A DNA stretch of 64,000 nt from NCBI GenBank assembly GCA_951406725.2, contig OX597816.1, forward strand, positions 100,626,001-100,690,000, in the 5' to 3' direction. Within the stretch, counting starts at the first letter, position 1. Each line of letters begins with the position of its first letter. The DNA is from Octopus vulgaris (taxonomy: Eukaryota). The position numbers and the translations under genes were made by a program. Of the stretch, positions 1 through 64,000 are shown piece by piece. The notes beneath the pieces are model-generated. The model saw nothing but the letters and a program-made list of their open reading frames with translations. It did no database searches and was not told where the DNA came from.

Positions 1-680
1 CTTAGCATAACTACAGATACCAACCTGATGGTTGTCAATTTCCTAGATGTATCCTTAGATCTAAATAAGAATATTTATGAACCTTATAGGAAGCCCGGTG
101 ATAGACTTAGTTATATTAATGTGGGTTCCTGCCATCCCCCCATGGTGTTTAAAAATTTAGTTAAAAACATTAGCAGAAGAATTTCTAGCCTCTCCTCCGA
201 TAGGGACATTTTCAATAGCATTACCCCAGTATATAATAATGCTTGCTCTAAAAGATAGTGGATTTAGCAAGGAAATAACCTATAGATCTGTCACCAGTCC
301 AGTAATAAATAAAAGGAAACATATGAATAGGAAAACTATCTGGTTCACTCACCCCTACTCCCCCCAAAGTGACCATTAATATAGGAATTTCAAGGCCAGG
401 TTCAACAATCACACCTTGAGCTTCAGGCACTGGGATAAAAGGAAAAGGACCAAAATTATCCAGTCATATATGGTCCTTAAAAGATAAAGGTGTCAATTAC
501 AATACGTTGGAAGATCTTAACCAAGTGTAAGCCTTACACTAATGGCAGTAGAAAGTGCGGTCTTTGTGATATGGAAAGATGGCTCATCTGGAAAAGCAGC
601 TTAGACCTTGCTACATGTCGAAATTCAAGAACTGAACTTTTTGGATCATGTTCACATAGCTAAATATTTGTTACATTTTT
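1..680 (+). mobile_element. Penelope-like retroelement (PLE) ORF remnant: RT thumb/linker plus C-terminal part of the GIY-YIG endonuclease region, internally deleted and frameshifted
   Basis: ORF 28-258 reads VNFLDVSLDL..YEPYRKPGDRLSYINVGSCHPP..ISRRISSLSS, typical of PLE RT C-terminus. NRKTIWFTHPYS (~325-360) then jumps to FKARFNNHTLSFRH..KLSSHIWSLKDKG..WKILTKCKPYTNGSRKCGLCDMERWLI..NSRTELFGSCSH (~388-657), the PLE endonuclease C-terminus. Confidence 0.88.
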
Positions 681-733
681 GGTCCCCCCAGGATCGCAGA
701 TAGAACCTGCTTTTTATATTGTGTCCATACATA

Positions 734-1147
734 GGTGTAGGAGTGGCTGTGTGGTAAGTAGCTTGCTTACGAACCACATGGTTCCGGGTTCAGTCCCACT
801 GCGTGTCACCGTGGGTAAGTGTCTTCTACTATAGCCTCGGGCCGACCAAAGCCTTGTGAGTGGATTTGGTTGACAGAAACTGAAAGAAGCCTGTCGTATA
901 AATGTATATATATATATATGTATGTGCATGTTTGTGTGTCTGTGTTTGTCCCCCCAACATCGCTTGACAACCGATGCTGGTATGTTTACATCCCCGTAAC
1001 TTAGCGATTCGGCAAAAGAGAGACCGATAAAATAAGTACTAGGTTTACAAAGAATAAGTCCTGGGGTCAATTTGATCGACTAAAGGCGGTGCTCCAGCAT
1101 GGCCACAGTCACATGACTGAAACAAGTAAAAGAGAGTAAAGAGAGTA
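734..1147 (+). mobile_element. tRNA-derived SINE (octopus-type) with internal (TA)/(TG) microsatellite
   Basis: A-box-like TGGCTGTGTGG and B-box-like GGTTCAGTCCC head; near-identical second copy at 1217; ends in GAAACAAGTAAAAGAGAG simple tail. Confidence 0.9.
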
Positions 1148-1216
1148 TCTAAGCATTTTATCTCTCTATACTTTTTTTATATATATTTTTTATATATTTT
1201 CTACGAGTGGCTTATA

Positions 1217-1586
1217 GGCGCAGGAGTGGCTGTGTGGTAAGTAGCTTGCTAACCGACCACATGGTTCCAGGTTCAGTCCCACTGCGTGGCATCTTGGGCA
1301 AGTGTCTTCTGCTATAGCCCCGGGCCGACCAATGCCTTGTGAGTGGATTTGGTAGACGGAGACTGAAAGAAGCCTGTCGTATATATGTATATATATATAT
1401 ATATGTGTGTGTGTTTGTCCCCCTAGCATTGCTTGACAACCGATGCTGGTGTGTTTACGTCCCCGTCACTTAGCAGTTCGGCAAAAAAGAGACTGATGGA
1501 ATAAGTCGATTTGCTCGACTAAAGGCAGTGCTCCAGCATGGCCGCAGTCAAATGACTGAAACAAGTAAAAGAGAAAGAGAAAGAGA
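1217..1586 (+). mobile_element. tRNA-derived SINE, same family as 734-1147, with a ~30 bp deletion in the 3' half
   Basis: Colinear with 734-1147 throughout; lacks the ACTAGG..CTGGGG segment after AATAAGT. Confidence 0.9.
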
Positions 1587-1615
1587 TATTTATAGATATA
1601 TTTTTCAGAACATCC

Positions 1616-2012
1616 CGCTGTGCTTGAGGAGACCTGTTGAGTCAAGAAATGATCATCGAAATAAATATCAATGGAAATAGTAGTTGTGATACCTGTACCA
1701 ATGGCACATAAAAAGCACCATCCGAACGTGGCCGATGCCAGCTCTGCCTTGGCTGGCTTCCGTGCCAGTGGCATGTTAAAAGCACCAACCGATCGTGGCT
1801 GATGACGGACTCCCCTGGCACCTGTGCAGGTGGCACGTAAAAAGCACCCACTACACTCGCGGAGTGGTTGGCTTTAGGAAGGGCATCCAGCTGTAGAAAC
1901 ACTGCCAGATCAGACTGGAGCCTGGTGCAGCCCCTGGCTTCCCAGACCCCGGTCGAACCGTCCAACCCATGCTAGCACAGAAAACGGACGTTAAATGAAT
2001 GATGATGATGAT
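1616..2012 (+). mobile_element. 3' end of RTE-clade LINE (or RTE-tailed SINE) with three ~60-65 bp internal repeats and (GAT)n tail
   Basis: Starts GCTGTGCTTGAGGAGACC, resembling the RTE ORF end at ~9855-9870; AAAAGCACC units; AGGAAGGGCATCCAGCTGTAGAAAC; ends CCAACCCATGCTAGC..GGACGTTAAATGAATGATGATG. Many other copies in the window. Confidence 0.85.
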
Positions 2013-2059
2013 TGCTTAATATATTTTTACACATTTTTACCTTTCACCCTGCATTTTTC

Positions 2060-2680
2060 TTGTGCATGGGTGTATATGGACGTGTTTATGAACATTTTTG
2101 TGTGTGTGTGCATGTGTGCGGGTATGTATATATGCACATGTGTATGGTTGCATATATACGTGGGTGTACATGCGAGTGTTCCACACGCGTGTGAGTGAGC
2201 ATATGCATATATAGCATGTTCATATTTTAGACATGTATTTGATAACTGTGCACATATGGGTGTGTGTGTGTGTGTGTATGTGTGTGTGCACGTGTGTGCA
2301 GATATACATATGTGTACATTGTGTGTGCGGGTATGTATATATGTACATGTACATGTGTATGGTTGCATATTTATGTAGGTGTACTTGCATGTGTTTCATG
2401 TGAGTGTGAGTGAGCATATAGCATGTGCATATTTTTAGACATGTATTTGAATATAACTGTACACGTATAGGTATGTGTACGTGTGTGTGTGTATGCGCAC
2501 GCATTTGTGTGGATATGTATACGTGTACATGCATGGTTGCAATATATGTGCATCTATTGGCATATGTGTAGGTGCACATGTATGTGTTTCATGCCAGTGT
2601 TAGTGAGCATATGCATATAGGCACATGTACGTGAGTGTGTGTGTGCTTGTGTATGTATGTACATGCACACATACGTGATT
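2060..2680. repeat. Alternating purine-pyrimidine minisatellite, ~3 degenerate units of ~180-210 bp
   Basis: GTGTGCGGGTATGTATAT..ATGGTTGCATAT..GTGAGCATAT recurs at ~2114, ~2323 and, more diverged, ~2505. Confidence 0.7.
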
Positions 2681-2865
2681 GCTATGAGCATTTTTACTTT
2701 TTTATTTTTTACTTCCTCCAGTTTTACTTTACTTTTTACTTCCTCCTCCAGTTTTTTCCCTTTATTTAATGATCATTCTAATAGCTCTTTTGTCTTAATA
2801 ATGGTCAATTACATAGTAATTTGCCTTTGTTTAACGGTCATTTTCCTAGCATATTTTGATTGCTT

Positions 2866-2931
2866 CGATAATAGAAGAGATGCCGGAGCAGGTTTCTGCA
2901 CCAACATCCGAAACTCAGAGTCTTATTATGG
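2866..2931 (+). ncRNA. Degenerate minimal type I hammerhead ribozyme in a probable PLE pseudo-LTR
   Basis: GATAATA-GAAGA (CT of CTGAAGA missing)-stem II GATGCCGGAGCAG/CTGCACCAACATC-GAAA(2910-2913)-near-palindromic ACTC.A.GAGT-GTC(2920-2922)-TTATTATGG, which pairs with upstream GATAATA. Confidence 0.6.
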
Positions 2932-3485
2932 CAACTGAATAATTGTCATGTATTATATTACAGATATATATATAAATATATGTATATTTTTTTTTTTCAA
3001 TAGAATTTTTTAAACTTATATTTTATCTGAGTATAACTTATATTTTAATATGAATGTGTATGTGAGTTAAAATATATGAATGATTTTTAATTCAAAATAC
3101 AGATTATTTGCACTTGTTAGTCTTAATAAATATTGAATTTTCTTTTCACCCTTCATTCAATAAGTCAATTAAGTATGGTGTCTTTTATATTTTGATCATA
3201 AAAATGCTAAGTCATTTATCCATCACGAATGCTATTTTCAATGTCTTTCTCTTTGTCATAAACATAATCAAATTTTACCTGTTGACAATTTGATGTGCTT
3301 TTATGTGAAAGACCTGTTGTTTATGCATTTCAAATCATAGTTGTTAAACTATTCCAGATGATAATTATGGCTCCAATTAGACATATGCTTCATAATATTT
3401 CTCTCTCTAATGAGTTGCTACAGATACATATAAGTATAAATTTTGTATACAATGTACACATCATTTCTTCAATATAAATAAGGTT

Positions 3486-3594
3486 GTCCTTTCAGGGTTG
3501 ATAAAATAAGTACCAGTGACATACTGGGGTCAATCTAATTGACTGGTCCCCTCCCCCAAAATTTCAGGTCTTGTGTCTTGAGTAGAAAAGAATA
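3486..3594 (+). mobile_element. 3' fragment of a SINE (GATAAAATAAGTACCAG..CTGGGGTC domain)
   Basis: Shares GATAAAATAAGTAC..CTGGGGTCAAT with SINE 734-1147; weaker copies near 12220 and 19500-19570. Confidence 0.65.
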
Positions 3595-4759
3595 TAAATA
3601 AGGTTGTATTTGTAAAGTATACAGGAAAATAAAAATTATTTGTTCAGTATGGTTTAGTTTGCTATAAACTGTCCTGTGCTATTAAAGGAGTCACCTCTAG
3701 ATACCAAAAAAATTTCTTGGGAAAGTTACCTTGGTAATCTATAGAATAGTATCAGACTAAATAATTTGCTGATCATACATCCAGTAATTTACGATATGCT
3801 ATAAATGCCTGATGACATTTAGAACTCTTTCTTCTTCTGGTACTTGTTACAATATTACTTTTGTTGAACTCTTGTGTATTAATAATAATATTATGACATT
3901 TTCCTTCATTGAAGGTATAATACTGCCAGATATACAGCTATGATTAGATAATTATTTTTGAACCTCAAGAATTATTACTGTTCATTGACTTTGCAATGTG
4001 CAATGAAAGCAAATAACTATACAAATTTAGGGGAGGAAAATGGAGAAACAAGAATAAAATATTTGAAAATTTAAGTTTAATTTAACTAAGGCATAATGTT
4101 TTCAGGATTAATACAAAGACAGGTTTTCTTTTTTATTTTTTTTAATGTATGAGAAAAGATTATAGAATTTAGAATTACATTTCTTAAACTGACCACCAGA
4201 TGAATTTAATCATTCTTCTCCTAAAAATTAAACAAACTACAAAGTATCAAGTATATACTAATATTGCCAGTCATAAAATGCCTAATTTTGATACTGCTGT
4301 TAATAATAATCTTAACATTACCTCAAGCTATATAATTTCTTCTTAGAAAGGAAAAGCACTGTAATAACAGGGTTCCTTAAATGTTAATCAATATTTTAAC
4401 TCAACATTCATTCTTATGGAAGAATATTTTGTATTGGCCTCTGAAACCAGCAAGGACCTTGAATCAGTAAGTTTGCTTTCACATAGTCACACATCTGCTC
4501 CTTCTAGTATTTCTAAAACAGGATCCCTTTATTTTCAGTCTTAAAATCATAGAATAACTTGTTGGGGAATAAAGTACAACTCAAACTGACTGTGATTTGG
4601 TCATAAAAAAGCAAGTAACTACCCCTGACATAGCTTTGCTTAAGAGATTGACCATAACTGCTTAGTATATTGATTTCCACTTAGGACAAGTTTTTTTTAT
4701 TGTCCAGTCTGTATATCATTCTTTCTCTCACTCTTTCCCCCCTCCCTCTCTTTTCTCTT

Positions 4760-4815
<56 letters not shown>

Positions 4816-7650
4816 CTGCTAGTACCAACAGTACAAGGTTAGATCATGGTAACAACTGCTATTCTATTTAGTACTCTACATTCGAAAAGCAAGTTGACAT
4901 CAGAGGTAACTAGAATTAATTAATGCTGAGATATTAGACTGTGTCACTGGTGATGTTTGATATAGTACTGATACTTACTAAGTGCTGAAATCATATATAT
5001 TACATTAAAGATAACATGATATCCACAATGTTCGCTTTTTCTTTTTATCAATGATAACTCAGTATCTAGACTACTTTCAGAATAAGCAATCAATAACAGT
5101 ACCAAACATAAGAAATATTAATTCCTTCAGTGTATAAAATTACTAACTTTTCTATGCCTTATTAACTTCAAAACATCTAACTGAAGCTATTCTATATTTT
5201 GGCCCAGTTTAATCTCTGAAGTGGATTATGAAAATTGAGAACGAAATGTGTAACCCCATCCTCATTCACTACTACAGAAAGCAATAAGATTATTGATCTT
5301 AATTATCAATATGTCATCAACAAAGATCTAAAGTTTTTGTTTTTTTTTTGTTTTTCCTTTTTGGTCATAGTCTTGTTGCTGCTCTTATTGCTGCTACATT
5401 TTCTACTTGATGTTATGTAGTTGTTTTTGTTGTTGATTAGATGTGAGTTAATTTTGTTTCTTTAATATTGTCCTCCTGTATAGATTGCTATTTAACTGAT
5501 GAAGCTAAGAAGAAATATTATAGTTTGTTAGACTTTTGGCCAATCTTTCAATATTGGATTGATTTATAGAAACATCACTGATTAGTGCAGCTGAGTCACT
5601 TGATAGGTTTGTCATTCAATTAAACATTTCTGATTTTGAAAAGATTTTTAACTTCAATGTTTCTATCACTTAGAAACTCTGATTTTGAAAGGATTTATTT
5701 GAAAATCCAGTCTAGTTTGGTTGCTCATTCAACAACTACCTTCTTTCACTGCTTCTCTGCATCTTTTTTCTTGTTATCCTTCACCTACAGCTTCTCTGCC
5801 ACTTCATCCTCTCATCTCTCTGGCTTACCCATCCCCATAACTCCTACACCTTTCTTTTGGTGACTCTGGAACCTCAACACCTTCATTTATGATTTCCCTT
5901 AGGCATAGCAATACAAATAACCACTTATTAGAATTCAATATACATATGCTTTACAATTAAACATTAGTCTAGTAAGAGTTACAGTCTTTATGACTAAAGA
6001 TGTTCTTTATCAGTGCTTCTGTAACTCTTACTAGATTAATTTCATACTGTTAATTCATACAAAGTTGTAGTATGCAATAAAGCTATTAATTCAAAATTAA
6101 ATATACAACATTTATTGCTTTATCTATCCCTTATCTAACTAGATGATATTTTACAAATTGTTAGAGGAAATATTAAAAGTAATTTATATCTCTACATGAA
6201 ATATATAGTAATATTTTAACATTCTTGAACCGTATATAAAAGTATTTCATAGATATCAGTAATGTGTGTACACCTAAACTTTAGATTCATCTAAGACTTT
6301 CTAAAGCAGTAAAAAGAAACTGATAAAGTAGAACATCTTTGAAACATTTTGTGGTTTAATCCTCTACTGAAAGGAAATATATATTAATTAACTTGTATAC
6401 TGAATAACTTTTAGCTTGGTAAAATTCTTAATAATTTAATAATCTTGAAACATCCCATTCTTTGTAATTTCATTTCCTTAGAAAATATGGAACACAATTT
6501 ACACTTTGTTAATCTCTTTAATAATAATTTCTCTCCTATATTATATTTGTATTGTTTCTTGACAATTAGCTAGATTGTTATTCAAAGTGAGTTTAATCTA
6601 TATGTTCTGCATTCAGTGACAAGTTTTAAAAAGTAATAAAAATCAAAATATTGAAAGGATAAATTTATCAATTCAAGTCTTCTATAAAAGCTATGTTTCC
6701 CCACTTCAAGATGGGCTCCTGCATGTTGATTTATTTTTTAATTTATTCATAGCTTTCTGATTGGCCAACATATTTGTTGGTACTACTCTAAATAATATTT
6801 TGTTCGAATCATTTCAACAAACTTATTTTTTCCCATGATGTTTCAGTTCATAAAAACTGTTATCCAAAAAGAAACATTATAATACTGTTCAATATTGAAA
6901 GGATTTAATAAATGCAAAGAACTATACAATGAAATTCTTTAAAAGAAAATAACCTCAATTAATGGTTTCTGTTAGACAGTACTAGATGTCTACATTCATT
7001 TTCTGTTTATTTTTAAGTAGTGTAAATGGAGAATAAGCAAAGGCATCAATATTATTAACTCATTATATATATATTACCTCTTGTAAATTACTGCATAAAA
7101 AGTGTGTTCATGATGAGTGTTGCCTGAATGGATGGGAGATATAAAGTAGACTTAGAGTTGCATCATCTTCATTTCCTTCTTTGAGTCTAATAGAATGTTT
7201 AGTACTAAGATATTTTGAAGCTATATGTGAGATCTTTCATTATACATAACAGTTTGAAAATAGCTATGCAATTAAGTCACAGAAGAAAAATTGTGTTAGA
7301 GCAGTATTCATGATAAATGAACAATAATAGAGGCTCTTAATAACGAAGGCTACAACTTTTACAGTTGGAAGAAAGTTTTCTGTGACACTGTTTTTATTAG
7401 GTTAAAGAGATACTACTTTATACAAAGCTATATTCTTTATGTAACAATGCTAACTTCAAATACATTCGTTTATATAAACTTATATAACTAACTGGTTTGA
7501 ACTTTTCTCTTTAGCATCTCAAACATCTTTTCAGTCAGAAAACAAGCTTCACATAAATGAAGTATGTTATTTGAGTAATTTATACTTAGTGATATGTCAG
7601 ACCTTTGCTAGTAGCAAATTATTGATAATCTCTTCAACTTAAGTATGCTT

Positions 7651-7810
7651 ATCATCATCTTTTTAATGCCCAATTTTCCATGTTTGCATGGGTTAGACAG
7701 GAGTTGTTAAAGTGAATGTTTTACAACTGGATGCCCTTCCTTTCACCAGCCCTTATCCATTACCAAACAAAGTAATATTTTCCAATGGGCAGACAAGTTT
7801 TTGCAGAACA
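7651..7810 (-). mobile_element. Diverged RTE-type 3' tail
   Basis: ATCATCATC..TTTTCCATGTTTGCATGGGTTAGAC..CTGGATGCCCTTCCT is the reverse complement of the tail at 1870-2010. Confidence 0.7.
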
Positions 7811-8847
7811 TTGGAAATTTTTGACACACGAGGTCAAAACAAAGGATCACATGCTCTCTTGCACATACACATATTTATGTGTACATGCACACGCATGAGT
7901 GCGGGCACATGCACACACACACACACAATAACTAGTAAAATCAGTAGCAAATTATTTAAATAAAAGAATCTTAATGAACTTACAAAAACATTACTCAAAC
8001 ACATAATAATGAACCCTTAGTAAGTTCTGCTTTGATTTAATAAATTACACATATATAGTCTTATACATGATATCTTCCTTTGATTTTTCTATATATACAC
8101 AGTGATATACAGAAAGGCAGACAAATTATGTTAGATTTATTCAATAACTTCTCTTATCCAAATGCATTGCTTATTTTTTTCTAGTATTTATCACTTGATC
8201 TTGTTTCATAGAAAGAGACCGATTGTTTAGTATTTACTTAGTTTTCTTTGAATTTTGTTATCTTAAGAAATGCTTTTTATGCCTTTCTAGTTCTTTTTTT
8301 GTTTTCTTATTTTGATCAGTTTTATAGCTAACCTCATCCAATCAACTAGAACTGATAGTTTTGTCGATCATCTACAAAACTACAAAAAAGAAAATGTCAA
8401 AATTAGTGTATATGAAATAAAAATTTCTAACATCTGAGCTATTAGAAATATGCAGTATTTCTGTTTAGGTTCATGTCTCAGAAGTAAATGAATGGAGCAA
8501 TATCTTGGTGTAAGTCATATTTCCACTCTATAAGGACAATCTCTGCCTTTTTTCTCAATGTCTTTCATTGTAAATAGTTTGAGCCTCACTGCATAGTGCT
8601 ACTATTTACTTTAATGAATATATCATTTTACTTTGCTCCAGTATTTAGCTAAACATTTATATTTTTTTATCATTTTCTGTGTTTGTGAATCATTACTTAA
8701 TACTTGGATGGCTGACAACTGGAATAACTTAATTATTATTTTTAACTATTAATTAGGTCCTTATTGTTCATTGCAGATGGAAATCTAATACAAATATTAT
8801 AAATTATTTTGAAATGACTAACAAAATTAGTTTGACTTGTATAACAA

Positions 8848-8882
<35 letters not shown>

Positions 8883-8928
8883 TTATATATATGAATTTGT
8901 TTTGCAAGATACCTGATGTGAAACCATG

Positions 8929-9308
8929 TGTTATATTTTAAGATGGTAATTTTGCTTTTGTCGCTTTGCCTAATAAACATATGCACTATATATTTATTCG
9001 TCACTCATTTATTGTTTTTATTTTATCTTATGTCCATTGTCTGGAAATCTTTTGTCACACTTCTGGGACCTCTTCAGCAACCCTTTCCATCCACCTAGTC
9101 CATTCCATTCTCCAGAATGGACAAGGTGGTGCAGGAGGATACACATGGATGGAAAGGGTTGCTAAAGAGGTCACAGATGTGTGACATGATTTCCAGACAG
9201 TGGACATAAGATAAAATAAGAACAATAATAAACAAGTGAAGAACAAATATATAGTGCATGCATTTATTTGGCAAACAAAAAAAAAAAAATGACTATCCCA
9301 ACATGTAG

Positions 9309-9309
<1 letters not shown>
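8929..9309. mobile_element. Inverted-repeat element (arms ~8929-9093 and 9146-9309), each arm with a decayed HHR-like core; probable inverted PLE pseudo-LTR pair
   Basis: Arms are reverse complements by eye. Minus arm: CTGAAGA(9077-9071)-G-GTCCCAGAAGTGTGAC-AAAA. Plus arm: CTAAAGA(9162-9168)-G-GTCACA.GATG.TGTGAC. Confidence 0.7.
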
Positions 9310-9367
<58 letters not shown>

Positions 9368-9464
9368 GGGATCACAGAAAGGTTAACATAGAAAATGATA
9401 AACAAAGGAATATACAGGGAGTGAATGTTTTTAATGTGCAAGGGGATCTTTAGAAGTAGTATAT

Positions 9465-9890
9465 TGTTTCTGCTGCCTAGGGTGACCTAATTAGCAGTGG
9501 AGGAAAAGTTCTGAAAGTATAGTTGCTAGAATGAGAACTCCCAGAAGAAAGTTCAGTGAGTTATTATTCCTGTTGGTAAAAAGATCTTTCTCTCAGAATG
9601 AAAGACATTGTATAATAGTTGTGTACAAACAGCAATGCTACATGGTGGTGAAACATGGTCCATAAAAGCAAAGGATGTGAATGCCAGAAAGAAATGAAAT
9701 TAGCTGCTGGATGTGCAGTGTCAGTATTCATGTACAACAAAGTGCAAATGTGCCAATCCCTAATGTGGATGAAACTTTTGGAAGAGGGAGACCCAGGAAA
9801 ACATAAGATGAAGTAGTTAAAATAGAGGAGATAATAAAGATGATTGCAAATTTGCTGTGCTCAAGAAGACCTGTCCATCTCAGCAAAGAA
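9465..9890 (+). mobile_element. Decayed RTE-clade LINE fragment (RT C-terminal region to ORF end)
   Basis: Across frameshifts: LGDLISSGG..SESIVARMR..KFSELL..LYNSCVQTAMLHGGETWSI..ERNE..WMCSVSIHVQQS, then GRGRPRKT*DEVV. Confidence 0.8.
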
Positions 9891-10038
9891 TGAGATTCTA
9901 AAAGCATATCATTATTTACATTTGACGGATATTTGTCCTCATCTTGTTTGTTGTTAACACAACATTTGGGCTGATATACCCTCCAGCCTTCATCAGATGT
10001 CTTGGGGTATTTTCGAACCTGGGTTCTCATATGCCCTT

Positions 10039-10111
10039 GGGTATATGGCATAGTGGTTAAGAGTGTGGGCTACTAACCCCAAGATTCTGAGTTTGATTCC
10101 AAGCAGTGACC
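10039..10111 (+). promoter_or_regulatory. tRNA-derived head with Pol III A/B boxes (SINE head, not a functional tRNA)
   Basis: A-box TGGCATAGTGG (10046-10056); anticodon-arm-like GGG-CTACTAA-CCC; B-box-like AGTTTGATTCC (10090-10100) with a CpG-type change from GTTCGA. Confidence 0.7.
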
Positions 10112-10179
10112 TGAACAATAATAATAATAACATCAAAAAATACCTTAGGAGTGAGAATCCAGGTTTGAAATTTCCCCAA

Positions 10180-10225
10180 GACACCTGATGAAGGCTGGAG
10201 GGTTTATCGGCCAAAATGTTGTGTT
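10180..10225 (+). ncRNA. Degenerate minimal hammerhead ribozyme (mirror copy on - strand at ~9956-10001)
   Basis: Stem I GACAC/GTGTT; CTGATGA 10185-10191; stem II GGCTG/CGGCC; AAAATGTT in place of GAAACGTT, explained by two CpG transitions. Confidence 0.65.
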
Positions 10226-10304
10226 AACAACAAGCAAGATGAGGACAAATATCCGTCAAAGGTAAATAATGTACATAATTCTTCATCTCTTAAATATAGA
10301 ACTG

Positions 10305-10551
10305 CATATCATTTATGTCTATCCCTGTCTGTCCTTGACAAGCCTTTCTCAAAAAACATCTTTCTAACATGTCCCACTATCACATTTCTGACTACAGCAC
10401 TACTGACTTGTCTGTTATAATTATATGAGAACAGAACTACACACATTTCATTCATCTTTTCTGGAACCACTTCTTTTGTTATCCATCCAGTATTCTCTGT
10501 GTCATCTTTCATCACTTTATTTTCCCATGAACAACCTCTCATATCTACCAT
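10305..10551 (-). mobile_element. Highly decayed RTE-like LINE 3' ORF fragment
   Basis: ORF ..MRGCSWENKV..EKMNE..AVVRNVIVGHVRK..EKGLSRTDRDR weakly resembles RTE C-termini. Confidence 0.35.
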
Positions 10552-11377
10552 TGTAATTAAAGATGATAACTGTTTCTATGGTCATTATCTTGAGAAATGT
10601 ATGTTATATTATCAGTGTATGTGTTGTGTATTTACTGTTAATATTCAAAGTTGAGAAATTTGTACAAAAGTGTGTGAAGGTCTTACTTGAGAGGTCACAA
10701 GGGATAATACCATCTATAATTATATTAATATGTAACCACTACTAAAATTTGATTTACTTCCAGAAGAATTAGGATGTCTTGTTTTTAATTATTAGGTCAC
10801 ATTCATTTGATTTGTGGTAAATAATGTAGTAAAAGATGTCATAAAGTACTGATGTGACCTCATTCAGCTGGATCTCTATGATATTATTAGCTGATTAACT
10901 GTTTCTCTTTCTCTTTTCTTTTTTTTAATTTGATATCTGATTTGCATTGAAGCACTTAAATATAGTTTCTCCATTTCCTATATCTCATCTATTATTTCTC
11001 ACATCAAACATATACTAGATACAATCAATGAATTGGTGAGAGTGCATAATGAGCAACATGAGAAGACCAATGTATCTAATAGCATAATGAGAAATAGTAA
11101 ATTTCTTGCAGTTTTGTATGAAAGAAACTTCTTAAGTGTTGAAAATAAGACATTCATGAAGTATTCAATTTATATAAAAATTAACTAATAGATTGTTGTA
11201 TTTACTTTCTCAATCTATTATATAGCACTATGTCACATATGCTTGTAAACATACATATTTGTGTATGTGGGTAGGTATGTGTATGAATTTGTGCAAGTTG
11301 GTGTTTGTCAAGGCCTAGTTTTCATTTCCCTTCTATTACAATTCTCCAAGCTATAACAGAGGAGTTAAAGACCAGCT

Positions 11378-11774
11378 GATATTTCACTGTCTTTTCAAAT
11401 TTGAATTAAGCTTTCAACCTGTTTGAAGACACTACTTACCTAGGGTGCCATGAACTCAAAACCAAGTGGTTGGGAAGCAAAGTTCTTAGCACACAGCTAT
11501 GCTTGCACCTATAGCTATAATTATATATAAATTCTTACGTTACATCTACCTCAGGTCATGGAATTTCACACTTATAAAATTTGTATGACAACTAATTTTA
11601 GGATACATTCTGTAATTTCACTCTTATGGAAACTTTGATAAACTTTAAGACTCTAAAAAGTACACTTGATGATGTGAAATCCTTAACTTGAATAATGCCA
11701 CACTGTATCTCTGACTTTACAAATTTTCCGCAGGTTGAAAGCTTAATTCAAATTTGAAAAGATAGTGAAATATC
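11378..11774. repeat. Near-perfect 44 bp inverted repeat (11378-11421 / 11731-11774) with 309 bp spacer
   Basis: GATATTTCACTGTCTTTTCAAATTTGAATTAAGCTTTCAACCTG versus its reverse complement, one mismatch. Confidence 0.9.
11435..11512 (-). mobile_element. tRNA-derived SINE head fragment
   Basis: Reverse complement GGTGCAAGCATAGCTGTGTGCTAAGAACTTTGCTTCCCAACCAC resembles the head at 734. Confidence 0.65.
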
Positions 11775-11789
11775 TGCACATCCTCTGCT

Positions 11790-11992
11790 AACTAACGGTT
11801 GGTGATTCAATGATCACATGTTAGACATGTTATTTGAAGCACTGCTGTAAACAGTAGAAGTGAGCTAGAACATTAAAACTTACTGCACATGCACAATAGA
11901 GGTCAAGGTCAATCTGTGCCAAGTGGCTTCACTCTGCATGCTTTAGTTTCATTACTATAGCAACAGTCCAGATACTTATGGGTCAGACCTTG
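11790..11992 (-). mobile_element. Mariner-type terminal fragment (one TIR)
   Basis: On - strand TA-CAAGGTCTGACCCATAAGTATCTGGACTGTTGC resembles irritans-type mariner TIRs; TA at 11993-11994; no partner TIR seen. Confidence 0.5.
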
Positions 11993-12022
11993 TACATATG
12001 TATACATATATACGTGTGTGTG

Positions 12023-12087
<65 letters not shown>

Positions 12088-13399
12088 ATGTATTGTATTT
12101 GTGCAAAGATATGTCATATTTTATGTATTTGATGGATTGGCTGAATCATTAGTGAACTGGGTAAAATGATTTGTGATATATATGGCCAATATATTGTGAT
12201 ATATATTCTGTCAACCAAATGAAGTACCAGTCAAAATTTGGGGTCAGTTTAATCAGCTTTTCTTTCCTCTAATATGTAATCTGATTATGTAAGAATTTAA
12301 TATTTATGTGTATTCATGTGTGTGTAAATAAGCATAAATAATATTTTTAACTTTATCATTTCTGCTCTCAAACTTTACATGTATAAAAGAGAGAGAGAGA
12401 GGGAGAGAGATGCATATTCAATGGAATTTTACTGAATAACCTTTTCATTTACCTCAAATTCAATTAATGGTTGGATTCGTAATAATCATCCATCAAAATA
12501 TTTCAGAATGATATAATTTCTGACATTTGTTTTCATTTTTAAGACTGATTTGTCACACTTAAAATCAGCAAGAAATGTAACATTACCCTTTATCTATGGT
12601 TAAAATCATTTCTGCCATTATTGGAACATCTAATGTCAATTTCTTTCCCTGAAATACTTATGGAATTAAATGCTGAACTCTGCTTAATCAACATTTGTTC
12701 AATGAGGAGCTTCTAAATATTGTACATCTTCAGCACTCAGGAGAAATATAAAATGTAAAATAGAACTTCAAAGTTATCATATGATGAGTTGGCATTTGGT
12801 AATGATTGCATTCAATTTCTTACTTTCAAAAACTAAAATTCATCACTAATTCAATTGATGGAATGCTTGGCAGAGGAATGCATATAAATGGGAACACATT
12901 CCTTTGTAACTAAATTATTTTTTTAAATCAATTTTGTTTAGAAGTATAAATGTAGTGGCAGACCTTAAGAACTGACACAGATAGTGTAAGTTTTTTTGTT
13001 AATGTTTCCATTATTGAATACTTTCATTCTTTATTTTGTAAAGTTCTTAATTTTTTTCAATGACTAATATCCATTATGTTGATGTCATTAAATTTCTTTT
13101 AAGAGTGAATCTGGGGTCAAGGTGAAATGAAGTGGTTACACTTCGGAAGAAAGCTTATAATATATATCCTAGTTTAATTTTTAAAAGCAACACTATTATG
13201 GCACTTAAACTATTTTCTGTGAGAGATGAAGACATTATGCCCTTTTGTTCATTTCCAGTTATTTTTGTCACTTTATACGTAATCAAAAAACTTTCACTTT
13301 CTATATGTCCTTTCTACGTGTCAGCCAATTTACTAAGTAGAACACAATGCATTATAAGTTGTCCTAATTTAATAGAGTGGAAATTGGAAAACCCATCAG

Positions 13400-13640
13400 T
13401 GATAGTTGGCAACAAGCTGAAAATATTCATTAAAAAATGCCACATGTTGGTCAGGTAGAGTAACGAAATATTTCACTGATAAGTGGTGCAGCAAACATCA
13501 TTGTGAATTGCTACAAAAGCAAAAGAAATGCTTTAGAAAGAAATAACTGCAGATGAATAAACTAATGGACCAAGTTATAAAACTGACAGAGAAAGTTAAA
13601 GCCAATTTAATCAAGTATTCATGGAGAAAAGTGGCTTAAA
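13400..13640 (+). mobile_element. Possible very old Tigger/pogo transposase HTH remnant
   Basis: YFTDK../GAANII../ELL..KAKE across frameshifts resembles the CENP-B-type HTH. Confidence 0.3.
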
Positions 13641-15335
13641 TGAGGTACTGCTTTGGTTTGTGTCATGATGTGGGATTTACTGATATGCTTTTGTTGACTC
13701 TGCTAACTTCAGGAAATTTCTGAACTAAGAACAAATTATTATGTCACGCATTTTTTTTATAGAAAAGATCTTGAAAGGATATCACAGTCCATAGTTTAGT
13801 GGTCACTAATACAACTGGTTGTAGATGATTTACTTTTAGAGAGCCAAGCATGAGATTCACCAATATATACCCATCCAATGTAAACAATAGATGCAGTGGC
13901 CAATCAAAAGTCAAGAGGCCTGAAGTTCAAATTAGCAAGAACAAAACCTTAGCAGTAAAACAACCAGAACATTGTTACCAACTGGGAAGTGGTCACTTGA
14001 TATGTATAAAGGGAGGGAGTAGGAACTTTATGCTGTGTGCCCATTGCAAACAATAGATGCAGTGGCAGGCAGCCAGAGAGAAAGAATTTCATATTTAAGT
14101 AGCTGCACGATAGTGGTTAGCAGTAAGAACACAAGGAAATGAGTTTATTAGCTAGGTGACCTTATCTACAATGGAGGTGGGTACTTTATTTTCTAATGCT
14201 CTGTACTCAAATAGTTCTATTTGTTATTTTATTTTTCTTGTAACTATTTCCTTTTCCAATATTCTAGACATTTTTCTCATATCAACTTCATGTTGTCTGA
14301 TATGGGATATATATTTTTTTTGTTTCCTACAATTTAATACTTTCAGAGAAAACTAAATTTATTGTTGATTAATGGTACTATTAGTGTTCTATTTATTATC
14401 ACCAATCCTCTTTCTGCTACAAGTATTCTTTTAAAAGTTCTAGTTAATCAGCAGAAAGCAGATAATGTAAGCATAAATATAGATTGAACTAACAATGACC
14501 TAAGCCACCAACCAGCAAGCATTAATATAATAAAGATTTTTGTTTAATTAAATTTAAGATCAATTTATTTAACTCCACAATTGATTTTTTTTTTTATTAT
14601 TAAATAATGAAAAAAACAACCAATCCATGAAGTTAGTTGGCTTTCTCTGGTGTGTGTGTGTGTGTTTTTAGGTTCTGTAGACAATAGATTAGTTTTCTTG
14701 TTATGCATCACTCTTTTGTTTACCAGACCATGATTTCTCTTCAACATATCTCTGTAAAGGAATGGGTCTAAATATGAAAATAATAAAGTAAAATGAACAG
14801 ACATGTGGTCTTACTTAAAAATATTTTGGAAAATTTTAGGATACAGTAGACCCTAGAAGAATACTTAGTTATATTTACATGGCTAACAAATAATATGCAA
14901 CATAGTCATATTGTCTTGAAGCCTGGTGAAAGAATATTCATGTGCAAAGTGAAAATGTTACATTGGAATATAATTTCTTGTCAGTTTCTACAATGGGTTT
15001 AGTATTGATAAAATATTCCCTTTTGTCAAGGCTATGAAAATAGTGAAATAGCTATTATAAAGTAATTTAAAAGATTAACCATTTTTTCTGGCAGAGATAA
15101 ATCTTTCTATTTCTTTGTACCTATGATTATTCTGTTTTTTTTTTTATTTTACCTTCCCTGCAGCTATAACTTTCCAATAATTCACCATTGGGAGATAATA
15201 GATACATCAATTTAGAGACAACAGCAAAGCCTATCTATCGGTACATCTGCCTGTTTGTTTCTCTCTCTCCCCTGGTTTCTCTTGGTCTTTCTTTCTTCCA
15301 GTCTTTCTTTCTTTTCTTTTTTCCTTCTTTTGCAC

Positions 15336-15373
<38 letters not shown>

Positions 15374-16029
15374 AGCAAATACACATACACAGATATGGAG
15401 AAAATTACTTAAGATTGTGCCAAAATGTCCTCATGCACAAAATCTGTCACTATATTTAATCTATCCATGTTTGATGAAGCATGAATGTTCTGAATTCTAT
15501 GTTTTTATACTAAAATTAAATTCTGAAAGCTTTTAAATGCTATTCTTTCTCATTCTTTATATATTTAAGATACTGGCAGTATCTCAAGCTCTAATTTTTT
15601 GGTATATGTGTAGCAGGTCGTATTGCTATAGTAATAAAACTATTTTAATTTTATTCTCTTCTTAAATTTTTTAATATAGCTACTTACCATGTATTTTATT
15701 TTCTTCAAGCTTAAAATGCAGTTAAAGCGTTTGCCTGCACCAAACACAAGGGGCTTTCCTTTCAAAAATATTTAAAAACACATTATATTACAAGCCAGTT
15801 TTACTTCATTGACATTAATTTGTTCTCATGTAGAGGTATAATATATATTTTGAAAAAGGAATACACAAAGACATTTGTAAATTTTAATAAACTTATTCTG
15901 TTTTAAAAATTCAGTCTGATGAAAACTGATAGTTCCTTTACTCATGTATGATCGCATCTCCCCAGTTGAGCAGTTTTATTTATAATATTATGCTATAATA
16001 TTATACTGAAGAACAACCTCACGACAGAA

Positions 16030-16356
16030 GACTAAGATGCCTGGTGCTTTGCTATACTCAAGAAGACTCATACAACACAGTAAAAGTGTTAAGACTGGTC
16101 CCTCTGGTGGTGTAAAGTATTTATGGCAGTGTCATGCAAAAGTGCCTCTGTGGTGCTTTGTAAAAGCACCCACGTTGTACCACATAAAAGCACCCATGTG
16201 GTACCATGTAAAAGCACCCAGCTTACTCTGTAAAGCGGTAGGCATTAGGAAGGGCATTCAGCAGAAGAAATCAGAGCAGCCACATCAGCTCTGGTCAAAC
16301 CGTCCAGCTCATGCCAGCATGGACAATGGACATTAAATAATGACAATGATGATGAT
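16030..16356 (+). mobile_element. RTE-type 3' end with short (~24 bp) AAAAGCACCC repeats
   Basis: TAAAAGCACCCA x3; GGCATTAGGAAGGGCATTCAGC; tail CATGCCAGCATGGAC..GGACATTAAATAATGAC..GATGATGAT. Confidence 0.8.
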
Positions 16357-16568
16357 TTAATTACGCTATATATTTTTGACACCACTATATTTCTGTCTGA
16401 TATTCTCATTTTAAGGTTGTATTTTCTGCAGCTTTAATTAATAATTCAGCATAATAATAATTCATACCCACAGCATGTTGCATATTTACTAAGCTACCTA
16501 GTATTTGAGCTGTCCATCTGTCATCCAAGATACTCTGCATACAGTTCTGTCTATCCCTAATCTTACAC

Positions 16569-16606
<38 letters not shown>

Positions 16607-16632
16607 ATACTGATTTATACATATGTATCTAT

Positions 16633-17561
16633 AAATCAAAACAGGAGATTGGAAAAAAGTTTTGGTATTATTCACAATTACACATGTTTCATTTGCTAAT
16701 AGGAGTTACAAAATTGTACATGTAGAAAAACATGTAATATATCGCCTATTAGAAATTTTTTTGACAGGAAATCAAATAAAGTAAAATTTACATTTGAAAT
16801 ATTAAGCTATTATATATATTCAGGAATGAGGAGTTCTATAGATTGTCAGAGGCAAGAATAAGGAAAAAAGTAATAATATAAAACAGAGAGAGTAGGAGAG
16901 AATTAGAGATGGATGTGATAAACATAAGCACAAACACACTCAAATTTATATGTATTTGTATGCACACATACACGCATGCACGCATACATGTATGTGTATG
17001 TACATATGTATGAAAACAGACAGCAAAGCATGGTGCAGTCTTCTGCATAGCCTGCTCTTGTCAAACTGTCCAGCCCATGCTAGCATAGAAAGTAGACATT
17101 AAATGATGATGATTATAATAATATATATATATACATATGTATATATATGTGTATGCATATATATATATATTTATGTGTGTGTGTGTGTATATATGTATAT
17201 GCATGTTTGTATGTGTATATATATATATGTGTTTGTATATGTGTGTATATGAATGTATATGTGATTATGTTTATTATATCCATCTCTAACACTCTTTTAT
17301 ATTACTACACTTTTTTAATTTATTCTTGCCTTTAACCATCTATAGGACACCCAATTACTGAATATATATATAATAGCTCAGTCCAAGTGTGAATTATATA
17401 TTATTTGATTCTCTGTCTGAAGAATTTCTAAATTTTTAATAGGAGATATCTTACATGCTTTTCTTACATGTACAATTTTGTGACATGTATTAGCAAATGT
17501 AACACATGTAATGATGAATAAATAATACCAAATTTTTTTCCCCAATCTCCTGTTTTGATTT
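16633..17561. repeat. ~300 bp diverged inverted repeat (16633-16931 / 17260-17561); spacer holds microsatellites and an RTE tail (~17025-17112)
   Basis: AAATCAAAACAGGAGATTGG..TTTGGTATTATT..ACAAAATTGTACATGTA..TTAGAGATGGAT mirrored on the right. Confidence 0.85.
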
Positions 17562-17579
17562 GTCATTACTCAGCAACAA

Positions 17580-17608
17580 ACCTGAGCAACGCCGGGTGAT
17601 ACTGCTAG
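17580..17608 (+). mobile_element. Helitron 3' terminus
   Basis: GC-rich hairpin ACCTGAGC-AAC-GCCGGGT, then CTAG 7 nt downstream followed by T, the canonical Helitron end. Confidence 0.65.
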
Positions 17609-18206
17609 TATATATATATATGTATATATATGTGTATATATATATATACACACACATATATATTTGATATAATTGTTCTCTATCTAAATATGTTATACTC
17701 ATATATATTTAGTAATTAGTTATACAAGTTGCCTATTGAATATTATGAATTTTTAAATAGTGCTGTGTTACTATACACTGAAAGACATTTCTAAAAGAAA
17801 AGAAAATCACTGAAATATGAAGATTAGTATGGATATTCTATTTAAAAATTAAGTATAAAACATTTGTGCATTTGGTTTGTGTCAAGAGCAACAAACATTC
17901 TTTCTCTAAAGCTGTGTTTTCATACACCAAATTAGTGGAATAAACTCTGAATCAGAGTAGAACATTTTTCACAATAATAGCAGACATGACTATTAATTAA
18001 TTCTGACACTGCACTACTTACTGGAAGGAAGGTAGTTATTAGAACATGAAACAAGATTCAGTATACATACTTCTGACCAATAAAACCCTGACTCATACTG
18101 GAACTGTTTTCATTGAATTACATTGTTTACTTCTTTTTTTTTATTATTATTATTCCAATCTGGTCAGCATGTTTAGCAGATTTAATGAAATAAGTCATAA
18201 CATTAA

Positions 18207-18412
18207 CCCTTTTGTTACCATATTTCCATTGAAATACATTGTCTTTGTTTCAATTAATGTTGCAAACAATGAATTTAGTAAAATAATTTCATAATTATTT
18301 TAAACTGGTATTTCAAACATAAATCAACATGAAATTTTGATTGACTTTTTCTAAATTTAGATCATTTCTAAAATAAGAAGTTTGTATTTTGGGTGGATTG
18401 ATATCAAAAGGG
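18207..18412. mobile_element. piggyBac-type (TTAA) MITE
   Basis: TTAA-CCCTTTTGTTACCA ... TGATATCAAAAGGG-ATAA (decayed TTAA). Confidence 0.7.
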
Positions 18413-19812
18413 ATAAAGAAGTTCAAAGATTACTAAAATTGAGAGGGCATGTGATGAAATTTGCTCATGATATATATTTGAGTATAGTTTAAAGTATATT
18501 TAAACATTGTATAAATTTTCATAAATATTTTGTTTCAGAGAACTTACTTTAAATTCCTTTCATTTATTTTCAAACAAAATTTGATTCTAGATATAATGTT
18601 TTTACATACTTAGTTTTTAATTAATTGAAACTAAGATAGAATTTAAAGAAGAGAATCTGAGTGAATTTTATGCTTAAGTTAAACAAAACCAAACAAAAAA
18701 TAGTGAGAAATCAAGAATAGGGACCTGGGTGGATATACTGCTGCCAGCTCAATTTATTCAGCTGAGTCTACTTCAAATCTCCCATGTTATTGTGGAGCAC
18801 AGTATGAAGATATCATGTTGATTTGGTGAATTAGAATGGCACAAATAAATTGAATTTCTGATGGCATGTTATTTCATTATATCAACATGGCTTGGCTAGA
18901 TTGATTGTATCTTAAACATCTCAAAAGAAAAGAATGATTCATTTCTAGCTTGTGGCATAGAATTCATTATATTCACTTTTTTAGCTGTATACACTGTCAT
19001 CTTAACTATTTAACTTTGATGAAGAAAATCTCTGGTTTGATAATATGATAAAGAAAACTACCTAGCATGTTAAGTGAAATTGTTACAGGTATGAGCGTAT
19101 CATTTAAATATTCAAGATTAAATATACTTCATTAGTACTAGTGTGTTTTGTAATAATACCTTATCTTATCTAACCTCTGTTTTATCAAATGTCACTTTCA
19201 TACATTTTAGTCAATGATAATAATCATATGCTAAAATATGTCTGAAGCAAGATATGATAAAATGCATACATGCATATGCCTGTATATGCCTGTGTGTGTG
19301 TGTGTGTGTACACATACATACACACACACACATACACACCTTTTGTTAGAAGCTCAGGATTCTTGAATTGTAACTCTGTTCACATTTCAAGATACTTACA
19401 CAATCAGAAGCATGAGACTTAGTCATGATTCAGAACAGTCATTAAAGTATCAGATAAAATGTCTTGCAATGTTTCTTCTGGCTCTCTGCACACTGGGTTG
19501 AAAAACCCTCAAAGGTGTCTTTGCCTTTCATCCCTTCAGAGTCAATAAATAAAATGCTAATCAAGGAAAGGAGTCACTTCTTCCCTTATTCCCTCCACTT
19601 GCCACACTTTCAATAAGCAACATTTAAAAGGCGAAGGAACAAGTGTTCTCATTATAGCTTCTTCAGTCCTTTAGTAACCTCACCTCACCTCTCTATGAAC
19701 GTGCTAAGTATGAAAGTTTCAGCTTCTCATATAACATACACAATGTACTTTACCTACTGAGTTCCTCTCTCCAACTTGTTTCTAAAAACATGTGTGTTTG
19801 AGTATGGATGTA

Positions 19813-19872
<60 letters not shown>

Positions 19873-20319
19873 TGTATGTATGTGTGTGTGTGTGTGTGTG
19901 TGTGTCTTGCATATGGCCTTCAAGTTTCAACTGCATCCAGTAGTGAGGCCCTAGTATGAGAGTCCAGGATTTTGAAGGGAGTGGATCCACCTCTTAACCA
20001 CTATTGTTCCCAGATCTACTAGCCTGTGAGACACTGGGAGTGAAGGACCTTTAGTTCTTCTTAGAGCTTCATTTTAGGAGAAGGTAAACTGGTACAATGT
20101 AACCAGAAGTATAGTTGGTTGCTGATGAAGTCAACTTCTGTTGTGCCACTGGTTTTATTCCTGATTGCATTGAAAATGGGTTCAGTGCTGTGCAACATTC
20201 TATCTACTCCCAACAAATTCGTGCATAAATATACATTCATGCATACTATGATATTTATATAAACGTGTGCTTACCTACTGTTAGACATTCATATCTATGT
20301 ATATACGAGTGGCACTATT

Positions 20320-20499
20320 TGTTAGTGAACAGTACGAACTGTGTTTTAAAGTAAACAGTATTACTACGCTGTGTCTGAAGGTATATAGGTGTCGCTGCGC
20401 TGAGTGTGTGCAGTTCCTGTATTACGAAAAGTAAATAAACACGTAAACGAATATCCATGCTTCGTATTGAGTTGTCTATCCCAGCAGAAAGAAATAACA
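20320..20499 (+). mobile_element. Candidate solo LTR
   Basis: TGTTA...TAACA ends; TATATA followed by AATAAA; CpG-richer than flanks; no clear TSD. Confidence 0.4.
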
Positions 20500-21647
20500 C
20501 CTACATATATGTATATATACCATAAAAACCCATGTAATTTGTGCACCTGTGTAATTTATGCGGGTGAATTTCAGGATAAAATTTGTTAAAAAATAGCTTC
20601 TACTCATGTAAAATTCACACTAAAAAGTTTTCAGAATTGCTGATATGGCCTGGGGAAAAAGGTTTTCAATTTACTTGCATTTAGTATAACTTCACTTACT
20701 TATGATTAAATTTTATTAAATTTTCATTATATAAAAATAATGTCTGTTTAACAGGTTTCACATTGAAAGCTGTTAAATTACGAAGTGTCTATATTGTTTA
20801 TAATAAACTTTATTTTACATTTCTTGCCCACAAGAGATTCTGTCCAATCTTTAGCATATTTCTTTGTCTTCTCAAATCAAAATCAAAGGAAAAGTTGTTG
20901 ATAATTCAACAAAAACAAAGCTGATAAATATGCACAAGTTTTGCAAAATAAGTTTAATTACTAATAAACATCAGCATGGATGGCACTTTACTCAACCGAC
21001 AGAGGAAGGTGACCAATCAAACTGATTATATAAACAGAATTCTGATTGGTCAAAAGTGTCTTCTTGTCTCAAGCTCTGATTTTCTACCTATTCTTGTCAG
21101 AACCTTTAAAATAGAGTATCAAAATTTTAATCCTTTTCACTCTTATAAAATGTCAAGCAAACTTTTGTATAAGGTAAATGAAGGTTTCTGTAGGAATGCT
21201 AAGTCATATTTACTAAGTGAGTTTACATGTGTAAGGATGAATTATGACGTTATTGTCAGTGATTTCAGCAGTAATGAATTTCATTGTCCTAACATGGAGA
21301 AAGCGAGCAATAACTTCCTGGAGGCAAATGCAAGCTAGACTTCTTAAGTGAAGAAAAACTGATCTATTTAAGGAAATTGCTGGGCTTCATTGCGATAGGT
21401 AGAAACTCCAAGCAATGTAAAATATGGCCCAGACTGTGATTACCAGCATGAATGTCAAACTTCAAGAAGTATTTAACCATTTAATGGTTTTAGTAAATTT
21501 ATACAGAAAAAGTAAGCATTATACTGTTCAGCATAAATAAAAGTCAACTTCATTATATTTTTTTCTGTAAAAACCTACTCTGACATTAAATGACTCAACT
21601 TCCCATATGAATGTTTACATTTGTACGTCAGTTTTCAGCAAAAAGAA

Positions 21648-22992
21648 TTTCTAAAAAAATTTGGTAAATTTTGATCCTTTCCCCCACACGATTTTCACTA
21701 TGAAAAAAAACTCGAATTTTTTGTGTGGAATCAAGTGCCTTAATATACTCCAAACTTAATATGCTAATATGCTGCAAACTCGTTTTTGTTCAGAAAAAAT
21801 GTAGGATGGGAAACTGGACCACCCACATATCCCAGAATCATTGGAATTTTTTTTTTTTTTTGATAAATTCCGGTGATCTAATATGCAACAAAATCCATTT
21901 TGGGGTCTGGAAAACGAGGTGGGGTGAGGTGGAAGCCTTGGAGATTTCACCCCCATTGATCTTTTTATCCACACGATTTTCACTAAGAAAATAAACTTGG
22001 ATTTTTCTACATGGAATCAAGTACCCTGACCTAATATGCTGCAAACCCCTTACTTTTGTCCGGAAAAAAAGGCAAGGTGGGAAACCGCCCCCCTCCCCTC
22101 TCACATCACAATATCATTGGAAATTTTTGTCTTTTCATTGACTGAATTCTGGTGATTTAATATGCTAAAAAACCCTTTTTGGGGTTGGGAAAATGGGGTG
22201 GGGTAGAATCCTCGGAAATTTCACCCCACCCCCATTTTCAAATATATTTGCTATTTCTTTCTTTACCCATAATTTTAGATAACATTTTGCAGAAATACAT
22301 TTTCAAGAAAGTGTAGATTACATTAGATTGAAAATTCAAAGAAGTTTGAAATGAATAAATGAAAGTGCAGAGGTTATAGTAGTTAGTGGTAACAAAGTGT
22401 GTAGAGAGTTAACAAATGATAAACTCATCTAAAAAAAAAAAAAACATGTAAAAGTTTTTGCATGTACATGTGAAATGAAGTAAAAGTATAATAATTACAA
22501 AATATCTTTTTTCTACCTCTTAAAATCACTGGATATGATATATATAATAATTCCAAATAGATTTTCCCGTTGCAATTTTTGGTGCCGAAATGAGTTTCAT
22601 TTTTGTGCGGGGAGAGAGAGAGAGAAAGATAAAGAGAGAGTGGGTGAGTGAGAAAAAGAGAGAAAGAAAGAGAAAAAGTACCATTCGAGTGTGGTCGATG
22701 CTAGTGCTATCTGACTGGTCCCCTTGCCAATCACACTTTAAAAGTACCCACTACACTCTCTCAGTGGTTGGCATTAGGAAGGGCATCCAGCTGTAGAAAC
22801 CTTGCCAGAGCAGACTGGAGTTTTATTGCAGCTTCCTGGCTTGCCAGTCCTCAGTCAAACCATCCAACCCATGCCAGCATGGAAAGCAGACGTCAAACGA
22901 TGATGATGCTGTATAATGATATATATAATTATGATAGATTGTTACCCATTCAATGTTTAGGTAAATTTCATCACTCGCACACTCTCTTTCTT

Positions 22993-23028
<36 letters not shown>

Positions 23029-23637
23029 AATGCAACTCATTTTGGCGCCAAAAAGCTGCTAAGGGAAAATCTATTTGGGATTATTATATATATTATATCC
23101 AGTGATTTTAAGAGGTAGCAAAAAGATATTTTGTAATTATTATACTTTTACTTCGTTTCACACGTACATGCAAAAACTCTAACATATATATATTTTTTTT
23201 TATGAATTTATTGTTTGTTATCTCTCCACATACTTTGTTACCACTAACAACTATAGCCTCTGCATTTTCACTTACTCATTTCAAACTTCTTTGAATTTTC
23301 AATCTAACGTAATCTATACTCTCTCGAAAATGTATTTCTGCAAAATGGATATGAAAATGGGGATGGGGGTGCCACCCTTTTTTCCTGACCCAAAAGAGGG
23401 TTTTGTAGCATATTAGTTCACCAGAATTGAATCAGTGAAAAAAAACAAAAATTTCCAGTGATTCTGTGATAGGTGGGGGTGGGGGCAGTTTCCCACCCTG
23501 CCTTATTTTTCAAACAAAAGTAAGGGGTTTGCAGCATTTTAGGTCAGGGTACTTGATTCCATGTAGAAAAATCCAAGTTTTTTTTCTTAGTGAAAATCAT
23601 GTGGGTGAAAGAATCAAATACCAAAAATTCTGGAAAC
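21648..23637. repeat. Large foldback: ~670-700 bp arms (~21955-22655 / ~22965-23637), left side with an extra ~284 bp tandem unit
   Basis: CCACACGATTTTCACTA at 21685 and 21969; mirror TAGTGAAAATCATGTGG near 23590-23604; ORFs 21838-22104(-) and 23466-23786(+) translate almost identically. Confidence 0.92.
22675..22908 (+). mobile_element. RTE-type 3' end inside the foldback spacer
   Basis: AAAAGTACCCACTACACTC..GGCATTAGGAAGGGCATCCAGCTGTAGAAAC..CCAACCCATGCCAGCATGGAAAGCAGACGTCAAACGATGATGATG. Confidence 0.85.
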
Positions 23638-25457
23638 CATCTACTCATGTAATTTATGCACCCATTAAAGTTTATTTTTCTTTTTGTGAAAAACAAGTAC
23701 ATAAATTACATGGGTTTTTACAGTATATATCTATCTATCTATATATATATGTAAAAATGTATGTGTATATATTTGTGTATGTATAATACACACACACATA
23801 CATGTATATACTAACCTAAGTAAATATAGCAAATTTGCTGATACAAATGTGTATGTTTCATAAAGAAACATTTATCCTCATTGTGTAAATTAAACTTAGT
23901 GGTTAAACTATTGGGCTTTCTTTACAAATTGAGTAGTGAGTTAACTAGTTTCACCTGGTCATGATTGGCTTATCTAAAATATTTAGTTGTAATGCATATT
24001 GTTGTGACAGATTACTGATTGATAAATCATATATATATACTTATATGTATATATTTAATAAGCGTGCATTTAGTCTTACTGTACAAATAGACCTTATTGT
24101 TAAACCACAAAGCTTTCTCTACAGAACAACCCGAAGAGCAGTTCTAGTTTTGCACTGTCATTTCTAGTTAATTGAAAGTGCTTGCTTAATTTGTTTTACT
24201 GATAGAGACTGTAGCTTACAATTACTTCTGAAAATGCAGTGAAAGGTAGACGCTACTTTTTTCTCAATTACACCTCATTATATTTGTTAGTCAAACTTAT
24301 TCATTAGTGATGCATACATGTCACTGTTTCTGAATCTTTTTGTTTTTAAATATACATTTACCCCAAAAGACTCATATCTGTCAGTATATGCAATATATTT
24401 TTCTGCATCACTCACTTTGCTTATTTTAACAGATATCATTAAATCAAATAGGACACCACAATATTCTGTAGAGGTTCTTTCAAATGTGCTACCATGTAAA
24501 TAACCAGTTTAACATATTCTGGCTTCATTTCTTTTCCTTTAAATTCTGAATATTGATTTATTACCATGACACATGTATAAAATATCTTTAAAATTTAAAC
24601 ATTCTATGGTGTTATACTTTATATGTAACTGGTTTCATTTTTTTTCCAATAATGTTCCTGTACTAAGATGTTCCTTATCTGTATGAGTCATGACATTTTG
24701 TGAACTGAAGTGATAAATAAGACAAGATCAATAACTAGTAGTCTTGCTCTACTAAATTTTCAGTTTCTTCATTTGGAAACATTGCTGCTACAGTTGCTTC
24801 CCTCTAAGCATTTGACATAGATAAATGCAGTTTATTGACTGATGCCTGTTAGTGCTTTGCAGTTCTTCAGTTTCTGTCAACATCTTTAACCGACATATGG
24901 GCTACAATATGTCCCTGGCCTAAACACTTAGCTTTACAATTAGTTAATTACTTCACACATAAAAATATATGTCCATTGCTTGCTTGGAACTTTTCTGTTC
25001 ACTTCTATTGCATTGCATGTTTATGAATGTAACAAGCAAATTTATTAATTGTATTACAGCAAGCAGAAATTGTTAAATAGTTTGTCAGCTCGAAACATGG
25101 ACAAACACACACGTGCACAAACAAGTATGCATGTGCACAAATACACACACATACATACATGGTTATATTATCCAGCTTAAGGTGCTATATCACCTGCTAC
25201 TTATTTTAATTTAGATGGGATGGAGATAATACTAGATAATAAAACAATACTTGAAGGATGGACCAGGGACTGCTGGAGCAGCAAAAGCAGATACAAATGA
25301 AGCTGCCAAAGTGCCAAAGTTAATGGAAAGAGACCCGGCAGTTGTCTGCTGCTGAGGTTTGTTAAGTAATGTTCATTTACTCACCTTTACACATTCAGTT
25401 TATATCTTAATAATTTGAAACCAAAAAATTGCATCTTTCCATAAAATTATTTTACTA

Positions 25458-25935
25458 CATCATCATCATCGTTTAACGTTCATTTTCCATGCTGGCATGG
25501 GTTGGACGGTTTGACTAGGGACTGGCAAGCTAGGAGGCCGCACCAGGCTCCAATCTGATCTGGCAGTGTTTCTATAGCTGGATGTCCTTCCTAATGCCAA
25601 CCACTCTGAGCATATAGTGGGTGCTTTTTACATGCCACCAGCATGGGAGCCAGTCAGGTGGCACTGGCATTGGCCACTTTCGGATGATGCTTTTTATGTG
25701 CTACCGGCACAGGAGCCATTTGGGGCGGGGCGGGGGGGGTTACTGGCGTCGACCATGTTAGGATGGTGCTTTTTATGTGCCGCCAGCGCAGGGAGCCAGT
25801 CAAGCAGAACTGGCAATGACCCATGCCTGCATTGTGCTTATTGCATGCCACCAGCATGTGAGCCAGTCAGGTGGCACTGCCATTTGATTGTGATTTGATT
25901 TGTTTTGATTTTACTTGACTTAATAGGTCTCCTCA
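25458..25935 (-). mobile_element. RTE-type 3' end with four internal repeats
   Basis: Begins (CAT)n-CGTTTAACG..TTTCCATGCTGGCATGGGTTGG; reverse complement of 1616-2012. Confidence 0.88.
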
Positions 25936-28310
25936 AAAAGTACTTTTTAAATGGGCTGGTCATGTAACACTGGTGTAGGAAAATACTTTTGTGTGTGAGA
26001 AATAGATATCTCTTAGAATAATTGAAATTGAGGGATTGGTAAGTGAAATATAAACAATACTCAATAACAATGGCTAGTCATTGAGTCATGATTTTATTTG
26101 TTGTGATTGAGCATGAAAACAAAGAGCATCAGAGTTCCTGACATGATATCTCTTCTATTTTGCTTTTTAAACTCCTGATTTTATCTACTGTCCTCATGAA
26201 AAGCCATTTCTAACAAACTCTGAAAAGATATTTGATATTGGTCTAGTTGTAAATTTTTTCAAGTATGACCAAGTTTATCAAATTACAAGGCTCCATTTTC
26301 TTGTTTTCTTCATGCCAAATTATAGATAAAAAAGTAAAGATATACTGGAAATTTTCAAGATTGATACTCGAGTCATGACTTTATTCAATGTTTCTGACTT
26401 CACTAATCTTTCTTGTTTACTAACATAAAATTATTTGTCATAACATTCCTTTTATTTCTTGATCTATTATACTTTCTTTGCAAACTTTTAGTATAATTTC
26501 TCTAATGATAATAAATATCTTATCTCTTTCAGAATATCTCTTAATACCTCCCAGCTAATCTCATTTACATACAATATTTGATATTAGAATTCTTATAAAT
26601 TCAGTTGAGTAAAATGTTTGTGTGTATATATATGTGTATATAAGTGTGTGTGTGTGATAAAATATTATATTAATAAAAGGATATATTTCGATAACCCTTG
26701 TACATACATTTTTATGTTATTTGAAAAGTATTTAAAAAGTAAATATTTAAAAACAAATATAATTTCCTCAGCAATTGAAATCAAAATAAATGCTTGAAAT
26801 GAAGAAAAATATAGCATTCGTTGTTACAAGTTGAAGAATGCAAACCATATGGTTGATGTAAGAAAAACGAAATAGATAGAACAAAGAAAATAAAACTGGA
26901 AAAACAAAAATAATGGTCAAAACAAAATGTGAAAGATGGATGTCTAATAAATTAATGTTCCCACACACATACATATATATGTATGTATGTTTGTATATGT
27001 GTGATATCAAATATGTTAAGGATGTATTCTCTTTCACTTGTTTTGAATAACTCTTTTTTCATGTCCATTATTCACTACAATGCAACATGATCCTCTAATG
27101 TATTTGAAGTAATCAGAAGTAATCATTTTCAGTATTAGCTATATCATTGCTTGATTTCTACTGCTATCAAATTGCAAATTAGTTTTTAAAATTTGTTTAA
27201 ACTAAATAGCAGAATATATCTATTATTTGCTTTCACAAATTTTGTTTTCTCTGCTCAAAGTTGTATGATCCTAGAAATGACTTTTGTTTTAAATGAAATA
27301 TATTTAAAGTACTTTCAACCATAAACATAGCATTTTGTTAATCTTACAGAAGTTTCGCTTCTTATACATTCTTAAACTGAGATATTTTCAGGTCTTTATA
27401 TCTCTCTAGATTTCATCTGCTATTTATTGAATCTCATTCTTTATGTCCATGTTTTACTGTATTTGCTTCTCTTCCCTAACAATACTATCTTACAAGATTT
27501 TTTTCCACTTTACTGATTTCTGTTTTATTTCTATTCTGTTTCTGATTGATGGATTTCTACTCCAACATGGTTAGCTACTTTTAAAATTATATTTATTTTT
27601 TTACTCCTGTTTTCTTGTCTCCATGCTTGGATATCTTTATTGTGAACACAAGTTGACCTGCTCCCAATACTAATGTTTAGTTAGTTATTGTTGTTGCATA
27701 TGTATCAATTAAAAATATACAAATTTATCAGAAAACTAACATAGTTATTTGAGCTGATTTCCTAAATTCGCCTGGCAATTCTCACAATAACAAAGCTACC
27801 ATGTAAGTCCCCTCACCTTTTGGCATTTGGGTGTGCCTTTGCTTTGTTGCTGCACTATCAATATGGTCTTAGAAAGTGGGTGGTAGGAAAAAACAAAGCC
27901 AAAGCTGCATGACAGCCAGCTAAAAAGGGTAACCAAACTGTCCCTTACAGGAAAATTTGTATATGTATGTGTGATAATAATTCATGTTTAAAGACTGTAA
28001 ATATTTCTGAAACTTGCATAGTTTGAAAGTATTATAAAAGAGATATACTAATTGGGCAATTCTTGAGTTTCAGGCGTTACTTTAAATTTCATTGCAGATG
28101 AAAATCATTTTTCTATCATGACTGGTTTATTCTGAGGTCATTTCGCAGCCAAATTCTTTGTCATAAACTTAGTTTATTTTGGCATAGTTGTTATATATGT
28201 ACGCACACATGCACGCTCGTATGTATGTATGTATGTATGTAGAAAAAGAAAAGGAAAAGATAAGAAAGGTTCTCTAACAATGCAGGAAGTTTACTAAAAC
28301 CTTTATATTT

Positions 28311-28365
28311 AGGTGCAAAAGCCCATCCTCAGATGGATGCAGTCTGAGGATGGGCCTTTGCACCT
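28311..28365. other. 23 bp stem / 9 nt loop hairpin made of two divergent CTGAGGA-containing halves (HHR-like or pre-miRNA-like)
   Basis: AGGTGCAAAAGCCCATCCTCAGA-tggatgcag-TCTGAGGATGGGCCTTTGCACCT, 22/23 paired; GAAA follows at 28367-28370. The hairpin is certain, its interpretation is not. Confidence 0.8.
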
Positions 28366-29756
28366 GGAAAGAAAAAAGAAAACAATTCAATTCAATCTCT
28401 GGACTCCATCAGGTGTCTTATTCCTGAATATGGTCAGTAGTTTAGTGGATAAGGATATCACTAAATTTTGATGAGTTCAATAGATGTAGTGTGAATAAAA
28501 TTATTATAAATGTTTATATAAAATAAGAGTTAATAATCTAGGAAATTATGAATCCCATTTTAAATAGTTTAACTTTTAACCAACTCCATTTAAGGTACTG
28601 GTGGTGTTTGATCTCAGCTAGCCCTGGTCAAAGGCATTCCCACCATGACTACTGTCAATTTTTGTAAGACATAATACATTTAATATGGAAGGGTTTTTTT
28701 TTTTTACATATTTTTGAAGTAGGTGTGGTATAATACAAAGAGATTTTAATGCTATTTATAACAGATCAAGACACCACTTTCATGTTTCTGTCTTGACTCA
28801 TTCACATTGTGTGTGCATATTCTGAGTATGCGTGAATGTGTGTTGTATCAGTTGGAATGGAGATTATGATAAGATTAATCTTAAACCTTCTTGAGAATAC
28901 CTCTGATATCTTTGTGTTTGTTCTTTGTGAATGTCATAGTTTTGTAATCTTTATATATGTGTGTGTTATACTGTGTGTCTGTGTTACTCTTTGTGAGTGT
29001 ATGCTCATTTATATATTAGTTTTTCACTGATTACAAAACAAAACAAGTTGCTGAATGACAAAAGTTAGATGTATTTAACTAAGATCATTGTAAAAAAAAA
29101 AATAGAGCTGAAAATAAATTGTGCTAAAATTAGTTAAAAATCATAAACAATGTTTTTTCAACCAAAACAAAAAGTTCAACTTCAGCTTAACTCCATGATT
29201 CCTACGTGGAACAAATCATTGTTTTAAGTCACCCAGTAGTTCAAACTTCTACACTTGTTGACCTTTTATAAGTATATGAGATAATTTTATGTGTGCATGC
29301 TTGTGTGTGTGTTGATGTATCTGTAAATTTTGTTGTTTGCTTTTGTGTAATTGTGTTATGTTTCCTACTGTCTGATGCACATGTGCATACAAAAAGTTAA
29401 AAGAAGGGCCCTATTATTTCCAGATTTTCTTTATCAGGCTTTTTCTTTTTTCTTGTTTTTTTTTTGCATAACTATATATCATGAACTGAGATTTTTCATA
29501 GATTAGCTACTTGAATCAAGGATATCTTTCATTGGCATTTGTACAAGATGTTCTTGATGGCCCATTTACAACATATTTGCTATTATTATAATAGTGGTAT
29601 CATGGGGAACTAGGTGTCTTGTCTTTACATATCTTTCTTTGTGATGGGGTAAAATTCTGCCAGAATAAGCTTCACTTTTCTTCTCCCTGGGATTGGTAAA
29701 ATAAGTATCATTTATATTGTAGTGTTAATTTAATTGAATACACACTGCTGCTTCTA

Positions 29757-30005
29757 TTGGGTTGGTGCGTAATTATTGTGGCTTTTTTTCAACAAATTTT
29801 ATTCAACAAAAACAATAACAATATTTAAAAAAAACATCTTTAAATGATGGTCTGACCATCTGCCAAGCAAATGGGAAGCAGTAATTGAAGTAGATGGTGA
29901 ATATGCTCTGGAATAATCATTTAAAGATGTTTTTGTTACATGTTGTTATTGTTTTTGTTGAATAAAATTTGTTGAAAAAAGCTGCAATAATTATGCACCA
30001 AACAA
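29757..30005. mobile_element. Mariner-derived MITE with ~90 bp inverted arms and a transposase C-terminal remnant
   Basis: TA-TTGGGTTGGTGCGTAATTATTG ... CAATAATTATGCACCAAACAA-TA; centre translates DHLPSKWEAVIEVDGEYALE*. Confidence 0.9.
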
Positions 30006-33000
30006 TATTAACATACTTTACACCATTGAGTTAATACTTAAGATGGGAACTTTTATTATAGATTATATTCCCTTATCGGGCCACTTCTACAGAAATAATG
30101 AAAAGCTATTCTTTGATAAGTGTTTAATTCTAATTCTAAGACTTCAAATTTTAATATCTATTTTAACTTTTGTCGTCTATAAGTGTAATTATCTGAACTA
30201 GTTGATATTTTTCAACATGATGATGCAATTTATGGTCAAGTTAAAACTTCTGTATTTGTTGTAGTTTAATATTAGGAAAAACACTTCTTTGCCTGCTTCA
30301 GACTACATAGTGAACAACTGATTTAAGTGCACACCAATTTCATGCATGTTTGATTAGCATTTAAATGATCTTCCAGCTTTGACAATTCATCAAATAATAT
30401 TCCAATATCCAAATTTACAAAGCTATTTTCACTCAAAGTAGCAAGTTGGACTAGATAATAATGAAAATATAATAACTAACAGTCTACTGCAGCTGTAATA
30501 ATAGTCCTTGTTCAAATATCTTTTAAAACTAATTTGATATTTAAATCCACTGCTACAAATCTGCTCTTGATTTAATTGGATTAGAGGGGCTCTTTTGTAC
30601 ATCAATGCAAAGCCATACACATTCTCCCCAAAATCTTCCTCCTGTTATTTCCAATCCTCTTGTTGCATCTCTTCTAGCTTACAATATTGAAATTACATAG
30701 CACTGTTATTTGGTAAGGAAATGTTATTATCAGTGTGGAAATTCTCAGGATTATATCAATCTTATTGATAAATGTTGATAGTGGGTCAGTCTCATTATTT
30801 GTAAGAAAACATCTTTGATCACATTTGGTTAAGGTAATTTTGATGCATCTTTCCGTGTTTTACTGATATTATTTCATTACACAGCAGAATGGTGTGGAAA
30901 AATGTAGTAGTTCTTAAATGTGCAGCTTTTGGTAGAAATAAATTGTTTCTTGTATAGAGAAGAAAAAGTAGCCTCATGGGAAAGTTTTTTATGAATATGT
31001 TAATATGTTGTACAACTTTCAGAATCCTTGAACTGGAAAATTACATAACACCCATTGAACATATGAGTGAATTAATTAATTCTATGTGAGTAAGTATTTC
31101 TAGCCTTTTCCTAAAACAATTTTGGTCTCTAATCCATAGGATAAATGTGTGTTGTTAACAATTGAAGGATTTCAGTTTAAACTAAAAGCAAAACTCATAT
31201 ATTTCCTTATACAGAATAAAATCAATGATATACACCAGATCATGTTATCTGGTTTTGAAAGCAATCTGTGAGACTATATTTGATTCTAACTATCTTGAAG
31301 CTTATGATTCTCTGCTAGAGATTCTTCAATTGTTAGACTCGAGAGGTCTTTCCAGGTTTTGTATTATCAAAATTGTTTTAAAGTAAAGTTTAAAATACTT
31401 TCTTTCATAGAATACATAGATTATGGTCAAGATATTATAATACAAGGGGAAGTAGAATTAATTGTTTGTATGTAAGAAAGAATGGTCTCTAAGTAGCAAT
31501 ATTATAAGAACTATAGTCATGAACTGGTTGATTCAGAGAGCAATGATATATTCAACTGGAATTCTTACACCATAATAAACTACAAACCACAGATATTCAC
31601 ATCCATATTTGCTTGCATTACTATGCACACATACACACAAATACACAAATATGATACTTTACACAAGTGGGGAATTGTGGAAAGGGGAAGTACCATGTCT
31701 TTTCAGAAAGAAAATAGTGTATTTAAATATGTAATTTTAGCAATAAAATTGCATGCTTGTTTGTAAACATCATTGGTGTCTGCCTACAGTTTCAGTTAAA
31801 ATGAAGTTAACATATTATGTCACAAACTAGTAATAATTATTTACTTACCTTCACGCTTGTGCTTATGGTCCAGTCAATTAGTCTTATGTAAATGGTGCTA
31901 TATAGACACAAATATGTAATAGTGGATATATTCAGTTGCACTCACATAATTAAGAACCTGTTGAAAAATATGTTCATTCATTCAACATCAACATACATTA
32001 ATGTTACTGTAACAATAGTGTCATGCACTTTTGAATATTATATTAAGTTCCAATGAGTGTTAATGTTCTTCGTGCTACAAGTATTATTGCTAACATGTAG
32101 AAATTAATGATTTATATTTACGAAATATCAAGTGAATAAAATGGGAATAGATTCAATTTCTTTAATTAAACTTATTTTAAAAAAGATTCTCCTCTTTTGA
32201 TAAAATGAAAACATAACATGCAAGAAGCTAATGAATACTTGTTACTATATCTAAATCTGTGTGCATACTCTCTCTTTTGGACTATGAAGAAATGGAAGTT
32301 TCTTTCAGTAACATTTTCAAGTGCCAGTTATTAAACATGTATCAGCTCTTAAAGTGTTTTCAAGCCAGTTTTATGTTTTTGATGTGGTCTAGAATTTGGG
32401 GGTATGTAGTATCTGTGCCTGCATATTTGTGTAGTACTTAATTGTGGTCTGCAGTTCTACTTCTAGTCAGTGAGTAATTGATAAGAATCAAAGTATGTAT
32501 TTGTTCTGAAGAGGATGCTTTAATTTTTGGATGCAGCTTAGGCATTGGTTTAAGTCTTGTAATCATCATGAACAATTATACAGAATTTATTGCAGCTTTA
32601 TGAGTTTTTAAGTTGTTATCACTTGAAATGATGTAGAGCTGTGATAAATCCTTGCTAATAAGATAACTAAATCAGGGTTTACTGCTATCGTGCTTCCACA
32701 TTTCAACTTCGAGAACAATACGATAAGAAAGATATGAACAATTTTGTAGCTGTTTACAAAAGCATAGAGAATTACACATATTTCTGCATTTAAATAGTCA
32801 GTAGAAACCTGATTGAATGTGGTCCATTGTTGTTACATGATATCAACAATCTTATCTTTTCTATGAAAAACAAACAGCTAAAAACATTCAGTTTTGCCAA
32901 TAATTACCTTTAGTTTAGATGCCTGAGTAATGATGATATAAGATTGAACTGTTGGATATAAATCTGAAAATTCTTTTATAATCTTTGGTGCTTTTTCTAT

Positions 33001-33139
33001 ACATTTGACTATGAAATTAATGACAGTGTTTATCATTAATCCAGTAATATTATAAATAAATGCTACATATCTCAGAACATTTGACAATGTAGTTTAATTC
33101 TATAATTTATATTATATAACTAATAAGCATTCTTTGTTA

Positions 33140-33315
33140 GTGTGTGAAGGTGTGTCTTTAAGTGGTTAGGGTAGTCAGCTCACAATTGTAAGATCATGAG
33201 TTTGATTCCCAGCAGCAGGAATCAGTAGATGTCCTTGAGCAACACACTTCATTTCACATTGCTCCAGCCCATTCAGCTGTCAAAAGTGAGTTGTACATAT
33301 AACTCAGAAGGGCTA
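33140..33315 (+). mobile_element. Diverged tRNA-derived SINE (second family)
   Basis: AGTGGTTAGGG..CTCACAATTGTAAGATCATGAGTTTGATTCCC..GTCCTTGAGCAACACACTTCATTTCACATTGCTCCAG; related copy at 57165. Confidence 0.75.
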
Positions 33316-36300
33316 ATGTTTATGAGCATTGTACTTTTGCCAAAAAAATGTTCTTGTAGTTTTTTAATTATTTGAAATGTAAAATTTCATAATTGACTAA
33401 TGGATAGCTAATTAGTAAAATATTTAAGAAGAATTTAGGATGAAATTTGATTAAAAGTATGTTGTGATTCTCAGTTGATATGTGCAAGAATCCAGTAACC
33501 AGAAAGTAGACAAAATTAAGACTAAAGCATCATCTTGTGCTAGAACTATACAAAATAATTTCTATAGAATAATCTTGTTTGTTGTACTGAGTGTGCAGAT
33601 GTAATCATGATATTTTATAAACTGGTTTATCCATGGATATATAGAAAATAGATACTAAAAAATCAACTAAAATATCCAGGAATGAACAACTTCGATGTTG
33701 GACCTGAAGATTCATTATATACTATTTAACTCTCAAATGTCCTATGCTACAAAACAACTGCAACTATCACCAAGACTTGAACTGTACTTAGCTACAATTC
33801 AAATAGTGTTGTTGTTTGGGACAAAAATCAAAGCACAGAAACTAAGTACTCTACTCCAGAAAGAACTTGCTCTGAAAAGACTTCTGTCTGCCCCATGTCT
33901 CTTTATTTTTTGCAGATTATTGTGTTTATTTTTTGTAGATTATTTCGTATCTTTCTTTCTTCAGTTTTCAATCATCATAATGATACCTCAAGTTATGAGG
34001 AAGAAGCTGGTGATTTTGTTTATCAATAATTTATTTATTATTATTTATTGATGATTTATTTCAAGAAAGAGAGCTTAGACATAGTGAAAATAGGCAGAAT
34101 GATACTTTAGTGTCATTTGATTATACCAATGTGAACTTTATATAGGGATTTATCAATTCTCTGCATGTGAAATGATCATATACTTAATCATTGCATTCAA
34201 TCTTTCATTAGTGATGTAGGCTTTAAAAACTTTGAACATAGAGGCAAGTCCCGTTGAATATTTTCTTTAACTTTCTTCATGAGAAACTTCTGTTAGGATG
34301 AGGGATGAGGTCACATGGTAGGCACATTAACACAGCAATATCACCTTCATTACAAAAATGAAAATGAAGGCATATCTCAGAATGTGTTTTCTGGTGTTAG
34401 ATGTGCATCTAAGTTACAGAAACTATTGGAACACAATTTTAGCTTTGAGATAGGAAACCAAGGAATCAATATCTTATAAATTGATGTGAAAACTCTGTGT
34501 AATCAACTCAACTGTATTCAATTCACTAGAGCAGATAAAAGTGACATGGCAAGAGGTAAATGTCTATAACATGTAAACATCACATTCACAATTTACACCA
34601 ATAATTTCATATCAACAAGTTTAATTTAAATTCATGCAATAGTTATATTTTTATGATTTTTTTCTCTAAAAAGGCTGGGAGACTTAAATAACAAAAGCAC
34701 TACCAGAATTTAAGTAAGAAATTGTTCAAATATTTCAATTTATTAAGAACACCTACTTGCAATTGGAAATAAAGCTAAAGATAACACATTATTAAGGAAA
34801 ACACATAGAGGGAAGAAAATCGGGGAACTGCTGCCATTCATTACAGCAAGGAAAATCACTGCATGAAGTATAGATTTATATGTCAGACGTGATGTCTTTC
34901 AACAAGAAACACAATCAATGTTCACAGAAATCCTGCATTTGAGAGAATACAATTAAATATTATCTACTTGGTGTACCAAAGAGTTTGAGTTTGCAAAATA
35001 AGAAAATAAATCTTAGAATTTATGAATATATGCAACGGGAAATATGATAATGCATTGGATGTATGATGTGAAAGAATGATATAAATCTAGTGTGAACATT
35101 TTTCTGAGTTTCTAGCAGTTGTAATATAGAGGCAAGTCCCAGAATGTTTTCATTGAAATTGTTGAACCTTGTAGATGAGATAACCTAGAATCGATATGTT
35201 TGGTAAAATTAGCTTCCTGACAGTATTTGATCAATATTGACATAAAAAAAAATATGCAAAATAGATCATAATGTTGATTAGGAGGTATTCACTACATGAC
35301 CCAGACTGATCTCCCTCTTTTACAATATACCATACATGAAAGATTTTCACTTTTTAAATAATATATAATACTGCCAATTTAAAGTTATTTTCACTTCAAT
35401 ACTACCAGCTCTACACATTCCTATACATTTCCATTTTAACATGCTAATGATGAAATCTTTTGTGTATATGAAATGAGAATCCTTTTGCTGTCCATAAAAT
35501 GGGTTAAACATTCCCAGAACCCATTTCCTCAACTTCAGATTTGCTTTTATAAATCTCTTATTGCTGGGCATTTTAAATTTCTTATTGAAACAATTATATG
35601 ATATACTTATGTTGCTATTGATTCTGTGAAGAGTGAACAGTCCATTACATGTTTTGTGTCTAAAATATTTGCATCATTAGTTTTCATTATTTCCCTGACA
35701 TTTGCACTTTGATACTCCAACTAGTAATTGAGTTTGCAAACATAATTGTGGTATATGGGACCATTATTAAGTAGTATCTAAACTATTATGCTTCCTAATA
35801 AAGTTTGCATATAAAGAGGCCAGTAGTGACCTTCACCTAATGAAGATAAGAGCTTGCACAAATAATGTGCATGTTTAGATATAGTTAGCAGTTAAACTTT
35901 GAATATAAAAGGTTGTTACTAAATACTGAAAACCATCTAGTCTGCTGCTTCCTCACCACCTTCAGCAATGTTTTGTGATAGTTGAAACTCATGTTTTATC
36001 AAAATGCACAGACCAATTTACATTAAAAAATGAAAATATTGATCAAGTTAATTGATGAAATATTTCACTAGAAATTATAAGAAATTTCAGTCATTACAGA
36101 TTTAACAAATGAGGCCTAGTGCTGGATTAACCTAACAGCAAGAACAGCAAATGCTACTGGCTGCACATTTACAGGAGCTCCACACTAAATACTTATTTAC
36201 TGTAGTCCAATACCACCTACGACTTATATGAATACTGGATGTTTAATATTGGTCGAAATATCAAGGCACTTCCAAGGTTAAATATACTTAAGCAAATTAC

Positions 36301-39300
36301 AATCATCACACTGATAGATATAGCAAAAGGGTAGACTTCACATCTGGGTGCTAAGTTATAAAGTTACCATTCTTTCTCACTATTTTTGATGCTTTAAATT
36401 TATCATACTGTAACTGAGACTAATTATAATTTCTATTATAAATAAGACTGGTTGAAGAAACCATATTATTACTAATACATTAGAGACGGTCTAATGCTAA
36501 TTATCTCAACTAAATTAAATTGGAGATTTTAAACTCGTAAAAAACACTTTATGTGTGTAATATTTACTTTAATCATGTGCCTTATGCACAAATATGAAGC
36601 ATAAAGTAATAGAGTATCATTTTCAATGTCAGACCATGAAACAAAATTTACATTATATTAGGGCTGTGTCTCAGTAGAAAATATTTAATGTGTGTATCTT
36701 CGTTTTTAACTAACAACTTGATATATTAGGAAATTCATGTAATGTAACAAATAAGATTTGTGAATCTAGCTTTGATTTAAATGGAAATCAGGATCTATAC
36801 AAAAAAGTTATCACTCATTCAAATCTGCCTCATAATTTACCATGTTTAAACGATTATCTTCTAATGTTAATCTTTTAAATGTCTCAAGCACATTGATTAG
36901 TATGTACATATCAAGATTGAGGTAAAAGTATAAATAATAAAATCCTTGCATCTGCTTCAATTACCCTCATCCCATCTAATTGACCTATATAAATGGAACT
37001 TTCAGAAATACACCTGAACCCATAAAAATAATTCAAACTTTGAGTTGAATATACCTTTAACAAACTAATATAATTATATTTTCATCCTACTATGAGTGTG
37101 ACATGTGCTATTGGCACTAAGTTGAGTTTTCACCCAAGTATCATTTCTGATAGTTCTAATCTTTGTAGCTGCAGATAAGTAGCACATCCACTTAAGAGTT
37201 AATTGCTTAACATTAAAATAGTTTTTGAACTGTATGTTATCTTCTCTTGAGGCATCTAATCCATCAATACATTGGCTTAGGTTCTGAATGAATTTAACTG
37301 TAAATGTAGAACAATTGGAAAGCATCAACTTAGCTGTACAACAAACCTATTGAATGTTTAACAGATAGAGTATGATTTTAAATAACTTCAAAACCACAAA
37401 GAGGATTTTGGTTAAATAAGGAGTTGATCAAATTAAAATAATTTGTTTCTCTAAATTGCCCATCAATAAAATATGGTTCAAAAGAATACAAATGGAGATT
37501 CAAAGGATTTTATGTCTATTGGTAGTATTTGATTTAATGTCCTATTGGTTAACAATTAGCTCCCCACCATTGCCTCCTTCTTCCTGCTTTGCCTATTCAG
37601 ATATTTACTTAGAATTAATAGACATCAAATATTCACTGTCCCCTAATTATTTTCTTTCTATTTTATATGTCCAGCTAATTTAATGCAGTAATATTGATCA
37701 CCATCACCACTACCATCATAACTATGATCATTAACTACGATATTCTGTGGAGCATTATTGATTAATCTGATTTCTGTCAAACTCATTCATATCTCTTTTT
37801 CCTTCTTTTTGTTTCTTCTGTCGCATCCTCTTCCCCATTGTAGCTTTTAAACTTTTCTAAATAGTAACAAATTAAATGATTCAGTGTTTTACAATAGTAG
37901 TGATTCACTAGCTACTGTATGCTTGTGCACCTCACCCTGCTAGAAAAAGCAGATAAATGCTCCTTAAATAATATTTTATTATCTTACAAAAGAAAGGTCA
38001 CATCCACTAATGTAGTACTAGAAGCATTATATCAGGAAAAAGACTATATTTGACCCTTTCATGCATGTGGGTATATAATGTCAGTAAACTCTTATACCCA
38101 CACTGATCATAACTGATGTAAAACTTAATTTCCAGTGTAATTTTTTAAATAAATATTGATCCTGTCTTCTGCATAGTCAAATCTTTTGTTAACATTTTAT
38201 GGATAACCATCATTTTTGCTTTCTAGGTTTTCTTGATTACATCAATAATCACCAACTTAAAGCTGGTTCATATTAATTCACAACACATCTTACATTATAC
38301 TGTTGTTTTGAAAGCAATACTTAATGGCTGTAATTCTCATCAGGCTTAGCTGAGTCAATAGTTTTTTGTTCTTATAGCTCTTGAATTCTCCCTCTCTCAA
38401 TTGCTCCCGTTTTATATTCTCATTGATGTAATTTGTTGAAGTTTATTCTTGAAAGTCCCTCTATGCATAGTAGTGAGAATGAGCAACAAACTTCTAATCA
38501 CTACTTCAAAATGGCCAGCATTAAGATTATCAATGTGTTGGGGGAAAATAATCAAGCTAAGTTGATGCTGATCAGGTATATTTTGTTATAGAAAGCAATT
38601 TTCTTGATAGGAACAAACCAATAATCTGGGTCTATTGATAGCAACAGTTAGAATGTATAATCATTTACAGAAAATGCACCTTGATAAATGGTTTGATACA
38701 GGAAGTTGAGAAAGCACAAACATTTTTAATATTCTTGCTTTATTATATTTTAAGTTTTCATTGTAATATAGACTTTTTCATTGTATAGTATTCTCTTTTT
38801 ATTTCTTGAACCAATCTAATCTGAGATTTAAGAATGACTTATCTTGTGTTACATGGAATATATTTCTTTATTTTTAATACTAAGTGGACTATATATTTTC
38901 TCTAGAGTATTCAAGAAACCTTAGAACATCGCATTTTTTATTTAGCCACTAAACTTTCTGAACTTATTTCTATTTTTTACTTAAAAACATATAAAACTGA
39001 GAAGGTTGTCTTTGCTTTTTCATTCATTTTCATAAACTATAAACTGAAAGTGAACTTTGAAAGAATGATCACTGCTAGGTTTTTTGTAACTATATAATGT
39101 TGACTAAAATATAGTTATGGTCAATTTACAGAGTCCTTCATACCATTTTTTACCTAATAGTGACAACAAGGATATATTATGTGTTATCAGATTTTATAAT
39201 TAATTTTTAATCAAGCAAGTGTTGGATTTCTCCTACTGCAATGAGGAAAGTCTTACCTAAATTCTACCCTTCAGCTTCTTGTTTTGAAAATTTTAGCTAC

Positions 39301-39411
39301 TCTCATTTGTGTATTTCTATATTAAAGAAAATTTCGCTGTTTGAAAACCTTATATTGAAATACTTAGTATTTTCTGCATTGTAGAAGACACACATACACA
39401 CACACACACAC

Positions 39412-39442
<31 letters not shown>

Positions 39443-39449
39443 TGCACAC

Positions 39450-39695
39450 TAACACTGATAGATAAATACAGACTCAATTGTCACAGGTAGAATGGCATTA
39501 TGCTATTTCCTTTCTCAATGGTTTATTGAAACATAAGTAATATTTTACAAATCAAAACAGAAAGATGTATATCTGTTACAAATAATAAATATCTGATGTT
39601 TGAAATGATAAAATGATGCAGAATTACAAAGATTCTCATTCAACAAATTAGTCACTAATTTTATTTCCCAGGCAATGCAGGCATACCCTCCTACA
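39450..39695 (+). mobile_element. Possible decayed non-autonomous Helitron 3' part
   Basis: TTTCCCAGGCAATGCAGGCATACCCTCCTA resembles the terminus at 17580 with CpG decay. Confidence 0.35.
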
Positions 39696-39759
39696 CACAA
39701 TGTGCAGGCATGGGTATGTGGTTAAAATGATTGTCTTCCAACACTATGTGTGTGTGTAT

Positions 39760-39798
<39 letters not shown>

Positions 39799-40329
39799 TT
39801 TCTTCTATTTACTAGTATTCCTTCTAAAATGAGAGAGTTGGTTTCTTACCAAGAAACAAAAGCTTCTTTATTTGAGTTAGGATAACAATAATAATTGTTA
39901 CATATCGAGCTTGAAGAAACTGTAGCATACATTTACTGTTGAACTTAACTGTATCTGTAAAGTTCATGTGGGCCAGTCTCTTTCTTTGCTTGAAAATTCT
40001 AACTTGTCATGTTTGTGGCTTAAGCATTTACTAACATAACCGAGTATGTTAATGATTATTGGTGCAGAAACACTTGGCCACAGATTCTCTTTTTCTCATT
40101 GATTTTGGAAGTGTTCTTTACACCAGCAGAACAACTAACCTCTATGAATGTACATACTTGTTCTTTGCTGTTCCAAATACCTATATCAAGTGAATAATTG
40201 TATATATTAATGGGTACAAAAAATGTATTCTTTTTATACCTAAAAGAACGCATATCCTAAGTGGATCAAAGAACTGCATTGACCTTCTAAGCTCAAATTC
40301 AGAAATTTTTACATGTTTTTAACACGCCT

Positions 40330-40940
40330 TTGCTATCACTGTCAATGTCATAATTTTCTAGTGTTTCTAACATTTCACACCTTATTTATCTGGCCCTGGA
40401 TCTTTATCTTTTCTCATCTTTTTGATGGCATGTTCGCTGTCAGATTTTAAAATCTTTGGTTCTATAATGTTGGATGGTAAAACTTTTCAGGCCTTTTATC
40501 TTAAAATAGGTTTCCTTTGTACTCTGTCCAACTTTTCATGATTTTGTCTTTTTCAAAAAAGCAGTTTTCCTCTTTTGGTTTATAATGTCTCTTTTTGTAT
40601 GTTTTTGTTATTTCTTTCATAATCTTATACAGTTGTTTTGGTCTGTGTGGAGATACTTGATTTCATTTCATTTTTCTTTCAGCCAGTTTTGTTTCTCTTT
40701 CCTTCCTACATTTATTTTTGATGGGTTTTGTTTATGTTTATGGGGTCAGTGTTCTTTATCTTTTTGCATTCTGATATCAACTGGAGAATTTCTTCAGTCA
40801 TTCGTGGCTAGTGTCTCTTTTGCTTTTTCTATAGTAAAGCACTTACTCCATATATCAAACTGTCTTTCAGACTTACTCACTTCACATAAATTTCTTTATT
40901 GGAAGTTTCGCAATGATATTTTTTTATACCTTCATTCATG
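40330..40940 (-). mobile_element. RTE-clade LINE ORF linker (between endonuclease and RT), inverted relative to the adjacent RT
   Basis: Minus strand: PRMTEEILQLISEC..NWLKEK*NEI..LYKIMKEIT..EKDKIMKSWTEY..PKILKSDSEHAIKKMRKDKDPGPD../EMLETLENYDID. Confidence 0.8.
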
Positions 40941-40947
40941 AGCATTT

Positions 40948-41350
40948 CATCATCATCATCATTTAACGTCCGTTTTCCATGCTAGCATGGGTTAGACGGT
41001 TCAACTGGGGTCTGGGAAGCCAGGAGGCTGCGCCAGGCCCAGTCTGATCTGGCAGTATTTCTACAGCTGGATGCCCTTCCGAACGCCAACCACTCCGAGA
41101 GTGTAGTGGGTGCTTTTTACGTGCCACCTGCACAGGTGCCAGATGAGGCTGGCAAACGGCCACGATCGGATGGTGCTTTTTACGTGCCACCGGCATGGGG
41201 CCAGACGAGGCTAGCAACGGTCACAATCGGATGGTGCTTTTTATGTGCCACCGGCACGGAGGCCAGTCGGGGCGGCGCTGGCAACGGCTACGTTCGGACA
41301 GTTCTCTTATGTGCCACCGGCACCTCAGCTACAATTTCCATTGATGTTGT
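40948..41350 (-). mobile_element. Young-looking RTE-type 3' end with four internal repeats
   Basis: (CAT)n-TTAACGTCCGTTTTCCATGCTAGCATGGG..; CpGs largely retained; same family as 1616. Confidence 0.9.
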
Positions 41351-41356
41351 TCATGT

Positions 41357-42240
41357 TTGATATTAATCACCCTGCCAAAACAACCTAAGGCCATTGAGTG
41401 CTATAACTTCAGGACTATTAGTCTCATGCTTTATGCTTTTAAAATATTTCTTACAGTCATACTAGGAAGAAATAAAAACAAAATAAATGCAGCAGTTGGT
41501 GAGGCGCAATTTGGATTTAGGACCAAAAGAGGTACAAGAGATGCCATATTTTGTTTCAACATTCCAGTACAAAAACAAAGGCAGCTACAAAAAGATCCAT
41601 TTTCCTGTTTCACAGATTATGTCAATGCATTTAACTGCAAACACTACCGAGAGCTCATCACTTCATTAGAAAAAGCCAGCTTAGAAGGAAAGGACAACAG
41701 AATGATCTGTTTATTGTACTGAAACCAAAAGGCAGCTGTCAGAATAGATCAGGAATTGTCAGGACCAGCAGAGATCAAAGGAGCTGTAAAATAAGAATTC
41801 ATGCTATCTCTATACCCATTTATATATTTATTGAGTCAAATCAGAGCAAAGGACTCTCTAAATATCAAGGGCATGATATTAATAGCCAAGGGGATGAACA
41901 CAAACAATAAGATATAATACAACATTATTGGCTGACAGTAATGAGAAATTATGAAAATTGTTGATGATGTAAAAGAACAAAGTGACTAAAAAGATATAAA
42001 TATGAATAATGGAAATTAGTAATATTGAACTAAAGGAAACAAGTATAAAGGTAAATAGACAGGTTCTTGAACAAGTAAAACACTCAATGTATTTAGAACA
42101 AATAATAACTTGGAAGGTTGTTGTGAAGAAATTTCTCAGAGAAAAAATAAGGCTAAAACAACATCTATGTGAATAGTAAGTATCTTCATCTCAAAAGACA
42201 TAACACCGAAGCAAATTAAAATTTTGTGTGACACCTTTCC
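41357..42240 (+). mobile_element. RTE-clade LINE reverse transcriptase pseudogene fragment
   Basis: ORF 41357-41722 LITLPKQPKAIECYNFRTISLM..QFGFRTKRGTRDAIF..CFTDYVNAF; continues with stops (NQKAAVRI..IKGAV..; VLEQVKHSMYLE). Confidence 0.9.
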
Positions 42241-42351
42241 CATATGCAGATACATCTACCTATTTATGGTGAAAGTAACAAACATAACATTACATCAGAG
42301 TAAATACTTGGTTCTTTAAAATATGAAGTTTCTCTCTGATATATATAGATG

Positions 42352-42387
<36 letters not shown>

Positions 42388-43149
42388 TATATATAGTGTA
42401 TGTATGTATATTTACTGCCAGCAGGCACTCTCATTCCATATTAAACCACAATTACCTCTCTCATTTCCACTTAGTCAGAGATTGAACATGTGAGTTACCC
42501 ACATGGGTTTTACCCTGGCTATCTTTTTTTCATATCTCTTTAACTTGTGACTTTTTTACTCTTTCCTGAACTTTCCTTTTTGTATCCAACAAAGGACTAT
42601 ATCTGAAACATTATACTTTCACTCTATATCTTATACTGTTTAACTTTTTACATTGCTGTTTGGTTGGAGGTGAATCTGTTTCTTCCACTACTTCAGTAAA
42701 TGATTGGACTCTTGTCACATACTTATATTGTTTATGTTGGGACATTTTGTATCTATCAAATGAAATAATGTTTTCTAGTGTTACTAGATAGTACACATAA
42801 AAATTATGAATATAGATCAGTTTAAGTAAAGCTGAATATTTAACTTTTTTTTTGTTTTACATTTCATTCTTTGTTATTTGGTTCCTTTGTTTAATTATTC
42901 CCACATTCCAGTAGAAGTACTTTTTCAAATATTCCAACTGACTGGAACATTCGTTTTTATCCTTTTAGATCTTGAGTGATATATTTCGCATATATTTTGA
43001 TTTGCTTTGTTTGTTTTGTGTTTTTGGATCAGTTACATATTGTTACAGCAATTGCTCCCTCCATTAGATAACTTTTTTAGGGCTAATAAGTTAACCACAA
43101 AATAGAAGTAGAATCTTATCTGTGTTAGCTAGTAGTAAAGCATTAACAG

Positions 43150-43340
43150 TAGTTGAGTCACTGAGGTAGCTTTTATGCAGTCGATTGACCCCTTTGAAAT
43201 AACAACCAAACCTACTTCAATTTACTCACTATAATCTTAAATATAGTAGGGTACATTGGACCATGTAGTTGTTGATAGGAATACCTTTAGTCATATGTTT
43301 GTTCAGCCAAAATTTTACTTGAAGTGGACAACTATAGCTG
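43150..43340 (+). mobile_element. Old dispersed SINE-like repeat (further copies ~37920-38050, ~46870-46960, ~49370-49555, and - strand ~28600-28770)
   Basis: Shared motif (TA)GAAATA(A/G)CA(A/G)CCAAA..CTC..ATCTT..ACATTGGA..ATGTAGT in several copies. Confidence 0.55.
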
Positions 43341-44041
43341 TAGTCAGCTTTACTTCATCATGGAACCATCAATAATGTTAAAACTGTACTTTTCTTTTTA
43401 TATTAAATAATTAATAGATATATAAAAATATTTTCAGTACAGTTGAAAACCTACTTCTTTTCAGAAATATATTTTGGTGAAGTATATGTTCACAAAGTAA
43501 ATACATTAAATATTACTAGTGAGATGGAGGTGTGGTTGGTTGTTATCGCCACTTAAAATGCTTGAACTTGTGTCACATATCTACAGCAGTCTAATTTACT
43601 TACCAAACTATTGGATATACAATTAAGAATACCTTCTACTATAATTAAGGATAAATTATGTCTAAAGATAACTGTTGACCTTTTGAATTCAAAAGAGTGA
43701 TAACTTTCAAAGCATGAAGAAATTGACCTAAGTTGTGGAAGCAAGTATAGGGTGAACAGTCCACTTTATTTTATACACTATCATTAAGTAGAAAGTAAAT
43801 GGTAATCCATAAGAAGGTAAAAACACCATGATGACATGTTTTAATTTTTAGAACTTCTTTGATTTCCATTCCTCAAGCTTGAATAAGCCTGATGTTCAAC
43901 TGATTGTTATTAAAAGCCTAATCATGACCAATTCCTTATACAACAGGAAATCTATTGTGTAAATGAAAATTTTCAGTGAATTGGATGATATCAATTCTGA
44001 ATTTAATTTTACTGTTTTTTTTCTTTTTTCTTTGTAATCTA

Positions 44042-45318
44042 TCAGGTTGAGTAAAAAATAAGCAACAATTTGAATCATGAAGAATTTGTACTAGACTTTT
44101 GCAGTTTTTAATTTATTTAAACATTTTTTTGCAATTGTCTGATAATACAGACATAGACTTGCTCAAATGCATCAGTAAATTAACATTGATATTTTTTCGC
44201 CATTGTTACAATCATCTAAAATGGAACTGTCAATGTGAAATATTTGAGCAATTTTGCTATTCAACTTCACCAAAGGATGTAAACAGTTGAAACTTCTTGG
44301 GATATCAATGAAACATTTGGTAAGGAAATGACCAGTTACTGGTCAGCTCGAAAATGGTTTAAATGACTATGCAGTGGGGACCTGAGCCTTGAAGATTGTG
44401 AGCATAGTGGACAGCCATGTGTCATTGATGATAGTCAGTTAAAGACCATCATTGAGAAAGATCCACATAAAACCACTTAAAAACTGGCAAAAGAGCTTCA
44501 AGTTAGCCAGAAATCTGTCTGCAATCATTTGCATGCAATCAGAAAATAAAGAAGCTCAACAAATGTGTCCCGCACAATTTGAGTGAAAATCAGAAAATGT
44601 GTAGATATGAAATTTGCTCATTGCTTCTTCTCCATAACCAGACCAATCCATTTCTCAATCGTATTGTAACTTGCGATGAAAAGCGGATTCCATACAGAAA
44701 TTTTTAAAAAATGTTCTTCATAGGGGTTGGACCAAAATGAAGGACTGCAAACTTTCCTTAAACCCGACCTCTTCAAAAGGAAAGTTACGATGACTGTTTG
44801 ATTGTGTACTGCTGGACTTATTTATAACTGCTTGAAATCCAGAAAAACCATTACTGCAGAAACATATTGCCATGAACTTGCCAAAATGAACGAAAAACTG
44901 CAACTCGTCCATCCTAGACTGTTCAACAGAAGAGTGCCAATCATTCTTCATGACAATGCTCAATACATGTTTCACTAATGACAGTCCAGAAGTGGAGGGA
45001 ACTTGGCTACGAAGTTCTTCCCCACCCATCTTATTTTCCAGACCTTTCTCCTACCAACTACCACTTTTTCAAGCACCTTGATAGTTTCCTGCGAGAGGAG
45101 TTCAAAAATCAAACCAATGCTGAAAGTGCATTCAAAGAGTTTGTCAGCTCCAAAACTCCAGACTTTTATGTTACTGGAATAAACAAACTTGTAACTCATT
45201 GGCAAAAATGTGCTGATTGTAATGGTACTTACTTTGATGAATAAAATTTTCCTATAGTTGAGATATATTGTGATAAATTTCATGTTTCAAAACGTTGCTT
45301 ACTTTTTACTCAGCCTGA
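44042..45318 (+). mobile_element. Full-length (1277 bp) inactivated mariner transposon, cecropia/Hsmar1-like
   Basis: TA-TCAGGTTGAGTAAAAAATAAGCAAC ... GTTGCTTACTTTTTACTCAGCCTGA-TA. Broken transposase: SGDLSLEDCEHSGQP, CVPHNLSENQK, RIVTCDEK, LHDNA, LPHPSYFPDLSPTNYHFF..YFDE. Confidence 0.95.
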
Positions 45319-46450
45319 TAGTAATATTGTGTGTACCTAGTTTAACTATCTTGATGGATCATTAGTTATTTAGCTTTCATTCAAGTTTACCAGTAAATTT
45401 ATCAAGTATAACAGTGGCTGACCAATGAACTATTTTTATCACCTGTTATTCTATATTTGTTTTGTCACTAAGTAATTCAAGGAAAGAGACCAACAGACCT
45501 ATTAACTTCCAACCATGAAAATTAATATAAAGTTTTCTGAAAGTATTTAATTACTCTGTTTTAATGTTCGTATGAGTCCTTGTTAGGATAGAATTCCATA
45601 TGTTTTCACATCACTGCTAGACAGGCACAGTATCTTTGTCACTGTAAGTCCTAAAATTGAAGTTGTTTGTCTAATATGTTTATTTTGTGTGAATGAATCT
45701 AAGTGCTGAGCCATTCTTACCATTGACTTCCACAGTTCTGTAGGGATTTAAAATAAATGGTTAAGATCTCTCACACACATACACTTTTTTTCCTTATTTC
45801 CTACACATCCACAAAAATAGATCACTTATTTTTTGATATGATAATTTAATAGTAGTCAGATAGCATATGACTTGTGAATACAGGTTGAAAAATATATCAT
45901 AATACAGTGAAAAATAATTTTTACACAATTTTTAGTAAAAGTTAGGTGTGCATATTTGCTCATTATAAGTCAGTTGAATAATTGTATTGTTGAAAAGTGC
46001 AATTAAAATTGGCCTAGCAGAAAGAGAGAAGGCAATTTTGCATTTCATTCAACTAGGAAATGTCTTCACTTAAGTCTAGCTGAATGAGATTAATTCAATG
46101 CTGTAGAAAATAATATTAAATGAATGCCTTTGAGTTAACATTTCCTTTTGAGTGATGCACATATGCTAAGAGATCATGGCACTAAAGTAGAAGAAAAAGA
46201 ATTTGACATGTGTTATTGAATTGTTTGGAATAGACATTACGAAAAGATTTCTCACTTAACTTATTACTTGATTCAAAACAGCTAAAAGAACTTTAGTTCT
46301 GTTATGTCAAGTGAAAACCAAACAGAAAGCTAACCACTAGCTAAGAGTGAGATAGCACAAAATAGAAAATTTTGTCCATGGCTACTGAGTGAAAAATCAG
46401 AAAGGAAGAGCAAGACAAAAAGGTTTGACTGTTATTTAAATAGTTTAAAG

Positions 46451-47844
46451 CAAAGGTTCTCAACCCATTTTGGCCAAAGGACCCCTTTTGACCCTTGGAG
46501 TTACAAATGGCCCCTCTAGAAAATATTTTTATTTTTCAATATACTACTTATTTTGATATCAGCTGATAATGGCTAAATAAAGGACATCATTTTACATATG
46601 TGCTTGTATGTGGTTGGGAATACAAATTGAAATACAAAAAAACGAAATAATGAATTGAAAGTTTTGTAATTGCGTTTATTTCCACCACTCAACAGTTATG
46701 AAATCTACATGTTGTCTATTGAAAGAGTCTTCTTTGGTACAAGTAAATGCCAGTGAAATCATTTCAAACCTTTCTCTTATCAAAACAGCTAGAACTTGTG
46801 CAACAATCTGACATATAAGTTATTGTCACCCGGGAAGAGGATTTTTATGCTCAAGAAAAATGAGCTAATGAGGTACTCTTTATATGGTTGTTCAATTTGC
46901 TAGAAATAACAGCCAAATCTCCCTCATACTATGCTCCTGTTCGTATTAAGGAAAGGGAAAATATTTATTCCTCTCCATGATTACGATTAAAATTAACATT
47001 TTTGATTTTGTTCAGCTCTATGAATTTAATTTTTTTTAATGCTTCTGTCCATTGCTTGATACAGGAAATTGGAAAAATCCTGACCAAAAAAAGAGAAATT
47101 CTAACTTAACAAAAAATATGGAATGAGAAAGAAAAGTTTCTGTTTTCCAAAAGCCAAAAGATGCTGAAGTGTAATTTTATAATTAAAACAAATTCAAAAT
47201 TTAAATTTCAGAACGTAAGACTTACCACGTTATCTTGTGTTCAAATGTGTATAAAACCTAAAACAAATGTGTATGTATGTGTGTGTGTGTGGTTGGGTCT
47301 TTAATAACCAGGGGTCAGTTTAAGTTCAATCACAGAAAGGAATACAAAATGACAATGAATGCAATCATATGCATATAAACATACCCATACACAAATACAT
47401 ACCTATCAGCCACTCCCAAAAGCCAGTATGTTCCTGCCAAGATTTTGACCACCATTCTTTATATATTTGCACACACATACACACTCATTCAGCTTTTATT
47501 CATTACTTTTTTCTTTTAGTCATCTGTCACTATTCATCTATTTTTAGTTTTTGTTTTGGGGGTTTCACTTTAGCAACACCAATTACACATAGTACCAGGA
47601 ATTTTTTTGGTGTTGCTAAAGTGGAAAAAATATTTTAAGTATTTGAAAATTTGAAATAGAAAGACATGTTTTTTAAAAAAAAACTGACGGTTACAGAGAT
47701 GTGAAAATATGACTACTACTCGTTAATTTCAAATTGAATTTACTAAAGTTGAGAGTCTTCCAGCGCCCCCTAGCACCCCCAAATCTTTTAACGCCCCCCA
47801 CCCAGTGCCCATTTGCTCTAAATTTCCCCTGTTGAGAACCTTTG
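46451..47844. mobile_element. Non-autonomous hAT (Charlie-like) element
   Basis: 14 bp TIR CAAAGGTTCTCAAC/GTTGAGAACCTTTG; perfect 8 bp TSD GTTTAAAG (46443-46450, 47845-47852). Confidence 0.93.
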
Positions 47845-48911
47845 GTTTAAAGTAACTCATAGAATTCTGTTCTTTGATTAGCTTGGATAACATGCAACAA
47901 AATAAGGAAACATTTAAAGTGTCACTTAAAATGAGGTCACTGCAATTCTTTTGCACAAGTTTCAGCATAAACTTCAGTCTGAATGCAAGTCGATTTGAGT
48001 TTCCTATATCATCTTTGCTTTACCTTAAACAAGAAAATATCTGGTCATTTAAGCAAATCTCACACTATCATAGTCAACAGCCCAAATAAAATCCAGTTTT
48101 CTAAAACATTTACAAAATTGTTACAAAGAAAATGTTCCAGAAGTGAACTTGCTTTTGTATCAATTTGTTATCACCTCAGACTTTATCAACTTTTTGTGTA
48201 AGTTCAAAAATTTACTGTAGATACTGTTAACCAATGTCATGACATAACTGCCCAGTTTTGTTTGTTATGTCAACAAAATTTCTACAGTTTCACTTTTTGA
48301 TCCAATCTGTATAAACTAAATATACTATTGTGAATATTCTAAACATATCTCACATTTAGTTATGTATTTATTTATTTTTTGTTTAAACAAAATAGACTAA
48401 CTTTTCACAAAATGCATCCAAGATGAAAAGTAAATATGCTATATTTGAGAATCTGACTAAAAATTTTGCATAAAATATTTCCATTTCTTACAACAAATAT
48501 TTTTAACAGAGGAATCAATATAATTGTAATAAAGCCAATATTCACTTTTTTCCCTTTCATTCTTTAATAGATGCTCCTAAGAAGAGTTTATTCCAAATAT
48601 CTACTGCAAATAATAATCCTGTCTCTCTGTCTCTCTCTCTCTGCCTTCCCTCTGCCTATAGACATTTCTGTCAATATGGTTGTTTTATAATATGTAATCT
48701 CATTCTTCTTCTACATCTCCTTTTACCTCAACCAACGATTTCTGCAATCTAGTCACTCCTCTTTTTATTTTCATCCAGTCTTTTATATTTTCAATACACA
48801 TTCAACATTCTGATTAAATGGTGGTCAGATGGGTACAGACAAATATGTTTAGGTAAAAGTGAGATTAAAATGTGAGAAATAGGTTAGTGATTTGTTGGAC
48901 ATTACAATGTA

Positions 48912-49212
48912 TGAGGGGATCCTCAAAAGTAACCAAAAACCTTTTCTGTGGGACAAGCCCGTTGTAGTTCAGACTTCTGCCTCTAGAAGCCTCTTGATGT
49001 GACGCTTAGGTATCAGTTGTCAAGTGTAGTTCTGCTGTCACATGATGTGTCTTTGCTGTTTATCAGTTTTTGCGATGGTTGAGATGTAGGAATAGCGTGC
49101 TTCCATGAAATTCTGTTTTGTGCTGGGGTAAACAGTAGCTGAAACAATTGTCAAGCTTCAAACAGCTTTCAAGGCAACTGCCATGAGCAAAACATAAGTT
49201 TATGAGTGGTTT
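48912..49212 (+). mobile_element. 5' fragment of a second (irritans-like) mariner
   Basis: TA-TGAGGGGATCCTCAAAAGTAACC TIR-like start; E*RASMKFCFVLG*TVAETIVKLQTAFKATAMSKT*VYEWF matches mariner N-terminal HTH. Confidence 0.8.
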
Positions 49213-50904
49213 CAGTCAAAATGGCAAAGATTGGCCTCTGTACCAATAACACTGATGTAGGATGAGTGCAAGAGACAAGATGTGTTGTGTCCATTGAAAT
49301 CAGTGAGGATAATGACATGGTTCTGTTAACTGCTTTTACTAAATATATTTTACTGTCATGGTAACTAAGGAGGCTCTTCCTTGTTAAGTAACTAGAAATA
49401 GCAACCCAAAGTCTCTCAAATCACTCCTATCTTCAAAATAGGACATACTGGATAATGAAATAATCAGCTATGTTTGAAAAAATGTACTTATTGTTAATGG
49501 CTGCAATAATTTTGACCTTAAGTGTATTTGATCAGAGTTGATCTGGGGTTAAAAATACATATTCTATTGCTTTCACTTCACTTCATTGTTATAAAGCCTG
49601 ATTTACAAACCTCATTGATTTATATTCATGATTTTAGAAGGATTTTTTTCTTTTTACTCTCATTTTCTTTTTGTAATTCTTTGTCTATTTGTTCCTATAA
49701 TTTTAATACCTATTCTATTGATTCTGGTCCCAATTAAGTTACTTTATGTAGGATTCAAGCAGCAATAGATAGAAATTGCCTGAAGTAATTGGGTAGAGAA
49801 TTAAAGGAACAGTGAACAGAAATGCAACACAAGATCAGTAATGGAACTGAAACGACACTGAGACAGAGAAAGGCACTTGAAATTGTAAGGCATAAGTAGT
49901 TGGTTTATTTTATTGTACATGGAACGTCTATATATGACTGAAACAGTAAAATATCCTATGAGATGAAAGCAGTTTTTGCTACATCTCTCCTACAAGGATA
50001 AAAAGACAAAAAGTGATAGGATTTTTTTAACCTAAGGGATTAAGCTATAAAAATGCAGTAGATATCAGCCTACAAGGATAACTGATTTGAAGAGTTAGAA
50101 AGGAAAATGATAACTTGTTTGTAAGTGGAAATGTGCAAGTCAATCAGATGGAAGCAGAAGAGAAGAACTAATAAAACCACTAAAAATAGAGATAAAAATA
50201 CATGAATATTGCTTTAAAAAATAGAAGAGGCAAAGAACTTAGAAATCAGCAGTGATTCAATAAACTGTAAAATAAGTCTGCACCCTGACTGTTGGTTTCT
50301 GAGAACAATAAGAAGTGAAGTTTACTACTATGTAATAGCACTTCTGATCAGTAGCAGAATGCTGCCTAATTTTGGTTGTTTTACAATATTTTAGAAATTT
50401 TCACTCCCAATTCTCCTCTCACAATTTACTCACCTCTTTCTCTGTTCTATTTCCCACTTCATTTTTGTTACTCATCATTTGTCTTTTCATTTCTCTCCAT
50501 TAGTTCTAAATAATATGGTCAGATAGAAATTACAGTATCTATCTACTTGTCTGTCTATCTATCTATCTATCAATTAATCAATCATCATAATCATCTTCAT
50601 TGACTTATAATTGTGGTCATGTGTTTGTGTATGAAATAAGCAAAATATTTACATTGATATAAGTGTTAGAATAGACAAATAAAGAAATATATAGCACTAG
50701 TCTGTTTTGGTAGTGAAATTTCCATTTGCAATATTTATTGTTCAGCTTAAAAAAAATGTGGGTACACTTTTTCATTCTCACTATACTTTCTCTTGTTTAC
50801 ATTATATTTTCTAGTTAATTCTTCATATCATTTTACACAATTCATTTCTTCTTTCTACATTTGTTATATGCTTTTTGTTGCTAACACACACTCACACAGT
50901 CATG

Positions 50905-50921
50905 TATATATGCTTATATAC

Positions 50922-51018
<97 letters not shown>
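50905..51018. repeat. Long (TA)n microsatellite (others at ~9311, ~12025, ~19822, ~39762, ~51645)
   Basis: Directly visible. Confidence 0.95.
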
Positions 51019-51020
<2 letters not shown>

Positions 51021-51134
51021 AGGTGATTCAAAACGAAAAATCTATTTTTTATAAGGAACAGTTAAATAAAAGAAAAACTGATTCTCATAAAAAAATAAAT
51101 TGTTCTTGCATATGGCAACTTCTGAATCACCCTG
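51019..51134. mobile_element. Tc1/mariner-type MITE, 116 bp
   Basis: TA-CAAGGTGATTCA ... TGAATCACCCTG-TA. Confidence 0.75.
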
Positions 51135-51346
51135 TATATATATGTATATAGATACATACATACATACATATATGTGTAAATATATAATCTATACATATAA
51201 ATATGTGTGTGAATATATGTATAGGTATATGTAAATGTTTAATTTATATAGAGAGCTATATAGCTATAGACATATGAATGTGTGTATGTGTACATACATA
51301 TATATATGTATAGTTCTATATGTATATACATATGTATATGCATATG

Positions 51347-51380
<34 letters not shown>

Positions 51381-51645
51381 TATATGTATGAATGCTTCTA
51401 TACATATGTGCACGTGTGTGTGTGTTTATGTATTTATATATCCACATAAAAAGCATCCAGTACACTCTATAAAGTGATTGCCATTAGGAAAGTCATCTAG
51501 TGAGAGAAACCATGCTGAAATAGATATTGAAGCTCGGCACTGTCAGTTCCTCTTGAACTACCCAACCCATGATCATAATGCATTCTTTTGCAGGTATATA
51601 TACATACATGCATATATGTATTACATACGTGTATTTATGTAAGTG

Positions 51646-51678
<33 letters not shown>

Positions 51679-51750
51679 TATATGTGTATCAATGTATGTA
51701 TATATATGTATATATATATGTATATGTGTATATATATGTGTATGAATATA

Positions 51751-51789
<39 letters not shown>

Positions 51790-53117
51790 AATACGTATAT
51801 ATATGTATGTGTGTATATATAAAATCTTCTCATTCGCTTATCTCAATACCACAATTTTACTATTTCAAAAATATTGTATTAGATATTCTGTTTCAGTTAA
51901 TTTTCTTTGTACATTATTCCTTTTCAATTTTTTCTCCTCACTTTAATTATCTTCCCCTCCAATTGCATTTCTTTAGTGTGTTATATTGATGTTAATTAAC
52001 AGATGCATATCACACTTAGTAATCTGAATAGCCCCACATACCCCTCCCTACAATACAAACAATGATCTACAGAAGTGAATAAATCATATGAGGGAGAGGG
52101 GGGGGATAACAGCAAAGAAGTAATGCCACTATAGAATAGGAAGCTAGATTTTGGATGCTAGTATTTTGATGTAGGGTGTCGAATAGATTTAATCTCACTA
52201 AATACTGTCATACACAATCAAATAAATATACATACATAAATATCTTCATACACATGTACAGAACATAAATCAATCACTATTAAACGTACTCTAGTATTCA
52301 ACTAGAATTCTTCTTTTTTCATTACTTCTGGCAGAGAATTCAACTAGGTATGATTTTTCTATAGGGCTACTACTGCTATCTATCCCATCAATAGATTTGT
52401 ATTTAAAATGATACTGCCCCAACCATCATATAATAAATTAAGGAGAAATGTTAAATGCTCCTTATACAAATACATACTCATACACTTGAAAAAATACCTC
52501 ACAACGGGTTTTATATAAAGAGGAAAAGAACACTTTTTTATACATGGGAACTCTATTTTTCTATCAACTGGATACTGTGTGTTATTACAAAAACACACAG
52601 GATGGATGTTTTACTAGGATGTGTGACTTCAGAGGATGGAAACTCTCTACATAACACAGACAGTCAAAGGCTATGTCACATTTTACAGTGTGACTGTATA
52701 TCTAAGGTAAGAAAAACAAATTATTGTACATTTGAAATGTACATAATGGAGGGTCCATAGATGTCACTTCAACCATACATACCAGCATAAACATGCATTG
52801 GATGACAAAAATGTTTATGTAAATATACATAACTGGTGATATCTGTATGTATTCAGGTGTACTTGTATGTGTGCGTGTGTGACATATATAAGTATAGATA
52901 GCTTGATAGATAGATAGATAATATATATATATATACACATATATGGGAGAGAGAGAGAGAGGGACAGACAGACAGAGAGGTGGGTGTGTTCTTGTATACA
53001 GTACTCAGGTGTGTTTGTATATGTATGTGATGTATGTTTATATATCTATGTATATGTATTTATGCATCTACATAAGTATGTGTATGTGTTTTTGTGTATT
53101 TATACATATATCTTTCA

Positions 53118-53310
53118 CTTTTTACTTCTGTCAGTCATTGAGCTACAACCACACTGGGACACTGCCTTGAAAGGTCTTAGTCAAACGAATTGACCCCAGT
53201 ATTTATAATTTTTTAAGCTTGGTACTTATTCTAATGATTTCCAATGCTTAATTGTTACATTCAGAGGATGTAAACACATAATCACTAGCTGTCAAGCAAT
53301 AGTGGTGATG
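53118..53310 (-). mobile_element. Diverged SINE 3' half (related to 734 family)
   Basis: GACCCCAG..GGTACTTATTCTA..GGATGTAAACAC..GCTGTCAAGCAAT mirrors ~955-1130. Confidence 0.65.
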
Positions 53311-53815
53311 GGCTAAATAGTGATACTCACACAACCATGCCTCCACCTATGATATAATATACATCTTTTTTCATCCCTAACTGGTGACTGGAGAGTGGGG
53401 CTGTACTCTCAGCCAATATCTTGCTGTGCTTGCATATACATGTGTGTATGTGTATGTATGATAACATATTTAATAAATATATAAATATGAATGTAATAAA
53501 TGCACACACACACAAGTGTATGTAAATATGTTCATACATATGTATATATCGATGCATATTTATTATATATAAATATATGTATATACAATTCATGTTTAGT
53601 AATATTATGTATGCATGTATCTGTATGTTTGTCTCTATATATGCATACATGTATATGTATACAAGTTTATATACATACATATATACAGACATGTATATAC
53701 ACATACAGCTTTATATGTATTCAAATATATATATTTGTGTGTGTTTATATATGCGTAGATTTATGTTTGTGTATATATACAGTACATATATATGACATAT
53801 CAGTTGCCAGTGTGT

Positions 53816-53850
<35 letters not shown>

Positions 53851-54189
53851 TTCATCATCGTTTGACATCTGCCTTCCATGCTGACATGGGTGGGACATAC
53901 ACACATCATCATCATCATTTAACGTCCGTTTTCTGTGCTGCGCATATACAAACACTGATCCTGATCAGCTAGGTGTATCTGGATTGTGACTGTTATTCAA
54001 TGCTACTCCTTTATCACTGATTCTACTTGTGGTTTGCCTTAATTGTACACATGTCTCTGGATTGCTCATTCATTTACTTACAAATTGAATTCACTAGCAA
54101 TTGAAGTGATTAAACAACTAAATCGTAATCATCAATCGTGTCAAAATATATACATATGTGTGTGTGTGCACGCGCACGTGTGCATGTAA

Positions 54190-54600
54190 TTGGTACAGAC
54201 ATGGTTATTTAGATAAGAAGTTTTATTCCTAGCCACATGGCTTCTGTGCTCCATTGTAGCATCTTGGGTACGTGCCTAATACCCTCACACTGACCAAATC
54301 CTTGTTTGGATGTGGTAGACAGCAACTGAAAAAGACTTGTATATGTGTGTGTGTACATCACATACTAAAATATATATATACACATGCACACATGTTTGTG
54401 TGTATGTTTGTATCACCTTTTGTATCACCTTTTCTTGACATTACAAAATAATTGCAATGTCAGCTGTTATTCATTTCCAATTTACTGTGAAAATGGGTTC
54501 AACCAGGAAAAATATTACTTCGCTTGGAAACAGAGAATTGGCAACAGGAATAATATCCAGCTTTAGAAAATTTGCATCAACATATTCAGTCTCACCCATG
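54190..54600 (+). mobile_element. Diverged tRNA-derived SINE
   Basis: CCACATGG..GCATCTTGGG..TGACCAAATCCTTGT..GGTAGACAGCAACTGAAA, microsatellite, tail with TTGGAAACAG..TTGGCAACAGGAA..ATCCAGC. Confidence 0.65.
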
Positions 54601-54839
54601 GTGGTGAGGATTTATATATACACACCTATGTTATATCTGTATATGTTATACATCCTCATTATATATGTGTGTGTCTGTAGAGACATATGAATGCATGCAC
54701 ACACTGATAAATATATATACATATGCATATGTGGTATCTATGTATTTAATACATATACATTTCAATATATGTTTCAATAAATGTGCAACTATATCCAAAT
54801 TTACTCCTTTATATTTAGATTTTTCATACTTCCTTAGTT

Positions 54840-55630
54840 TTTTTGGTTCTTGGTTTTCTTTTTACAGTTGTTTTGAAACAGTAGAACTCCTAAATTCATA
54901 TTCAATATTTCTAGAACTTCACAGTCTCATTTTCAAGAATTGAATATATTTGGAATTTGTGTAGATTTTCCTGCCAATGATTTTTCTGACCATCAGCTTC
55001 ATGCATTAGTAGTCACATGTTGATTTGTTTGTTGTAGTAAAATTTTTGGTTGTTCTTTTTTATATGTTGATAATAATGTGTTAATTTTTATGGTTTTTGT
55101 AATTAATCATCTGGTTTTGTGTGGAAATTTATAAATTACATCTCTCCCATGTAAGTTCAACATGCACTGCAGCATGGAGCTGTTGTACATCATTATAGCA
55201 CATCCCATAAAATAAAATGAAATTAGATAGGAAAATACTAGTGAAGAATACTTACATACATCGTAATATACCACACAAAAACAAAAGACTGACTATAGAA
55301 ACCAAATTCCTATTGTAGTAAATTGCCAAAACATATGCATCAAAGCATTAACACACAGCTACTGACATTAAAAAATAAAAAAAACCTAACTGTTAAAATT
55401 TGACCATAACAAACAAATCAACATATGACTTCTGATGCATGAAGATAACAGTCACAAAACCTTAGGTGGCAAAGTCTACATGAATTCAACTAAACTAAAC
55501 TGAAACACAACAATTCCAAATATATTAGATTCTTAAAAATAAAACTGCTTATGTCTGGAAGCATCAAATAGGAATTTGAGACCTCTACTTTTCCAAACCA
55601 ATTGTAAAACACTATCAAGAACTTGGAAAG
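54840..55630. repeat. Old diverged inverted repeat (arms ~54840-55100 / ~55330-55630), MITE-like
   Basis: CTTCATGCATTAGTAGTCACATGTTGATTTGTTTGTT (~54997) mirrors AACAAACAAATCAACATATGACTTCTGATGCATGAAG (~55408); flanking similarity continues. Confidence 0.7.
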
Positions 55631-55772
55631 GTTCTAAAATTAAAAAGCTAAATTTTGAACATAGTCAAGTTTTATCTTTCTTATATGAAAAATAAATAAA
55701 TAAAATTTGAACATAGTTATACATTTAATGAAACATGCAGAAAAGAAAAGCAGTTCCCCACATATAAAAACA

Positions 55773-55815
<43 letters not shown>

Positions 55816-56065
55816 CACTATATATGTATATATACATATACATAAAGTAACAAAATAAGGAAAGGAATTCCTTCAAAGGGGTGTGTAAAACATCCAATTC
55901 ACAGGTATGTCAGTTGAATACCGCATAAATATAGATATAATGCAAATTACAAACAATAAGTTAAATAGAGAGATTCAATTGACAATCCAATAGTTTATTT
56001 ATATTAAAATATAACATAATAGACTATGAATACAATATAAGGTAGCATAAAAAACCATTAAAAAG

Positions 56066-56157
56066 CCAAAAGAGCCAACAATTTGTTTCAACTTATATAT
56101 ATTATTTGATTTATAAACAATTCTTATCCACTTATATAAGTCTCTTCAGAGCTTTGG
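56066..56157 (-). ncRNA. Type I hammerhead ribozyme, complete core (antisense copy)
   Basis: On - strand: CCAAAGCT-CTGAAGA(56149-56143)-GACTTATATA..TATATAAGTT-GAAA(56089-56086)-CAAATT-GTT(56079-56077)-GGCTCTTTTGG. Confidence 0.75.
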
Positions 56158-56330
56158 TTTAAAGACAGACAAAATTCTGTGTAAAAGGACAGCTGAACTG
56201 GAGAAAAATTAATTCAAAATAGTAGGTACTTGTCCAAGAACTGAACCTGAAACTACATGTTGGGAAGCAAGATCCTTAACCATACCAAAAAGCCTCTACA
56301 TCTGTGTGTGTGTATGTATGTGTCTGTAAA

Positions 56331-56423
56331 CCAAAGCTCTGAAGAGACTTATATAAGTGGATAAGAATTGTTTATAAATCAAAATAATATATATAAATCG
56401 AAACAAATTGTTGGCTCTTGTGG
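56331..56423 (+). ncRNA. Type I hammerhead ribozyme, complete core
   Basis: CCAAAGCT-CTGAAGA(56339-56345)-GACTTATATA..TATATAAATC-GAAA(56400-56403)-CAAATT-GTT(56410-56412)-GGCTCTTGTGG; stem III is near-palindromic AACAA.A.TTGTT. Confidence 0.75.
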
Positions 56424-56489
56424 TTTTTTAATGATTTTTATGGTATCTTATATTATATTCATAGTATATTATGTTATATTATAATATCT

Positions 56490-56520
<31 letters not shown>

Positions 56521-56575
56521 ACACATACACCTCCACATGCATGTGCATACACACACAGATATAAACATGTTTGAA

Positions 56576-56870
56576 TGGTTAAGAACCTTGCTTTCCAAAC
56601 ATGTAGTCTCAGGTTCAGTCCTTGTGTAAGTACTTTCTATTATTGTCCTGAGCTGACCAAAGCCTTGTGAGTGAATTTGATAAATAGAAACTGAATGAAG
56701 CCCATCATGTGTGTGTGTACTTGTCTTTACATTACATGATGGTTATAAATGTGTATCACCATCATACAAACATTGTTGGTCATTTACAGTCTTCTGTGGA
56801 AATAGTACATTGCTTGGAAACAGGAAAATCTGTCATAACAAATTCTGACTCAGGGAAAAATGGACATGAA
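56576..56870 (+). mobile_element. tRNA-derived SINE, diverged; inverted head copy at 56226-56282
   Basis: TGGTTAAGAACCTTGC..GGTTCAGTCC..GACCAAAGCCTTGTGAGTGAATTTG..GAAACTGAATGAAGCCC matches the 734 head. Confidence 0.8.
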
Positions 56871-57162
56871 AATTCTAGAATGCATTTATGGCCTAGGTAA
56901 TTTACATAGATTAAACAACAAGCTAAGATAGAGAACTTAGAGTAGCCAGTGACACCTCTACGGACAGCAAAGGAAAATATAGCTATATCAAATACCTTAC
57001 AACATAAATTCTTGCCTTATTGAAATTATCTCCCTCTCTAGAAGTTGTGTCAACATTACCAAATGGTTGCTAAGGACAGCTCCATATGAGAAGGAGAGAT
57101 CATCTCAAGAACCAGTATATATATATATATATATATAATATAATATAATATAATATATGATT

Positions 57163-57430
57163 TGTGAAGGCTTTGGCCTAGTTGTTAGGCTGTTGTACTT
57201 ACAATTAATAGATCAAGGGTTCATTTCCTGGACTGGGTAGCATGTTGTGTTCTTGAGCAAAACACTACATTTCAGATTGCTCCAGTCTCCCTTTCAATTA
57301 AGGTGGGATGCTGATGTGTTCGTCTAGTCAACTGGGTGTCGTCATTTGAAGGATAAAACTATGCAAATGCACTGTGATCAGTGATGTGTAACAAAATGTG
57401 ATAGTCTGGTTGCTCACATGATGATCACAT
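57163..57430 (+). mobile_element. Diverged tRNA-derived SINE (family of 33140)
   Basis: GTGAAGGC..TGGCCTAGTTGTTAGG..GGGTTCATTTCC..GTTCTTGAGCAAAACACTACATTTCAGATTGCTCCAG. Confidence 0.7.
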
Positions 57431-57433
57431 GAT

Positions 57434-57574
57434 ATATCATTTAATGTACACTATATAAAGATATGAGCTTCTAATAGTTTCTAGCTTAGGAGACGCATAC
57501 CTAGGTAGGTTTTTATAACATGCCTAGAAACGGTTAGTTTTTCATATCTTTATACTGTGTACATTAAATGATAT
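57434..57574. repeat. 141 bp hairpin/MITE-like inverted repeat
   Basis: ATATCATTTAATGTACACTATATAAAGATATGA mirrored with two mismatches; inner GTTTCTAG/CTAGAAAC. Confidence 0.85.
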
Positions 57575-57639
57575 TTATCTCTCACTGGATGGAGTACTTC
57601 TTTTGTTGATCTTACCATAACAGAACAGTAAACTATATA

Positions 57640-57790
57640 TCATCATCCTCATCATCCTTTAACATTTGTTTTCTATGCTGGCATTGGTTGGACAGTTTGA
57701 CCAGAACTGGGAAGCTGCACCAGGTTCCAGTCTGATTTGGTTTGGTTTCTATGGTTGGATATCCTTCCTAATAATATCAACCACAGTGCT
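57640..57790 (-). mobile_element. Diverged RTE-type 3' tail (similar short tails at ~51465-51575 +, 53850-53940 -, 60190-60350 -)
   Basis: CATCATCC..TTTAACATT..TTTCTATGCTGGCATTGGTTGGAC..GGATATCCTTCCTAAT. Confidence 0.7.
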
Positions 57791-57924
57791 CCTGATGATA
57801 TGAAATTAAAGCACCTACTCATGTATCACTCCAAAAATCCAAGAACTTTGAAGGGATATGCAATGTTTAATTTACCTAAGCTTTGGCATTCATTTAAGAA
57901 GTCCTACATGACATATATATAATA

Positions 57925-59200
57925 TTTCAAATAAAACATTTCTCCTTTTAGACAAATTAACAAACCACCATGGGCGTAGAATGTATACCTGACAATACAA
58001 CTTCTTTGCTCCAGCCAATGGATCAAAGTGTAATAGCTAACATCAAGGCATATCAGCTGAGAAGGACTTTCAAACATCTAAAATGAAACCAAAAGACAGA
58101 GAGAAAAAACTTACAGTTCTAGAAGACTTTTAGACATTTAAAATATTGCATGTTGTAGATAATATTGCTAAGTGTTGGATGAAGTGAAACCCTCACCTTT
58201 GAACTATGTTTGAAAAAATATATGGCCAGGCTTTATTTCTGACATTACCACTTTTCCACAAGCAGAAAATGTGCATCAAATTCAGAAAGATATTCTAACA
58301 CTTGCTAATCATCATCATCATCATCATCGTTTAACGTTCGCTTTCCATGCTAGCATGGGTTAGACGGTTCAACTGGGGTCTGGGAAGCCCGAAGGCTGCA
58401 CCAGGCCAGTCAGATCTGGCAGTGTTTCTACAGCTGGATGCCCTTCCTAATGCCAACCACTCTTTGAGTGTAGTGGGTGCTTTTTATGTGCCATTGACAC
58501 AGGTGCCAGACAAGGCTGGTGAACGGCCACGCTCGGATGGTGCTTTTTACGTGCCTCCAGCACGGAGGCCAGGCGAGGCTGGCAATGGCCACGATTGAAT
58601 GGTGTTTGTTATGTGCCACCAGCACAGAGGCCAGTTGATGCAGTGCTGGCTACAGCCACGTTCGGATGGTTCTCTTATGTGCCACCGGCACTGGTAACAC
58701 AACTACAAATTCCATTGATGTTGATTGATTTTGATTTTTTGATTCTCACTTGCCTCAACAGGTCTTCACAAGTAGAGTTATGTGTCCCAAGAAGGAAGGT
58801 ATGCACCGGTGGACTGACTACGTCCCAGGTAGGGGCCACGGGTTATGGCCTCACTTGTCCTGCCGGGTCTTCTCTAATGATGTAAGGTTTGAAGAAGTCG
58901 TAGAGTTTTGAGGTGATTGAATTGTTAATGGCCCACTGATAAAGTTTACCTAAAAAGGAGCTAATATTGTGAGAACAAATACAAGCTGAGAATACAAAAA
59001 GTCCACTAAATCTACTTAAATTAGCAGCAAAGATTATTGCTAAAGGCTTGGCACTTAGAGGTCAGTCTGCAAGGTTTTGTTGATAACAGTCTTAATCATG
59101 AATGTGATGTAAGGGAACATTACAGGGAGCTCCCTTTCTACACTGAGATGTATAATGAGATGATATAAGCATCAAATAATTTTAGATATTTTCTTCACCT
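57925..59200 (+). mobile_element. Decayed Tigger/pogo transposase fragment, split by the insertion at 58310-58872
   Basis: NKTFLLLD..VECIPDNTTSLLQPMDQSVIANIKAYQLRRTF..ILHVVDNIAKC../DEVKP..IWP; resumes LAN|DVRFEEV..EVIELLMAH after the insertion. Confidence 0.8.
58310..58872 (-). mobile_element. Longest RTE-type 3' end in the window (four repeats plus upstream 3' UTR), short TSD-like CTAAT on both sides
   Basis: (CAT)n tail at 58310; extends to reverse complement of GAGAAGACCCGGCAGGACAAGTGAG; flanks CTAAT|CAT and TCT|CTAATGAT. Confidence 0.9.
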
Positions 59201-59417
59201 TCTCAAGTTGATGTTGATAATGATATGTTAGAAAATAGTGTCCCTCATCCTCCTAGTAACTTGCATTCCACAACCACCACCTCTCAAACAACAGTCAACA
59301 TTTTTTGTACCTTATCATAATATGATTCCTATTTATCCCCTAACATATTTCTCTTCAAGTACTTTTATGCATTTTGTATGTGTATGTATATATATATATA
59401 TATTGTGTGTATATAAA

Positions 59418-60187
59418 CACACTAATATTAAAAATACTTCTTGTGAACGTGACCTGGGCATTACTGTCAGCAGCTATTTGCACTGGGCAAAGCATGTCTC
59501 TAAAATTGTCAAGAAGGCCAAAGGCATCTTGCATTCATTCAGCAAGAGCTTTGTCAGCTGCTCTCCAACTATCTATTTAAGGCTGTATATGGCTATGGTG
59601 CAGCCACACTTGGAATTTGTATCACCAGTCTGGAACCCCTATCTTATTCAGAACATTGACCTCCTGGAAACTGTTCAGAGACATGCAACCAAGCAAATAC
59701 TCTCCATCAGGCATCTACCATACTCTGAATGCCTTGCCTCCCTGAGCATGGAAATGTTGAAGCTCCAACATCTGCAACTGACTTGGTAAACACCCACAAA
59801 ATTATCAACCATCGTGCCAACAACAACCTTGAGCACCTTTTTGAATTCCATTGTCTAACATGCATAGGAATGCCTACAAGTTAGAAAATAGCACAGCTCC
59901 CATGGCTTTCAGAAACAGTTTTTACAATCAGAGTTGCTGAAGCATGGATAAACTACCTGCGTCAATTGTTAGCTGCTGAGATATTGCATCCTTTAAAACT
60001 TCCATGCTTCCTGAAATTCGCCAAGACTACACCTGATACCCCTTGCTCCATACATATACACACATGTATATCATGACTCATACACTGTTCACTTTCCTGA
60101 CATTTGTTCATTATTCTGTGTACTACATGTACCTTTCATAAGTTGTAGTGCACCTGAGCACTATACATAATTATTATTATTATTATA
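59418..60187 (+). mobile_element. CR1-clade LINE 3' end with (ATT)n tail
   Basis: ERDLGITVSSYLHWAKHVSKIVKKA..LYMAMVQPHLEFVSPVWNPY..LETVQRHATK; later FTIRVAEAWINY-like motif; ends TAATTATTATTATTATTAT. Confidence 0.9.
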
Positions 60188-61074
60188 AAATCATCATTTA
60201 ATGTCCACATTTCATGCTACATATTGGACAGTTCAACAGAATCTATTGAGCCAGAGGACTGTGTTGAGCTGAAGTGGATGTCCTTCCTAATGCTAATCAC
60301 TTACAGTGTTCTAGGTGCTTTCTTCATGACACCACCTCACCAAGTAACTCATAGAGCAAGACCCCTTGACTGAATGGAGGTTAGTATCAAGGATGTGACT
60401 TTGTGCCAGGAGCTGAAAGGCAAAATTATGATCGAGAGACAAGAACAAGTGTCTTGCTGTGGAGGAAATACATGGCTGCTCAAGTGGGAAAGAAAGAGAA
60501 GATGATGGTGAGGAAGTATCAGTTCATACACTAGTACAAGAATGTAAGTATAATCAAGGATCAAGAAGTGCAAGCAGCTAAGTTTTTAAAAGTGTAAAAG
60601 ATGAGTGACAGATGGTTATAGGTGGAGATAGATATGAATGCAGTGAATGAATAACATGCATGGAAACATGGTCAATGTTGAATATCAGTTTGGCAGGGAA
60701 AATAAAAATAGGTTAGGAGATAAGTGATTACACAGAAGTTGGGTGGAGAGTAGCTGTATAATAAAGCTGTAGTTGGATGAGAAATAGGGGGCTGATGTGA
60801 AGTGAGAGAGAGAGAGAGAGATGCATATTGACTAATGGGAATCAGAGGTGTATGAGAGTGGATACGGTGAGTGACATACGAAGATGCTGGCAGTGGTGGT
60901 TGTTGTTGATGGCAGATATAAGAAGCTACTCAGGAGAAATGGCCATTCAGTGGAAAATAAAGTAGTAAGGAATGATATTGAGAATGTGGGATGGATGACG
61001 AAAGGAAGTGGCTCCAAGGTAAGGTATAACTTGTAACACAAAATATGTGCAGTTCTACCCCCATCTCTCCCCAC

Positions 61075-61124
<50 letters not shown>

Positions 61125-61159
61125 CTAGCAATGGCCATGAGAAAAGCAGGATATTTGTA

Positions 61160-61440
61160 AATTGAGGTGAACACTTCAGACACACATAGATCTCATCAGC
61201 TTGCATACCCTATGGTATGACTTGGTAATATTTTACGCAACCCCCCTGCAAGGACAACAGTCAAGCTCCACCATAATAGCAGTATTGTTTCTAATATCCC
61301 TTGGTAACCTATCTAGGGCTTCTAGTGCACCACGGTGTGCCATTGTGCATTCATCCCAGACAGTAAGTGTAGTTTGGAGCAGAACCTCTGCCATCAGTGT
61401 TCATTTTGAAATATTGCACATTTGGGCATCGCTGAAGTGA
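61160..61440 (-). mobile_element. Helitron PIF1-like helicase remnant (motifs II-III)
   Basis: CNISK../MAEVLLQTTLTVWDECTMAHRGALEALDRLPRDIRNNTAIM../TVVLAG../MQADEIYVCLKCS. Confidence 0.85.
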
Positions 61441-62039
61441 GTTTTTTTGAGCACAAATAGAGGCAGTTTTCTTTGCAGCCCTTGTTTGTGGGGATAAATA
61501 AGAATGTCTTTGTTTTGGTGGTATGGCTGAAAAGAGCAAACAATTAAGAAACATATAAGATGGAAGACAGCAATTTCAAGTTGTGCAGTGTATTATTTCA
61601 ATTTTTAGTAAAGAATGAAGATATGTGGAAAAATTCATGTCAACTTGTATACCATTATTATGAGAAGTGGTAAACTCTGAATGATTTGGTTGTGTTCTCT
61701 GTTGATAAGCATAATGCATTCTTTTAGCTGATATATTGTGGAGTGGATTACTGGCATCATGGAAATTATTGTTTGTCAAGAAGTGAAGGGGGAGGGTACA
61801 ATTTGCATGAAAGTGATTTATGTTCTGAGGAAGGATCACAAACTATGTACTGTTTCATGGAATAAAAAGGGGTTAATATGATTGTTGCCCAGAAATTACG
61901 TTTTCAAAATTATAATTTCCCCCCCTCCCCACCAAAATTTGATAATAATTAGCTGTTCTTCAAATTTTGTTTTTTTATGCACATGGAAAAATACAGAGAT
62001 TACGAATCTGAGAAATATAATTTGTTTTTGAAAGTTTAA

Positions 62040-62340
62040 TTTTTCTGAAAGCAATGCTGAGTTCCCCATCAACAACCTGCTTTCAGGTGAAATGCAAATC
62101 TCCTGTATGGAAAACATAGGAATGTGAGTAAATTGAGGATGGGGGTATACAATTGTCATCTTGGACATGCTAGAAACAACAGGTAATGGACAGAATTTCT
62201 GAGATAACTTCCTTATAAGTTTAAATGGAAGATCAGGTTTTGAAATATGCTCATCATAAACAGGAATGACAGAATAGGAAAAGGTAATTTCCATAAGATT
62301 TGAGCTGTAATTTAGCACACAGCAAGAAATAACATAATTC
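62040..62340 (-). mobile_element. Probable Helitron helicase C-terminal remnant
   Basis: ORF 61896-62342 contains KPDLPFKLIRK and PMFSIQEIC, degenerate PSDLPF.F.R.QFP and P.FSHGQLY motifs. Confidence 0.45.
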
Positions 62341-63379
62341 ATACAGAACTTTAACTCTGTGTGTGTGCCAAAGGAAGTTATTTTTGCTTACCATTTTTAA
62401 TTCCAAAAGAAGGAAATGAAGTTTGTGAAATTGTAAACATGTTGACAGCATAAGGTCTCCATACATTATAAAGAGAAACTGGAAGAGAGAGATAGTACCT
62501 AATTCTATGCATCCCTGAAACATGGGACAAAAGTGAAAATGACCTGAAAATTGTGTGATCTGATCTTATTTCTGGGGTTCTCAGCATCCCCTCCTCTCCT
62601 GCTTTCCCCCTCTCTTTGTGCTAACTTTCTTACACTTTCACCTATAGAACCTACATACAATATCAACTTTCTGCTGGCTTTCTTTCACTTTCAACTATAG
62701 GATGTACATAAAGTATGAAACATCAGCATTTCTCACTCACCTGCTATCCCTGTCTTTCATCTTCTCCAATAGAAACTTGTTTTCTGTTTCTTTCTCTTGT
62801 TTCTCTGTCTTTTTCTCTTTCTGTGTTTCTCTTGCTTATTCATAAAAATTTATTTCTTTATACTTTGAAGAGAGCAGAAATTGAGAGAAAAGAGAAAGCA
62901 AAAAGGCAAGAGGGAGTAGAAAGAGAAGGGGATGAGAAAGTGAAAGATGTATGTACATGTATATGAAATGGACATGTGTGTGCGAAGGAGAGAAAGGGAG
63001 AAAGAAAAGTGAGAGAGAGAGAGTTAGTGAGTGAAGGTGTGTGTCGTGATGATGTATGTCTTTGAAGGTACACTCTCATATAGAAAATGTGACATCATTG
63101 TCATCATATAAAATGTTTACAATAGTTAACTTATGGAATAGATTATAATGTTAAATTTTTGTAATGCAAATATGTGAATGAAAATAAAGTTTATTTGGTA
63201 GCTGAAACAGTACTGAATCTTTTGATACCCATACATCAAAATTGGTAACTCGGTTTTGGAATGCATAAGGAACATACATACACACACACAAACTCTCTTT
63301 TATAGGTATATAGATATATATATATATATATATATGCACACGCATACACATTCATAAATATATATAAATATCAAATTGG

Positions 63380-64000
63380 ATTACAAATTGTCAAGGTCTT
63401 TTTTAGTAAATGCTGATGGTTGGTTTAAAGCATTGTTAAACATTTCAGCCTATTTTTTTCAAGAGGTCTGATGGATTTGTAATGCTTTTAATTCAATTCT
63501 TAGACATCACATAGGCCACCTCTGTATCTTGTTTCATAGACTCACTTTAAATGATCATAACAGGATTTCAAATCATTTATGTCAAGAGACTTTTGCAGAT
63601 CAGCAATTCTTTCATTCCACAGAGCTTTGATCCACCTTTTTTTTTAAATGTTGGTGTAAGCTTGCTTGTTTTAGTAGATGCTTTCTTTTCGCACTATGAC
63701 TTGGAAAAGACATGTAGCTCATTAAATTTGTTAAAGCTGAAAGAATCATTTTCACCAAACCAATTTCAATGTCTACGTTTGCAGAATCCCAACATTTTTG
63801 AGATGCAATATGTTGTTTTTCTTATTTGGGGTGAGATATCATCAGCATTAGATTACTTTTATTTTGGAGATTTTGTGTGCTGAATTCAGTTTGGCCTGAG
63901 CTTTCATTCTAGGATCTTTGAGATTTTTGCATTGAGGGTGACCTTGGTTTCACCTCTTTAATTGGCTGATGCCTTTACTGAATTTAGCTCACTGCAATTT
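63380..64000 (-). mobile_element. RTE (BovB-like) LINE ORF linker remnant running off the window end
   Basis: MLGFCKRRH*NWFGEND..LWNERIADLQKSLDINDLKSCYDHLK*VYE..*AEMFNNALNQPSAFT matches RTE linker motifs (HQDWFDEND, FY..LK.VYG, WAEHF..LNRPS). Confidence 0.8.

Follow-up and report, generated by a model that had tools for sequence, protein, structure and literature searches.

We consider it highly probable that the locus described here consists of two 5′-truncated end regions of a Penelope-like element (PLE) lying head-to-head, that both likely arrived in one insertion at a TA-rich site, and that the two hammerhead ribozyme motifs they carry are likely decaying passengers. The locus lies in a 64,000-nucleotide stretch of Octopus vulgaris DNA (contig OX597816.1, positions 100,626,001 to 100,690,000 of the forward strand), hereafter called the window. 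An earlier note, made from the letters of the window, had reported an inverted repeat with one hammerhead core on each strand, and this is borne out: the arms 56001–56167 and 56321–56487 align over 168 columns at 92.3% identity, 155 of the 166 ungapped columns match, and each arm holds one type I core. The minus copy reaches beyond the inverted repeat, running 400 nt from 56218 to 55819; it resembles copies of a dispersed repeat family at 82–88% over up to 400 nt, and its 3′ end is the family's long end. Table 1 lists the features of the locus. A weak tRNA match at 56561–56632 scores 18 bits, under the gathering score, and ARAGORN found no tRNA gene. Immediately to the left of the locus, window positions 54860–55609 hold an old inverted repeat (68% over 215 columns).

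Table 1. Features of the head-to-head locus, in window coordinates
Feature	Positions	Strand	Description
(TAT)n run, left end	55775..55818	.	sequence
Left arm	55819..56218	-	400-nt 5′-truncated element end region that includes the hammerhead and reaches the long 'tail' end at 55819
Hammerhead motif, type I, minus copy	56063..56160	-	C3 at 56149 and G12 at 56089; cleavage predicted after 56077; lesion G10.1-U11.1 (56090)
Spacer	56218..56322	-	inverted copy of right-flank 56534-56641 (microsatellite plus decayed SINE head)
Right arm	56321..56487	+	167-nt 5′-truncated copy; stops ~55-75 nt before the family's usual short end
Hammerhead motif, type I, plus copy	56328..56426	+	C3 at 56339 and G12 at 56400; cleavage predicted after 56412; C x A stem II mismatch (56348/56397); stem I change (56420)
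(TA)n run, right end	56488..56515	.	sequence; usual insertion context of the family
Older SINE copy, tRNA-like head, spacer source	56560..56720	+	alignment with other copies of a common SINE

Each arm presents CUGAAGA, a 10-bp stem II, the string GAAAC-AAATT-GTT and a short stem I, and the core elements CUGANGA, GAAA and NUH occur in type I order in both copies. Loop II spans 34 nt in the plus copy and 33 nt in the minus copy. Position H17, a U in the plus copy, falls at 56412 there and at 56077 in the minus copy, which reproduces exactly the cut sites predicted in the earlier note. A hammerhead descriptor matched once per strand in the window and never in 40 Markov-simulated windows searched on both strands. 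The Rfam hammerhead search gave no match at the gathering score in the window and none at E ≤ 10 over 55500–57000; the long loop II may explain this miss.

The earlier note called both cores complete. This holds for the core bases, all of which are kept, and fails for stem II, which matches the family majority in neither copy. In the plus copy, C56348 opposes A56397 at pair 3 and stem I is changed as well, while in the minus copy G10.1–U11.1 replaces the G–C pair of the family majority. Loss of the G10.1–C11.1 pair lowers the rate of hammerhead cleavage. Neither window copy combines an intact G10.1–C11.1 pair with an intact stem II; an exact 19-nt 3′ half that retains C11.1 is kept at 107 other sites, and a 26-nt version at 44, and neither copy has them. 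PMC4209133 describes the G10.1–C11.1 pair as highly conserved. In isolation, stem II of the plus copy is predicted at a probability of ~0.01, and the minus copy forms nine of its ten stem II pairs at P 0.8–0.9 with stem I at 0.01. The folding model is a rough guide, in that stem I reaches 0.4–0.5 in the family copy L012, is also misfolded in L075 and L009, and L077 failed the pattern match. The window copies are probably not active, or barely so; the minus copy, with its core bases and nine of ten predicted stem II pairs kept, may still cleave slowly.

The arms belong to a dispersed repeat family with more than 800 candidates in the genome. The right arm as query yielded 838 first-look candidates, 40 of which were scored and proved 82–92% identical; the other family query yielded 822, again with 40 scored. 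Covariation was assessed in an alignment of 22 rows, made up of 20 loci of diverged subfamilies and the two window copies. Pairing is found in 89.0% of cells, a value equaled in 0 of 500 shuffles, and the covariation score of 0.232 was as high in 2 of 500; both scores are inflated by kinship among the rows, and the two measures based on the number of pairs or of pair types do not rise above the shuffles (298/500 and 414/500). Stem II is 92% paired and includes three double-change pairs: pair 5 is U–A in six rows, U–G in ten and C–G in six, and pair 3 is C–G in 15, U–A in three, U–G in two and broken in two. Stem III is 95.5% paired and almost invariant, stem I is weaker (73.6% paired), and RNAalifold predicts six stem II pairs only. 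Within the window's own subfamily we found wobble-compatible variants with no double changes, and this variation is mostly post-insertion noise. Covariation, which the earlier note had asked for in stems I and II, is seen in stem II at the level of the family. As read from the alignment, the case for a genuine hammerhead fold in the family's source elements is good but not decisive. All four bases occur at N7 across the subfamilies. Five of the 20 diverged-subfamily copies (L141, L142, L148, L153 and L156) carry the core change U4C, a C at position 4, while the core is good in other respects; U4C is described as a low-activity natural viroid variant (PMC3088659).

To follow the core after insertion, we took the 30 copies that ORF or tail queries had recruited. 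At core positions, 30 of 300 cases (10.0%) depart from the majority, as against 380 of 3327 (11.4%) outside the core (p=0.51); the core is intact in 11 of the 30 copies, and the core plus the first four stem II pairs in four. Inserted copies lose core bases at the background rate. Natural copies in which core and stem II are both intact include L012 and L155. Across all 72 copies, many of which were recruited by core-containing queries, the core is 6.1% divergent versus 11.3% outside (p=6e-6). Near-identical family copies lie in clusters tens of kb apart, on G000 at C20 44.00–44.10 Mb (L062, L063, L065 and L066), at C15 19.30–19.37 Mb (L096–L100) and at C20 4.24–4.44 Mb, and these clusters are probably carried in tandem segmental duplications.

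The locus had been put forward as the best candidate for an active ribozyme in the window, a ranking that is countered by the stem II lesions, the plus-copy stem II probability of ~0.01, core decay at the background rate and the 107 other sites with the exact 19-nt 3′ half. The accompanying model, in which a functional ribozyme is kept off by the antisense arm and has been selected as a regulatory switch, strikes us as very improbable. It is right that the antisense arm is transcribed first on either strand and that sequestration is predicted: in read-through folds of both strands the stem II probability is 0 and an arm-to-arm hairpin of ~167 bp is predicted. All core bases are present in both copies, as the model would want, yet each copy has a stem II lesion and chance alone kept the core in 11 of the 30 unbiased copies. 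The hairpin, at about −221 kcal/mol, dwarfs the folds of the ribozyme region at −14 to −16 (z ~−0.5), so that no on-state is evident and the term 'switch' is not warranted. No host exon was recognized among the 23 window ORFs scanned of 98 filtered, which gave mobile-element domains only (RVT_1 below cut-off, PIF1 above). The antisense-first geometry is the normal outcome of head-to-head PLE insertion and is common to pairs whose arms span the core.

Transcription from within the hairpin has also been considered. The SINE head in the spacer has TTTTT in its A-box region and another such run just downstream, before the core, which speaks against Pol III initiating within the hairpin. For the same T-runs we rejected the idea that the SINE drives Pol III transcription of the minus hammerhead, toward whose core the head points. 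The earlier note took the short stem III to imply dimeric cleavage. Palindromic short stem III motifs of PLEs have been proposed to act as dimers (PMC4209133, Cervera and de la Pena 2014), and the octopus stem III fits these motifs; a cis dimer is impossible at the locus because each strand's transcript contains one sense core only. In the same study a single minimal motif gave no cleavage, and dimers gave low activity.

The window itself holds no ORF of the parent element, which was assigned through other loci. Searches with RT-like frames from locus L020/L027 and with the ORF start gave the order of the element modules: the ORF start is followed by RT, linker and endonuclease, then by a stretch rich in microsatellites, ~800 nt of non-coding sequence common to the copies, the hammerhead module and the next ORF start. 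The hammerhead module continues in sense into the ORF start at L054, L061 and L064 and lies 3′ of the ORF at L036, L041, L045 and L048, which gives a pLTR in partial tandem with the ORF. In 11 of 19 RT-selected loci, not counting that of the query, element end modules lie no more than 1.5 kb from the RT match. The ORF measures ~2.4 kb and is followed by ~2 kb more of shared sequence; neither a full copy nor an intact element was found. A long stretch rich in (TA/TG)n, with (AAT)n, separates the end of the ORF from the shared 3′ region and can be aligned across copies (L110:100-1060, L038:150-1060, L048:440-1050). An assignment of the upstream module as an antisense ORF was dropped, since the module maps between the endonuclease and the hammerhead.

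A motif scan of the decayed frames recovered RIRW(K), SDKT, GLYRDD, CDCRYKDKC, FYIGS and CNLC..E..N..SCTH, with RIRWK present in L067 and RIRW followed by a different residue in other pieces. The Hydra-clade motifs given in PMC8557442 are RW(K), DKT, a CxCx5C linker, and CxxC plus CxH around E and N; the ORF pieces contain the corresponding RIRW(K), SDKT, RDD, CxCx5C, FYIGS and CxxC..E..N..CxH. The top atlas match of a C-terminal ORF piece is a GIY-YIG cluster (0.97), with PF01541 in 18% of one cluster's members, and an N-terminal piece falls in clusters that are partly RVT_1 (12%), both placements being leads from one source. Pfam searches of nine ORF pieces returned no RT or GIY-YIG match. 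Judged from decayed copies elsewhere in the genome, the parent appears to be an EN+ Penelope-like element that encodes RT together with a GIY-YIG domain at the C terminus in one ORF. The Hydra-clade label is suggested by the motifs, with published proteins compared by eye. The C-terminal position of the endonuclease rules out the Naiad clade, which has an N-terminal GIY-YIG and no canonical hammerhead. No description of the family was found in the literature searched, which included part of the supplement of PMC8557442, with Repbase and Dfam outside its scope.

Linkage to an ORF also bears on whether the family could be a non-autonomous, tandem non-LTR retrozyme that spreads as circular RNA. 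Short non-coding copies do predominate, and the motif is a type I hammerhead within an AT-rich animal repeat, as in the metazoan non-LTR retrozymes (PMC7229834; bioRxiv 10.64898/2026.07.22.740005), whose non-coding AT-rich repeats are likewise related to PLE pLTRs. Unlike those retrozymes, the octopus family is without tandem fixed-unit arrays and is linked to an RT–EN ORF of its own. Arrays of whole 150–450 bp units were not seen in 130 mapped loci, which show a few partial direct repeats (e.g. L014 and L104), and copies reach variable distances in the 5′ direction, as far as the ORF. The ORF linkage largely refutes a retrozyme identity, to which we give almost no credence.

The ends of family copies point to how the locus may have formed. 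Family 3′ ends cluster at ~260–295 (short) and ~370–400 (long) of the end module. Among 27 loci whose arms are inverted, a short end is combined with a long one in 19, two long ends in none and two short ends in one, the ends being those of BLAST matches. The gap is ≤30 nt at 30 of 50 inverted junctions, and a TA run follows 27 of 41 long ends. At the window locus the long end is present and the short arm is cut further back, so that the right arm ends at module position 218, which is not a usual family end. The combination of a short with a long end corresponds to the inverted pLTR with a one-sided tail described before (PMC8557442, PMC3846280), the 'tail' signature of PLEs (PMC3846280, PMC11167929). 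In PMC11167929, the tail is tied to two RT start sites and both DNA strands are cut and extended; the PAc hammerhead of that study cleaves only with protein and is dispensable for insertion in vitro.

The spacer between the arms compares with the flank 56534–56641 at 85/103 identity, with a local score of 115 as against a best score of 62 in 137 other loci. It shares the ~13-nt deletion, the extra T and other derived bases, and the upstream microsatellite of the SINE copy in the flank, and a similar ~13-nt deletion is found in one of 37 other SINE rows (L091). Among 22 junctions with gaps of at least 25 nt, the window locus has the sole clear flank-derived spacer; L086 may be a second (39/51), and the remaining high scores are repeats or simple sequence. 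Divergence between spacer and source (18/103) exceeds that between the arms (11/166; p=0.008), an excess that one event could account for only if the arms had converted each other or copying had been error-prone. Arm conversion is unsupported: the left arm is 6.0% diverged within the paired part and equally so beyond it.

These observations bear on a rival history with the same element origin, in which an older single insertion was later duplicated by fold-back at the DNA level, giving rise to the right arm and the spacer. It would account for a spacer taken from the flank and for a right arm without the usual family 3′ end, and it fits arms that share three derived bases and are 6.6% apart, where the median is 13.5% for 19 inverted pairs and 15.9% for unlinked ones. 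A single fold-back nevertheless predicts that spacer and arm are of equal age, whereas the spacer is the more diverged, and head-to-head pairs are routine in the octopus family. On balance we hold this history to be improbable.

For the preferred reading, insertion of a Penelope-like element with both ends placed in one event, the following course can be proposed. The endonuclease would cut both strands, and each free DNA end would prime reverse transcription, which would begin at either of two fixed positions on the element RNA (twin priming). Between the two cDNAs, ~100 nt of the flank would be copied in inverted form, with a later loss of 55–75 nt from the right arm. The hammerhead would be under selection in source elements, where it likely processes element RNA in tandem or circular form, acting as a dimer or assisted by the element protein. 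As a by-product, read-through RNA at the locus would fold into a ~167-bp hairpin that buries the ribozyme. More tentatively, and with less than even confidence, we suggest that the locus is a fossil of one particular step, at which, once twin priming had taken place, the reverse transcriptase of the PLE folded back to copy ~100 nt of the target flank before the cDNAs were joined, and that the family is a long-loop, long-tail variant of the Hydra clade. If true, PLE reverse transcriptases switch template in the course of integration, from RNA to target DNA, and leave a record of this in junction spacers.

The octopus family resembles the Hydra-clade PLEs of PMC8557442, represented by Hydra-1_Obim and Penelope-13_HM, in its C-terminal GIY-YIG and its RW(K), DKT, CxCx5C and CxxC/CxH motifs, in (TA)n targets, and in a type I hammerhead near the 3′ end with a 3–4 bp palindromic stem III. 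An ORF piece at L052 follows the Hydra-1_Obim protein motif by motif in a by-eye comparison. The hammerhead sequence differs from that of Hydra-1_Obim, and the octopus elements are therefore a separate family. In Penelope-13_HM, an inverted 5′-truncated copy likewise places a hammerhead on each strand (PMC8557442 File S2). The Hydra rows in that file have a loop II of 3–10 nt and a stem II of 3–8 bp, in contrast to 33–34 nt and 10–12 bp in the octopus family; Hydra-clade elements are generally under ~3 kb, a tendency rather than a strict criterion, whereas the octopus unit probably exceeds 4 kb with its long microsatellite-rich region after the ORF.

The minimal type I metazoan PLE hammerheads treated in PMC4209133 share with the octopus motif a long helix II, a short helix I, the G10.1–C11.1 pair of the family majority and a palindromic helix III. 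They also occur as dispersed single copies and as dual motifs on opposite strands, 100–700 bp apart, as in the octopus family. Unlike them, the octopus family is without an extra base between A9 and G10.1 (in the numbering used here), has a far larger loop II and can, as a monomer, form a helix III of 3 bp closed by a 3-nt loop. The EN+ PLEs Adineta Pen2a (PMC3846280) and Poseidon_Ac (PMC11167929) have head-to-head arms, two fixed 3′ ends and AT-rich targets as well. Their tails are 30–40 bp long, as described there, against ~110–130 nt in octopus; their ends fall inside the ORF, whereas the two octopus ends lie upstream of the ATG, ~120 nt apart; and the flank-derived spacer sets the octopus locus apart from them.

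Further repeats and mobile-element remnants were noted in the window. A second head-to-head hammerhead pair, of another family with 2467 first-look candidates, occupies 9910–10271, with cores at 9996 (minus) and 10185 (plus); G12 is lost in both copies, and the spacer contains a tRNA-like head and (AAT)n. A large inverted repeat at 21956–23617, with arms of ~600 bp that are 89–90% complementary and a 470-nt spacer, is possibly a MITE-like DNA element. On the plus strand, a short frame at 161–376 is similar to the PLE RT thumb and linker without a Pfam match, an RVT_1 piece at 41345–41719 falls below the cut-off (E 1.6e-4), and mariner-like frames at 44443–45241 were recognized by eye. A PIF1 helicase piece lies on the minus strand at 61236–61400 (E 4.8e-7).

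Opposite-strand hammerhead pairs arising from PLEs, including in a Hydra family, are already known, and the long loop II, the long tail and the flank-derived spacer are minor novelties. Such pairs are a routine footprint of Penelope-like insertions, and a second pair, from another family, lies in the same window. With its stem II covariation, all four N7 bases and a U4C sub-lineage, the octopus PLE family offers naturally occurring material for tests. Intact copies are well suited to the question of whether hammerheads of metazoan PLEs cleave as dimers or depend on the element protein, and its many inverted junctions could test how PLEs join two cDNA ends.
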